NCBI RefSeq assembly: GCF_000008625.1
Contig: NC_000918.1
Coordinates: 1,290,001 to 1,322,000 of the forward strand
Reading direction: 5' to 3'
Length of the DNA: 32,000 nt
Source of the DNA: Aquifex aeolicus VF5
GTDB taxonomy: Bacteria; Aquificota; Aquificia; Aquificales; Aquificaceae
Shown: positions 1 to 32,000 of the stretch, piece after piece
Position numbering within the stretch: the first letter of the stretch is position 1
How the letters are laid out: the number at the start of each line of letters is the position of its first letter
Position numbers and translations under genes: made by a program
The notes under the pieces: model-generated
Told to the model about the DNA's origin: nothing
Databases searched by the model: none
The model's input: the letters and a program-made list of their open reading frames with translations, nothing else

Positions 1-1560
1 AAGAGACCTAACGTACAGATAGGGGATCCGTACTTTGGGAAGAAGCTCGTGGAAGCAATAATGGAGATAGTGGAGAAGGATTTAATCGTCGGAATGCAGG
101 ATCTGGGAGCTGCAGGGCTTGCAGGCTCTGCTTCCGAAATAGCTGCAAAGTCCGAAAAGGGTGTGGAACTTTACCTAGAAAACGTCCCCTTAAGGGAAAA
201 GGATATGAACCCCTACGAGATACTCCTTTCAGAGAGTCAGGAGAGGATGCTTCTCGTTGTGGAAGAAGAAAACGTTGAAAAGGTCAAAGAGATAGCCAAT
301 AAGTGGCACCTTGAGGGTGCGGTAGTAGGAAAGATAACCGATGACGATACATTCAGGGCTTACTACAAAGGAGAACTGGTTGCAGAACTACCCGTTTCAC
401 TTATAGTAGACGAAGCTCCCGTTTACGATAGACCCTACAAAGAACCCGAATACATGAAGGAAGTGAGGAATTTCAATCAAGAGGAGCTTCCTCAAACAGA
501 TGTAAAAGAAGCCCTCAAAAAACTCCTATCTTCGCCAAACATTTCGTGCAAGGAGTGGGTTTACACTCAGTACGACTATCAAGTAGGAACGAACACCCTC
601 CTTATCCCCGGGCACGACGCAGCGGTTTTAAGACTCAAGTGGGTTCTAAGACCGGAGCTCACAACAGAAAAAGGAATAGCCATATCTTCCGAAGGAAACG
701 GCAGGATGGTTTACCTCAATCCCTACGAAGGGGGGAAGTTCGTAGTCGCGGAAGTTTGCAGAAACCTCGCGTGTGTAGGAGCAAAACCCTTAGCCATAAC
801 GGACTGTCTTAACTTCGGAAATCCAGAAAGACCGGAGATAATGTGGCAGTTCGTAAAGGCTGTAGAGGGAATGGCAGAAGCGTGTGAGGAACTCGGTATT
901 CCGGTAGTGAGCGGGAACGTATCCCTTTACAATGAAACCGTTGAGAAAAACGAAATCAGGAACGTATTTCCTACTCCCATAGTCGTAGGTGTGGGTGTCT
1001 TAGAAAAGGCGGAGAAGTATACGCCTTCAAAAGTAGAAAAGGAAAGTGAGCTGTACCTCGTTGGAAACCTTGAGGAGAACTTAAGACTTGACGGAAGTGA
1101 GTACCTCAAAGTAATCCACGGACTTATAAAGGGAGATGTGCCTCCTGTAGACCTTGAAAAGGAAAAGATACTTATAAACCTTCTCATCTCTTTTAACAAC
1201 AAGGAATTGATAACCTGTGCCCACGACGTTTCCGTAGGAGGACTGTTAATCGCACTCCTTGAAATGGTCTTTAGAACACCCTACGGTCTTGAAGTGGAAG
1301 TTTACACCGATGAAAGACCGGATGTGTTCTTCTTCTCGGAAAACCCCACAAGGGTGATTATAGGCGTGGAAAGTGATAAGGCGGAAGAGGTAAAGAACGC
1401 CGTTGAAAAGGCTGGACTTGAGTGGATGTACATAGGAAAAACGACGGAAGAGAAAAAGATAAAAGTAACCTTCAACGGAGATACTCTCTTAGAGGACGAG
1501 CTTGAGGAGTACGAAAAGTTATGGAGAACTTCCTTAGAAAAACTGCTTGGCTCTACTTAA
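1..1560 (+). CDS. purL: Phosphoribosylformylglycinamidine synthase subunit PurL (FGAM synthase II), 5' end outside the window
   Basis: Frame 1 is open from nt 1 (KRPNVQIGDPYFGKKL precedes the first Met at 49). It contains PurL-type motifs VQIGDP and GMQDLGAAGL and the second AIR-synthase-like repeat (DCLNFGNPE, SGNVSLYNE). Confidence 0.9.
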   Translation, partial: KRPNVQIGDPYFGKKLVEAIMEIVEKDLIVGMQDLGAAGLAGSASEIAAKSEKGVELYLENVPLREKDMNPYEILLSESQERMLLVVEEENVEKVKEIANKWHLEGAVVGKITDDDTFRAYYKGELVAELPVSLIVDEAPVYDRPYKEPEYMKEVRNFNQEELPQTDVKEALKKLLSSPNISCKEWVYTQYDYQVGTNTLLIPGHDAAVLRLKWVLRPELTTEKGIAISSEGNGRMVYLNPYEGGKFVVAEVCRNLACVGAKPLAITDCLNFGNPERPEIMWQFVKAVEGMAEACEELGIPVVSGNVSLYNETVEKNEIRNVFPTPIVVGVGVLEKAEKYTPSKVEKESELYLVGNLEENLRLDGSEYLKVIHGLIKGDVPPVDLEKEKILINLLISFNNKELITCAHDVSVGGLLIALLEMVFRTPYGLEVEVYTDERPDVFFFSENPTRVIIGVESDKAEEVKNAVEKAGLEWMYIGKTTEEKKIKVTFNGDTLLEDELEEYEKLWRTSLEKLLGST

Positions 1561-2024
1561 GTATAGCAGTAAGCGTCTTTTTACTCGACATAATTACCAA
1601 AAATCTAGCGGAGAAGTTATTTACAACTCACGTTGAAGTGTTTCCCTTTCTGGAGTTTTACCTGATATACAACAAAGGCGTAGCCTTCGGTCTCCTTTCC
1701 GAACTTCCTGATCCTTTGAGGCTTCCTTTGCTCTTGATAACTCCCGTTATAGCCCTGATAATTACGTTCCTTTACGCGCTATACAGCGGAGACAGGATTG
1801 TTGCAATCTCCATGGGATTAATAGGAGGAGGTGCACTCGGAAACCTCTACGACAGGTTATTTCTCGGAATGGTGAGAGACTTTATACACCTACATATAGG
1901 GGAGTATTACTGGCCAGCCTTTAACATCGCAGACGCTTCCATAAGTATAGGTATTGCTCTCTTAATACTCAAGTACTTCTTCACTAAGCCTGCCCTCAAA
2001 AACCTTGTAAACAGAACCCGTTAG
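1521..2024 (+). CDS. lspA: Lipoprotein signal peptidase (signal peptidase II)
   Basis: 167-aa polytopic protein with LspA signatures NKGVAFG, GGALGNLYDR and FNIADASISIG. The start overlaps the purL 3' end by 40 nt. Confidence 0.9.
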   Translation: MENFLRKTAWLYLSIAVSVFLLDIITKNLAEKLFTTHVEVFPFLEFYLIYNKGVAFGLLSELPDPLRLPLLLITPVIALIITFLYALYSGDRIVAISMGLIGGGALGNLYDRLFLGMVRDFIHLHIGEYYWPAFNIADASISIGIALLILKYFFTKPALKNLVNRTR

Positions 2025-2801
2025 GAAGACTTCTTTTAAATCCTCCGAAAAATCTATCGTGAGTACCTCACCGCTTCTAGTTAGAACGTTTACGGGCTTT
2101 TTCTTCACTAGACCCTTTAAGTAAGAAACAATGGCACAGGCGGTAGCTCCCGTTCCGCAGGCGAGCGTTTCACTCTCAACTCCCCTTTCATATGTTCTCA
2201 CTTTTATAGTATCCTCGCTTACCGGCTGGACGAAGTTTACGTTCGTTCCCTTCGGCTGGAATTCTTCGTGAAACCTTATAGCCCTACCGAGCTTTATCAC
2301 GTTTACCTTTTCAACATCTTCCACAGGAACTACGAAGTGCGGAACACCCGTATTTATGAAAACACCGATTACTTCCTCTCCATCCACGGTTAGTGTCTTC
2401 TCTTCGGGCTTTGAGGGAGGCGTCAACTGAACCTTTACCTTCCTTCCGTTTTCGTAAACCTCCGCCTTTATAACACCCGCAAGGGTTTCAAACCTGACCT
2501 TATTCCCTACAATTCCCCTTTCGTATGCAAACCTAACGGCACACCTCGAACCGTTCCCGCACATCTCCGCCACGGAACCGTCGGAGTTAAAAAACTCCCA
2601 CTTGAAGTCGTTTTCAGGATTGTCTGGATTTTTAATGAGTATCAACCCATCCGCACCGACTCCCGTGTGAAAGGCACACACCTTCCTAACAAAATCTTCT
2701 TTTGATACACCTCTTTCCTTTAAAAAGCTTTCGAGTTTTTCGTCCCTGTCGTCTATTACCACGAAGTCGTTTCCCGATCCCTGTAGCTTCCAGAATTCCA
2801 T
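1962..2801 (-). CDS. dapF: Diaminopimelate epimerase
   Basis: 279 aa with N-terminal GSGNDFVVID and both catalytic-Cys motifs (MCGNGSRC, LACGTGA). The 3' end overlaps the convergent lspA by 63 nt. Confidence 0.93.
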   Translation of the reverse strand: MEFWKLQGSGNDFVVIDDRDEKLESFLKERGVSKEDFVRKVCAFHTGVGADGLILIKNPDNPENDFKWEFFNSDGSVAEMCGNGSRCAVRFAYERGIVGNKVRFETLAGVIKAEVYENGRKVKVQLTPPSKPEEKTLTVDGEEVIGVFINTGVPHFVVPVEDVEKVNVIKLGRAIRFHEEFQPKGTNVNFVQPVSEDTIKVRTYERGVESETLACGTGATACAIVSYLKGLVKKKPVNVLTRSGEVLTIDFSEDLKEVFLTGSVYKVFEGRLSEEVLEY

Positions 2802-2824
2802 AAAAGATGATTATAGTAAGAAGT

Positions 2825-3205
2825 ATGGAAGAAAAAGAGATAAGCTCCATGAACGTAATACCCCTCGTTGACATAATGCTCGTACTACTCACGATAGTCC
2901 TCACCACCGCTACATTTATAGCAAAAGGTGAAATCCCCGTAGAACTCCCAGAGGCAAAGTCCGGAAAAGCGGTTCAGCCTCAAGAAAGTGTAGTGATAAC
3001 GATAACAAAGGAGGGAAAGATTTACCTCAAAAGTAGAGAAGTGTCCTACGAGGAACTGAAAGAATTCCTGAAAACCCTAAACAGACAAACACCCGTAGAG
3101 ATTAACGCGGACAAAAACGCGAAACTTGAGAACTTCGTGAAGGTGTTTGACCTGCTGAACCAGTACGGTTTTAAGAACGTAAATCTTTTGGTGAAGAAGG
3201 AATGA
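2825..3205 (+). CDS. exbD: ExbD/TolR-family biopolymer transport protein
   Basis: N-terminal NVIPLVDIMLVLLTIVL anchor typical of ExbD/TolR, followed by a periplasmic domain. The ORF is open from 2807, but that ATG is only 5 nt from the divergent dapF start. I therefore prefer the Met at 2825 (2849 is also possible). Confidence 0.72.
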   Translation: MEEKEISSMNVIPLVDIMLVLLTIVLTTATFIAKGEIPVELPEAKSGKAVQPQESVVITITKEGKIYLKSREVSYEELKEFLKTLNRQTPVEINADKNAKLENFVKVFDLLNQYGFKNVNLLVKKE

Positions 3206-3220
3206 GTTAAATTATTCTTT

Positions 3221-3427
3221 ATGGGCGAAAAGGAGTTAAAAATTCAGGGCATGACGTGCCAGCATTGTGTAAACACCGTAAAAAGAGCATTGAGTGAAGT
3301 TGAAGGAGTATCGGAGGTGGAAGTTTCCCTGGAAGAAGGGAAGGCGAAAGTAAAACTCGAAAAGGAAGTGCCCTTTGAAACCCTAAAGGAAGCTGTAGAA
3401 ACTTGGGGATACAAGGTAGTGGAATAA
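3221..3427 (+). CDS. copZ: Heavy-metal-associated (HMA) domain copper chaperone
   Basis: 68 aa with a GMTCQHC metal-binding motif near the N terminus and ferredoxin-like HMA length. Confidence 0.82.
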   Translation: MGEKELKIQGMTCQHCVNTVKRALSEVEGVSEVEVSLEEGKAKVKLEKEVPFETLKEAVETWGYKVVE

Positions 3428-3456
3428 TTGAAAATAAATTTCAATTGCAATAAATT
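3428..3456 (+). promoter_or_regulatory. Candidate sigma-70-type promoter for prfB (TTGAAA - 17 nt - TAAATT)
   Basis: TTGAAA lies at 3428-3433 and TAAATT at 3451-3456 after a 17-nt spacer. The predicted start site falls on the ATGATGATG triplet at 3461-3469. There is no Shine-Dalgarno sequence in between. Confidence 0.35.
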
Positions 3457-3460
3457 ATAA

Positions 3461-4582
3461 ATGATGATGGTAGAGTTAAAGGGTAAAGTAGAAGAACTTA
3501 GAAAACGGCTTGAAGACGTAAAGAAGATACTTTCTCCTGAGAAACTTGAGAGTGAATTAAAAGAACTCGACCAGAAGATGTCAGAACCAAACTTCTGGGA
3601 GGATCAGGAAAAGGCCAAGCAGGTAATACAGAGAAGGAAGTGGGTAGAGGAAACTCTGAATAAATTGAAAAACCTTGAAAAGAGTGTAAAGGATTTAGAG
3701 GAGCTAGTGGAGATAACTTCCGAAGAGGACACGGAAACCTGGGCGATGATGGACGAAGAAATCAAAGAAGTGGAAAGGACTCTAAGAGAACTCGAACTAA
3801 AGACTTACCTTTCCGGAGAGATGGACGCCAAGAACGCGTATCTCACCATACAGGCGGGTGCGGGAGGAACGGAAGCCTGTGACTGGGCCGATATGCTCTT
3901 CAGGATGTACAAGAGATGGGCTGAAAAGAAAGGGTACGAGGTTGAACTCATAGACATAACTCCCGACGACGTAGCCGGTATAAAGAGCGTTACAGTCCTC
4001 GTAAAAGGTCCATACGCTTACGGATACCTGAAGGGAGAGCAGGGAGTTCACAGACTCGTGAGGATTTCTCCCTTCGACGCGAACGCAAGGAGACACACCT
4101 CCTTTGCGGCAGTCTCCGTTATGCCCCAGATAGACGAGGACATAAAGATAGAAATAAAACCTGAGGACCTGAAGATAGAAACCTTCAGGGCTTCGGGAGC
4201 GGGAGGACAGTACGTAAACAAAACCGATACTGCGGTTAGGATTACACACATTCCCACAGGCATAACAGTATCCTGTCAGCAAGAAAGGTCTCAGTACCAG
4301 AACAAGAGAAAAGCACTTGAACTTCTGAAGGCTAAACTCTATCAGCTCGAGATGAAGAAACTGGAAGAAAAGAAAAAGCAGTACGAAGGCGAGAAAACGG
4401 ACATAGGCTGGGGTCACCAGATCAGATCCTACGTCTTTCACCCCTACAAACTAATAAAGGACCTCAGAACGGGTTACGAGACGGGAAACGTGGAAGCAGT
4501 AATGGACGGAGAGATAGACGAGTTCATAGAAAGTTACCTAAAGTGGAAAGCTCAAAAGGAAAAAGAATCATCCAACAACTAA
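3461..4582 (+). CDS. prfB: Peptide chain release factor 2
   Basis: 373 aa with the RF2-specific SPF tripeptide (RISPFD) and the GGQ motif ([11 protein letters not shown]). The ORF is uninterrupted, so no +1 frameshift site is present. Confidence 0.95.
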
Positions 4583-5440
4583 TACCTGCTTTCCTTCTGC
4601 ACTCTCTTCAAAACCCTCCACGTAAAGGCTGAGCAGCTTAGCCCCCTCCACCAGAGCTTGAATTAAGACGGGATCCCTCAATCTGAAAGGGGGGTCCAGC
4701 TCGTAAACAACCTTTGCATACCCCCTGTCAAGCTTAACGAAAACGGATAGAGTTCCCTTATCGTAATCAAAAACCTCCTCTCCTTCTACTTCGTTAACGG
4801 GTATAACACTTATCCTCTTTACGTTGAATTCCCTCTTTAGTCCCTCGAAGTAGTCTTTGGGCTCTTTACTTTCCCTCAAAAGCTTCAAAATCTTCCTTAA
4901 GTTTGAAAACATCCTCTTTTCTCTCTCAAAGTTTGAGAACTCTTTCAACAATTTATGGTAATTCTTCTTCAGCTTTAAGATACGTTTCCTTTCCTTCCCT
5001 ACAACCGTAGCGTACTCAAAGTTGTACGACGTAAAGAAAAGTGCCAGAAACAATATAAAGTGAGAAATCATCAAAAGGTAATGACCGGAGAAATAAAAAA
5101 AAGCAAGGCCGTAAGTTTCAAGAAGAATTATTCCCGCTAGAACAGGTTTTCTCCAAGCGTAAACGGATATTAAAACTCCTAAAGCGTAAATAGAGTAAAG
5201 AATTTTAGAGAAAAATACAAAGGCAGGAACGAGAATTATATCCAGAAAAGGAGAAATTAATTGAAGAATTCTTGGTTTTGAAAAGAAGTAAACGTAAACG
5301 TTTATCAAGAAGTAAACTGAGAGAATTCCGACCGCAATGTAATTAACGTTCTCATACGAAATAAGAAGGAGTGTGGAGAGATAGAGGACGACTAAAAGCC
5401 TTGCTACGAAGAAAACCTCCCTTTTTACTTTATCCAGCAT
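4568..5440 (-). CDS. Polytopic membrane protein with a cytoplasmic coiled coil and a small C-terminal domain (function unknown, sensor-like)
   Basis: 290 aa. It has about 5 hydrophobic segments in the first 150 aa, then a K/E/R-rich coiled coil and a roughly 90-aa globular tail. It lies 21 nt downstream of the PilM/GspL-like gene on the same strand and overlaps the convergent prfB end by 15 nt. Confidence 0.6.
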
Positions 5441-5461
5441 TAATTTAAAAATAGCACACTT

Positions 5462-6496
5462 TTACTTAAGTACTAAGGTAAACTCGTACGTACCTTTAGG
5501 AGTTTTTTTTACGCTTTCAGGTTTTAAACGCCTGACTATTTCCTCGTTCCCCTCCCCTACTAACTTTAAAACCCCGTTCGTGTACTCAATCCTGTAAACT
5601 TTTACACCTTGAGGCAGTTTCATAAAAGCTTTATTGAACTTAATTAAAACGGATTCTTTTTGTGTTTTGGTTAAACTTTTTAACTGCTCTTCCACCAACA
5701 CAGGCGGGATATCGGGAAACTTCTGGGAAAACAATTCCTTCTTTTTTTGATTTAAAGTTTTGAGTGTTTCCTTCTTTACAGGCTCCTTTAGCGTAAAGTA
5801 CGCAAAAAAGGCAAGCGTGGACACACCCAAGAACAGGGCTAAAGTCCTCTGTTCCTTCTGAGATATCTCCTCCTTTCTGAAAGAAGGACTTGAATCCTTG
5901 TACACGAACTTCAGGGAAGCCCCAAATGCTGAATTTAGTTCCGGCTCACAGTAATCGTTAAACAAAGGTTTTTCTACGAATTCTTCTATTCCCTTCAGTC
6001 TTGCTCCCCCTCCACTAAGGAGTACCTCTCCCGAAAGGTCCACACCTAACCCTTCCATTATTTCGTGAAATGCTTTTTTGACAATTTCGTTTTTTAAGCC
6101 TTTTTCTTTTTTAATCCTTTCAGCTTCTTCGTAGTTTACGTTTAAGTTCTTTACTAAGTATTCGTTTAAATAATCTCCGCCCTTTAAAACTACTCTGTAA
6201 AAATCCAGTTCTCCCTTTGAAACTTTAACGAAGGTCGTTTTTCTCCTTCCTATATCGAGTATTTTTAGTTCTTCCTTTCCGAGAACTCCGGATATTCTCG
6301 CAAGGGAGAATACCTCGCAATCCAGTGCGTAGTAATCCTTTGGAACTTCAAAGTCTTTTGCAAGAACCAAGTAGTAGTAGCCATCTTTAAGTGAAAAGTC
6401 CCACAGAACTTCACCGAATTGTGAAACTTCATACTTTAAGTATTCCTTCAATTCGGATATCTTTTTAATTTCTGTTTTTTCTTTTTTACGAGACAC
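5462..6496 (-). CDS. PilM/FtsA-like actin-fold domain + TM + periplasmic domain (GspL or PilM-PilN-fusion architecture), main reading frame
   Basis: Actin-fold motifs are present (ILDIGRRKTTFV, VLLSGGGARLKGIEEF). A single TM (LALFLGVSTLAFFAYFTL) is followed by a roughly 100-aa C-terminal domain. The listed GTG start has no RBS, and the real N terminus appears to be in another frame (next feature). Confidence 0.65.
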   Translation of the reverse strand: MSRKKEKTEIKKISELKEYLKYEVSQFGEVLWDFSLKDGYYYLVLAKDFEVPKDYYALDCEVFSLARISGVLGKEELKILDIGRRKTTFVKVSKGELDFYRVVLKGGDYLNEYLVKNLNVNYEEAERIKKEKGLKNEIVKKAFHEIMEGLGVDLSGEVLLSGGGARLKGIEEFVEKPLFNDYCEPELNSAFGASLKFVYKDSSPSFRKEEISQKEQRTLALFLGVSTLAFFAYFTLKEPVKKETLKTLNQKKKELFSQKFPDIPPVLVEEQLKSLTKTQKESVLIKFNKAFMKLPQGVKVYRIEYTNGVLKLVGEGNEEIVRRLKPESVKKTPKGTYEFTLVLK

Positions 6497-6615
6497 TTGT
6501 GAGAAGGGATTACGTATATTTTTTTCCCTTTCTTACTTGTAGGCTCCCAGGTTTTCTCCAAGAGTGAGTAAGATACGCTGAACCACTTCTCCCCGTCAAT
6601 GCCCGTAAAGATCAT
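6448..6615 (-). CDS. Probable true N-terminal segment of the PilM/GspL-like gene, in the frame +1 relative to the main ORF (a -1 shift is needed to join)
   Basis: The ATG at 6615-6613 forms an ATGA overlap with the GTPase stop and follows GGAAGG. It encodes MIFTGIDGEKWFSVSYSLLEKTWEPTSKKGKKIYVIPSHK, resembling the GIDIG phosphate-1 start of PilM/FtsA. The frame closes at 6448, and the main frame is open from 6532. Poly-A runs (A7, A6, A6 on the coding strand) lie in the overlap. Confidence 0.5.
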   Translation of the reverse strand: MIFTGIDGEKWFSVSYSLLEKTWEPTSKKGKKIYVIPSHKCLVKKKKQKLKRYPN

Positions 6616-7172
6616 CCTTCCATGTAAGATTTAATCAGTTTAAGTAAAAGCAGGAGGGTTTTCTTTACGTCTTCCTTGTTCTTCGCAGAGATTCCTATAA
6701 CGGGTATCCCTTCTTCTTCGGATATGTCTAAAGCTACGGCAACGTCTTCAGGAGGCCAGGCGTTTGGGAGATCCTGCTTGTTTGCCGCAACAACCATAGG
6801 AACCGGATACCTGCTCTGGAAGAAGTTTATTATCCTCCTCGCCTCGTGAAAGGTCTTCGGATCAGTACTGTCTACGAGTATTACTATGCCGAGGGCACCT
6901 TCTCCTAGAATTTCCCACATGAAGTTAAACCTGCTCTGTCCGGGGGTTCCGAAAAGGTAAAGCTCGTGTTCATCGTCTATCCTTATCTTTCCAAAATCCA
7001 TGGCAACTGTTGTCTGCTGTTTTACCTCTTTTTCCTTTTCGTGGGTTACTTTTTTGTCCGTAGTTACTGGTTCTATTTCGCTTATAGTCTTTATAAACTC
7101 CGTTTTTCCCGCTGCAAAAGGTCCTGCTACAACTATCTTTATTTTCTTTAAGTTATTCTTCTTTTCCGTCAT
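6612..7172 (-). CDS. Small P-loop GTPase, CvnD/MglA-related (COG2229-like)
   Basis: 186 aa with G1 GPFAAGKT, G3 LFGTPGQ and G4 ANKQD. TTVAMDFG is typical of the conservon CvnD-type family. The start forms an ATGA overlap with the upstream gene's stop. Confidence 0.85.
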   Translation of the reverse strand: MTEKKNNLKKIKIVVAGPFAAGKTEFIKTISEIEPVTTDKKVTHEKEKEVKQQTTVAMDFGKIRIDDEHELYLFGTPGQSRFNFMWEILGEGALGIVILVDSTDPKTFHEARRIINFFQSRYPVPMVVAANKQDLPNAWPPEDVAVALDISEEEGIPVIGISAKNKEDVKKTLLLLLKLIKSYMEG

Positions 7173-7861
7173 AACTTCTTGATTTTTTCAATTAATTTCG
7201 TCAAAAGATCCAAAGAAATCGTAGGCTTTCTTATCTCTTTTTTCCTCTTTCGTCTTATAGCACCTATAGCGAGGAGTCCGTAGAGTGTTCTGTACACGGT
7301 CAACTTATCAAGTCCGCTCTTTTCCAGTATATCTTTTACGGTGTTCTCTCCGTTTACCAGTTCCAGAACTTTTCTTTCTTCTTCCTTCAGGTTAGCCCTT
7401 TGCACTTTTACTTCCCAATCGGGGGCTTTTTCGAATACGAGGAGTTCATCGGATATCTTTCTCTCTGTTTCTTCAAGGGTGAGGTGGCGGGCAGCCTCCA
7501 TTATGAGTTCTTCCGCCGGAAAGGCAACCGGCACGTTCTCTGGATAATTTATAAACCCCTGTGTAAAGGAAAATATTCCGTCTTTGTTTTCCAGCCTGCT
7601 CAGGAAAAACTTCTTAATGGTTTCCGCCATAGTCCTTTCATTGAGCCTAAGCTTTTCTATCAACTTTTCAAAGTCACGATCTACGTAAACCCTGAAGACT
7701 TTATCCACCGGTCTTGCGAGTACAAGTTCTCCGTCTTTTATGTAGTAAGCAACCGTGATGTCGGGCCACTCGACTATCAGCACACCGCTCTTTTTATCGT
7801 GGTGAAGAACTTGAAGAATATCCGCAAAGGAAAAGGACTTTAAATCTCCCGTGAGAGCCAT
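7169..7861 (-). CDS. DUF4388 (PATAN-like) domain protein with a C-terminal wHTH-like segment (occupies the CvnC/DUF742 position)
   Basis: The N terminus LTGDLKSFSFADILQVLHHDKKSGVLIV...YYIKDGELVLA matches the DUF4388 signature as I recall it. The C-terminal ERKVLELVNGENTVKDILEKSGLDKLTVYRTLYGLLAIGAI looks like a winged helix. Confidence 0.7.
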   Translation of the reverse strand: MALTGDLKSFSFADILQVLHHDKKSGVLIVEWPDITVAYYIKDGELVLARPVDKVFRVYVDRDFEKLIEKLRLNERTMAETIKKFFLSRLENKDGIFSFTQGFINYPENVPVAFPAEELIMEAARHLTLEETERKISDELLVFEKAPDWEVKVQRANLKEEERKVLELVNGENTVKDILEKSGLDKLTVYRTLYGLLAIGAIRRKRKKEIRKPTISLDLLTKLIEKIKKL

Positions 7862-7864
7862 CGC

Positions 7865-8218
7865 TTAGATGAGTTCCTTTAATTTCTGCTGAGCCTTCTT
7901 GATTTCCATATAAATCAATCCAAGTTTACTGTCCTGTCCCGCTAAAGTCGTGAGAACGGCATCCTGTCCTATTTCCGTTATTACTACGTATCCTTTATCT
8001 CCCTTGATCGTTATCTGCTCCATAGTTCCCTTACCGAGTTCTTCAACGACTCTTTCACCGAGTGAGAGTATGGCGGCACTCATAGCGGCTACTTTGTCCT
8101 CTTCTGCGTTCGCGGGAAGAACTGAAGCTATGGGTAATCCGTCTAGACTCACTATAGCCGCCCCCTCAATCCCTGAAGCCTTTATCAATTCCTGTAGAAC
8201 TTCCTCGTATTTATTCAT
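7865..8218 (-). CDS. Roadblock/LC7 domain protein (MglB/CvnB-like)
   Basis: 117 aa. GIEGAAIVSLDGLPIAS...AAMSAAILSLGERV...VVITEIG is a classic Roadblock/LC7 pattern. It ends 3 nt upstream of the next gene. Confidence 0.85.
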   Translation of the reverse strand: MNKYEEVLQELIKASGIEGAAIVSLDGLPIASVLPANAEEDKVAAMSAAILSLGERVVEELGKGTMEQITIKGDKGYVVITEIGQDAVLTTLAGQDSKLGLIYMEIKKAQQKLKELI

Positions 8219-8230
8219 TCTTTCCCTCCA

Positions 8231-8890
8231 TTACTTAAAAAATTCTAACTCCTTTTCTATTTCTTCCAGAATACTTTTAGTTCTGGTTATTTCCGCTTTC
8301 ACCAATTCCTCTTCACCGGCTTCGGCGTAATTTTTCACTTTCTTTATTGTATCATCCAACTCGTAAATTTTGCGTTTTATGTTGTCAATCTTCTTTGCAA
8401 TTTCACTTAAAGATTCTCTGAGTATTTCTCCGAGAGCACCCGCTGGGTCGAGACCGGTCGGCAACGCTCCGTACTCTATTTCACCCTGCTTTAACCTTTC
8501 AACTACTTCCATAATTTGGCCGAGCTTTTCAACAACTTCCGTATACTCCACGTGGACGTCTGCAAGTTGCTTTTCCAGAGAACTTTTAACGTTTTTTATA
8601 CCTCCTTCAATATAACTCACTATATCCCGTAGCTCCTCGTACAGGGGGGAGTAAAAGACACTTCCTTCAAGGTTTTGTCTATTTTCGTAAACAAATTCCG
8701 CAAAGTAGAGAAGCACTCCTAGAAGTTTTTCTACCTTTTTTGTGTATACGTAAGAAGTAAAGGCTGAAACAAAGAGGGCGTAACCTCCGGCGATTAAGGA
8801 AGATACTATTAATTCCGTTTTTAATACAAAGAAGAGAATCAAGAAGTTCAATAAAAATAGAAAAATAAAAATAAAAAGATAAGCTTTCAA
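8231..8890 (-). CDS. Two-TM membrane protein with a HAMP-like linker and long coiled coil, with no kinase/ATPase domain (occupies the CvnA position)
   Basis: 219 aa with two N-terminal hydrophobic helices, then heptad-rich E/K sequence (GALGEILRESLSEIAKKIDNIKRKIYELDD). It has a TTG start and lies 12 nt upstream of the Roadblock gene. Confidence 0.6.
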   Translation of the reverse strand: MKAYLFIFIFLFLLNFLILFFVLKTELIVSSLIAGGYALFVSAFTSYVYTKKVEKLLGVLLYFAEFVYENRQNLEGSVFYSPLYEELRDIVSYIEGGIKNVKSSLEKQLADVHVEYTEVVEKLGQIMEVVERLKQGEIEYGALPTGLDPAGALGEILRESLSEIAKKIDNIKRKIYELDDTIKKVKNYAEAGEEELVKAEITRTKSILEEIEKELEFFK

Positions 8891-8925
8891 AAACTCATCG
8901 GTTAAAGAAATCCACTTCAGTACCT

Positions 8926-9558
8926 TTATTTCTTGCCCACCTCCTCGAACTTTATTAATTTAATTTTATCAACATCCTTACCGAAGGATACACCGAATTC
9001 CGAAAGCTCGCTGACCTTAGCTAGATGGACGTAGCCTTCTATTACTTTCATAGCGTAGAGTTCTTTTACTTTATTCAGGTAATTGAATATATCCTCTTCG
9101 AGTATGGCGTTTCCCACGTAACCCCTCTGGAGTGTAGAAACGTGGAATATTAGCTTGAAAGGTTTTCCATATTTTGCGAGTTGTTTTAGGTCGTTATTCA
9201 AGGCTTCCTGAACCTGTTCGTCGGGAAGCTCTCCGAAGTACGCCATGTATAGAGCCTTTGGATTGTACTTTTTGAGGGAAGGGATTAAGTCTTTTCCGCC
9301 CTCTATATACCACGCTTTTTTGCCAAGTATCCTGAGACCCGTTACGAGTGCCCCTGCAAATACCGCACAGAGTTGAGAGTCTTCCATAAAGACTACACCT
9401 ACTTCGTTAAAGCCGTTTTTTGCAAGCAGTTTTGCGGTAGCGTAGGCAACGTTGAGCCTCGGGTTTACGGTCTTGGGATTTATGAACTTGTTTTCCGCAA
9501 AGGCGAACTTTAAAAATGGAAATGAAAGTCCTGCAATTAAGAGTTCTCTCCTATTCAT
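8926..9558 (-). CDS. Secreted/periplasmic hypothetical protein
   Basis: 210 aa with an N-terminal signal-like MNRRELLIAGLSFPFLKFAFA. I recognise no family. The start overlaps the ilvH stop by 8 nt. Confidence 0.6.
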   Translation of the reverse strand: MNRRELLIAGLSFPFLKFAFAENKFINPKTVNPRLNVAYATAKLLAKNGFNEVGVVFMEDSQLCAVFAGALVTGLRILGKKAWYIEGGKDLIPSLKKYNPKALYMAYFGELPDEQVQEALNNDLKQLAKYGKPFKLIFHVSTLQRGYVGNAILEEDIFNYLNKVKELYAMKVIEGYVHLAKVSELSEFGVSFGKDVDKIKLIKFEEVGKK

Positions 9559-10129
9559 TTTCCTCCTCCTTTATGGACATTTCCCTCCTCATGGCGACCT
9601 TACCGGTTCTCGCCATCTCCTTGATACCGAAAGGTTTTAAGAGCTCAATCATGGCGTTTATTTTATCCTCATCTCCAGTAACCTCTATCGTGTAAGTGTC
9701 CGGAGAAACGTCAACGACCTTGCCCCTGAATATCTCCGTTATCCTCAGAACTTCGTCCCTTGCCCTGGAAGAGGGAGTGTAAACCTTTATGAGAGCGAGT
9801 TCCCTCTCCACGTGGGGAACGTCCGTCAGGTCGGAAACCTTCAGGGTGTCTATTAGTCTCCTGAGTTGTTTTACGACCTGCTCAATTACTATATCGTCTC
9901 CGATAACCTCAATAGTCATTCTCGATATTCCCTTTTCGTGAGTTTCGCCTACGGAAAGTCCTTCTATGTTGTAACCCTTTCCCGCGATTAAGGTCGCTAT
10001 TCTCGCAAGGACTCCCATCTCGTTCCTGACTTTTACCGTGATTATGTGCTTCCTGACCTGTCCTTTTCTAATTTCCCTCTTCTGGGGTTTAATAACTTCA
10101 AGCTCACTCTTTCCCAAAGTATCCGCCAT
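9551..10129 (-). CDS. ilvH: Acetolactate synthase small (regulatory) subunit
   Basis: 192 aa with an ACT domain (HIITVKVRNEMGVLARIATLIAGKGYNIEGLSVGETHEKGISRMTIEV) plus the ALS small-subunit C-terminal domain. No large-subunit gene is adjacent. Confidence 0.9.
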   Translation of the reverse strand: MADTLGKSELEVIKPQKREIRKGQVRKHIITVKVRNEMGVLARIATLIAGKGYNIEGLSVGETHEKGISRMTIEVIGDDIVIEQVVKQLRRLIDTLKVSDLTDVPHVERELALIKVYTPSSRARDEVLRITEIFRGKVVDVSPDTYTIEVTGDEDKINAMIELLKPFGIKEMARTGKVAMRREMSIKEEENE

Positions 10130-10156
10130 TACAATCCTCCTGTTTAATAATTTATT

Positions 10157-12034
10157 ATGAAAGTATTAAAAAAAGAGGAACTTGTCCCTACGCTTTATCA
10201 ATTGTTCTCACAGGCAAAGGAAAAGGTACTTGTTGTTTCCGCATGGATCAGGGGAAGCATATTTAAGGAACTCCTATCTTTGCTTCCCGAGAATGTTCAG
10301 CTTGAGGTAATCGTGAGGGCAGGGAACTTATCTGACATGGATATCACGGACGAAGCCTTCTTCAGGGAAACTAAGAAAAAGGGAGGAAGGATACTTCTCA
10401 ACCCCAAACTCCACTCTAAGTTCCTGATAATAGACGAAAGGTACGCGGTTGTAGGTTCTTCAAACATAACCTTTATGGGGCTATACCCTGAGGGAAATGT
10501 AGAGACAAACGTCTTGATAGAAGAAAAAGAAAAGGTAAAGGAACTCCTGGAGTTTTACGAGAACCTAAAAGAAGAATCCGTAGATTACACGGACGTTGTC
10601 GGCTATGCGGTATCTTCCCGCTCTCCAAAAGAAGCGGAAATCGTACTTCTCGAAGATCTGAAAGAACAGACATACCTCGGCATTCAAGGGGAGGAGTTTT
10701 TCCTGTGCAGGCTGAGCAACGTTTCGGGAAAAAAGGAAACCAGGGAAGATGCCCTTAACAGGATACTCTCGTCGGAAGTATGGGACTGGAAGGTCGCAGC
10801 CCTTTTTGCCCACCTTTACGAAAGACCTGAGATAAAGACGGGAAGGCTTGAGATACTCGGTGAGTACGAAAAGGAGAGAAATCTTTTTAAAACACCAACG
10901 AAAAGCGTGGAGTCCGGTTCTCTCGTGAAGAAACTAGAGCCAGAAAGCGAGGAACTAAAGAGAATACTCTTCAAGAACCACTCAGGGTACGACATGAAGT
11001 ATCCCACGTACCTCGGAAAACTCTACAACACGGAAGTAAAAGCTTACCTCGACATGGACAAGGTTCTGGGTATGCACATGGCCGTTTTGGGAACAACTGG
11101 TTCGGGAAAGACAACTTTTGTAAAAAAGATACTAAAAAACTTCAAGGAAAGCGAGGTGATAATTTTCGATATTTACGGAGAATACGCGCAGGAACTTGGA
11201 GCGAAAGAAGTAATAGTGGAAAACGTCTTAATGCCGATAAGCGTAGAAGACGTAAAGGATTACCTGAAGGAAGCTGGTTCCACTTTGGAAGAACGCTCAA
11301 CGGAAGAAAAGGAATTCTTTTCCGTCTTCAGAAGGGCATTAAAACCCGATATTGAAGCGACGGAGCTGAAAGAAAAGAGTTTTAAGGAAATATACGAGGA
11401 AGCTGTGAAGAACCTCCACTCTCTTCATCTAAAACAGGATGCCCAGTCAGTTTACGAACACCTTGAAAGAACCTACTCCAGAGGAGCTTTAGAACAACAA
11501 CCTAAGGTATTAAAGGAAGTTGTAGATTTTCTGAACTCCGAAGAAAGGGTGAAGGTCTTTAACTTCAAGGAAGTGGACATAACCGAAACGAAAGTAAACC
11601 TCACGGGGTTAATACTGAAAGAAATATTTATAAGAGCCAAAAAGGACAGGAAACCGCGATTGATAGTCATAGAAGAGGCTCAGAACGTAGCTCCCGAAAG
11701 GGGAACGGGAGATGTCCCGAGCGGAAAGGAGAACGTCGCTTTCGTTTACGCCAAAAAGATAGCGATGGAGGGGAGAAAGTTAAACCTAGGCTTGATAGCT
11801 ATAACTCAAAGACCCGCAAACCTGAGCAAGTTTATACTCTCTCAACTAAACACTCAGGTGATATTTAAATTAATCACAAAAAACGACCTTGACGCGGTAT
11901 CGCCCTTTTTTGAATACTCCAAAGAGGATATTTTCAGGCTCTTGCCTTTTTTAAAGCCGGGAACGGCCTTCGTAAGCGGCTTGGCCGTCCCCTTCAGTTT
12001 TCTGTTTCAGATGGAGGAAATTCCCTACTACTGA
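10157..12034 (+). CDS. Fusion protein: N-terminal PLD-family (HKD) nuclease domain + HAS-barrel + HerA/FtsK-type P-loop ATPase
   Basis: A perfect HxK(x4)D(x6)GSxN motif (HSKFLIIDERYAVVGSSN) is at nt 10412-10465. Walker A (GTTGSGKT) is at 11090-11113, and Walker B is LIVIEEAQNVAP. The HerA-like context is LGKLY...LDMDKVLGMHMAVLG, with a C-terminal ITQRPANLS. Confidence 0.8.
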   Translation: MKVLKKEELVPTLYQLFSQAKEKVLVVSAWIRGSIFKELLSLLPENVQLEVIVRAGNLSDMDITDEAFFRETKKKGGRILLNPKLHSKFLIIDERYAVVGSSNITFMGLYPEGNVETNVLIEEKEKVKELLEFYENLKEESVDYTDVVGYAVSSRSPKEAEIVLLEDLKEQTYLGIQGEEFFLCRLSNVSGKKETREDALNRILSSEVWDWKVAALFAHLYERPEIKTGRLEILGEYEKERNLFKTPTKSVESGSLVKKLEPESEELKRILFKNHSGYDMKYPTYLGKLYNTEVKAYLDMDKVLGMHMAVLGTTGSGKTTFVKKILKNFKESEVIIFDIYGEYAQELGAKEVIVENVLMPISVEDVKDYLKEAGSTLEERSTEEKEFFSVFRRALKPDIEATELKEKSFKEIYEEAVKNLHSLHLKQDAQSVYEHLERTYSRGALEQQPKVLKEVVDFLNSEERVKVFNFKEVDITETKVNLTGLILKEIFIRAKKDRKPRLIVIEEAQNVAPERGTGDVPSGKENVAFVYAKKIAMEGRKLNLGLIAITQRPANLSKFILSQLNTQVIFKLITKNDLDAVSPFFEYSKEDIFRLLPFLKPGTAFVSGLAVPFSFLFQMEEIPYY

Positions 12035-12292
12035 TTACTTTTCCGCTCCGGCTTGTTCTTTTGCCTCCCTTGCCTTTTTCGCAAGCTCAGGAGAGTAAGC
12101 CTTACCCTGCCAGAGCATCTTGTAAACTACTTCGTAAGTACTTTCCGCGAGCTCCGTAAGCTCTTTGAAGAGCTTGTTAAAACCTTCGGACTTGTGGGAC
12201 TTTTCGTGGCTTTCCAGATCCTTCCAGAAGGTCACTATGAGTATTTCCCTGTCCTTGAGGGGGTGTTCCGTGGCCTGTCTGCGGTTGAACCT
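12035..12292 (-). CDS. ABM-fold (antibiotic-biosynthesis-monooxygenase/Dabb-like) protein, C-terminal part; frame interrupted
   Basis: The frame is open from 12292 (the listed ORF starts at GTG 12235). It encodes RFNRRQATEHPLKDREILIVTFWKDLESHEKSHKSEGFNKLFKEL, the beta3-alpha2 part of an ABM domain. It has no start or RBS of its own. Confidence 0.55.
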   Translation of the reverse strand, partial: RFNRRQATEHPLKDREILIVTFWKDLESHEKSHKSEGFNKLFKELTELAESTYEVVYKMLWQGKAYSPELAKKAREAKEQAGAEK

Positions 12293-12492
12293 TCAAGGGA
12301 AACACCACCGGTATTCAGGAGCACGAATCCTCCGTAAAAACCGTCATCAGAGTGATAGGTCTTTACGTGCTCACAGAGATATGCGGCCTTTTCCATAACC
12401 TCATCTATGTCAACACCTTCCTTCAAAACAACGTAATTTATGTTTACAATGGCATCTTCAGGTATGTCAGGTATTAAAGGATTTCCGTACAT
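12235..12492 (-). CDS. ABM-fold protein, N-terminal part; frame interrupted
   Basis: The ATG at 12492 sits 8 nt after GGAGG (12505-12501). IVNINYVVLKEGVDIDEVMEKAAYL...GFYGGFVLLN is the beta1-alpha1-beta2 part of an ABM domain. The last roughly 18 codons (STADRPRNTPSRTGKYS) look non-native. The conserved continuation is in the -1 frame. Confidence 0.55.
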   Translation of the reverse strand: MYGNPLIPDIPEDAIVNINYVVLKEGVDIDEVMEKAAYLCEHVKTYHSDDGFYGGFVLLNTGGVSLEGSTADRPRNTPSRTGKYS

Positions 12493-12515
12493 CTCACTCA
12501 CCTCCTTAGCATTTT

Positions 12516-12533
12516 AGGATATTCAAATATCCT
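12516..12533. promoter_or_regulatory. Perfect 8-2-8 inverted repeat AGGATATTcaAATATCCT (candidate operator)
   Basis: Read directly from the sequence. It lies 11 nt upstream of the ABM gene's GGAGG, in the 93-nt divergent region shared with the M50 protease gene. Confidence 0.4.
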
Positions 12534-12559
12534 TATATTTTTATGATTTGAAACATGTG

Positions 12560-12587
12560 TTTACACCTTTTTTAAGTGAATTACAAT
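12560..12587 (+). promoter_or_regulatory. Candidate sigma-70-type promoter (TTTACA - 16 nt - TACAAT) for the M50 protease gene
   Basis: TTTACA is at 12560-12565 and TACAAT at 12582-12587. The ATG at 12595 is 7 nt after the -10 element with no Shine-Dalgarno sequence, so the mRNA could be leaderless. Confidence 0.4.
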
Positions 12588-12594
12588 TAATAAG

Positions 12595-13248
12595 ATGTTT
12601 ATGAAACCTGAAGATTTGATACTTACCATTCCCGCTTTGATGATAGCGGTTATACTCCACGAAGTAGCCCACGGGTACGTAGCCTACAAAATGGGCGACC
12701 CAACCCCAAAAGCAGCGGGAAGGCTTACCCTAAACCCTATACCGCACATAGACCTTTTGGGAACTATAATCCTTCCCGGGCTTTTGATGCTCGTAGGCTC
12801 TCCCATCGTCTTCGGATGGGCAAAACCCGTTCCCATAAACCCTTACAACTTCAAGGACCTTAAAAAGGGGATGTTCCTCACCTCCATAGCCGGAGTGGCT
12901 ATGAACTTTTCCCTCGCTGTGCTCTTCGGTATGCTGAACAGACTCCTCAGGGCTGTTGTTTACTCGGTGCCCGAAGAAGTTGCAACTTTCTTGATAATTC
13001 CACTAATGATCTTTACGACTAAAGTGGTTTTAATAAACCTCGTTTTAGGACTCTTTAACGCCATTCCCATACCGCCCCTGGACGGAAGTAAAGCCCTGAT
13101 GAGCCTTCTTTCTTACAAGTACTGGGAGATGTTCTACAGGTTTGAGCAGTATGGATTTTTAATAATTACCGTTCTCCTCTTTACAGGAGTCCTCCAGAGT
13201 ATCATCCTTCCTCCATTAGTCTTTCTCTACAACCTCATACTCAATTAG
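12595..13248 (+). CDS. Site-2-protease-family (peptidase M50) membrane zinc metalloprotease
   Basis: 217-aa polytopic protein. It has HEVAHG (HExxH) in the first TM region and a NAIPIPPLDGSK (LDG) motif in a later TM. Confidence 0.85.
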   Translation: MFMKPEDLILTIPALMIAVILHEVAHGYVAYKMGDPTPKAAGRLTLNPIPHIDLLGTIILPGLLMLVGSPIVFGWAKPVPINPYNFKDLKKGMFLTSIAGVAMNFSLAVLFGMLNRLLRAVVYSVPEEVATFLIIPLMIFTTKVVLINLVLGLFNAIPIPPLDGSKALMSLLSYKYWEMFYRFEQYGFLIITVLLFTGVLQSIILPPLVFLYNLILN

Positions 13249-13703
13249 TGCATCATTTTCCCATGCATCTTTCTCATCATCTCCTTCCAGCTTTCTTTGT
13301 AATTGTGATACAACCAATACGCTACCGCTTCCTTTTCCTCTTCACTTAAAGCCTTTCCTATCGGAGGCATTACTCCGAATAGCTTAAACGCCATGGGCAT
13401 ACACACTCCCTTTTCCCTTGAAGGATTCGTTATGTAGTCCTTGACGAAAGTAATAAACTCAAGTTCACCGGGGTAGAACTTTTTCACCCTCGCTGAAACT
13501 TCGTTCATAGGTGGTGCTGCTATAGGGAGTTTTTCTCCCCTCATAGCCATCATCCTGAACTTTTTAATCTGCTCGGGAGTTGCCCTTTCTATGTGGCAGG
13601 CACTGCAGTGTTTTTTATAAACTTCGTATCCTTTCTGGAGAAGGTTATGATCCACTGCAAAAACTGGAATTGCCAAGGCTAAGGATATTAAAAGTTTTCT
13701 CAT
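13245..13703 (-). CDS. Periplasmic mono-haem c-type cytochrome
   Basis: 152 aa with a signal peptide (MRKLLISLALAIPVFA), a single CSACH haem-binding motif and a distal Met-rich region. The C-terminal tail is EMMRKMHGKMMH. Its stop codon shares bases with the stop of the convergent M50 gene (TTAG). Confidence 0.8.
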   Translation of the reverse strand: MRKLLISLALAIPVFAVDHNLLQKGYEVYKKHCSACHIERATPEQIKKFRMMAMRGEKLPIAAPPMNEVSARVKKFYPGELEFITFVKDYITNPSREKGVCMPMAFKLFGVMPPIGKALSEEEKEAVAYWLYHNYKESWKEMMRKMHGKMMH

Positions 13704-13736
13704 TTTACACCTCCTGGTTAGTAAATTCTAATCCAC

Positions 13737-13765
13737 TTTACAGGAAATTTCACGAGGTTTATATT
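13737..13765 (+). promoter_or_regulatory. Sigma-70-type promoter for SRP RNA (TTTACA - 17 nt - TATATT)
   Basis: TTTACA is at 13737-13742 and TATATT at 13760-13765. The predicted start, about 7 nt downstream, coincides with the first base pairs of the SRP RNA helix. Confidence 0.55.
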
Positions 13766-13771
13766 TATTAA

Positions 13772-13856
13772 TTAGCCCTGCGGCGGGACAGGGTGAACTC
13801 CCCCAGGCCCGAAAGGGAGCAAGGGTAAGCCCGCCGTCCCGTGCGCAGGGTCCTAA
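13772..13856 (+). ncRNA. ffs: Signal recognition particle RNA (small, 4.5S-type)
   Basis: A sharply GC-rich island in AT-rich intergenic DNA. The terminal helix pairs GCCCTGCG (13775-13782) with CGCAGGGT (13844-13851), and an inner helix pairs GGCGGG with CCCGCC. The domain IV core CCAGGCCCGAAAGGGAGCAAGGG matches the conserved CAGG..GNRA..AGCA..AAGG pattern of bacterial 4.5S RNA. An ffs-dnaX arrangement is a common synteny. Confidence 0.8.
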
Positions 13857-13881
13857 AACAAATACCCTCCAGAGGTAATAA

Positions 13882-15303
13882 ATGAACTACGTTCCCTTCG
13901 CGAGAAAGTACAGACCGAAATTCTTCAGGGAAGTAATAGGACAGGAAGCTCCCGTAAGGATACTCAAAAACGCTATAAAAAACGACAGAGTGGCTCACGC
14001 CTACCTCTTTGCCGGACCGAGGGGGGTTGGGAAGACGACTATTGCAAGAATTCTCGCAAAAGCTTTGAACTGTAAAAATCCCTCCAAAGGTGAGCCCTGC
14101 GGTGAGTGCGAAAACTGCAGGGAGATAGACAGGGGTGTGTTCCCTGACTTAATTGAAATGGATGCCGCCTCAAACAGGGGTATAGACGACGTAAGGGCAT
14201 TAAAAGAAGCGGTCAATTACAAACCTATAAAAGGAAAGTACAAGGTTTACATAATAGACGAAGCTCACATGCTCACGAAAGAAGCTTTCAACGCTCTCTT
14301 AAAAACCCTCGAAGAGCCCCCTCCCAGAACTGTTTTCGTCCTTTGTACCACGGAGTACGACAAAATTCTTCCCACGATACTCTCAAGGTGTCAGAGGATA
14401 ATCTTCTCAAAGGTAAGAAAGGAAAAAGTAATAGAGTATCTAAAAAAGATATGTGAAAAGGAAGGGATTGAGTGCGAAGAGGGAGCCCTTGAGGTTCTGG
14501 CTCATGCCTCTGAAGGGTGCATGAGGGATGCAGCCTCTCTCCTGGACCAGGCGAGCGTTTACGGGGAAGGCAGGGTAACAAAAGAAGTAGTGGAGAACTT
14601 CCTCGGAATTCTCAGTCAGGAAAGCGTTAGGAGTTTTCTGAAATTGCTTCTGAACTCAGAAGTGGACGAAGCTATAAAGTTCCTCAGAGAACTCTCAGAA
14701 AAGGGCTACAACCTGACCAAGTTTTGGGAGATGTTAGAAGAGGAAGTGAGAAACGCAATTTTAGTAAAGAGCCTGAAAAATCCCGAAAGCGTGGTTCAGA
14801 ACTGGCAGGATTACGAAGACTTCAAAGACTACCCTCTGGAAGCCCTCCTCTACGTTGAGAACCTGATAAACAGGGGTAAAGTTGAAGCGAGAACGAGAGA
14901 ACCCTTAAGAGCCTTTGAACTCGCGGTAATAAAGAGCCTTATAGTCAAAGACATAATTCCCGTATCCCAGCTCGGAAGTGTGGTAAAGGAAACCAAAAAG
15001 GAAGAAAAGAAAGTTGAAGTAAAAGAAGAGCCAAAAGTAAAAGAAGAAAAACCAAAGGAGCAGGAAGAGGACAGGTTCCAGAAAGTTTTAAACGCTGTGG
15101 ACGGCAAAATCCTTAAAAGAATACTTGAAGGGGCAAAAAGGGAAGAAAGAGACGGAAAAATCGTCCTAAAGATAGAAGCCTCTTATCTGAGAACCATGAA
15201 AAAGGAATTTGACTCACTAAAGGAGACTTTTCCTTTTTTAGAGTTTGAACCCGTGGAGGATAAAAAAAAACCTCAGAAGTCCAGCGGGACGAGGCTGTTT
15301 TAA
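13882..15303 (+). CDS. dnaX: DNA polymerase III subunit tau/gamma
   Basis: 473 aa. It has Walker A GPRGVGKTT, the Zn module CGECENC, Walker B YIIDEAHML and sensor motifs TTEYDKILPTILSRCQ. An A9 run at 15262-15270 is discussed in the findings. Confidence 0.93.
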   Translation: MNYVPFARKYRPKFFREVIGQEAPVRILKNAIKNDRVAHAYLFAGPRGVGKTTIARILAKALNCKNPSKGEPCGECENCREIDRGVFPDLIEMDAASNRGIDDVRALKEAVNYKPIKGKYKVYIIDEAHMLTKEAFNALLKTLEEPPPRTVFVLCTTEYDKILPTILSRCQRIIFSKVRKEKVIEYLKKICEKEGIECEEGALEVLAHASEGCMRDAASLLDQASVYGEGRVTKEVVENFLGILSQESVRSFLKLLLNSEVDEAIKFLRELSEKGYNLTKFWEMLEEEVRNAILVKSLKNPESVVQNWQDYEDFKDYPLEALLYVENLINRGKVEARTREPLRAFELAVIKSLIVKDIIPVSQLGSVVKETKKEEKKVEVKEEPKVKEEKPKEQEEDRFQKVLNAVDGKILKRILEGAKREERDGKIVLKIEASYLRTMKKEFDSLKETFPFLEFEPVEDKKKPQKSSGTRLF

Positions 15304-15321
15304 AGGTAAAGGAGCTCTTCA

Positions 15322-15585
15322 ATGCAAAAATACTCAAAGTACGAAGTAAAAGCTAAGGTCATAAAGGTGAGAATGCCCGTGGAAGAGATAGGGCTGTTTA
15401 ACGCACTAATAGACGGCTTGCCCAGGTACGCACTCACGAGGACGAAGGAAAAGGGAAAGGGAGAAGTTTTCGTTTTAGCGACTCCTTATAAAGTCAAGGA
15501 ATTGATGGAAGCTATGGAGGGTATGAAAAAACACATAAAGGATTTAGAAATCCTCGGAGAGACGGATGAGGATTTAACTTTTTAA
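15322..15585 (+). CDS. Small conserved hypothetical protein (possibly DUF4911-like)
   Basis: 87-aa ORF between dnaX and uvrB, with 18-nt and 3-nt gaps. An alternative start is at 15373, preceded by AAGGTGAG. The family assignment is from memory only. Confidence 0.5.
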   Translation: MQKYSKYEVKAKVIKVRMPVEEIGLFNALIDGLPRYALTRTKEKGKGEVFVLATPYKVKELMEAMEGMKKHIKDLEILGETDEDLTF

Positions 15586-15588
15586 AGT

Positions 15589-17580
15589 ATGGGTGTATCT
15601 GAGCAAAGGTTTAAGCTAAAAACAAACCTGAAACCCGCAGGGGACCAGCCGAAAGCCATAAAAAAACTCCTTGAAAACCTAAGGAAAGGCGTAAAAGAAC
15701 AAACACTTCTCGGAGTCACGGGAAGCGGAAAGACTTTTACTCTAGCAAACGTAATAGCGAAGTACAACAAACCAACTCTTGTGGTAGTTCACAACAAAAT
15801 TCTCGCGGCACAGCTATACAGGGAGTTTAAAGAACTATTCCCTGAAAACGCTGTAGAGTACTTTGTCTCTTACTACGACTATTACCAACCTGAAGCCTAC
15901 ATTCCCGAAAAAGATTTATACATAGAAAAGGACGCGAGTATAAACGAAACGCTGGAACGTTTCAGACACTCCGCCACGATATCCGTTCTAGAAAGGAGGG
16001 ACGTTATAGTAGTTGCTTCAGTTTCTTGCATATACGGACTCGGGAAACCTGAGCACTACGAAAACCTGAGGATAAAACTCCAAAGGGGAATAAGACTGAA
16101 CTTGAGTAAGCTCCTGAGGAAACTCGTTGAGCTAGGATATCAGAGAAATGACTTTGCCATAAAGAGGGCTACCTTCTCGGTTAGGGGAGACGTGGTTGAG
16201 ATAGTCCCTTCTCACACGGAAGATTACCTCGTGAGGGTAGAGTTCTGGGACGACGAAGTTGAAAGAATAGTCCTCATGGACGCTCTGAACAGACACGTTA
16301 TAAAAGAAGTGGAAGAGTATTCTGTATTTCCCGCCTCCCACTACATAGCCCCCAGACCCACCGTTGAACAGGCACTGAAAGAAATAGAAAAGGATTTAAT
16401 AGAGAGAGTAAAGTGGTTTAAAAGTCAGGGAAGGGAAGTGGAAGCCCAGAGGCTCTACCAGAGAACTATGTACGACATTGAGATGATAAGAGAACTTGGG
16501 CACTGCAAAGGGATAGAAAACTACTCCCGTTACTTTGACGGGAGAAAACCCGGAGAGCCACCCTTTACTCTCCTTGACTACTTCCCTGAAGACTTCCTGC
16601 TCATAATAGACGAGTCTCACATGACAATTCCTCAACTCAGGGCTATGTACAACGGGGACAGGAGCAGGAAGGAAAAACTCGTGGAGTATGGCTGGAGGCT
16701 TCCCTCAGCACTCGACAACAGACCCCTCAAATTTGAAGAGTTTCTGGAAAGGATTAATCAGGTAATTTACGTTTCAGCAACACCCGGAGACTGGGAACTT
16801 GAAAGGAGCGAGGCTGTAGTGGAACAAATAGTAAGACCTACGGGACTCCTGGACCCTGTTGTGGAAGTAAGACCGAAGATGAACCAGCTTGAGAACTTAG
16901 TAAAGGAAATAAAGGAAGTCAAAAAGAGAAAGGAAAGGGCTTTAGTTCTTACAACAACAAAAAGGCTTGCAGAAGAAATAGCTGACTACCTGACCGAAAG
17001 GAAGATAAGAGCCAAATATATGCACTCAGAACTGGACGCAATAGAAAGGGCACAACTGATAAGGGAACTGAGGGAGGGAAGCATAGACGTTATAGTGGGT
17101 GTAAACCTCTTGAGGGAAGGGCTCGACCTTCCCGAAGTTTCACTAGTTGCCATAATGGACGCGGACAAAGAGGGCTTTTTAAGGAGTTATCAGGCACTAA
17201 TACAGACCATAGGAAGGGCTGCGAGAAATATACACGGAAAGGCTATACTCTACGCGGACAGGATAACTAAAGCCATGGAAAAAGCGATTCAAGAGACCCA
17301 GAGGCGTAGAAAGATACAGGAAGAGTTCAACAAGAAACACGGCATAACTCCAAAATCCATAAAGAAGCCCGTAAAGGAACTCCTCGCAATAGAAGAGCTT
17401 GATTACGTGAGCGTTCCCGAAGAACTGCCGAAGGGAGTTAAATCAGAAGAGGACATACTCAAGAAGATCGAAAAGCTTGAAAAGGAAATGTGGAAATACG
17501 CTCAAAACTGGGAGTTTGAAAAAGCTGCAAAAGTTAGGGATGAAATTAAGAAACTGAAAAAGTTATTAGGTTTGGATTAG
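15589..17580 (+). CDS. uvrB: Excinuclease ABC subunit B
   Basis: 663 aa. It has GVTGSGKT Walker A, a DESH box ([11 protein letters not shown]), helicase motifs V/VI ([23 protein letters not shown]) and a C-terminal UVR domain ([16 protein letters not shown]). Confidence 0.96.
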
Positions 17581-17597
17581 AGAGGGGAAGCGGCCCA

Positions 17598-17948
17598 TTA
17601 GCCGCAGGAGAAAGAACTTCCGCATCCGCAGCTTCCGGTTGCGTTGGGGTTCCTTATCGTAAACCCACCGCCCATGAAGTCAACTACGTAGTCAAGTTCC
17701 GCACCGTTTACGTAGGGCATGGAGAAGGGGTCTATTACAACTTTCACTCCGTCGTATTCAAATACGTGGTCTCCTTCTTCTACGGTGTCATCAAATCCCA
17801 TAGCGTACTGGAATCCGGAGCATCCACCGGGAACTACTCTAATCCTGAGTATGGGGTTTTCTATGTTGTTCTCCTGTGCAACCTTCTTGATTTCTTCAAC
17901 AGCCTTGTCAGTTACCTTAAAAATAAATTGTTGAGCTTGCTCTTGCAT
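17598..17948 (-). CDS. iscA: HesB/IscA-family iron-sulfur cluster insertion protein
   Basis: 116 aa with GGCSGFQY and a C-terminal CGCGSSF Cys triad. Confidence 0.88.
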   Translation of the reverse strand: MQEQAQQFIFKVTDKAVEEIKKVAQENNIENPILRIRVVPGGCSGFQYAMGFDDTVEEGDHVFEYDGVKVVIDPFSMPYVNGAELDYVVDFMGGGFTIRNPNATGSCGCGSSFSCG

Positions 17949-18164
17949 AACTCCTACCTCCTTTAAAGTTTAATTTACTAAAGATTAAAAGTATACAACT
18001 TCCGAAGTAGGTTTATGAGGAAATTCATAAATGCTTTTCAAATGCTAAATCGGGGATAAATTTAAAAGTTAAATGAAGAGAAAAAAGAAGCTAAAAAAGA
18101 GAGTGAGACTTGACTTTGCAAAATTCGTGGTGGAGGAGGTTAAATCCAAACTGGGGGAAAGAAG

Positions 18165-18794
18165 ATGGAATTTTACGACCCGAAAGTAAAGCAGGAAATA
18201 AAAGTACTGCCAAAGGACTACGTCCAGTCCGTGGATAACATGTCCGCAAACGACTTTTTAAAGATATACCTGGAAACCTTACGTTATCAGGATCCCTTTA
18301 ACCAAACTGACATCTCAAAAAGTTTGGACGATATGGTAAAGATAAACCAGATAAAGTACTTCACCGAAATGAAACAATTCCTCGAAAGCCTGAAGGCGTG
18401 GATGAACCAGATGACGTTCTTAAACACCGCTACTCTAATAGGAAAAGAATTTATCTTCAGGACTGAAGTTTTAGACACTATAAAGAGGGATAAATACTAT
18501 ATACTTTCACCGGAAAACGTTAACAACGCGAAAATAAGGGTTTACGACGGAGAAGAACTCGTTAAAGAGGTAAAAATTGATATAAAAAAGGGTTTGAACG
18601 AGATAGACGTCTCGGATTTGCCCAAAGGTCAGTTCAGTATAAAAATCTTTAAAGGGGATAACGAACTCACAGGCTGGCAACTCGGTTTTAAAGAAAAAAT
18701 AAACGCGGTAAGTATCCTGAACGGAGATTTATATCTGGAACTCTCTGAAGGAACTTTGATTTCTTCCGATAAAATTATTTACGTGGGGGGATAA
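18165..18794 (+). CDS. flgD: Flagellar hook capping/assembly protein FlgD
   Basis: The N-terminal FLKIYLETLRYQDPFNQTD matches the conserved FlgD motif (..L..QL.NQDPL.P.D). An Ig-like C-terminal domain follows. It lies directly upstream of flgE. Confidence 0.85.
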   Translation: MEFYDPKVKQEIKVLPKDYVQSVDNMSANDFLKIYLETLRYQDPFNQTDISKSLDDMVKINQIKYFTEMKQFLESLKAWMNQMTFLNTATLIGKEFIFRTEVLDTIKRDKYYILSPENVNNAKIRVYDGEELVKEVKIDIKKGLNEIDVSDLPKGQFSIKIFKGDNELTGWQLGFKEKINAVSILNGDLYLELSEGTLISSDKIIYVGG

Positions 18795-18797
18795 AGC

Positions 18798-20246
18798 ATG
18801 CTAAGGAGCTTTTACAACGCGATAACTGGCATGGACGTTTCTAGGTTTGCCCTGGACGTTACCTCAGACAACCTAGCAAATGCAAATACAGTAGGGTTCA
18901 AGAAATCAAGACCAATTTTTCAGGACATGGTTTCACAGGTAGTTGTAGGCTTAAACACCACAACAGGAACGGTAAAAACGACCACATTCGGAGCCGGAGC
19001 GGTAGTAGATTCCACTCAAAAGGTATGGACAATAGGCAGTTTTAAACAAACCGAGATAACGACTGACCTCGCTATAGAAGGTAAAGCTCTCTTTATACTC
19101 AGAGATGTTTTAACAAACCAAACATATTATACGAGAGACGGCAGATTCAGAATAAACAGGGAAGGATACCTTATTAATCCAAACGGACTTTACGTTCAGG
19201 GATTTAAGGTAAATCCTGTAACAGGTGAAGTTACCGGAACACAGTTAGAAGATATAAGAGTAGAAACGCAGATACCTCCGAAGGCTACCGGTGAGATTTA
19301 CTTTAATCCGCCGACGAATTTAGATGAGAGAGCTCCTATTATAGACCAAACTACTACACCTTTTAATCCTCTGGATTCATTTACCTACAATTACAGGTAC
19401 ACGTTAACTATTTATGACAGTTTAGGCAGGGAAGTTCCGGCGGATATTTATTTTGTAAAAACGGGGACGAATCAGTGGAAAGTATACTTCTTGGCTTCTT
19501 TAAAAGAAAGATATATAAACGTTGATTGGAACGGGGATGACGATAAAACAGATATAGTTTTCCTTGATTTATTTAACGATCAGGTTCATATTGCGGATAA
19601 CGGAACTTTTAGTACGCTCCCTACATTCGCTTCAAAGACCCTCGAGTTTGACCCCTCAACGGGGAAATTGGTATACATTCCGGGTGGTGATATTGTTCAG
19701 GATACAGCTAATCAAAAGTTTTACCTAGAAGTTGATTTAACACCGGAAAGTGGACCTTCTGAAATAAACGATCCGAACGATACAGAGTCTTACTTAAACA
19801 AGTTAGGGGCAAAGTTAGGTAGTGAAACTAATAAAATTAAAATTTACGTAGGTGAAGGTATATTACAGAATAATGTAATTCAAAATTCCTACATCACCCA
19901 ACACGCAGCGGACTTTGTCGTTACTATGGATCAAGACGGGTACGCAAGGGGCGAATTAATAGACTTGTACGTTCTTTCTGAGGATGGTGTTGTTGTAGGT
20001 GTATACTCAAATGGGGAAACCCTTCCTACTTACAGACTTGCCCTCGCACAGTTCACCGATCCCGAGGAACTTGTCAAGAAAGGTTCCAACCTTTACGCTT
20101 CTGTAAAAACTCCTACGATCTTACTCCCCGGAGGTTCTAACAAAATACGCTCCGCCGTTGTTGAAATGTCAAACGTGGACATAGCAAAGGAGTTCATAAA
20201 CCTTATAACAGCCCAAAGAACTTATCAGGTAACGCAAGGACGATAA
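18798..20246 (+). CDS. flgE: Flagellar hook protein FlgE (as written, lacks the conserved extreme C terminus)
   Basis: The N-terminal [12 protein letters not shown]...[14 protein letters not shown] and the distal [22 protein letters not shown] match rod/hook family ends. The ORF stops 5 codons after YQ, and the conserved tail continues in the -1 frame to 20293. Confidence 0.88.
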
Positions 20247-20297
20247 CCGTTACTAATACGATACTTGAGGACACGATAAATCTAGTAAGATAAAGGT

Positions 20298-20783
20298 ATG
20301 GCTGAAGAGGTAAGGGAAGAAGCACAGGCGGGCGGTGGGAAAAAGAAATTAATCTTCCTCCTTCTTCTCTTAATACTTCTCGCAGGTGCAGGGGCAGGAG
20401 CTTATTTTTTCCTATTTGCTAAAAAGGAAGAGAAAAAGGAGGAAAAAGCTCCAAAGGTTGCTCCTCCCGAAGTTGGCATTATGTACAAACTCGACCCGCC
20501 GTTTATAGTAAACCTTGCAGATCCTGAGGCAACCGTTTACGCGAGGATATCCATAACTCTGGAGGTTGCAAATCAGCAAGTACTTCAAGAAGTTCAGAAA
20601 AAAGAACCCGTTATAAGGGATGCGATAATTGAGATAATTTCAAGCAAAACTTCCAACGAGATAAGAACCCCCGAAGGTAGGGAACAATTAAAACTTGAAG
20701 TTCTAAAGCGTATAAATACAATCCTTTCAGAAGGTGGAGTGAGGAACGTATACTTTACAGAGTTCGTGATTCAGGTAGAGTAA
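20298..20783 (+). CDS. fliL: Flagellar basal-body-associated protein FliL
   Basis: 161 aa with a single TM (LIFLLLLLILLAGAGAGAYFFLF), then YKLDPPFIVNL...ISITLEV...EPVIRDAIIEIIS, typical of FliL. Confidence 0.85.
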   Translation: MAEEVREEAQAGGGKKKLIFLLLLLILLAGAGAGAYFFLFAKKEEKKEEKAPKVAPPEVGIMYKLDPPFIVNLADPEATVYARISITLEVANQQVLQEVQKKEPVIRDAIIEIISSKTSNEIRTPEGREQLKLEVLKRINTILSEGGVRNVYFTEFVIQVE

Positions 20784-20859
20784 GGTTTATACAACCATAC
20801 TCAATTAATATTAGTTTGCTATTGATAATTCTTATCGGAGAAATAAATTATACCTTATT

Positions 20860-21888
20860 ATGAGAGTTGAAGCCAAGTGGTGGAAAAAATTAGATGACGG
20901 AAAAGTTGAGTGTTATCTGTGTCCTGTTAGCTGTAAACTAAAGGAGGGGAGTGTAGGCTCCTGCGGTGTGAGGGCAAACGTAGGCGGTAAGCTTTACACA
21001 TTCACTTACGGTTCTTTAATATCAGCTGCCATAGATCCCGTTGAGAAAAAGCCTTTATTCCACTTTTTACCCGGACACAGGACGCTTACAATAGCGACGC
21101 CGGGTTGTAATCTCCACTGTAAAGGATGCCAGAACTGGGAAATCTCACAAGTTCCGAAGGGAGAAGTATTTAAAAACAGGTTTTACGACGAGACTTTTGT
21201 TCCACCAGAGGTAATAGTTGAAAAGGCAATAGAACACGGATGTGAAAGTATATCCTATTCTTACTCAGATCCCACGATATTTGCCGAGTACATGATAGAC
21301 GTTGCCAGACTTGCAAAGGAAAAGGGACTCAAAAACATAATGGTAACCGCAGGATACATAAACCCGGAACCCTTGGAAGAAATAGACAAGTACATGGACG
21401 CCTACAGCATAGACCTTAAGTTTTTTGACGATAAAGCTTACAGAGAATACTCAAAGGGAAGGTTAGAGCCCGTTCTTGAAACGATAAAGTACGCATTTAA
21501 CAAAGGAAAGTGGGTTGAACTGACCACTCTTTTAGTTCCGAAGTACTTAACGGAGGAACAAATTAAAAAGATTGCGGAATGGATAGGTAGTGAGCTCGCT
21601 CCATGGGTTCCGTGGCACTTATCTAGGTTCTTCCCCCACTACAAAGCTTTAGACTTACCGCCCACGCCCGTTGAAGACTTAATGAAAGCTTACAAGATTG
21701 GAAAAGACGCAGGACTTGAATACGTATTTGTAGGAAACTTATTCGGAAATGATTACGAAAGCACATACTGCCCTAAATGTGGAAATGTAGTTATCGGAAG
21801 ACAAGGATATTACATAACAGAAATTAACTTAGAAGACGGGAAGTGCAAAAATTGCGGATACGAAATTAAGGGAATTTGGAAAAAGTAA
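20860..21888 (+). CDS. amrS: AmmeMemoRadiSam-system-type radical SAM enzyme (PflA-like activase homologue)
   Basis: 342 aa. It has an N-terminal Cys cluster (CYLCPVSCKLKEGSVGSCGVR), DPVEKKPLFHFLPG, the radical SAM CNLHCKGCQNW motif and a C-terminal CPKCG...CKNCG cluster. Confidence 0.8.
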   Translation: MRVEAKWWKKLDDGKVECYLCPVSCKLKEGSVGSCGVRANVGGKLYTFTYGSLISAAIDPVEKKPLFHFLPGHRTLTIATPGCNLHCKGCQNWEISQVPKGEVFKNRFYDETFVPPEVIVEKAIEHGCESISYSYSDPTIFAEYMIDVARLAKEKGLKNIMVTAGYINPEPLEEIDKYMDAYSIDLKFFDDKAYREYSKGRLEPVLETIKYAFNKGKWVELTTLLVPKYLTEEQIKKIAEWIGSELAPWVPWHLSRFFPHYKALDLPPTPVEDLMKAYKIGKDAGLEYVFVGNLFGNDYESTYCPKCGNVVIGRQGYYITEINLEDGKCKNCGYEIKGIWKK

Positions 21889-21896
21889 ATTTTAAA

Positions 21897-21912
21897 GCCC
21901 CCTTGCGGGGGC
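21897..21912. terminator. Bidirectional intrinsic terminator hairpin GCCCCC-TTGC-GGGGGC
   Basis: A 6-bp all-GC stem with a 4-nt loop lies in the 34-nt gap between the convergent radical SAM and porin genes. A T-run follows directly on the minus strand, and a T-run lies about 8 nt downstream on the plus strand. Confidence 0.7.
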
Positions 21913-21922
21913 AGGAAGATTT

Positions 21923-23080
21923 TTAGAAGTTGTAGAATACGGAAAGTCCTACATCAGTATAAGAATCTTCTTCTTCTGTAAGGTTCACATTATCAAGCTT
22001 AACATTTTCTACCCATAGAGCAATTCTGTTTGTAGGACCTTTTATATAGTAGTTTATAGCTACACCAAAGGATTTGAGCTTAGGATCACTACCTGGTCTA
22101 TCAAATTCAGTTTGTACGTATCTAGCAGCTAATGCAGGTTTTCCAAGGAACACTTTTTGATCATAAAGTAGCTGTCCTTGAACTAACCAACCTGTTCTAT
22201 CATCTCCATCAGTTCCTGCCCAATTTGTATGCTTTACATAACCTATTTGTATATCAGGAACTATAGTACCGAATTTTTGTTCCCACATAAGATCAACGCC
22301 CCAAGAGTCCTGATCTTTAGCTCCTTCTCCGAAAGGCTGAGAAGTGTAAGAAAGACCTATTGTGAGAACATCTTTCTTTCCAACGTAAGTATTCTTAAGA
22401 ACGTATCCCTTCTCAGCTTTGTATCCAAGCATTGTGGGAGTAAATTGAACTCTTATAGAGTATGCCGTTTTTGCATTTGATGTAGCTCCTTCATCACTTG
22501 CATCAAATACACCAACATAGTATTTAAACATTCCATCTGCTATGTTACCCCATGCGGTAAGACCTGCACTTCTGGATCCGCTCCTAAAAGGTTTGTGGTC
22601 GTTGGCTACAGGATTTGTAAATGCGTGTTTATAACCTGCTATTGCACTCATTCCAAGCCATGTGGGGAATAGATATGTCCAATAACTTTGGAGCCCAGAG
22701 TGTCTTTCAAAGGGCACTTTGTAAGAACCAGCAATAATGTTAAATTCTGGCGCAAATGCGAGATTAATGAATGAATCAAATACTTCAATATCACCTGCTT
22801 TTCCTGGAGCAAACAATGACGCTTGGAATCCATAGCTAATTATCTTATTGAGCTTGTACTTGAAGTAAATTCTCGCATCCCTGTGAGTAAATACTATATC
22901 AGACTTATCTTCGTTTCCATCAACTATTCCTCTGTCATCCTTAATTATAGCATCAATAATTCCCCTTGCACCGAACTTGAGAACTTGCTCTTCGTCAATC
23001 CTTATGGTTACCGCGTTTGCGGAACCTGCTAAAACACCTAAGCTGAATACCGCCCCTGCGAGGAGCAATCCTTTCTTCAT
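21923..23080 (-). CDS. Outer-membrane beta-barrel porin
   Basis: It has a signal peptide (MKKGLLLAGAVFSLGVLAGSANA), alternating amphipathic strands rich in Y/G/T/N and a C-terminal aromatic residue (VFYNF). The ATG at 23080 follows GGAGG by 8 nt and is preferred over the GTG at 23089. Confidence 0.78.
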   Translation of the reverse strand: MKKGLLLAGAVFSLGVLAGSANAVTIRIDEEQVLKFGARGIIDAIIKDDRGIVDGNEDKSDIVFTHRDARIYFKYKLNKIISYGFQASLFAPGKAGDIEVFDSFINLAFAPEFNIIAGSYKVPFERHSGLQSYWTYLFPTWLGMSAIAGYKHAFTNPVANDHKPFRSGSRSAGLTAWGNIADGMFKYYVGVFDASDEGATSNAKTAYSIRVQFTPTMLGYKAEKGYVLKNTYVGKKDVLTIGLSYTSQPFGEGAKDQDSWGVDLMWEQKFGTIVPDIQIGYVKHTNWAGTDGDDRTGWLVQGQLLYDQKVFLGKPALAARYVQTEFDRPGSDPKLKSFGVAINYYIKGPTNRIALWVENVKLDNVNLTEEEDSYTDVGLSVFYNF

Positions 23081-23157
23081 AACCGACACCTCCCTTTAAA
23101 TTTAGGCTAATAAGAATTATAGAATTTTTTAACACAAGTTGTCAACTTTTTTTTGAG

Positions 23158-23175
23158 TTTTGCAATATTGCAAAA
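23158..23175. promoter_or_regulatory. Perfect 18-nt palindrome TTTTGCAATATTGCAAAA plus a third TTTGCAAAA half-site at 23199-23207 (candidate operator)
   Basis: Read directly from the sequence. It lies in the 150-160-nt divergent region between the porin and K+ channel genes. Confidence 0.45.
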
Positions 23176-23239
23176 GCAGGTTTTAAAGACCTTAAAGGTT
23201 TGCAAAAATACAAAAACACTTTTAATATCTTAACAAATC

Positions 23240-24607
23240 GTGAGAAAGCTTTTGTACGAACTTTTAGAAGACGACCGTTCCTTTGTATTTTATATATACA
23301 ATACTTTTTCTTTCTCGGTAATTCTAATTTCCGTAATCCTCACTCTGTACGACGAGTTCTACGGATTTCACTCCAAACTCCACCCAGTAGTTCTGGAAAT
23401 AGAATGGGTCGCAAGCGGTATAATCGCTTTTGAACTCATAGGGAGGTATATACTTGCGGAGAACAAATTAAAGTATTTAACCAATTCTTTAACTATCCTA
23501 GACTTTATAGCATTAATTCCTACATTTCAGATATTCAGAGCTGTAAGGCTTATTGTTCTTATCGCGAGAGTTTTGAGACTTACCTACAGGTACAGGTTTT
23601 TCTTTGGATTTTTTGCAAACATTATTAAGGAGTTTGCCTTTGAGCTTATCTTTGTGTTTGCCCTGATACTTGTAGTAATTTTCAGCATTCTGTTAATAGT
23701 TTTTTCGGTGGAGCACGGCGGCGGAAATGAGAAGATAAATACTTTCTTTGACGCTCTTTACTATGTGATAATTACAGCCACGACTGTAGGCTACGGAGAT
23801 ATAACGCCTACCACACCTCTTGGTAAAGCCCTTGCTATGGTTCTCGGAGTGCTCGGTCTGTTTCTTTTTTCCTTAATTACCGCAACTGTGAGCACAGCCT
23901 TTTTTCACTACGTTAACATGTTAAAGATGGGAATGGTGAGCTTCAGAGAACTGAAAAATCACATAGTGGTGTGCGGGTGGAACGAAACGGGAGAAGTAAT
24001 GCTGGAAGAAATAATGAAGTACTGGGAAGAAAAAGGAGAAAGAAAAAAGCCTATAGTCGTGGTTACAGATCAGGAACTTGAAACGAGGCACGAGTTTTAC
24101 TACAAAAAAGGCGATTACGTGAGTGAAGAAGTTTTGAAAAACGCAGGTGTAGAACACGCGGACATGATAATCATACTTGCGGAAAAGGGTGTGGATCTCA
24201 CGGAAGACTCTATAGATGCGAGAACCATTTTATCTTCCATGCTTGCGAGGGATCTAAACCCGAAAGCTACTATAATCGCAGAAATACTCCTCAGGGAAAA
24301 CGCTAAAACGGTGAAGAGGAAAAACATTATAGATTACATAATCGTAGACGGAGAAGTTGTGGGACAAATGATTTCAAACTTCTTGAAGAGAAAGGACATA
24401 CCCCAGATACTAGATTACTTCCTGGATAAGGTAGATTACCTTGAGATAAAACCGAAAGAAGAAAAAACTATAAGGGAGATTATTCAGGAATTTGGCAAAA
24501 AGGGAAAGCTCCTAGGCATAAAGAGGGGAAGGGATTTTATATTCCTTCCAGACCTTGATATGGAAGTAACTCCTGAGGACACCTTAATTCTTGTGAAAGA
24601 AAAGTAG
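23240..24607 (+). CDS. Voltage-sensor-type (6-TM) potassium channel with a C-terminal RCK/TrkA-N domain (Kch-like)
   Basis: The S4-like FRAVRLIVLIARVLRLTYRYR has Arg at regular spacing. The selectivity filter is TTVGYGD and the Rossmann-like RCK segment is HIVVCGWNETGEVM. It has a GTG start with no clear RBS. Confidence 0.85.
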   Translation: MRKLLYELLEDDRSFVFYIYNTFSFSVILISVILTLYDEFYGFHSKLHPVVLEIEWVASGIIAFELIGRYILAENKLKYLTNSLTILDFIALIPTFQIFRAVRLIVLIARVLRLTYRYRFFFGFFANIIKEFAFELIFVFALILVVIFSILLIVFSVEHGGGNEKINTFFDALYYVIITATTVGYGDITPTTPLGKALAMVLGVLGLFLFSLITATVSTAFFHYVNMLKMGMVSFRELKNHIVVCGWNETGEVMLEEIMKYWEEKGERKKPIVVVTDQELETRHEFYYKKGDYVSEEVLKNAGVEHADMIIILAEKGVDLTEDSIDARTILSSMLARDLNPKATIIAEILLRENAKTVKRKNIIDYIIVDGEVVGQMISNFLKRKDIPQILDYFLDKVDYLEIKPKEEKTIREIIQEFGKKGKLLGIKRGRDFIFLPDLDMEVTPEDTLILVKEK

Positions 24608-24663
24608 TATTGTTTTATGGCTTTAAAAACCATAAATTAATAAATATAACAGTAGTTGAATAG

Positions 24664-24987
24664 ATGGCAGAACTGGAAATACATGTAAAACGGAGCGTAT
24701 TTTCACCTGATGGAAAATTTTTAGGAGTCGTGGAAATGAAGATATGGAAAGTACCAAAAGATAAATGCCATCCTGAAGGCTACAAGTACTCCCTTGTTTT
24801 TGCCTTATACAATGAAACAACGGGAAAATTTGATGGAAACTTTTTAAGATACGATAATTATCAATGTGAAGGACACCATAAACATCTTAAAGGTAAAAAG
24901 TTCCCTTATAAATTTACGGATATTGAACAATTGATAGAAGATTTTAAGAACGATTTTGAAAAATTAATTGAGGAGGTTGTGAAATGA
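24664..24987 (+). CDS. DUF6516/TumE-like putative toxin of a type II TA-like pair
   Basis: 107 aa. PEGYKYSL...FLRYDNYQCEGHHKH resembles the DUF6516 signature as I recall it (RYDN..H...HHKH). The stop overlaps the next start (ATGA). Confidence 0.55.
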   Translation: MAELEIHVKRSVFSPDGKFLGVVEMKIWKVPKDKCHPEGYKYSLVFALYNETTGKFDGNFLRYDNYQCEGHHKHLKGKKFPYKFTDIEQLIEDFKNDFEKLIEEVVK

Positions 24988-25349
24988 AAATTAAAAAAGT
25001 GGTAATAGAACCCATAGAAGATTTTTTTGAGGAAGTAAAATACGCAGTTAAACAGCATAAAACCGGAAAAAATGTTAAACTCGAATATGTATCTTTTAAT
25101 TCAGTGGAAGAATTGAGCAGGATTTTAAGCCCCAGGAGAAAAGAAATTATTGATGTGGTTAAAAAGTACAATCCGTCCTCTATAAGAGAACTCGCTCAGA
25201 TTTTAAAAAGGGACTACAAAAACGTCTATAAAGACGTAATTTTACTGAAGAAAGCAGGATTTCTTGAACTTAAAAAAGAAGGGAAAAACCTAAAACCTGT
25301 GGTGCCATATGAAGAAATAGAAGTGATCGTTAAAGTGGGTAAATCTTAA
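24984..25349 (+). CDS. wHTH DNA-binding protein, putative cognate antitoxin/regulator (COG4190 / HVO_A0114-like)
   Basis: 121 aa. The central LSPRRKEIIDVVKKYNPSSIRELAQILKRDYKNVYKDVILLKKAGFLEL is an ArsR/MarR-like winged helix. It has a 4-nt ATGA overlap with the upstream gene. Confidence 0.6.
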   Translation: MKIKKVVIEPIEDFFEEVKYAVKQHKTGKNVKLEYVSFNSVEELSRILSPRRKEIIDVVKKYNPSSIRELAQILKRDYKNVYKDVILLKKAGFLELKKEGKNLKPVVPYEEIEVIVKVGKS

Positions 25350-25362
25350 TAAAATTACTTTT

Positions 25363-26385
25363 ATGGGTTACAGAGTCGCGATAGTTGGAGCTACGGGAGA
25401 GGTAGGAAGAACATTTCTGAAGGTCCTTGAAGAGAGGAATTTTCCCGTTGATGAACTCGTACTCTACGCTTCGGAGCGTTCAGAGGGAAAGGTTCTAACT
25501 TTTAAGGGGAAGGAGTACACAGTAAAGGCTCTTAATAAAGAAAATTCTTTTAAAGGTATAGACATAGCACTTTTTTCCGCAGGAGGTTCCACGAGTAAAG
25601 AATGGGCTCCCAAGTTTGCAAAAGACGGCGTCGTTGTAATAGATAACTCCTCCGCTTGGAGAATGGACCCCGACGTTCCTCTTGTTGTTCCCGAGGTAAA
25701 TCCAGAAGACGTAAAGGACTTTAAGAAGAAGGGAATAATAGCAAATCCAAACTGTTCCACCATACAGATGGTTGTGGCTCTAAAACCTATATATGACAAA
25801 GCGGGAATTAAGAGGGTAGTAGTTTCTACGTATCAGGCTGTTTCGGGTGCCGGGGCTAAAGCGATTGAGGACCTCAAAAATCAAACTAAAGCCTGGTGCG
25901 AAGGGAAGGAAATGCCAAAAGCCCAGAAGTTTCCTCACCAAATAGCCTTCAACGCCCTTCCCCACATAGATGTTTTCTTTGAAGACGGCTACACGAAGGA
26001 AGAAAATAAGATGCTCTACGAAACGAGGAAGATAATGCACGACGAGAACATAAAGGTTAGTGCAACCTGCGTAAGGATTCCCGTTTTCTACGGACATTCG
26101 GAAAGCATATCCATGGAAACGGAAAAGGAAATATCTCCTGAAGAGGCTAGGGAAGTGCTGAAAAACGCTCCGGGGGTAATTGTAATTGACAACCCTCAGA
26201 ACAACGAGTACCCGATGCCTATAATGGCCGAGGGCAGGGACGAGGTATTTGTCGGAAGGATAAGAAAAGACAGGGTCTTTGAGCCAGGGCTTTCCATGTG
26301 GGTAGTTGCGGACAACATAAGAAAGGGTGCGGCTACCAACGCTGTTCAAATTGCAGAACTTTTAGTGAAAGAAGGACTAATCTAA
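25363..26385 (+). CDS. asd: Aspartate-semialdehyde dehydrogenase
   Basis: 340 aa with N-terminal VAIVGATGEVG, active-site NPNCSTIQ and SGAG motifs. The length fits the short (Gram-positive/archaeal-type) Asd. Confidence 0.95.
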   Translation: MGYRVAIVGATGEVGRTFLKVLEERNFPVDELVLYASERSEGKVLTFKGKEYTVKALNKENSFKGIDIALFSAGGSTSKEWAPKFAKDGVVVIDNSSAWRMDPDVPLVVPEVNPEDVKDFKKKGIIANPNCSTIQMVVALKPIYDKAGIKRVVVSTYQAVSGAGAKAIEDLKNQTKAWCEGKEMPKAQKFPHQIAFNALPHIDVFFEDGYTKEENKMLYETRKIMHDENIKVSATCVRIPVFYGHSESISMETEKEISPEEAREVLKNAPGVIVIDNPQNNEYPMPIMAEGRDEVFVGRIRKDRVFEPGLSMWVVADNIRKGAATNAVQIAELLVKEGLI

Positions 26386-26398
26386 AAGGAGGTATGAG

Positions 26399-26812
26399 AT
26401 GGCCGAAGTTCAGCACGTTGATGAAGCTTTTGAGACATTAAAAAACGCTAAAGTCGTTGCCGTTGTAGGCATTTCTCCAAAGCCCGAAAGACCCTCTTAC
26501 TACACCACAGAAAAGGTAGTAAAGAAGGGTAAGCACAAGATATACCTCGTAAACCCCCGCTACGCGGGTCAGGAGATATTCGGAATAAAGGTTCTTCCCT
26601 CCCTGAAGGACGTTCCAGAGCCCATAGACATAGTGAACGTTTACAGAAACCCCGCACACGCGGAGGAAGTCATAAAGGAAGCCCTTGAAGTTGGAGCAAA
26701 AGCGGTATGGTTTCAGCCTGGAGCGGAAAACCTAGAGGTTATAGAAAAGTACAAGGACAAGATAAAGATCATTTACAACGCGTGCATAGGGGTAGAAGCG
26801 GGCTACCTCTGA
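26399..26812 (+). CDS. CoA-binding domain protein (YccU/YneT-like)
   Basis: 137 aa. VVAVVGISPKPERPSY...IDIVNVYR...AVWFQPGAEN is typical of the small CoA-binding family. Confidence 0.78.
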   Translation: MAEVQHVDEAFETLKNAKVVAVVGISPKPERPSYYTTEKVVKKGKHKIYLVNPRYAGQEIFGIKVLPSLKDVPEPIDIVNVYRNPAHAEEVIKEALEVGAKAVWFQPGAENLEVIEKYKDKIKIIYNACIGVEAGYL

Positions 26813-26868
26813 GCCCTTTTCTTTTAGTTTTCTCTTTATAAATTTATTTAGTTAGGAGAGTTTAAAAC

Positions 26869-29823
26869 ATGCTGGGATGGATAGCTAAGAAAATCATCGG
26901 AACAAAGAACGAGAGGGAAGTAAAGAGGTTAAGGAAATTCGTAAACCAGATAAACGAACTAGAAAAGGAACTGGACGCCCTGACGAATAAAGAACTCGTT
27001 GAACTCGCTCAAGAACTCCATGACAAAATTAGGTTTGACGAGGAATTAAAGGAAAGAGTCATTAAAGGAGAAATCACACCGGAAGTTATAAAGGCCTTTG
27101 CCCTTGTGAGGGAAGCTGCAAAGAGGACACTGGGACTCAGACACTTTGACGTTCAGTTAATAGGAGGACTCGTCCTTCACGAGGGCAAAATAGCGGAAAT
27201 GAAAACTGGGGAAGGAAAAACCCTCGTTGCCACCTCACCTGCAGTAGTAAACGGAATGACGGACGAAGGGGTACACATCGTAACGGTAAACGACTATCTC
27301 GCGAGGAGAGACGCCCAGTGGATGGGACCAATATACAAATTTCTCGGACTTGAAGTGGGAGTTATAAACTCCGACGGAAAGACTTACCTCGTTGAGTGGG
27401 TTGATCCGGAAAAAGTAAAGGAAGCCATAGAAAATGACGTGAGGGTATGGCCGAAAGGCTACTACGAGGAAATCCTTCCCTCTGAAAAGGTAAACATAGA
27501 CGCTAAGAAGACTTACTTTACCACCTTAAAAGAGGCTGAACACAGAAGGAAAGCCTATGAAGCACACATAACCTACGGAACTAACAACGAGTTTGGCTTT
27601 GATTACCTGAGGGACAACTTAGCCTTCTCCAAGGAAGAAATCGTTCAGGTTAAAGGACACAACTACGCCATAGTGGATGAAGTGGACTCAATCCTGATAG
27701 ACGAAGCCAGAACGCCACTAATAATCTCAGGTCCGGCTCAAATAGACTCACAAATATATCACGTTGCGGATGCAGTAGTGAGGAAACTCAAAAAGGACAA
27801 AGACTTTACCGTTGACGAAAAGAACAGAACCGTAAACCTGACGGAACAGGGAATAAAGAAAGTTGAAAAGATGCTCGGAATAGACAACCTTTACGACTTA
27901 AAACACGTTGACCTCCTTCACGCCATTCTCCAGTCAATAAGGGCACACCACCTCTTTAAGAAAGACGTCCACTACATAGTGAGGGACGGAGAAGTTTTAA
28001 TCGTTGACGAGTTTACGGGAAGAGTTCTCCCTGGAAGAAGGTGGTCCGACGGACTCCACCAGGCAATAGAAGTAAAAGAAGGCGTCCCAGTAAAGGAAGA
28101 AAACCAGACTCTGGCTTCAATTACCTTCCAGAACTACTTCAAGCTTTACAGAAAACTCGCCGGAATGACTGGAACTGCGGAAACGGAAGCCCTTGAATTT
28201 AAAGAAATATACGGCCTTGATGTGGTAGTAATCCCAACACACAAGCCCATGATAAGGAAAGATCACCCAGACCTCGTTTTCAAAACCAAAGAAGAAAAGT
28301 GGGAAAGGGTAGTAGAAGAGGTCCTCCTTAATCACATCTTCGGAAGACCAGTTCTCGTGGGAACCGTTTCCATAGAGGACAACGAAAAACTCTCCTCACT
28401 GCTCAAGAATAAAAAACTCTTAAAGGAAATAGCAAACAGAAACAGCTTCAAGAGAAGGCTTGAAGAAACCGCTAAGAATTTGGGAGTTTCTCCGGAAGAA
28501 GTTCAGAAAAAACTTGAAGAAGTTCTCAAAAAAGGTATTCCTCACAACGTCCTGAACGCAAAGCACCACGAAAGGGAAGCGGAGATTATAGCTCAAGCGG
28601 GAAGGGTTGGAGCTGTAACGATAGCCACGAACATGGCGGGAAGGGGAACGGACATACTCCTCGGCGGAAACCCCGAATACCTCGCAAAGCAGATGCTAAA
28701 AGAAAAGGGAATTAACCCGGAAGAGGCTACTGAAGAACAGTTCAGGGAAGCCCTAAGAGAGGCTTACAGGATAACTGAGGAGGAAAAGGAAAAGGTTAAG
28801 AAGCTCGGCGGACTTCTTGTTATCGGAACGGAAAGACACGAGTCAAGGAGAATAGACAACCAGCTCAGGGGTAGAGCGGGAAGGCAGGGAGACCCCGGAG
28901 AGAGCAGGTTCATAGTTTCTCTGGAAGATGACCTCCTCAGACTCTTTGGAGGGGAAAGGGTAAGCAAGTTAATGGACATGCTGAAAATAGAAAGGGGCGA
29001 ACCCATAGAGAGCAGGATGGTGTCCAAAGCCCTTGAAAACGCTCAGAAAAGAGTAGAAGCACAGAACTTCCAGATAAGAAAGAGACTCTATGAATTTGAC
29101 AGCGTAATGAACATACAGAGGGATGTAGTTTACACGTTAAGGAGACAGCTCCTTGAAGGCGAAAACGTCCATGAGAAGATAAAGGAATTTTTGAAAGACA
29201 TAATAACTCAAAAAGTGAACGAGCTCCTTCCCGAAGACGATCCAGAACTCTGGGACCTAGAACCCTTAAAAGCCTTCCTAAAAGAACTTACGGGAAGAGA
29301 AGTAGAAATCCCGCAGGTAAGGGATAAGGAGGAGCTAATACAAAAGCTCTACGAAGAACTCTTAAAGATTTACGAGGAAAAGGAAAAAGAGATAGGAAGT
29401 CCAGAAGCTATGAGGGAACTCGAGAGGGTAATTCTCCTTAACCTCCTAGACAACGCATGGAGGGAGCACCTTCACACTCTCGACAGGTTAAGGGAAGGCA
29501 TATACTTAAGGGGATACGCGGGGAAAGATCCGCTCATAGAGTACAAGAGGGAAGCTTACGAGCTCTTTGAAAACATGATGGAAAACGTAAAACTGAACAC
29601 TCTCATGACACTCTTTAACGTCCAGATTAAGTCCGAAGAGGAGATAAAGGAAGTAGAACACGAAGAAGAAAAGAAGCACCAGAGACTCCTTGAAGAAGCA
29701 GAGCTCCAAGGTGTTCAAGGAAAGAGTGATAAAAAGCCCAGACCCAAAACTCTAAAAGAAAGATTAAAAGAAGAGAGACTGAGAAAGAGGAAATTAAAAG
29801 CGAAGAAGAAAGAACAGGAGTGA
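26869..29823 (+). CDS. secA: Preprotein translocase ATPase SecA
   Basis: 984 aa. It has MKTGEGKTLVA Walker A, the DEVDSILIDEARTPLIISG DEAD-like box, TNMAGRGTDI and ERHESRRIDNQLRGRAGRQGDPG. The tail is basic K/E-rich with no Zn-finger motif. Confidence 0.97.
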   Translation: MLGWIAKKIIGTKNEREVKRLRKFVNQINELEKELDALTNKELVELAQELHDKIRFDEELKERVIKGEITPEVIKAFALVREAAKRTLGLRHFDVQLIGGLVLHEGKIAEMKTGEGKTLVATSPAVVNGMTDEGVHIVTVNDYLARRDAQWMGPIYKFLGLEVGVINSDGKTYLVEWVDPEKVKEAIENDVRVWPKGYYEEILPSEKVNIDAKKTYFTTLKEAEHRRKAYEAHITYGTNNEFGFDYLRDNLAFSKEEIVQVKGHNYAIVDEVDSILIDEARTPLIISGPAQIDSQIYHVADAVVRKLKKDKDFTVDEKNRTVNLTEQGIKKVEKMLGIDNLYDLKHVDLLHAILQSIRAHHLFKKDVHYIVRDGEVLIVDEFTGRVLPGRRWSDGLHQAIEVKEGVPVKEENQTLASITFQNYFKLYRKLAGMTGTAETEALEFKEIYGLDVVVIPTHKPMIRKDHPDLVFKTKEEKWERVVEEVLLNHIFGRPVLVGTVSIEDNEKLSSLLKNKKLLKEIANRNSFKRRLEETAKNLGVSPEEVQKKLEEVLKKGIPHNVLNAKHHEREAEIIAQAGRVGAVTIATNMAGRGTDILLGGNPEYLAKQMLKEKGINPEEATEEQFREALREAYRITEEEKEKVKKLGGLLVIGTERHESRRIDNQLRGRAGRQGDPGESRFIVSLEDDLLRLFGGERVSKLMDMLKIERGEPIESRMVSKALENAQKRVEAQNFQIRKRLYEFDSVMNIQRDVVYTLRRQLLEGENVHEKIKEFLKDIITQKVNELLPEDDPELWDLEPLKAFLKELTGREVEIPQVRDKEELIQKLYEELLKIYEEKEKEIGSPEAMRELERVILLNLLDNAWREHLHTLDRLREGIYLRGYAGKDPLIEYKREAYELFENMMENVKLNTLMTLFNVQIKSEEEIKEVEHEEEKKHQRLLEEAELQGVQGKSDKKPRPKTLKERLKEERLRKRKLKAKKKEQE

Positions 29824-29838
29824 GCTAAAATTCTACGT

Positions 29839-31164
29839 ATGGATAACTTAGAAAACCTCGTCAAAAAATACATAAAACCCGGATACGAGTACGAAGTATT
29901 CTTTGAAAGGGTTAAAAAGTTAAAGATAGAAGTCTCAAATGAGCAAGTTGAAAACGTCTCTTCTTCCGAAGAACGGGGTATAGGAATAAGGGTTTTAAAA
30001 GATAAACGCCTTGGATTTTCCTACACTTCTTTTCTCGGTGAGGAAGAGATAAAGGACACAGTTGAAAAAGCCATGGAAATGTGTGAAATTCAGGAGCCTG
30101 ATGAGGCAAACGGCTTTATAGAGAAACTGAAACCCTCTAAAGCGGTCTCCGTTTACGACGAAGAGTCCCTGTCAATTCCCTTACAGGAAAAGATGGAAAT
30201 ACCCGTCAAGATGGAAAAGTACGCAAAGGAACTGGACAAGAGGATTGTAGGAGTGAGAAAGTCCACCCTCACCGAGGTTGAGTTTGAAGTAAGGAGCTTT
30301 AACTCTTTTGGTGTTGAGTTCGGATATAGGGGAACCTCTTACACCTCTATGATAGCGACACTCGGAACTGAAAATGATGACAGCGCAATCTCTTGGGAAT
30401 TCAGAGGCGCAAGGAGACTGAAGAACTTAAACTGGAAGTCCATGGTTGAGGACGCTGTCTTCAAAACCGTAAACCTCCTTCACCCATCTCCCTTTGAAAC
30501 TAGAAGTATGCCCGTTGTGTTCTTCAGGGAAAGCTTTGCGATGCTCCTTGACGCCTTCAGCCCTATGTTTTTGGGAGACTACCTGGTTAAAGGAAAAACA
30601 CTTTTAAAGGATAAGGTAAACGAAATAGTAGCGAGTGAAAAAATCACGCTCGTTGATGACGGCTCCATGGAAGAGGGGTTTTCCACTTTCCCTTACGACG
30701 CGGAAGGAGTGCCCACCAGAAAAAATTTATTAATAGATAAAGGAGTGTTTAAGGGCTTTCTGCACAGCCTCTACACCGCGAGGAAGTCCTCTCAGGAACC
30801 TACCGGAAACTCCGTAAGAGGATCCTACAAAGAACTGCCATCTTCGGGAACCACGAACTTTTACTTAGAAAAGGGGAACCTTTCCTTTGAAGAATTACTC
30901 TCCTATTACGATGAGGTTTTCTTGGTTCTGGAGGTAATGGGACTCCACACCGTTGACACTATTTCGGGGGACTTCTCCCTTGGTTGTTCGGGAATTCTTT
31001 ACAAAAAGGGAAAGAAGGACAAAACGGTAAGGGGCATAACTGTAGCGGGGAATATACTAGATCTACTTAAGAACGTTGAAGAAGTGGGGAACGATCTCAC
31101 TTTTTATGGGAGTGTAGGTTCACCCTCGGTTCTCGTTAAAAAATTAACCCTCGGAGGGGGGTGA
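29839..31164 (+). CDS. pmbA: TldD/PmbA-family metalloprotease component
   Basis: 441 aa. ERGIGIRVLKDKRLGFSYT, FPYDAEGVPT and C-terminal SGDFS/GITVAGN motifs are typical of PmbA/TldD. Confidence 0.85.
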   Translation: MDNLENLVKKYIKPGYEYEVFFERVKKLKIEVSNEQVENVSSSEERGIGIRVLKDKRLGFSYTSFLGEEEIKDTVEKAMEMCEIQEPDEANGFIEKLKPSKAVSVYDEESLSIPLQEKMEIPVKMEKYAKELDKRIVGVRKSTLTEVEFEVRSFNSFGVEFGYRGTSYTSMIATLGTENDDSAISWEFRGARRLKNLNWKSMVEDAVFKTVNLLHPSPFETRSMPVVFFRESFAMLLDAFSPMFLGDYLVKGKTLLKDKVNEIVASEKITLVDDGSMEEGFSTFPYDAEGVPTRKNLLIDKGVFKGFLHSLYTARKSSQEPTGNSVRGSYKELPSSGTTNFYLEKGNLSFEELLSYYDEVFLVLEVMGLHTVDTISGDFSLGCSGILYKKGKKDKTVRGITVAGNILDLLKNVEEVGNDLTFYGSVGSPSVLVKKLTLGGG

Positions 31165-31769
31165 TGAAAAAATTAATCCTCTTACTACTCTGGATTTTTC
31201 TATTAACCTTTTCCCTTTCATCTTTCTACATTTCCTACTCCGCATTCAACGAAGAGAGGACGCAAAAGATAGCGGGAAACCTCGGGGCATTTCTTTTAGC
31301 GATCCCCGAAAACAAGGTCGTTATACTCCCAAATCCCGAGCTTACAATTATAAAAGTCCAAAAGAACGGACAGATATTTATGACTGCTAACGCGGTAAAA
31401 CCCTTTGACCCTAAACTCTATTCTGGATTTAAAAAGAGTTTTAACGGGACACTCGTAGAGGTTTACGTCAAAAATGCCACCCTTGACGATTTTTTTATGT
31501 TTTTAGTAAGTAATCCTACCTTCGGCGGACTTTTAGCCTTTGTATTTATTCTTTATATATCCTTCTTCTACTTTACGGTGAACGAACTGAGGGAGGTTAA
31601 AGTAATCAGAAAAGCCGAAAAGGAACATTCTTTTGACGCAAAGGAAGTAATAAACTCTCTCAAAGCCCTAAAGGTTCTATTGCACACTGAAAAAATACTC
31701 AAAGAGGAAAGTGTGGAGAAAGCTAAATCCATCCTTGATGAAACCATTAAAAAGTTAGAAAATAAATAG
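31164..31769 (+). CDS. Two-TM membrane protein with a periplasmic loop domain and a cytoplasmic coiled coil (sensor-like, no catalytic domain)
   Basis: Hydrophobic segments lie at about aa 4-25 and 115-140, with a K/E-rich helical tail. The ATG at 31164 overlaps the pmbA stop (TGATG) and follows GGAGGGGGG. The GTG at 31161 is also possible. Confidence 0.55.
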   Translation: MKKLILLLLWIFLLTFSLSSFYISYSAFNEERTQKIAGNLGAFLLAIPENKVVILPNPELTIIKVQKNGQIFMTANAVKPFDPKLYSGFKKSFNGTLVEVYVKNATLDDFFMFLVSNPTFGGLLAFVFILYISFFYFTVNELREVKVIRKAEKEHSFDAKEVINSLKALKVLLHTEKILKEESVEKAKSILDETIKKLENK

Positions 31770-31780
31770 GAGGGGCTTGA

Positions 31781-32000
31781 ATGAAAATTTTGATAGTTTC
31801 CTTCGATAAAACCTTAGTTGACAGCTTAAAAGAACACCTCGCACAACACGAAGTTTACACGGCAAAGAACGCCGAAGAAGCCATAACCCTATCTCCATCG
31901 GACATCGATTTAATAATCTTCGACGCCATTTCTGGTGCAATTTCCGAAGAAGAGATAAACGAATTGTATTCAAAGAAGTTTAAAAATCAAAAGTACGTGA
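31781..32000 (+). CDS. Receiver (REC)-like domain protein, 3' end outside the window
   Basis: The ATG at 31781 follows AGGAGGGG by 5 nt. The frame is open to the window edge (it is not in the ORF track because no stop is seen). [20 protein letters not shown]...[11 protein letters not shown] has receiver-like beta1 and beta3/acceptor-Asp patterns. Confidence 0.55.

Follow-up and report, generated by a model that had tools for sequence, protein, structure and literature searches.

The genes surrounding aq_1844 in Aquifex aeolicus VF5, analysed here within a window of 32,000 nucleotides, are fairly likely to represent two separately conserved modules placed side by side, together with one unrelated gene, their adjacency in Aquifex being secondary. 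The small-GTPase triad and the relocated gspL found there are probably a suggestive, secondary gene neighbourhood rather than a new six-gene machine. A first-pass annotation had described six minus-strand genes as an extended conservon-like cassette; its observation was confirmed, whereas its interpretation was borne out only in part. All six ORFs are present in the ORF list at the positions given below, and the junctions read off the sequence are those that it had claimed: a 12-nt gap between g1 and g2, a 3-nt gap between g2 and g3, ATGA overlaps between g3 and g4 and between g4 and g5 (with the g5 start at 6615), and a 21-nt gap between g5 and g6.

ilvN, 9551-10129, same strand as g1-g6: precedes the 210-aa ORF
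210-aa ORF, 8926..9558, minus strand: upstream of g1, RR-containing N-terminal hydrophobic leader
g1, 8231..8890, minus strand: 219 aa, TTG start (ORF list)
g2, 7865..8218, minus strand: Roadblock/LC7 (MglB-like), 117 aa (Pfam Robl_LC7)
g3, 7169..7861, minus strand: PATAN (DUF4388) plus winged helix-turn-helix (wHTH), 230 aa (Pfam DUF4388, TrmB)
g4 (aq_1844), 6612..7172, minus strand: small Ras-like GTPase, 186 aa (Pfam, NCBIfam and PDB matches)
g5, 5462..6615, minus strand: GspL-type assembly-platform gene, frameshifted in VF5 (PilM fold, gspL-slot context)
frameshift site in g5, 6481..6487, minus strand: zero-frame heptamer A_AAA_AAG
g6 (aq_1842), 4568..5440, minus strand: polytopic membrane protein, 290 aa, no family match

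The domain assignments proposed for the triad were all recovered. The g2 product is a Roadblock/LC7 protein (Pfam Robl_LC7, 8.4e-25) that also matches the Thermus-type MglB of NCBIfam below the cut-off (1.5e-6), and it is presumed to be the GAP/GEF platform for g4. The g4 product is a P-loop GTPase (ATP_bind_1, 2e-19; Ras, 7e-12; also Arf) that matches TIGR00231 (small_GTP) above the cut-off (1.5e-12), and its sequence matches in the PDB include Sec4, KRas, Arl8 and the T. thermophilus MglA (6e-9). It carries the motifs GPFAAGKT, GTPGQ, NKQD and SAK, and G1-G5 are invariant among the aligned homologues. The g3 product combines DUF4388 (1.2e-23) with a wHTH-like tail of TrmB type (3.2e-6), and it has 118 homologues of 230-231 aa (50-95% identity); the named ones are nearly all from Aquificaceae/Aquificota, with one MAG labelled Acidobacteria. 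Its AF2 model (pLDDT 89, pTM 0.83) has no significant fold match in the PDB. The alignment further displays a polybasic linker and a conserved C-terminal amphipathic helix, and this C-terminus suggests, from sequence features, membrane association instead of a free DNA-binding regulator.

As in the MglA/MglB switch of Myxococcus xanthus and Thermus thermophilus, the small Ras-like GTPase gene g4 lies near the Roadblock/LC7 gene g2, and the G3 motif of g4 likewise includes the catalytic Gln. Type IV pilus polarity is controlled by such MglA-family GTPases with Roadblock partners (PMC4316618; PMC11580455). However, the PATAN-wHTH gene g3 is inserted between the Roadblock and GTPase genes, g4 belongs to Group 5 and not to Group 1, and its switch I lacks the conserved intrinsic arginine in the homologue alignment. 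A survey of the MglA family places g4 in Group 5, flanked by MglB and PATAN genes (Wuichet & Sogaard-Andersen 2015). The aq_1844 entry for Aquifex aeolicus VF5 reads “MglA Group 5 ... <MglA<PATAN<MglB, 186” (Suppl. Table S2, PMC4316618), and the MglB-PATAN-MglA neighbourhood is therefore not new, having been tabulated already in 2015 (PMC4316618).

The resemblance to actinobacterial conservons stands for the gene order, by analogy only. The succession of membrane protein, Roadblock protein, wHTH-containing middle protein and GTPase recalls CvnA-CvnB-CvnC-CvnD, and g4 shares with the conservon GTPase an ATP_bind_1-type Pfam match and the GTPGQ G3 motif. In contrast, g3 carries PATAN and not DUF742, g4 belongs to MglA Group 5 while the conservon GTPase belongs to Group 2, and g1 has no HAMP, HisKA or HATPase and is missing in most triad-bearing lineages. 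The g1 protein consists of an N-terminal 2-TM hairpin followed by a cytoplasmic coiled coil bearing a conserved P-x-G-L-D-P-x-G-A-x-G motif (hydropathy and alignment of five homologues). Its description as a 2-TM coiled-coil protein devoid of kinase or ATPase domains was correct, but the HAMP-like linker was not recovered: Pfam and NCBIfam gave no HAMP match at E<=0.1, no HATPase match, and only sub-threshold matches to coiled-coil families. Gene callers favour a 203-aa version of g1 over that of 219 aa. The gene is found in loci L007-L009, L017, L033, L036, L038-L041, L043 and L057, and is missing from L031, L032 and most metagenome loci; it is a lineage-specific accessory of the triad, restricted to the Aquifex and Hydrogenivirga-type clades.

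The second module is represented by g5, whose actin-fold, TM and periplasmic architecture was confirmed (Pfam FtsA, 6e-9; PilM_2, 2e-8). The reconstructed protein of 384 aa can be aligned over its full length with relatives of 384-390 aa and comprises a PilM-fold cytoplasmic domain (1-235), a TM/coiled helix (253-299) and a twice-repeated alpha-beta-beta periplasmic domain (306-383). A PilM-type fold is supported by a profile search (PilM in the PDB, 1.9e-6) and by Foldseek, for which the best matches of the AF2 model (pLDDT 88.6) are PilM structures (1.7e-13). As in GspL/EpsL and PilM-PilN, an actin-like cytoplasmic domain is joined through one TM helix to a ferredoxin-like periplasmic domain, and GspL_C matches of the family member P0061 and of remote relatives indicate that the latter is GspL_C-like. 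Unlike in GspL, the structures to which the cytoplasmic domain is matched are those of PilM, FtsA and MreB, with no GspL cytoplasmic domain among the top 50 fold matches; the actin-fold ATP-binding motifs are retained in the alignment, and VF5 g5 gives no T2SSL (PF05134) match. It is also shorter, at about 235 residues, than that of PilM. Nevertheless, in other Aquificaceae g5 occupies the gspL slot, in the order gspE-g5-gspM-like-gspK, and where gspE precedes it the two genes are start/stop-coupled. This home cluster has a type II secretion (T2SS) character (T2SSE, T2SSF, T2SSG-type pilins, T2SSK, and a PDZ protein plus secretin), and a PilM/PilN-PilO/PilP/secretin set exists separately.

The distribution of these genes does not bear out six genes as one conserved unit. 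Synteny of g1-g5 extends to about five lineages at the species level, and one close relative has the whole set of six, but the triad occurs without g5 in Hydrogenobacter, Thermocrinis albus and Hydrogenivirga. Among 72 metagenome loci, g3 and g4 co-occur in 60 and g2, g3 and g4 in 50; g3 is thus linked to g4 more tightly than the Roadblock g2 is, and a more distant clade has the PATAN-GTPase pair alone, among housekeeping genes. Neither g5 nor any T2SS/T4P query was found after g4 in the 40 informative metagenome loci, i.e., those with at least 1.2 kb of sequence after g4. The contexts of g5 fall into three classes, and in its tree the gspE-linked sequences form two clades while the triad-linked ones form one monophyletic Aquifex clade, which points to one relocation event. 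The locus L038 carries the 210-aa ORF, g1 and the triad followed directly by 113aa-cdaA-folP, whereas in L029 and L030 these three genes come after g5-gspM; therefore, g5-gspM behaves as a two-gene indel.

The gspM-like partner of g5 is missing from the VF5 locus, where g6 follows instead. The membership of g6 in the cassette was not borne out. It encodes about 5 TM segments, a coiled coil and a C-terminal domain, with no match in Pfam or NCBIfam, and its 21 homologues, in the Aquifex clade, usually have a pseudouridine synthase gene on one side and prfB on the other; in L034 and L035 the homologue follows the synthase gene, facing prfB. The g6 leader does not differ in sequence between the copies behind g5 (VF5 and L003) and the one behind the synthase gene (L035). 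Hence, g6 is a neighbour of g5 through a rearrangement that displaced the gspM-like gene, and lies outside the system. Nor is g6 related to the gspM-like family.

In VF5, g5 consists of two separate ORFs, one of 55 aa (6448-6615) and one of 344 aa (5462-6496); the N-terminal fragment proposed at 6615 is real, yet in a different frame from the larger ORF. Codon-level comparison with L003, L007, L008 and L027 traces the split to a 1-nt deletion. The break lies at A_AAA_AAG, a classical dnaX-type slippery heptamer (6481-6487; context GTA AAA AAG AAA AAA CAG), and only a -1 slip there would restore the protein (...CLVKKEKTEIKK...), with exactly the residues present in relatives. Expression through programmed -1 frameshifting, with a regulated ratio of the 55-aa peptide to full-length GspL, would agree with these features and with the identical sequence in the Logan assemblies L001 and L002, from other read sets (three in total). 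However, every relative has a single uninterrupted ORF, several reading GTA AAA AAG in frame with no shift, no SD-like element is seen upstream of the site, and no convincing stimulatory structure lies downstream; the sole hairpin, about 25 nt past the site, has z = -1.9 at 37 C and is thus implausible as a stimulator at 85-95 C. Programmed frameshifting is therefore very improbable, and a strain-specific 1-nt deletion is the simplest reading.

Under the two-module reading, an Aquificaceae-wide switch would comprise the MglB-like g2, the PATAN-wHTH adaptor g3 and the Group-5 GTPase g4, preceded in Aquifex and Hydrogenivirga-type lineages by the 2-TM coiled-coil g1. The g2 dimer would control GTP/GDP cycling of g4, and g3, its constant companion, may act as effector or adaptor, probably membrane-bound through its polybasic/amphipathic tail. 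The gspL-type platform gene g5 would belong to a type II secretion-like machine with the ancestral order gspE-gspL-gspM-gspK; the gspL-gspM pair would have moved directly behind g4, with the ATGA overlap, in the lineage ancestral to a single Aquifex clade, before a later rearrangement put g6 in place of gspM in VF5 and its closest relative and VF5 alone acquired the deletion. By analogy with cyanobacterial PATAN-REC regulators (PatA, PixG, PixE and LsiR), in which the PATAN domain alone, at the inner membrane, binds PilB1's N-terminal domain as well as the N-terminus of PilC (bioRxiv 10.1101/2021.06.11.447907), the most likely target of g3 and the triad would be a type-IV-filament machine, at its ATPase or its platform. 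Unlike those regulators, g3 lacks a receiver domain; it bears a wHTH together with an amphipathic tail, and its partner is a GTPase and not a chemosensory system. This PilB and PilC binding makes a functional link between switch and secretion platform plausible, resting on one relocation event and analogy; the triad would not need g5 in cis, and it may or may not be a common place of action that underlies their adjacency.

A dedicated coupling, the idea of the first-pass annotation cut down to g1-g5, would go further: the membrane-anchored GTPase switch of the Aquifex clade would bind GspL at its PilM-like domain, either directly or via the PATAN adaptor, and gate or position the T2SS-like platform, with g4-g5 translational coupling serving co-assembly. 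The g4/g5 ATGA overlap is kept in all Aquifex-clade members (about five species-level lineages), though g5 diverges to 46% identity, and would fit selection for co-expression; g5 stands behind the GTPase as it stands, likewise coupled, behind gspE elsewhere, which could reflect partner exchange and not accident. The conserved ATP-binding motifs of g5, the PilB and PilC binding by PATAN in Synechocystis, the occasional GspE_N domains of PATAN proteins and the control of PilB/PilT localisation by MglA and SofG in Myxococcus (PMC4316618) point the same way. Nevertheless, g5 begins ATGAT in almost all lineages, making the overlap automatic with any in-frame upstream gene, and the linkage arose once, with the informative triad loci outside the clade and the otherwise syntenic close relative L038 lacking g5 behind the triad. 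Conservation of the triad proteins also greatly exceeds that of g5; they clearly work with no g5 in cis, and are intact in VF5 where g5 is frameshifted and gspM gone from the locus. We consequently regard dedicated coupling as unlikely. Alternatively, the wHTH of g3 could point to DNA binding as the output of a GTP-dependent, conservon- or Group-3-like system signalling to transcription, secretion and pili being unrelated and the g5 neighbourhood coincidental. MglA Group 3 indeed joins GTPase and MglB to a protein for which a REC-like N-terminal part and a C-terminal wHTH are predicted, CvnC accompanies CvnB and CvnD in conservons, and g1 resembles a kinase-less CvnA by position only. Yet the TrmB/MarR-type match lies close to the cut-off (27.4 against 25.6 bits), DUF742 and HATPase matches are absent, the experimentally studied PATAN outputs are pilus-motor protein-protein contacts only, and the g3 C-terminus favours the membrane; we consider this reading distinctly unlikely.

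Upstream, the tightly packed co-directional run extends beyond g1 to the 210-aa ORF and ilvN; this ORF overlaps ilvN by 8 nt and is separated from g1 by 35 nt. Promoter and terminator scans of the region gave signals at chance level only and are uninformative as to transcription units. The 210-aa ORF has no family match in Pfam or NCBIfam, and its position upstream of g1 is kept across the Aquifex clade.

The six minus-strand open reading frames (ORFs) described in the first-pass annotation of the Aquifex aeolicus VF5 window were confirmed from the sequence, as were their junctions, which from g1 to g6 comprise gaps of 12 and 3 nt, then two successive ATGA overlaps, and finally a gap of 21 nt. 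The co-directional run begins upstream of g1, not at g1 itself. The genes concerned are the following:

4568-5440, minus strand: g6, 290-aa ORF, which is aq_1842
5462-6615, minus strand: g5, gspL-type gene, including a 344-aa ORF that matches a VF5 "putative protein" at 100% identity
6612-7172, minus strand: g4, small GTPase, 186 aa
7169-7861, minus strand: g3, PATAN-winged-helix (PATAN-wHTH) protein, 230 aa
7865-8218, minus strand: g2, Roadblock protein, 117 aa
8231-8890, minus strand: g1, 219 aa
8926-9558, minus strand: 210-aa ORF, 35 nt upstream of g1 and overlapping ilvN by 8 nt
10157-12034, plus strand: 625-aa protein in which a PLD-type nuclease domain is fused to a HerA-like ATPase (PLDc_2, HAS-barrel, and DUF87 in the Pfam list for locus L001)
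18165-20783, strand opposite to the GTPase cassette: flagellar block flgD, flgE, fliL, about 10 kb from the cassette

The 210-aa ORF, for which no family match was found, has an N-terminal leader with RR (MNRRELLIAGLSFPFLKFAFA), and its position between ilvN and g1 is kept in the Aquifex clade. The 625-aa gene and ilvN point away from each other, their starts lying just 27 nt apart. The remaining genes of the window include uvrB, flgD/flgE/fliL, asd, and secA; apart from g5, no type IV pilus or type II secretion system (T2SS) gene is present in the 32 kb, nor are homologs of the gspM-like gene of related genomes, gspE, cdaA, or the pseudouridine synthase gene. Scans of positions 4300-10400 for consensus sigma-70 promoters and intrinsic terminators yielded about as many matches as shuffled sequence did and are therefore uninformative regarding the operon limits.

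The gene beside the GTPase, which would otherwise pass as "hypothetical" or "FtsA-like", is a frameshifted gspL-type gene. The AF2 model of its product (pLDDT 88.6) consists of an actin-like domain (residues 1-235), a long transmembrane (TM)/coiled helix, and a periplasmic domain with two alpha-beta-beta repeats, and there is a single hydrophobic segment (258-277), which fits the bitopic layout of the T2SS GspL (actin-like cytoplasmic domain, one TM segment, ferredoxin-like periplasmic domain). The top Foldseek matches are the PilM structures 5eq6, 5eou, 2ych, and 3jc8 (1.7e-13 to 2e-11), followed by FtsA and MreB; the family profile also retrieves PilM from the PDB sequences, and the PilM_2 score of 33.8 bits exceeds its cut-off of 27. 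The PilM/GspL-type architecture proposed previously is thus borne out. Invariant residues of the family correspond to nucleotide-binding motifs (D7, K10, D121-G123-K126-T128, G202-G203). Neither T2SSL (PF05134) nor GspL_C (PF12693) is matched by the VF5 protein at E<=0.05. The family member P0061 reaches 28.6 bits for GspL_C against a cut-off of 29.6, an exhaustive profile search retrieved remote full-length relatives (P0243, P0249, P0254) combining FtsA/PilM_2 with GspL_C above its cut-off, and still more distant ones (P0283, P0294) combine PilM_2, T2SSL, GspL_C, and PilN. The type IVa PilM is a stand-alone cytoplasmic protein, encoded in a pilMNOPQ operon, that binds the N-terminus of PilN, likewise a protein of its own; g5, in contrast, has a TM segment and a periplasmic domain in the same chain. 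The organism of locus L005, which carries a g5 homolog, also has beside it a distinct set of PilM, PilN-PilO fusion, PilP, and secretin.

In VF5, the ATG at 6615 opens a 55-aa ORF (6448-6615), with the 344-aa ORF in the -1 frame. The N-terminal fragment suspected previously is therefore real, but out of frame with the remainder. When the two ORFs are joined at GTA AAA AAG/(G)AA, the result is a protein of 384 aa that aligns from end to end with 78 uninterrupted Aquificaceae homologs of 377-390 aa. Codon-level comparison with relatives places a 1-nt deletion at the zero-frame heptamer A_AAA_AAG (6481-6487, minus strand). The identical frameshift is found in assemblies from other read sets, which rules out a mistake in the reference genome. 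A -1 slip at the heptamer would restore the ancestral residues, and the frameshift product would span CLVKKEKTEIKK; no convincing stimulator was found downstream of the heptamer, and the g5 genes of relatives need no slip. From these comparisons, we read the deletion as a strain-specific mutation. The annotation gains from both the gspL-type identity and the VF5 frameshift.

The neighborhoods of g5 were compared in 22 fetched genome loci, in which neighbors were mapped by tblastn. In class A, the order is g1-Roadblock-PATAN-GTPase-g5 followed by a single-TM protein of 131-134 aa (L007, L008, L027, L009/L029, L017/L030); VF5 and L003 also belong to this class, but with g6 in place of the small protein. 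In class B, the order is T2SSE-g5-134aa-T2SSK, to which L005 adds T2SSF, T2SSG-type pilins, a PDZ protein, and a secretin, whereas class C contains g5 and the small protein and nothing else. The gspE-linked context of class B assigns g5 to the position of gspL in a T2SS-like cluster; in VF5, it sits behind the GTPase and does not have the gspE and gspM neighbors of such a cluster. The identification of the small protein in the gspM slot as GspM is based on size, topology, and position: its T2SSM matches are weak (0.025) and sub-threshold in Pfam, and a search of the PDB sequences with the gspM-like profile retrieved nothing meaningful. In a neighbor-joining tree of g5, class A forms one clade and class B falls into two, suggesting that the gspE-g5 order is probably ancestral and that the linkage to the triad g2-g4 probably arose once. 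The gspK-like T2SSK gene of class B is in pieces in the L005/L025 metagenome-assembled genome (MAG) contig (L005 9559-10396) and intact (284 aa) in the otherwise identical Logan assembly L006 (1970-2824), the break being probably an assembly or strain frameshift.

The last gene of the run does not belong to it. In other Aquifex-clade genomes, homologs of aq_1842 are flanked by a pseudouridine synthase gene and prfB, distant from g5; the VF5 gene still faces prfB, and its leader is identical behind g5 (VF5, L003) and behind the synthase gene (L035). Sequence comparison thus indicates that g6 is a neighbor through rearrangement and no component, contrary to its earlier listing as a sixth cassette member. 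It is also unrelated to the gspM-like family: its candidacy as a divergent GspM was rejected after alignment with the gspM-like profile (hhalign probability 0.1).

The domain assignments made previously for the triad hold. The g2 protein is a Roadblock/LC7 protein (Robl_LC7, E 8.4e-25 in Pfam). In g3, a PATAN domain (DUF4388, PF14332; residues 4-128, 83.9 bits with the cut-off at 25, E 1e-23) is followed by a TrmB-type winged helix (E 3e-6), its Pfam matches being limited to DUF4388 and TrmB/MarR/IclR HTH models. Comparisons with the PDB gave no informative match for g3 by sequence and a best E of 0.1 by fold, so that the PATAN fold could not be linked to a solved structure. The C-terminus of g3 (7169-7260, residues ~201-230) carries in all PATAN-wHTH orthologs a polybasic stretch, RRKRKKEIRK, and a conserved amphipathic helix (ISLDLLTKLIEKIKKL), which may serve in membrane targeting or partner binding. 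The g4 protein matches ATP_bind_1 (2e-19), Ras (7e-12), and TIGR00231 (47.6 bits, above the 42.5 cut-off), and its 186 aa lie within the limit of the MglA family for single-domain small GTPases (240 aa or less). Its G1-G5 motifs (GPFAAGKT, TTVAMD, LFGTPGQ, NKQD, SAK) are invariant among seven orthologs, and the G3 glutamine is retained. The alignment of the seven sequences shows no conserved Arg ahead of the switch-I TTVAMD (the VF5 residues there are KEVKQQ), in contrast to the MglA Group 1 GTPases of the Myxococcus/Thermus type, which have an intrinsic switch-I arginine finger.

By HMM and PDB searches alone, g4 is inseparable from eukaryotic Rab, Ras, and Arl proteins, and its group placement is taken from a published phylogeny. 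We infer from its length, its neighborhood, and the identity of aq_1842 with g6 that g4 is aq_1844, which is listed for VF5 as an MglA Group 5 protein of 186 aa in the order <MglA<PATAN<MglB (Supplementary Table S2 of Wuichet and Sogaard-Andersen, PMC4316618); the Hydrogenobacter triad is tabulated there as well (PMC4316618). Hence, aq_1844 and its neighbors are a known triad, already catalogued. Literature searches on aq_1842 to aq_1846 found nothing, and those on Aquifex T2SS/GspL, or on MglA with PilM with PATAN, nowhere retrieved a description of this neighborhood.

The likeness to actinobacterial conservons stressed in the first-pass annotation holds for the pairing of a Roadblock protein with a GTPase (CvnB and CvnD, matched by g2 and g4), but not for CvnA and CvnC. 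CvnA is a membrane sensor with HAMP and a histidine-kinase-type ATPase, whereas g1 is a two-TM hairpin with a coiled coil and a conserved motif, PxGLDPxGAxG. No match to HAMP, HisKA, or HATPase_c was obtained for g1 at E<=0.1 in Pfam and NCBIfam beyond coiled-coil noise; the lack of a kinase or ATPase domain proposed previously is thereby upheld, while the HAMP-like linker finds no support. CvnC is a DUF742 protein, instead of which g3 has DUF4388/PATAN. As CvnA and CvnC are unmatched and the conservon GTPases form Group 2 and not Group 5, the likeness is an analogy only.

The triad is distributed independently of g5. The 118 homologs of g3 (230-231 aa, 50-95% identity) come, where the source is named, nearly all from Aquificaceae/Aquificota, with one MAG labeled Acidobacteria. 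Hydrogenobacter thermophilus and Thermocrinis albus have the triad alone, beside asd, and in Hydrogenivirga the order is ilvN-g1-like-triad-MFS. Among 72 metagenome loci, g3 and g4 occur together in 60 and g2, g3, and g4 in 50, g2 being adjacent to g3-g4 in the latter number (50/72). Neither g5 nor any T2SS or type IV pilus query was found after g4 in the fetched DNA of the 40 loci with at least 1.2 kb there (0/40). A more distant clade (L084-L088, L091, L092, L095, L096; g3 43-47% identical) has only the PATAN-wHTH/GTPase pair among housekeeping genes, exemplified by L085 6001-7353 with the neighbors def, spoVG, and pheT; tblastn with g2 found no Roadblock match in its fetched DNA.

Therefore, of the six-gene switch-platform machine initially proposed, the observation and the domain calls for g2-g5 stand, but not the conserved unit, since g5 follows in none of the 40 metagenome loci, homologs of g6 lie elsewhere, and the linkage arose once. 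The best-supported reading is a composite, in which an autonomous, family-wide MglB-like/PATAN-wHTH/MglA-Group-5 switch adjoins a gspL-gspM pair relocated in one lineage and, in VF5, decaying through the frameshift and the displacement of gspM. MglA/MglB pairs run a GTPase cycle with the Roadblock partner, and by this analogy g4 would cycle between GTP and GDP on a Roadblock dimer, with g3 as a presumed obligate adaptor whose polybasic stretch and amphipathic helix would suit membrane binding. A direct coupling of this switch to GspL in the Aquifex clade is plausible by analogy: cyanobacterial PATAN domains are membrane-located and bind the N-terminal domain of PilB1 and PilC (bioRxiv 10.1101/2021.06.11.447907), and PATAN proteins surface among MglA-related candidates in Myxococcus (PMC11580455). 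Specific support for it is confined to one conserved gene junction, and such a junction arises easily, given that the g5 start reads ATGAT in almost every lineage. It appears unlikely that, in the Aquifex clade, the GTPase, Roadblock, and PATAN genes replaced GspE upstream of gspL and directly control the assembly or placement of a T2SS-like system via the PilM-fold domain. A T2SS gated by a small GTPase would, if true, be the first of its kind and a direct genomic bridge from PATAN/MglA modules to type-IV-filament platforms. Widespread as they are, the GTPases of MglA Group 5 and the PATAN proteins paired with them have, to our knowledge, no tested function; a real coupling would give them a concrete, testable target in the GspL/PilM platform, and would carry the GTPase-controlled pilus polarity of Myxococcus over to secretion systems, in a thermophile that branches deeply and has well-crystallizing proteins. 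As it stands, the main outcome is an annotation correction, comprising a known triad, a frameshifted gspL-type gene, an unrelated aq_1842, and a lineage-specific single linkage.

The relocated pair behaves as a two-gene indel when L038 (a 222-kb contig, g3 78% identical) is compared with the class A loci L029 and L030. In L038, the 210-aa ORF, g1, and the triad are directly followed by convergent 113aa-cdaA-folP genes, which in L029 and L030 come after g5-gspM. At L038 7244-7258, where g5-gspM is absent, the GTPase stop still lies within ATGAT, and three codons on there is another stop (ATG ATG TAT TAA); this ATGAT may be what a deletion has left of the g5 start.

Follow-up and report, generated by a model that had tools for sequence, protein, structure and literature searches.

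The gene at positions 10157..12034 (+) of the window analysed here, a stretch of 32,000 nucleotides from Aquifex aeolicus VF5, encodes a single polypeptide in which a PLD-family nuclease domain with one HKD motif is followed by a HAS-barrel and a HerA-type ATPase. In terms of molecular mechanism alone, this protein (UniProt O67704) is probably an ATP-driven translocase-nuclease. That it is a self-contained ATP-driven DNA translocase-nuclease with a housekeeping role at DNA ends is a reading that we put forward tentatively; as to the role, we weakly favour housekeeping DNA-end processing, and only slightly, over dedicated mobile anti-phage defence.

Results

The complete CDS, taken from the ORF listing, runs from ATG to TGA, both codons having been checked, and an exact-sequence look-up assigned its 625-aa product to AAC07672.1 / WP_010881208.1 / O67704, an entry public since 1998 that is annotated with domain names only. 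Three Pfam domains above their thresholds confirmed, at its exact coordinates, the single-polypeptide HKD-HerA fusion claimed in the original prediction. The N-terminal single-HKD domain (residues 1-140, 10157..10576 (+)) contains PLDc_2 at residues 14-136 (55.4 bits vs a cut-off of 27, E 7e-15), and PLDc also exceeds its threshold (26.7 vs 21.9 bits). A linker of only ~6 residues leads to the HAS-barrel at residues 148-238 (10598..10870 (+); 42.1 bits vs 25.2, E 9.6e-11), which corresponds to the HAS-barrel-like segment proposed earlier and lies directly N-terminal of the P-loop ATPase of the FtsK-HerA superfamily (residues 285-621, 11009..12019 (+)). The latter contains the DUF87/HerA central domain at residues 285-490 (118.9 bits vs 23.2, E 4.5e-34). 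Judged by these profile scores, the PLDc_2, HAS-barrel and DUF87 matches all lie far beyond chance. Neither a transmembrane segment nor a signal peptide was detected in O67704 (maximal Kyte-Doolittle 19-residue mean 1.36), from which a soluble, cytoplasmic protein is predicted.

The motifs quoted in the original prediction were all found in place and were compared in an alignment of 21 family members with 36-72% identity. The HKD motif HSKFLIIDERYAVVGSSN occupies residues 86-103 (10412..10465 (+)), and its residues H86, K88, D93, G100, S101 and N103 are invariant. Downstream of it, N114-V-E116 (10496..10504 (+)) contributes two further invariant columns, N114 and E116, of which E116 presumably corresponds roughly in position to the Glu conserved in Nuc-type enzymes. 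Within the ATPase, the catalytic residues of Walker A, Walker B, R540 and Q551 are likewise invariant. Walker A, GTTGSGKT, comprises residues 312-319 (11090..11113 (+); G312, T314, G315, G317, K318 and T319 invariant), and Walker B, RLIVIEEA, residues 501-508 (11657..11680 (+)), including the quoted LIVIEEA and an invariant acidic pair E506/E507. The ITQRP stretch is part of EGRKLNLGLIAITQRP at residues 538-553 (11768..11815 (+)), in which E538, G539, R540, K541, Q551, R552 and P553 are all invariant. The FtsK-HerA class is marked by a Gln at the end of core strand 4 and an Arg finger just upstream (PMC10853773); by position, R540 is a candidate arginine finger and Q551 a candidate sensor Gln. 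The ATPase domain additionally carries a helical insertion (residues 361-460, 11237..11536 (+)), for which AF2 predicts helices at 363-459.

Mean pairwise identity in the family amounts to 46% in the PLD domain and 52-59% in the ATPase core, to 36% in the helical insertion and to 32% in the HAS-barrel, the least conserved domain. The PLD domain is thus as constrained as the ATPase core, and purifying selection acts on nuclease, HAS-barrel and ATPase alike.

A model of the PLD domain only (AF2, pLDDT 96.8) matched NucT (TM 0.80), Nuc (0.75) and SauUSI (0.75, 22% identity) in Foldseek, with PLD3, Zucchini and BfiI as further best matches. Whole-domain sequence alignments were obtained only to NucT, Nuc, PLD4 and Zucchini, whereas lipid PLDs aligned over the motif segment only. 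Like Nuc/NucT-type enzymes, the domain has a single HxK(x)4D(x)6GSxN motif within ~140-150 aa. Its modelled fold is therefore closest to nucleases, unlike that of two-HKD lipid enzymes; the single nuclease-type HKD domain of the original prediction was borne out, full-length alignment of the domain being confined to single-HKD nucleases, and the lipid-enzyme fold that had been raised against it was not found. The domain shares superfamily and fold with NucT, yet is no NucT orthologue (NCBIfam NucT equivalog model 15.5 bits, cut-off 297). Its best matches in the PADLOC defence library were DrmC (8e-11) and MkoB (5.5e-10), both over the PLD segment only, and NCBIfam DrmC_I gave 33.2 bits against a cut-off of 133.

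The AF2 model used for the HerA comparison (pLDDT 87.6) found HerA rings as best Foldseek matches (9x1m, 2.8e-27; 4d2i, 2.4e-26; 8xav, 3.6e-26), and sequence matches of the ATPase to HerAs in the PDB ranged from 1e-14 to 6e-18. Together with the HAS-barrel and DUF87, the Foldseek matches place the ATPase in the HerA clade of the FtsK-HerA superfamily and not in another clade, as had been considered. The fold was rejected as a discriminator between repair and defence HerAs, since Foldseek returned both at E 1e-27 to 1e-25. By sequence, the repair-HerA models NF040819 / NF040937 of NCBIfam scored 73.1 bits vs 970 and 72 bits vs 800, and the anti-phage models NF042943 / NF042944 108.8 bits vs 800 and 73.5 bits vs 850, with HerA_antiphage (108.8 bits) as the top NCBIfam match; PADLOC HerA reached 137 bits (1.4e-40). 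The HerA moiety hence scores somewhat higher with anti-phage models than with repair models (~73 bits), all scores remaining far below the family cut-offs.

In A. aeolicus, the divergent ilvH (Pfam ALS_ss_C and ACT) starts at 10129, which leaves the predicted spacer of 27 nt. On the other side, the stop codon of a convergent minus-strand ORF at 12035-12037 abuts the fusion gene with zero spacer. The abutment claimed earlier was thus accurate; the label of this ORF as an ABM gene found no support in Pfam: the reading frame is split by a frameshift near 12240-12290, neither fragment has a Pfam match, and the conceptually repaired version yields only a sub-threshold SOR match (E 2e-4). The search for promoter and terminator sites in 9400-12700 gave no excess over shuffled sequence, and GC content was unremarkable. 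As predicted, the window contains no NurA (local NurA HMM) and no Mre11 or Rad50 (Pfam annotation of every other window ORF). No Sir2 or DUF4297 effector gene adjoins the fusion gene, whose neighbours are ilvH and the small frameshifted ORF, and no DrmA/B or MkoA genes lie near it.

The fused proteins form a discrete family of about 25 clusters (50% identity), mostly from Aquificota, with orthologues in Aquifex, Hydrogenivirga, Thermocrinis, Persephonella and Venenivibrio; the other members come from Thermotogota MAGs, Acidobacteriota MAGs and bacterium 3DAC. In Aquificota the gene tree matches taxonomy, which indicates vertical inheritance across the phylum. The genes surrounding the fusion in all Aquificota contexts are housekeeping genes without defence genes, although the absence of a defence island is weak evidence, because Aquificota gene order is generally scrambled. 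That the gene stands alone, as originally noted, was strengthened by the comparison of 17 loci, in which no neighbour family recurs outside close relatives and no conserved partner gene was found. Searches for full-length relatives on phage genomes, viral contigs and plasmids found none.

Outside Aquificota, the Acidobacteriota copy adjoins radA, and the copy of bacterium 3DAC adjoins an HEC-02A/AriA-like ATPase and a Type I R-M system. A second tier of distant fusions (~750 aa) adjoins IetA-like AAA+ ATPases, WYL regulators and an integrase. The survey of the architecture thus placed the distant fusions, unlike those of Aquificota, in defence islands or mobile contexts. A single origin of both fusion tiers was considered, but the HerA moieties of tier-2 proteins (~630-756 aa) scored 119-194 bits with a HerA-only profile, no better than unfused HerAs (135-161 bits), and a crude NJ tree placed them between tier 1 and unfused HerAs.

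A 448-aa form from Venenivibrio was considered as a PLD-less orthologue that had secondarily lost the PLD domain. This was rejected: the stop-to-stop frame L019:17439-19373(-) is open over 645 codons, scores 801 bits with the full profile and encodes HAKFIIIDKKIALISSSN. The frame lacks a canonical in-frame start only, after an apparent 1-nt frameshift. The 448-aa forms P0064 and P0157 probably represent the same artefact.

NurA genes are present in Hydrogenothermaceae and Desulfurobacteriaceae. In two Hydrogenothermaceae genera NurA lies close to the fusion gene, at 2.5 kb in Persephonella and 6 kb in Venenivibrio; in Hydrogenothermus and another Hydrogenothermaceae MAG such proximity is absent. 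No canonical HerA was found next to NurA at any of the four NurA loci examined; the only HerA in its vicinity was the fusion, in Persephonella and Venenivibrio. The constant companion of NurA is an HHH_3 gene rather than HerA. A local HMM scan of all fetched Aquificaceae loci detected no NurA, and a NurA profile search, restricted by its word index, returned no match named from this family. Operonic linkage of the fusion gene with nurA, mre11 or rad50, a mark of repair HerAs, was not found.

Discussion

The mechanism that we propose is modelled on solved HerA complexes. By analogy with these, O67704 would form a hexameric ring and drive double-stranded DNA through the pore at its centre. The HAS face of the HerA ring is the docking site of the partner nucleases NurA, Sir2 and DUF4297 in solved complexes. 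Since the PLD domain precedes the HAS-barrel with so short a linker, six PLD domains are expected on this face. HKD enzymes are metal-independent and form a phosphohistidine intermediate, and where each protein has only one HKD domain, two such domains have to come together for an active site. Because of this need for a partner, six copies could provide up to three composite active sites, which may be metal-independent, of the phosphohistidine type and located at the pore mouth; alternatively, the HKD domains of two rings stacked head to head could pair with each other. The HerA motor would then deliver DNA to the PLD sites for cleavage.

A comparison with known systems places the fusion between several of them. 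HerA-NurA of archaea, Deinococcus and Thermus (PDB 9x1m, 4d2i), which provides the best structural matches, also combines a HAS-barrel with HerA and shares with the fusion a thermophile distribution, a chromosomal housekeeping setting and, by analogy, a ring translocase feeding a nuclease on the HAS face. It differs in that NurA is a dimer with an RNase-H-like fold, whereas the fusion has a covalent HKD/PLD nuclease, presumably six per ring, so that the different fold of the nuclease had been recognized correctly. The fusion also lacks linkage to nurA, mre11 and rad50, and it reaches only 73 bits where the equivalog model requires 970. Sir2-HerA (Nezha) and DUF4297-HerA (Hailibu; for both, PDB 8j4u, 8sub, 8wiv, 8xau, 9c1m, 8ziq) resemble the fusion by a HerA ring with an effector on its N-terminal face; they provide the top sequence profiles for its ATPase and are structurally equally similar. 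The fusion has its HKD effector encoded in the same gene as the motor, with housekeeping surroundings (108.8 bits vs 800); those systems, in contrast, use a separate effector (a Sir2 NADase or a DUF4297 nuclease) and are encoded by two-gene operons in defence islands.

A single-HKD domain fused or coupled to an ATP-driven motor is also known from SauUSI, from HKD+SF2 fusions (PbeA, Mokosh MkoC) and from DISARM DrmC. The PLD domain of SauUSI is among the closest structures (TM 0.75), and DrmC, MkoB and MkoC profiles match the fusion. The motor of this group is a monomeric or dimeric SF2 helicase, whereas that of the fusion would, by homology, belong to the ring-forming HerA/FtsK class. Pfam detected neither an SF2 nor a modified-DNA recognition domain in O67704, which sets it apart from SauUSI-like enzymes, and both the family scores and the system genes that would define a DISARM DrmC or a Mokosh MkoB-MkoC are missing. 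Nuc (Salmonella pKM101) and NucT (Helicobacter pylori) have the same fold, size and motif as the PLD domain, which by analogy would have to dimerise for one active site. They are small, secreted or periplasmic and ATP-independent enzymes, whereas the PLD domain described here forms the N-terminal part of a motor protein predicted to be cytoplasmic. DndH and the 'HerA/FtsK capture' proteins unite an endonuclease and a HerA/FtsK ATPase in one polypeptide, as the fusion does (PMC10853773); DndH differs by its ~1700 aa, a nuclease of the REase fold, many extra domains, a C-terminal HerA and a multi-subunit system. The HKD-HerA fusion is not among the systems described in that study.

Both functions named in the original prediction, DNA-end processing and one-gene defence, stay live options. 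For housekeeping speak the vertical inheritance in Aquificota, the housekeeping contexts, the lack of copies on mobile elements, the radA neighbour and the vicinity of NurA in two genera; against it speak the higher anti-phage HerA scores, DrmC and MkoB as the best defence-library matches of the PLD domain, and the defence or mobile contexts of distant relatives. In its housekeeping role, the fusion would act in Aquificota on broken DNA or on DNA ends, which it would process, an activity that could also degrade foreign linear DNA in a RecBCD-like manner. A more far-reaching version, which we consider doubtful, regards PLD-HAS-HerA as the principal machine for resecting double-strand ends in Aquificota and in a few other thermophilic bacteria, working with three paired sites or a head-to-head nuclease chamber. 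It would then be a one-polypeptide analogue of RecBCD/AddAB and of archaeal NurA-HerA that joins a ring translocase to a metal-independent HKD nuclease.

The strongest competing explanation, unlikely in our view but to be taken seriously, is a single-gene anti-phage or anti-plasmid defence that became fixed in Aquificota, in which the ring captures and pulls in the DNA of an invader for destruction by the fused HKD nuclease. Such a protein would be the covalent counterpart of Nezha, Hailibu or the 'HerA/FtsK capture' systems. Both halves of O67704 match defence components best, the PLD fold is similar to that of SauUSI, a restriction enzyme, distant fusions occur in defence or mobile contexts, and nuclease-NTPase pairs are a recurrent theme of defence (bioRxiv 10.1101/2025.07.10.664194; PMC10853773). 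However, each of these scores lies far under its family cut-off, and the Aquificota gene is inherited vertically, follows taxonomy and is located among housekeeping genes, with no copies found on phages, viral contigs or plasmids. Moreover, nothing points to a sensor, a regulator or a self/non-self component, and a constitutively fused nuclease-motor would need control, because otherwise host DNA would be damaged.

It is improbable that O67704 acts as the HerA partner of a NurA encoded elsewhere, that is, as part of a canonical NurA-HerA resection machine with an extra fused HKD nuclease. The NurA loci of Hydrogenothermaceae and Desulfurobacteriaceae without an adjacent canonical HerA, the nearby fusion in Persephonella and Venenivibrio, and the statement that A. 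aeolicus has NurA and HerA homologues (PMC4641729) are in line with such a partnership. It is opposed by the failure to find NurA in the window and in all fetched Aquificaceae loci, by the pairing of NurA with the HHH_3 gene instead of HerA, and by the HAS face, which in the proposed ring would be taken by the fused PLD domains and thus be closed to NurA docking. A motor for DNA transfer or uptake, comparable to Ced, TdtA or conjugation ATPases and equipped with a nuclease that processes DNA as NucT does in Helicobacter transformation, is very unlikely: the PLD domain is structurally most similar to NucT, and HerA-like TdtA is reported to drive DNA donation in Thermus (PMC5365140), but the weak NCBIfam matches (CedD, 60 bits; CedB, 24 bits) and the Pfam matches to TrwB_AAD_bind and FtsK_SpoIIIE are confined to the P-loop region and well below their cut-offs, O67704 lacks a membrane anchor or signal for export, and no pilus, secretion or competence genes adjoin the fusion gene in any context.

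Conclusions

Nuclease-coupled HerA rings hold a central place in the DNA-break repair of archaea as well as in several anti-phage systems solved recently. To our knowledge, the effector is a separate subunit in all characterised HerA-effector pairs. Literature searches, including those by accession and locus tag, found no paper characterising the HKD-HerA architecture, and thus no mundane role already assigned to it; the fusion is uncharacterised, while the sequence of O67704 itself has long been public. Provided that the protein is a hexamer, the covalent fusion fixes a 6:6 stoichiometry and the geometry on the HAS face. As a thermostable and compact model, it would help to show how a ring translocase hands over DNA to a nuclease, and also how single-HKD half-sites pair on a six-fold ring.

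For Aquificota, a deep-branching phylum, housekeeping DNA-end processing by the fusion would have a further meaning. In their census, Rocha et al. 2005 record no PriA for A. aeolicus, and genomes with RecBCD or AddAB have PriA, which implies that A. aeolicus lacks both canonical end-resection machines. With this lack and its conservation throughout the phylum, the fusion may be the missing end-resection activity. Should it instead be a defence gene that became fixed, Aquificota would offer the unusual case of a single-gene immunity factor passed on vertically in an entire phylum.

Results

The gene at 10157-12034 on the plus strand runs from ATG to TGA in the ORF listing and encodes a protein of 625 aa. 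The HKD motif HSKFLIIDERYAVVGSSN occupies residues 86-103 and the Walker A motif GTTGSGKT residues 312-319, while LIVIEEA lies within residues 501-508 and ITQRP within residues 538-553, in exact agreement with the coordinates and motifs of the original prediction. The HKD nuclease, HAS-barrel and HerA ATPase proposed there to form one polypeptide were recovered as three Pfam domains above their curated cut-offs, namely PLDc_2 (residues 14-136; 55.4 bits, cut-off 27), HAS-barrel (148-238; 42.1 bits, cut-off 25.2) and DUF87, the 'Helicase HerA central domain' (285-490; 118.9 bits, cut-off 23.2). By exact-sequence look-up, the protein is A. aeolicus VF5 AAC07672.1 / WP_010881208.1 / UniProt O67704, public since the 1998 genome and named in databases as 'helicase HerA domain-containing', 'DUF87 domain-containing' or 'PLD phosphodiesterase domain-containing' protein, and nothing further. 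Full-text literature searches found neither a characterisation of O67704 nor a description of an HKD-HerA fusion, although an earlier mention may exist. The gene shows no difference in GC content from its surroundings.

The AlphaFold2 model of residues 1-146 (pLDDT 96.8, pTM 0.91) has H. pylori NucT as its nearest solved structure (TM 0.80) and is also close to Salmonella Nuc (TM 0.75) and to the PLD nuclease domain of SauUSI, an ATP-dependent restriction enzyme (TM 0.75, 22% identity), further near structures being the mouse and human PLD3 5' exonuclease, Zucchini and BfiI. In a sequence profile search of the PDB, the whole domain aligned only to single-HKD NucT, Nuc, PLD4 and Zucchini and to a poxvirus nicking-joining enzyme, whereas the match to lipid phospholipases D was confined to a short motif segment. 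The HKD domain is therefore of the nuclease type and not of the cardiolipin synthase type. The full-length model (pLDDT 87.6, pTM 0.72) resembles HerA protomers, with T. kodakarensis HerA from the NurA complex as the best match (9x1m, 2.8e-27), followed by S. solfataricus HerA (4d2i, 2.4e-26); the HerAs of the anti-phage complexes Sir2-HerA and DUF4297-HerA match at 1e-26 to 1e-21. These top matches place the C-terminal ATPase in the HerA clade, as had been assumed, and the structural comparison does not separate repair from defence relatives. The HerA_antiphage profile gave 108.8 bits against a cut-off of 800 bits, and the repair HerA profiles, whose cut-offs are 800 and 970, gave 72-73 bits. 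As judged by its sequence, the fusion protein is the orthologue of no named HerA; its true membership is at the domain level, in the HerA clade and the HKD nuclease superfamily.

In an alignment of 21 family members (36-72% identity to the window protein), the HKD signature (H86, K88, D93, G100, S101, N103) is invariant, as are N114 and E116 downstream of it, G312, T314, G315, G317, K318 and T319 of Walker A, the Walker B acidic pair E506 and E507, and R540, K541, Q551, R552 and P553 of the EGRK...TQRP segment. Mean pairwise identity amounts to 46% in the PLD domain, 52-59% in the ATPase core, 32% in the HAS-barrel and 36% in the helical insert; with the first of these values set against the second, the nuclease domain is constrained as strongly as the motor. 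Since the maximum 19-residue Kyte-Doolittle mean of 1.36 stays below the transmembrane level, no such hydrophobic segment was found, and the protein is predicted to be soluble and cytoplasmic.

The divergent ilvH (ALS_ss_C and ACT domains) indeed starts 27 nt away, measured from ATG to ATG. In this gap (10130-10156), ilvH has an AGGAGG-type ribosome-binding site (cctcct on the plus strand), but the PLD-HerA gene lacks an obvious Shine-Dalgarno sequence, which suggests that the promoter of the latter must lie inside ilvH or else that its mRNA must be leaderless. A consensus promoter scan around the gene yielded nothing above chance. At the other end, the convergent minus-strand ORF follows without a spacer, its stop codon (12035-12037) abutting the TGA at 12032-12034. 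This ORF (12035-12501) occupies two reading frames, of which one (88 aa, 12235-12501) runs into the other (66 aa, 12035-12235), and their overlap near 12240-12290 points to a frameshift, a pseudogene or a sequencing error. Its earlier label, 'ABM', could not be verified because neither fragment has a Pfam match and the conceptually repaired 156-aa product gives only a sub-threshold match to sulphur oxygenase reductase (SOR; E 2e-4). The window neighbours are all housekeeping genes: an AIR-synthase-related (purL-like) gene, lspA, dapF, exbD, a class-I release factor, an MglA-like GTPase with DUF4388 and Roadblock/LC7 genes, ilvH, an M50 peptidase, cytochrome c, dnaX, uvrB, flagellar hook genes, asd, secA and pmbA. 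NurA, Mre11 and Rad50 were correctly said to be lacking nearby, the window being negative with a local NurA HMM and showing no Mre11 or Rad50 in Pfam.

Two further groups of genes were observed in the window. Three genes on the minus strand (6612-8218) form a cluster reminiscent of a polarity or GTPase-switch module of the MglA/MglB type: they encode a Ras-like small GTPase (ATP_bind_1/Ras), a DUF4388 protein that also has a TrmB-like HTH, and a Roadblock/LC7 protein. Next comes a gene for a coiled-coil membrane protein at 8231-8890. Amid the housekeeping genes, two overlapping small genes on the plus strand (24664-25349) for a TumE-family toxin (PF20126, 9e-11) and then an HVO_A0114-family protein (PF25212, 1.3e-26) in Pfam resemble a toxin-antitoxin pair.

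Among 5.8 billion proteins, a word-indexed search retrieved 67 close relatives, beyond which scores fall sharply to plain DUF87 proteins; all named ones are from Aquificota (Aquifex, Hydrogenivirga, Thermocrinis, Persephonella and Aquificaceae MAGs). A wider HMMER profile search, run exhaustively over 1.84 billion cluster representatives, gave a close group of full-length PLD-HAS-HerA proteins (tier 1, 346-876 bits), whose named members include 'bacterium 3DAC', a deep-sea thermophile, and MAGs from Acidobacteriota, Thermotogota (one) and Aquificota (one). It also gave a distant group of ~630-756 aa proteins (tier 2, about 200-308 bits), in most of which the HKD motif ends in GSFN and the ATPase is matched as two separated stretches. 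Scoring by a HerA-only profile sets tier 1 apart as a discrete group, its members reaching 233 bits or more versus at most 161 bits for any unfused HerA, and tier 2 (119-194 bits) overlaps unfused HerAs. By neighbour joining on 484 columns of the HerA moiety, a crude approach, tier 1 forms a clade with three Aquificota subclades (Thermocrinis-type Aquificaceae; Hydrogenothermaceae; Aquifex plus Hydrogenivirga), a pattern that fits vertical descent. Neither IMG/VR viral contigs nor 50,697 phage records yielded a full-length relative, and among 72,556 plasmid records none covered 80% or more of the query. PLD-HAS-HerA is a small, discrete, uncharacterised family.

The Venenivibrio stagnispumantis orthologue (minus strand, L019 17439-19373) is annotated as 448 aa from an internal ATG. 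Its reading as a PLD-less form was rejected, as the open frame of 645 codons encodes a complete PLD domain. Gene callers chose the short form because no in-frame ATG, GTG or TTG lies upstream; an ATG is present one base out of frame ('aaaATGGGaaagta'). A genuine frameshift, initiation at a non-canonical codon or an assembly error may account for the missing start, and two clusters of 448-aa proteins (P0064 and P0157) probably carry the same artefact.

Discussion

HerA assembles into a hexameric ring and moves dsDNA through the central pore, with its partner effectors (the NurA dimer, Sir2, DUF4297) seated on the HAS-barrel face. A Nuc-type active site is built from two paired single-HKD domains and works through a covalent phosphohistidine intermediate, without metal ions. 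In the AlphaFold2 model of the fusion protein, a linker of only about 6 residues separates the end of the last PLD helix, near residue 140, from the start of the first HAS strand at 147; the junction residue S141 is invariant in the 21-member alignment. Combining this knowledge with the intact modules and the short linker, we propose that a hexamer would carry six HKD half-sites at the pore mouth, which could give up to three composite active sites; alternatively, half-sites might pair between two head-to-head stacked rings. The motor would thread DNA past these sites, and a ring translocase joined in this way to its own nuclease is probably the molecular mechanism.

For the biological role in Aquificota, we tentatively favour housekeeping end processing because inheritance appears vertical and tracks taxonomy in a phylum with small genomes, every Aquificota genome examined shows housekeeping surroundings, no copies on mobile elements were found and both domains are strongly constrained. 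The surroundings differ from genus to genus: the gene is flanked by a glycosyltransferase and homoserine dehydrogenase in Hydrogenivirga, by a GNAT acetyltransferase and prfA in Thermocrinis albus and by rpmB and obg in Persephonella, and it lies among unrelated genes in Aquifex pyrophilus. The Thermotogota MAG copy is flanked by an EF-G-family and an arginase gene. In an Acidobacteriota MAG (L025 6296-11186), the gene lies between a divergent radA/sms and a PIN-domain (YacL-like)-ispD-ispF series, which corresponds to the disA slot of the Bacillus radA-disA-yacL-ispD-ispF cluster; radA as a neighbour in this lineage also argues for a housekeeping role. When the ORFs lying up to 6 kb from the gene at 17 tier-1 loci were clustered all against all, no neighbour family proved to be common beyond closely related Hydrogenivirga-type genomes; without a conserved partner, the gene truly stands alone, as the original prediction held. 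Furthermore, A. aeolicus lacks PriA, which is present in all RecBCD/AddAB genomes except one endosymbiont (Rocha et al. 2005). This indicates that A. aeolicus apparently lacks both of these canonical end-resection machines, in further support of the housekeeping role.

Dedicated defence is possible, but less probable. The best profile matches of both halves are defence systems, though far below cut-offs, the PLD domain resembles that of SauUSI, and distant fusions occur in defence or mobile contexts. Genomic contexts were divided, with housekeeping contexts in Aquificota and defence or mobile contexts in bacterium 3DAC and tier 2. In 3DAC (region L022 6538-17874), the PLD-HerA gene (L022 8001-10064) follows two overlapping genes, one for a 242-aa ABC-type defence-like ATPase resembling HEC-02A (8.5e-15), AriA and NsnB and the other for a 250-aa product without family match, and the three may form a defence module; a complete Type I R-M system (hsdM, hsdS, hsdR) lies ~1 kb downstream. 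Tier-2 genes adjoin WYL-WCX regulators (L023 3701-9755; L027 300-3124), at L027 immediately upstream on the same strand, with an IetA-like AAA+ ATPase in addition at L023; a third tier-2 locus, L024, has a phage-type integrase. The housekeeping and defence roles would not be mutually exclusive, since RecBCD serves both break repair and destruction of foreign linear DNA.

That the fusion protein works with NurA is unlikely. NurA (PF09376) lies 2.5 kb downstream of the fusion gene on the same strand in Persephonella and 6 kb away in Venenivibrio; it is widespread in Hydrogenothermaceae, with more distant forms in Desulfurobacteriaceae, and was not found in any Aquificaceae sequence examined. At all four Hydrogenothermaceae loci examined (L016 12452-13904; L019 10001-11433; L020 10001-11469; L021 10001-11457), the stop codon of NurA overlaps the start codon of a small HHH_3 gene (~100 aa; ComEA-like helix-hairpin-helix), and at none is a HerA gene the next one. 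NurA-HHH_3 looks like a conserved pair, of which we know of no description. A. aeolicus has been said to have NurA and HerA homologues (PMC4641729). A role of the fusion protein in DNA transfer is very improbable.

In its mode of action, the fusion protein would resemble the nuclease-HerA machines NurA-HerA, Sir2-HerA and DUF4297-HerA as well as the PLD-motor restriction enzymes SauUSI, PbeA and Mokosh type II. It belongs to none of these systems, because it falls below the equivalog cut-offs for repair and anti-phage HerAs, lacks the respective partner genes, and has a motor of another class than the SF2 helicase of SauUSI, PbeA and Mokosh type II. The coupling of a translocase to a nuclease is in itself unsurprising to specialists, and the protein has been in databases for decades. 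Of interest are the covalent 6:6 nuclease-motor design, the geometric question of how HKD half-sites could pair on a ring of six-fold symmetry, and the phylum-wide conservation, including an organism apparently without RecBCD and AddAB, which together make the protein an attractive and directly testable target.
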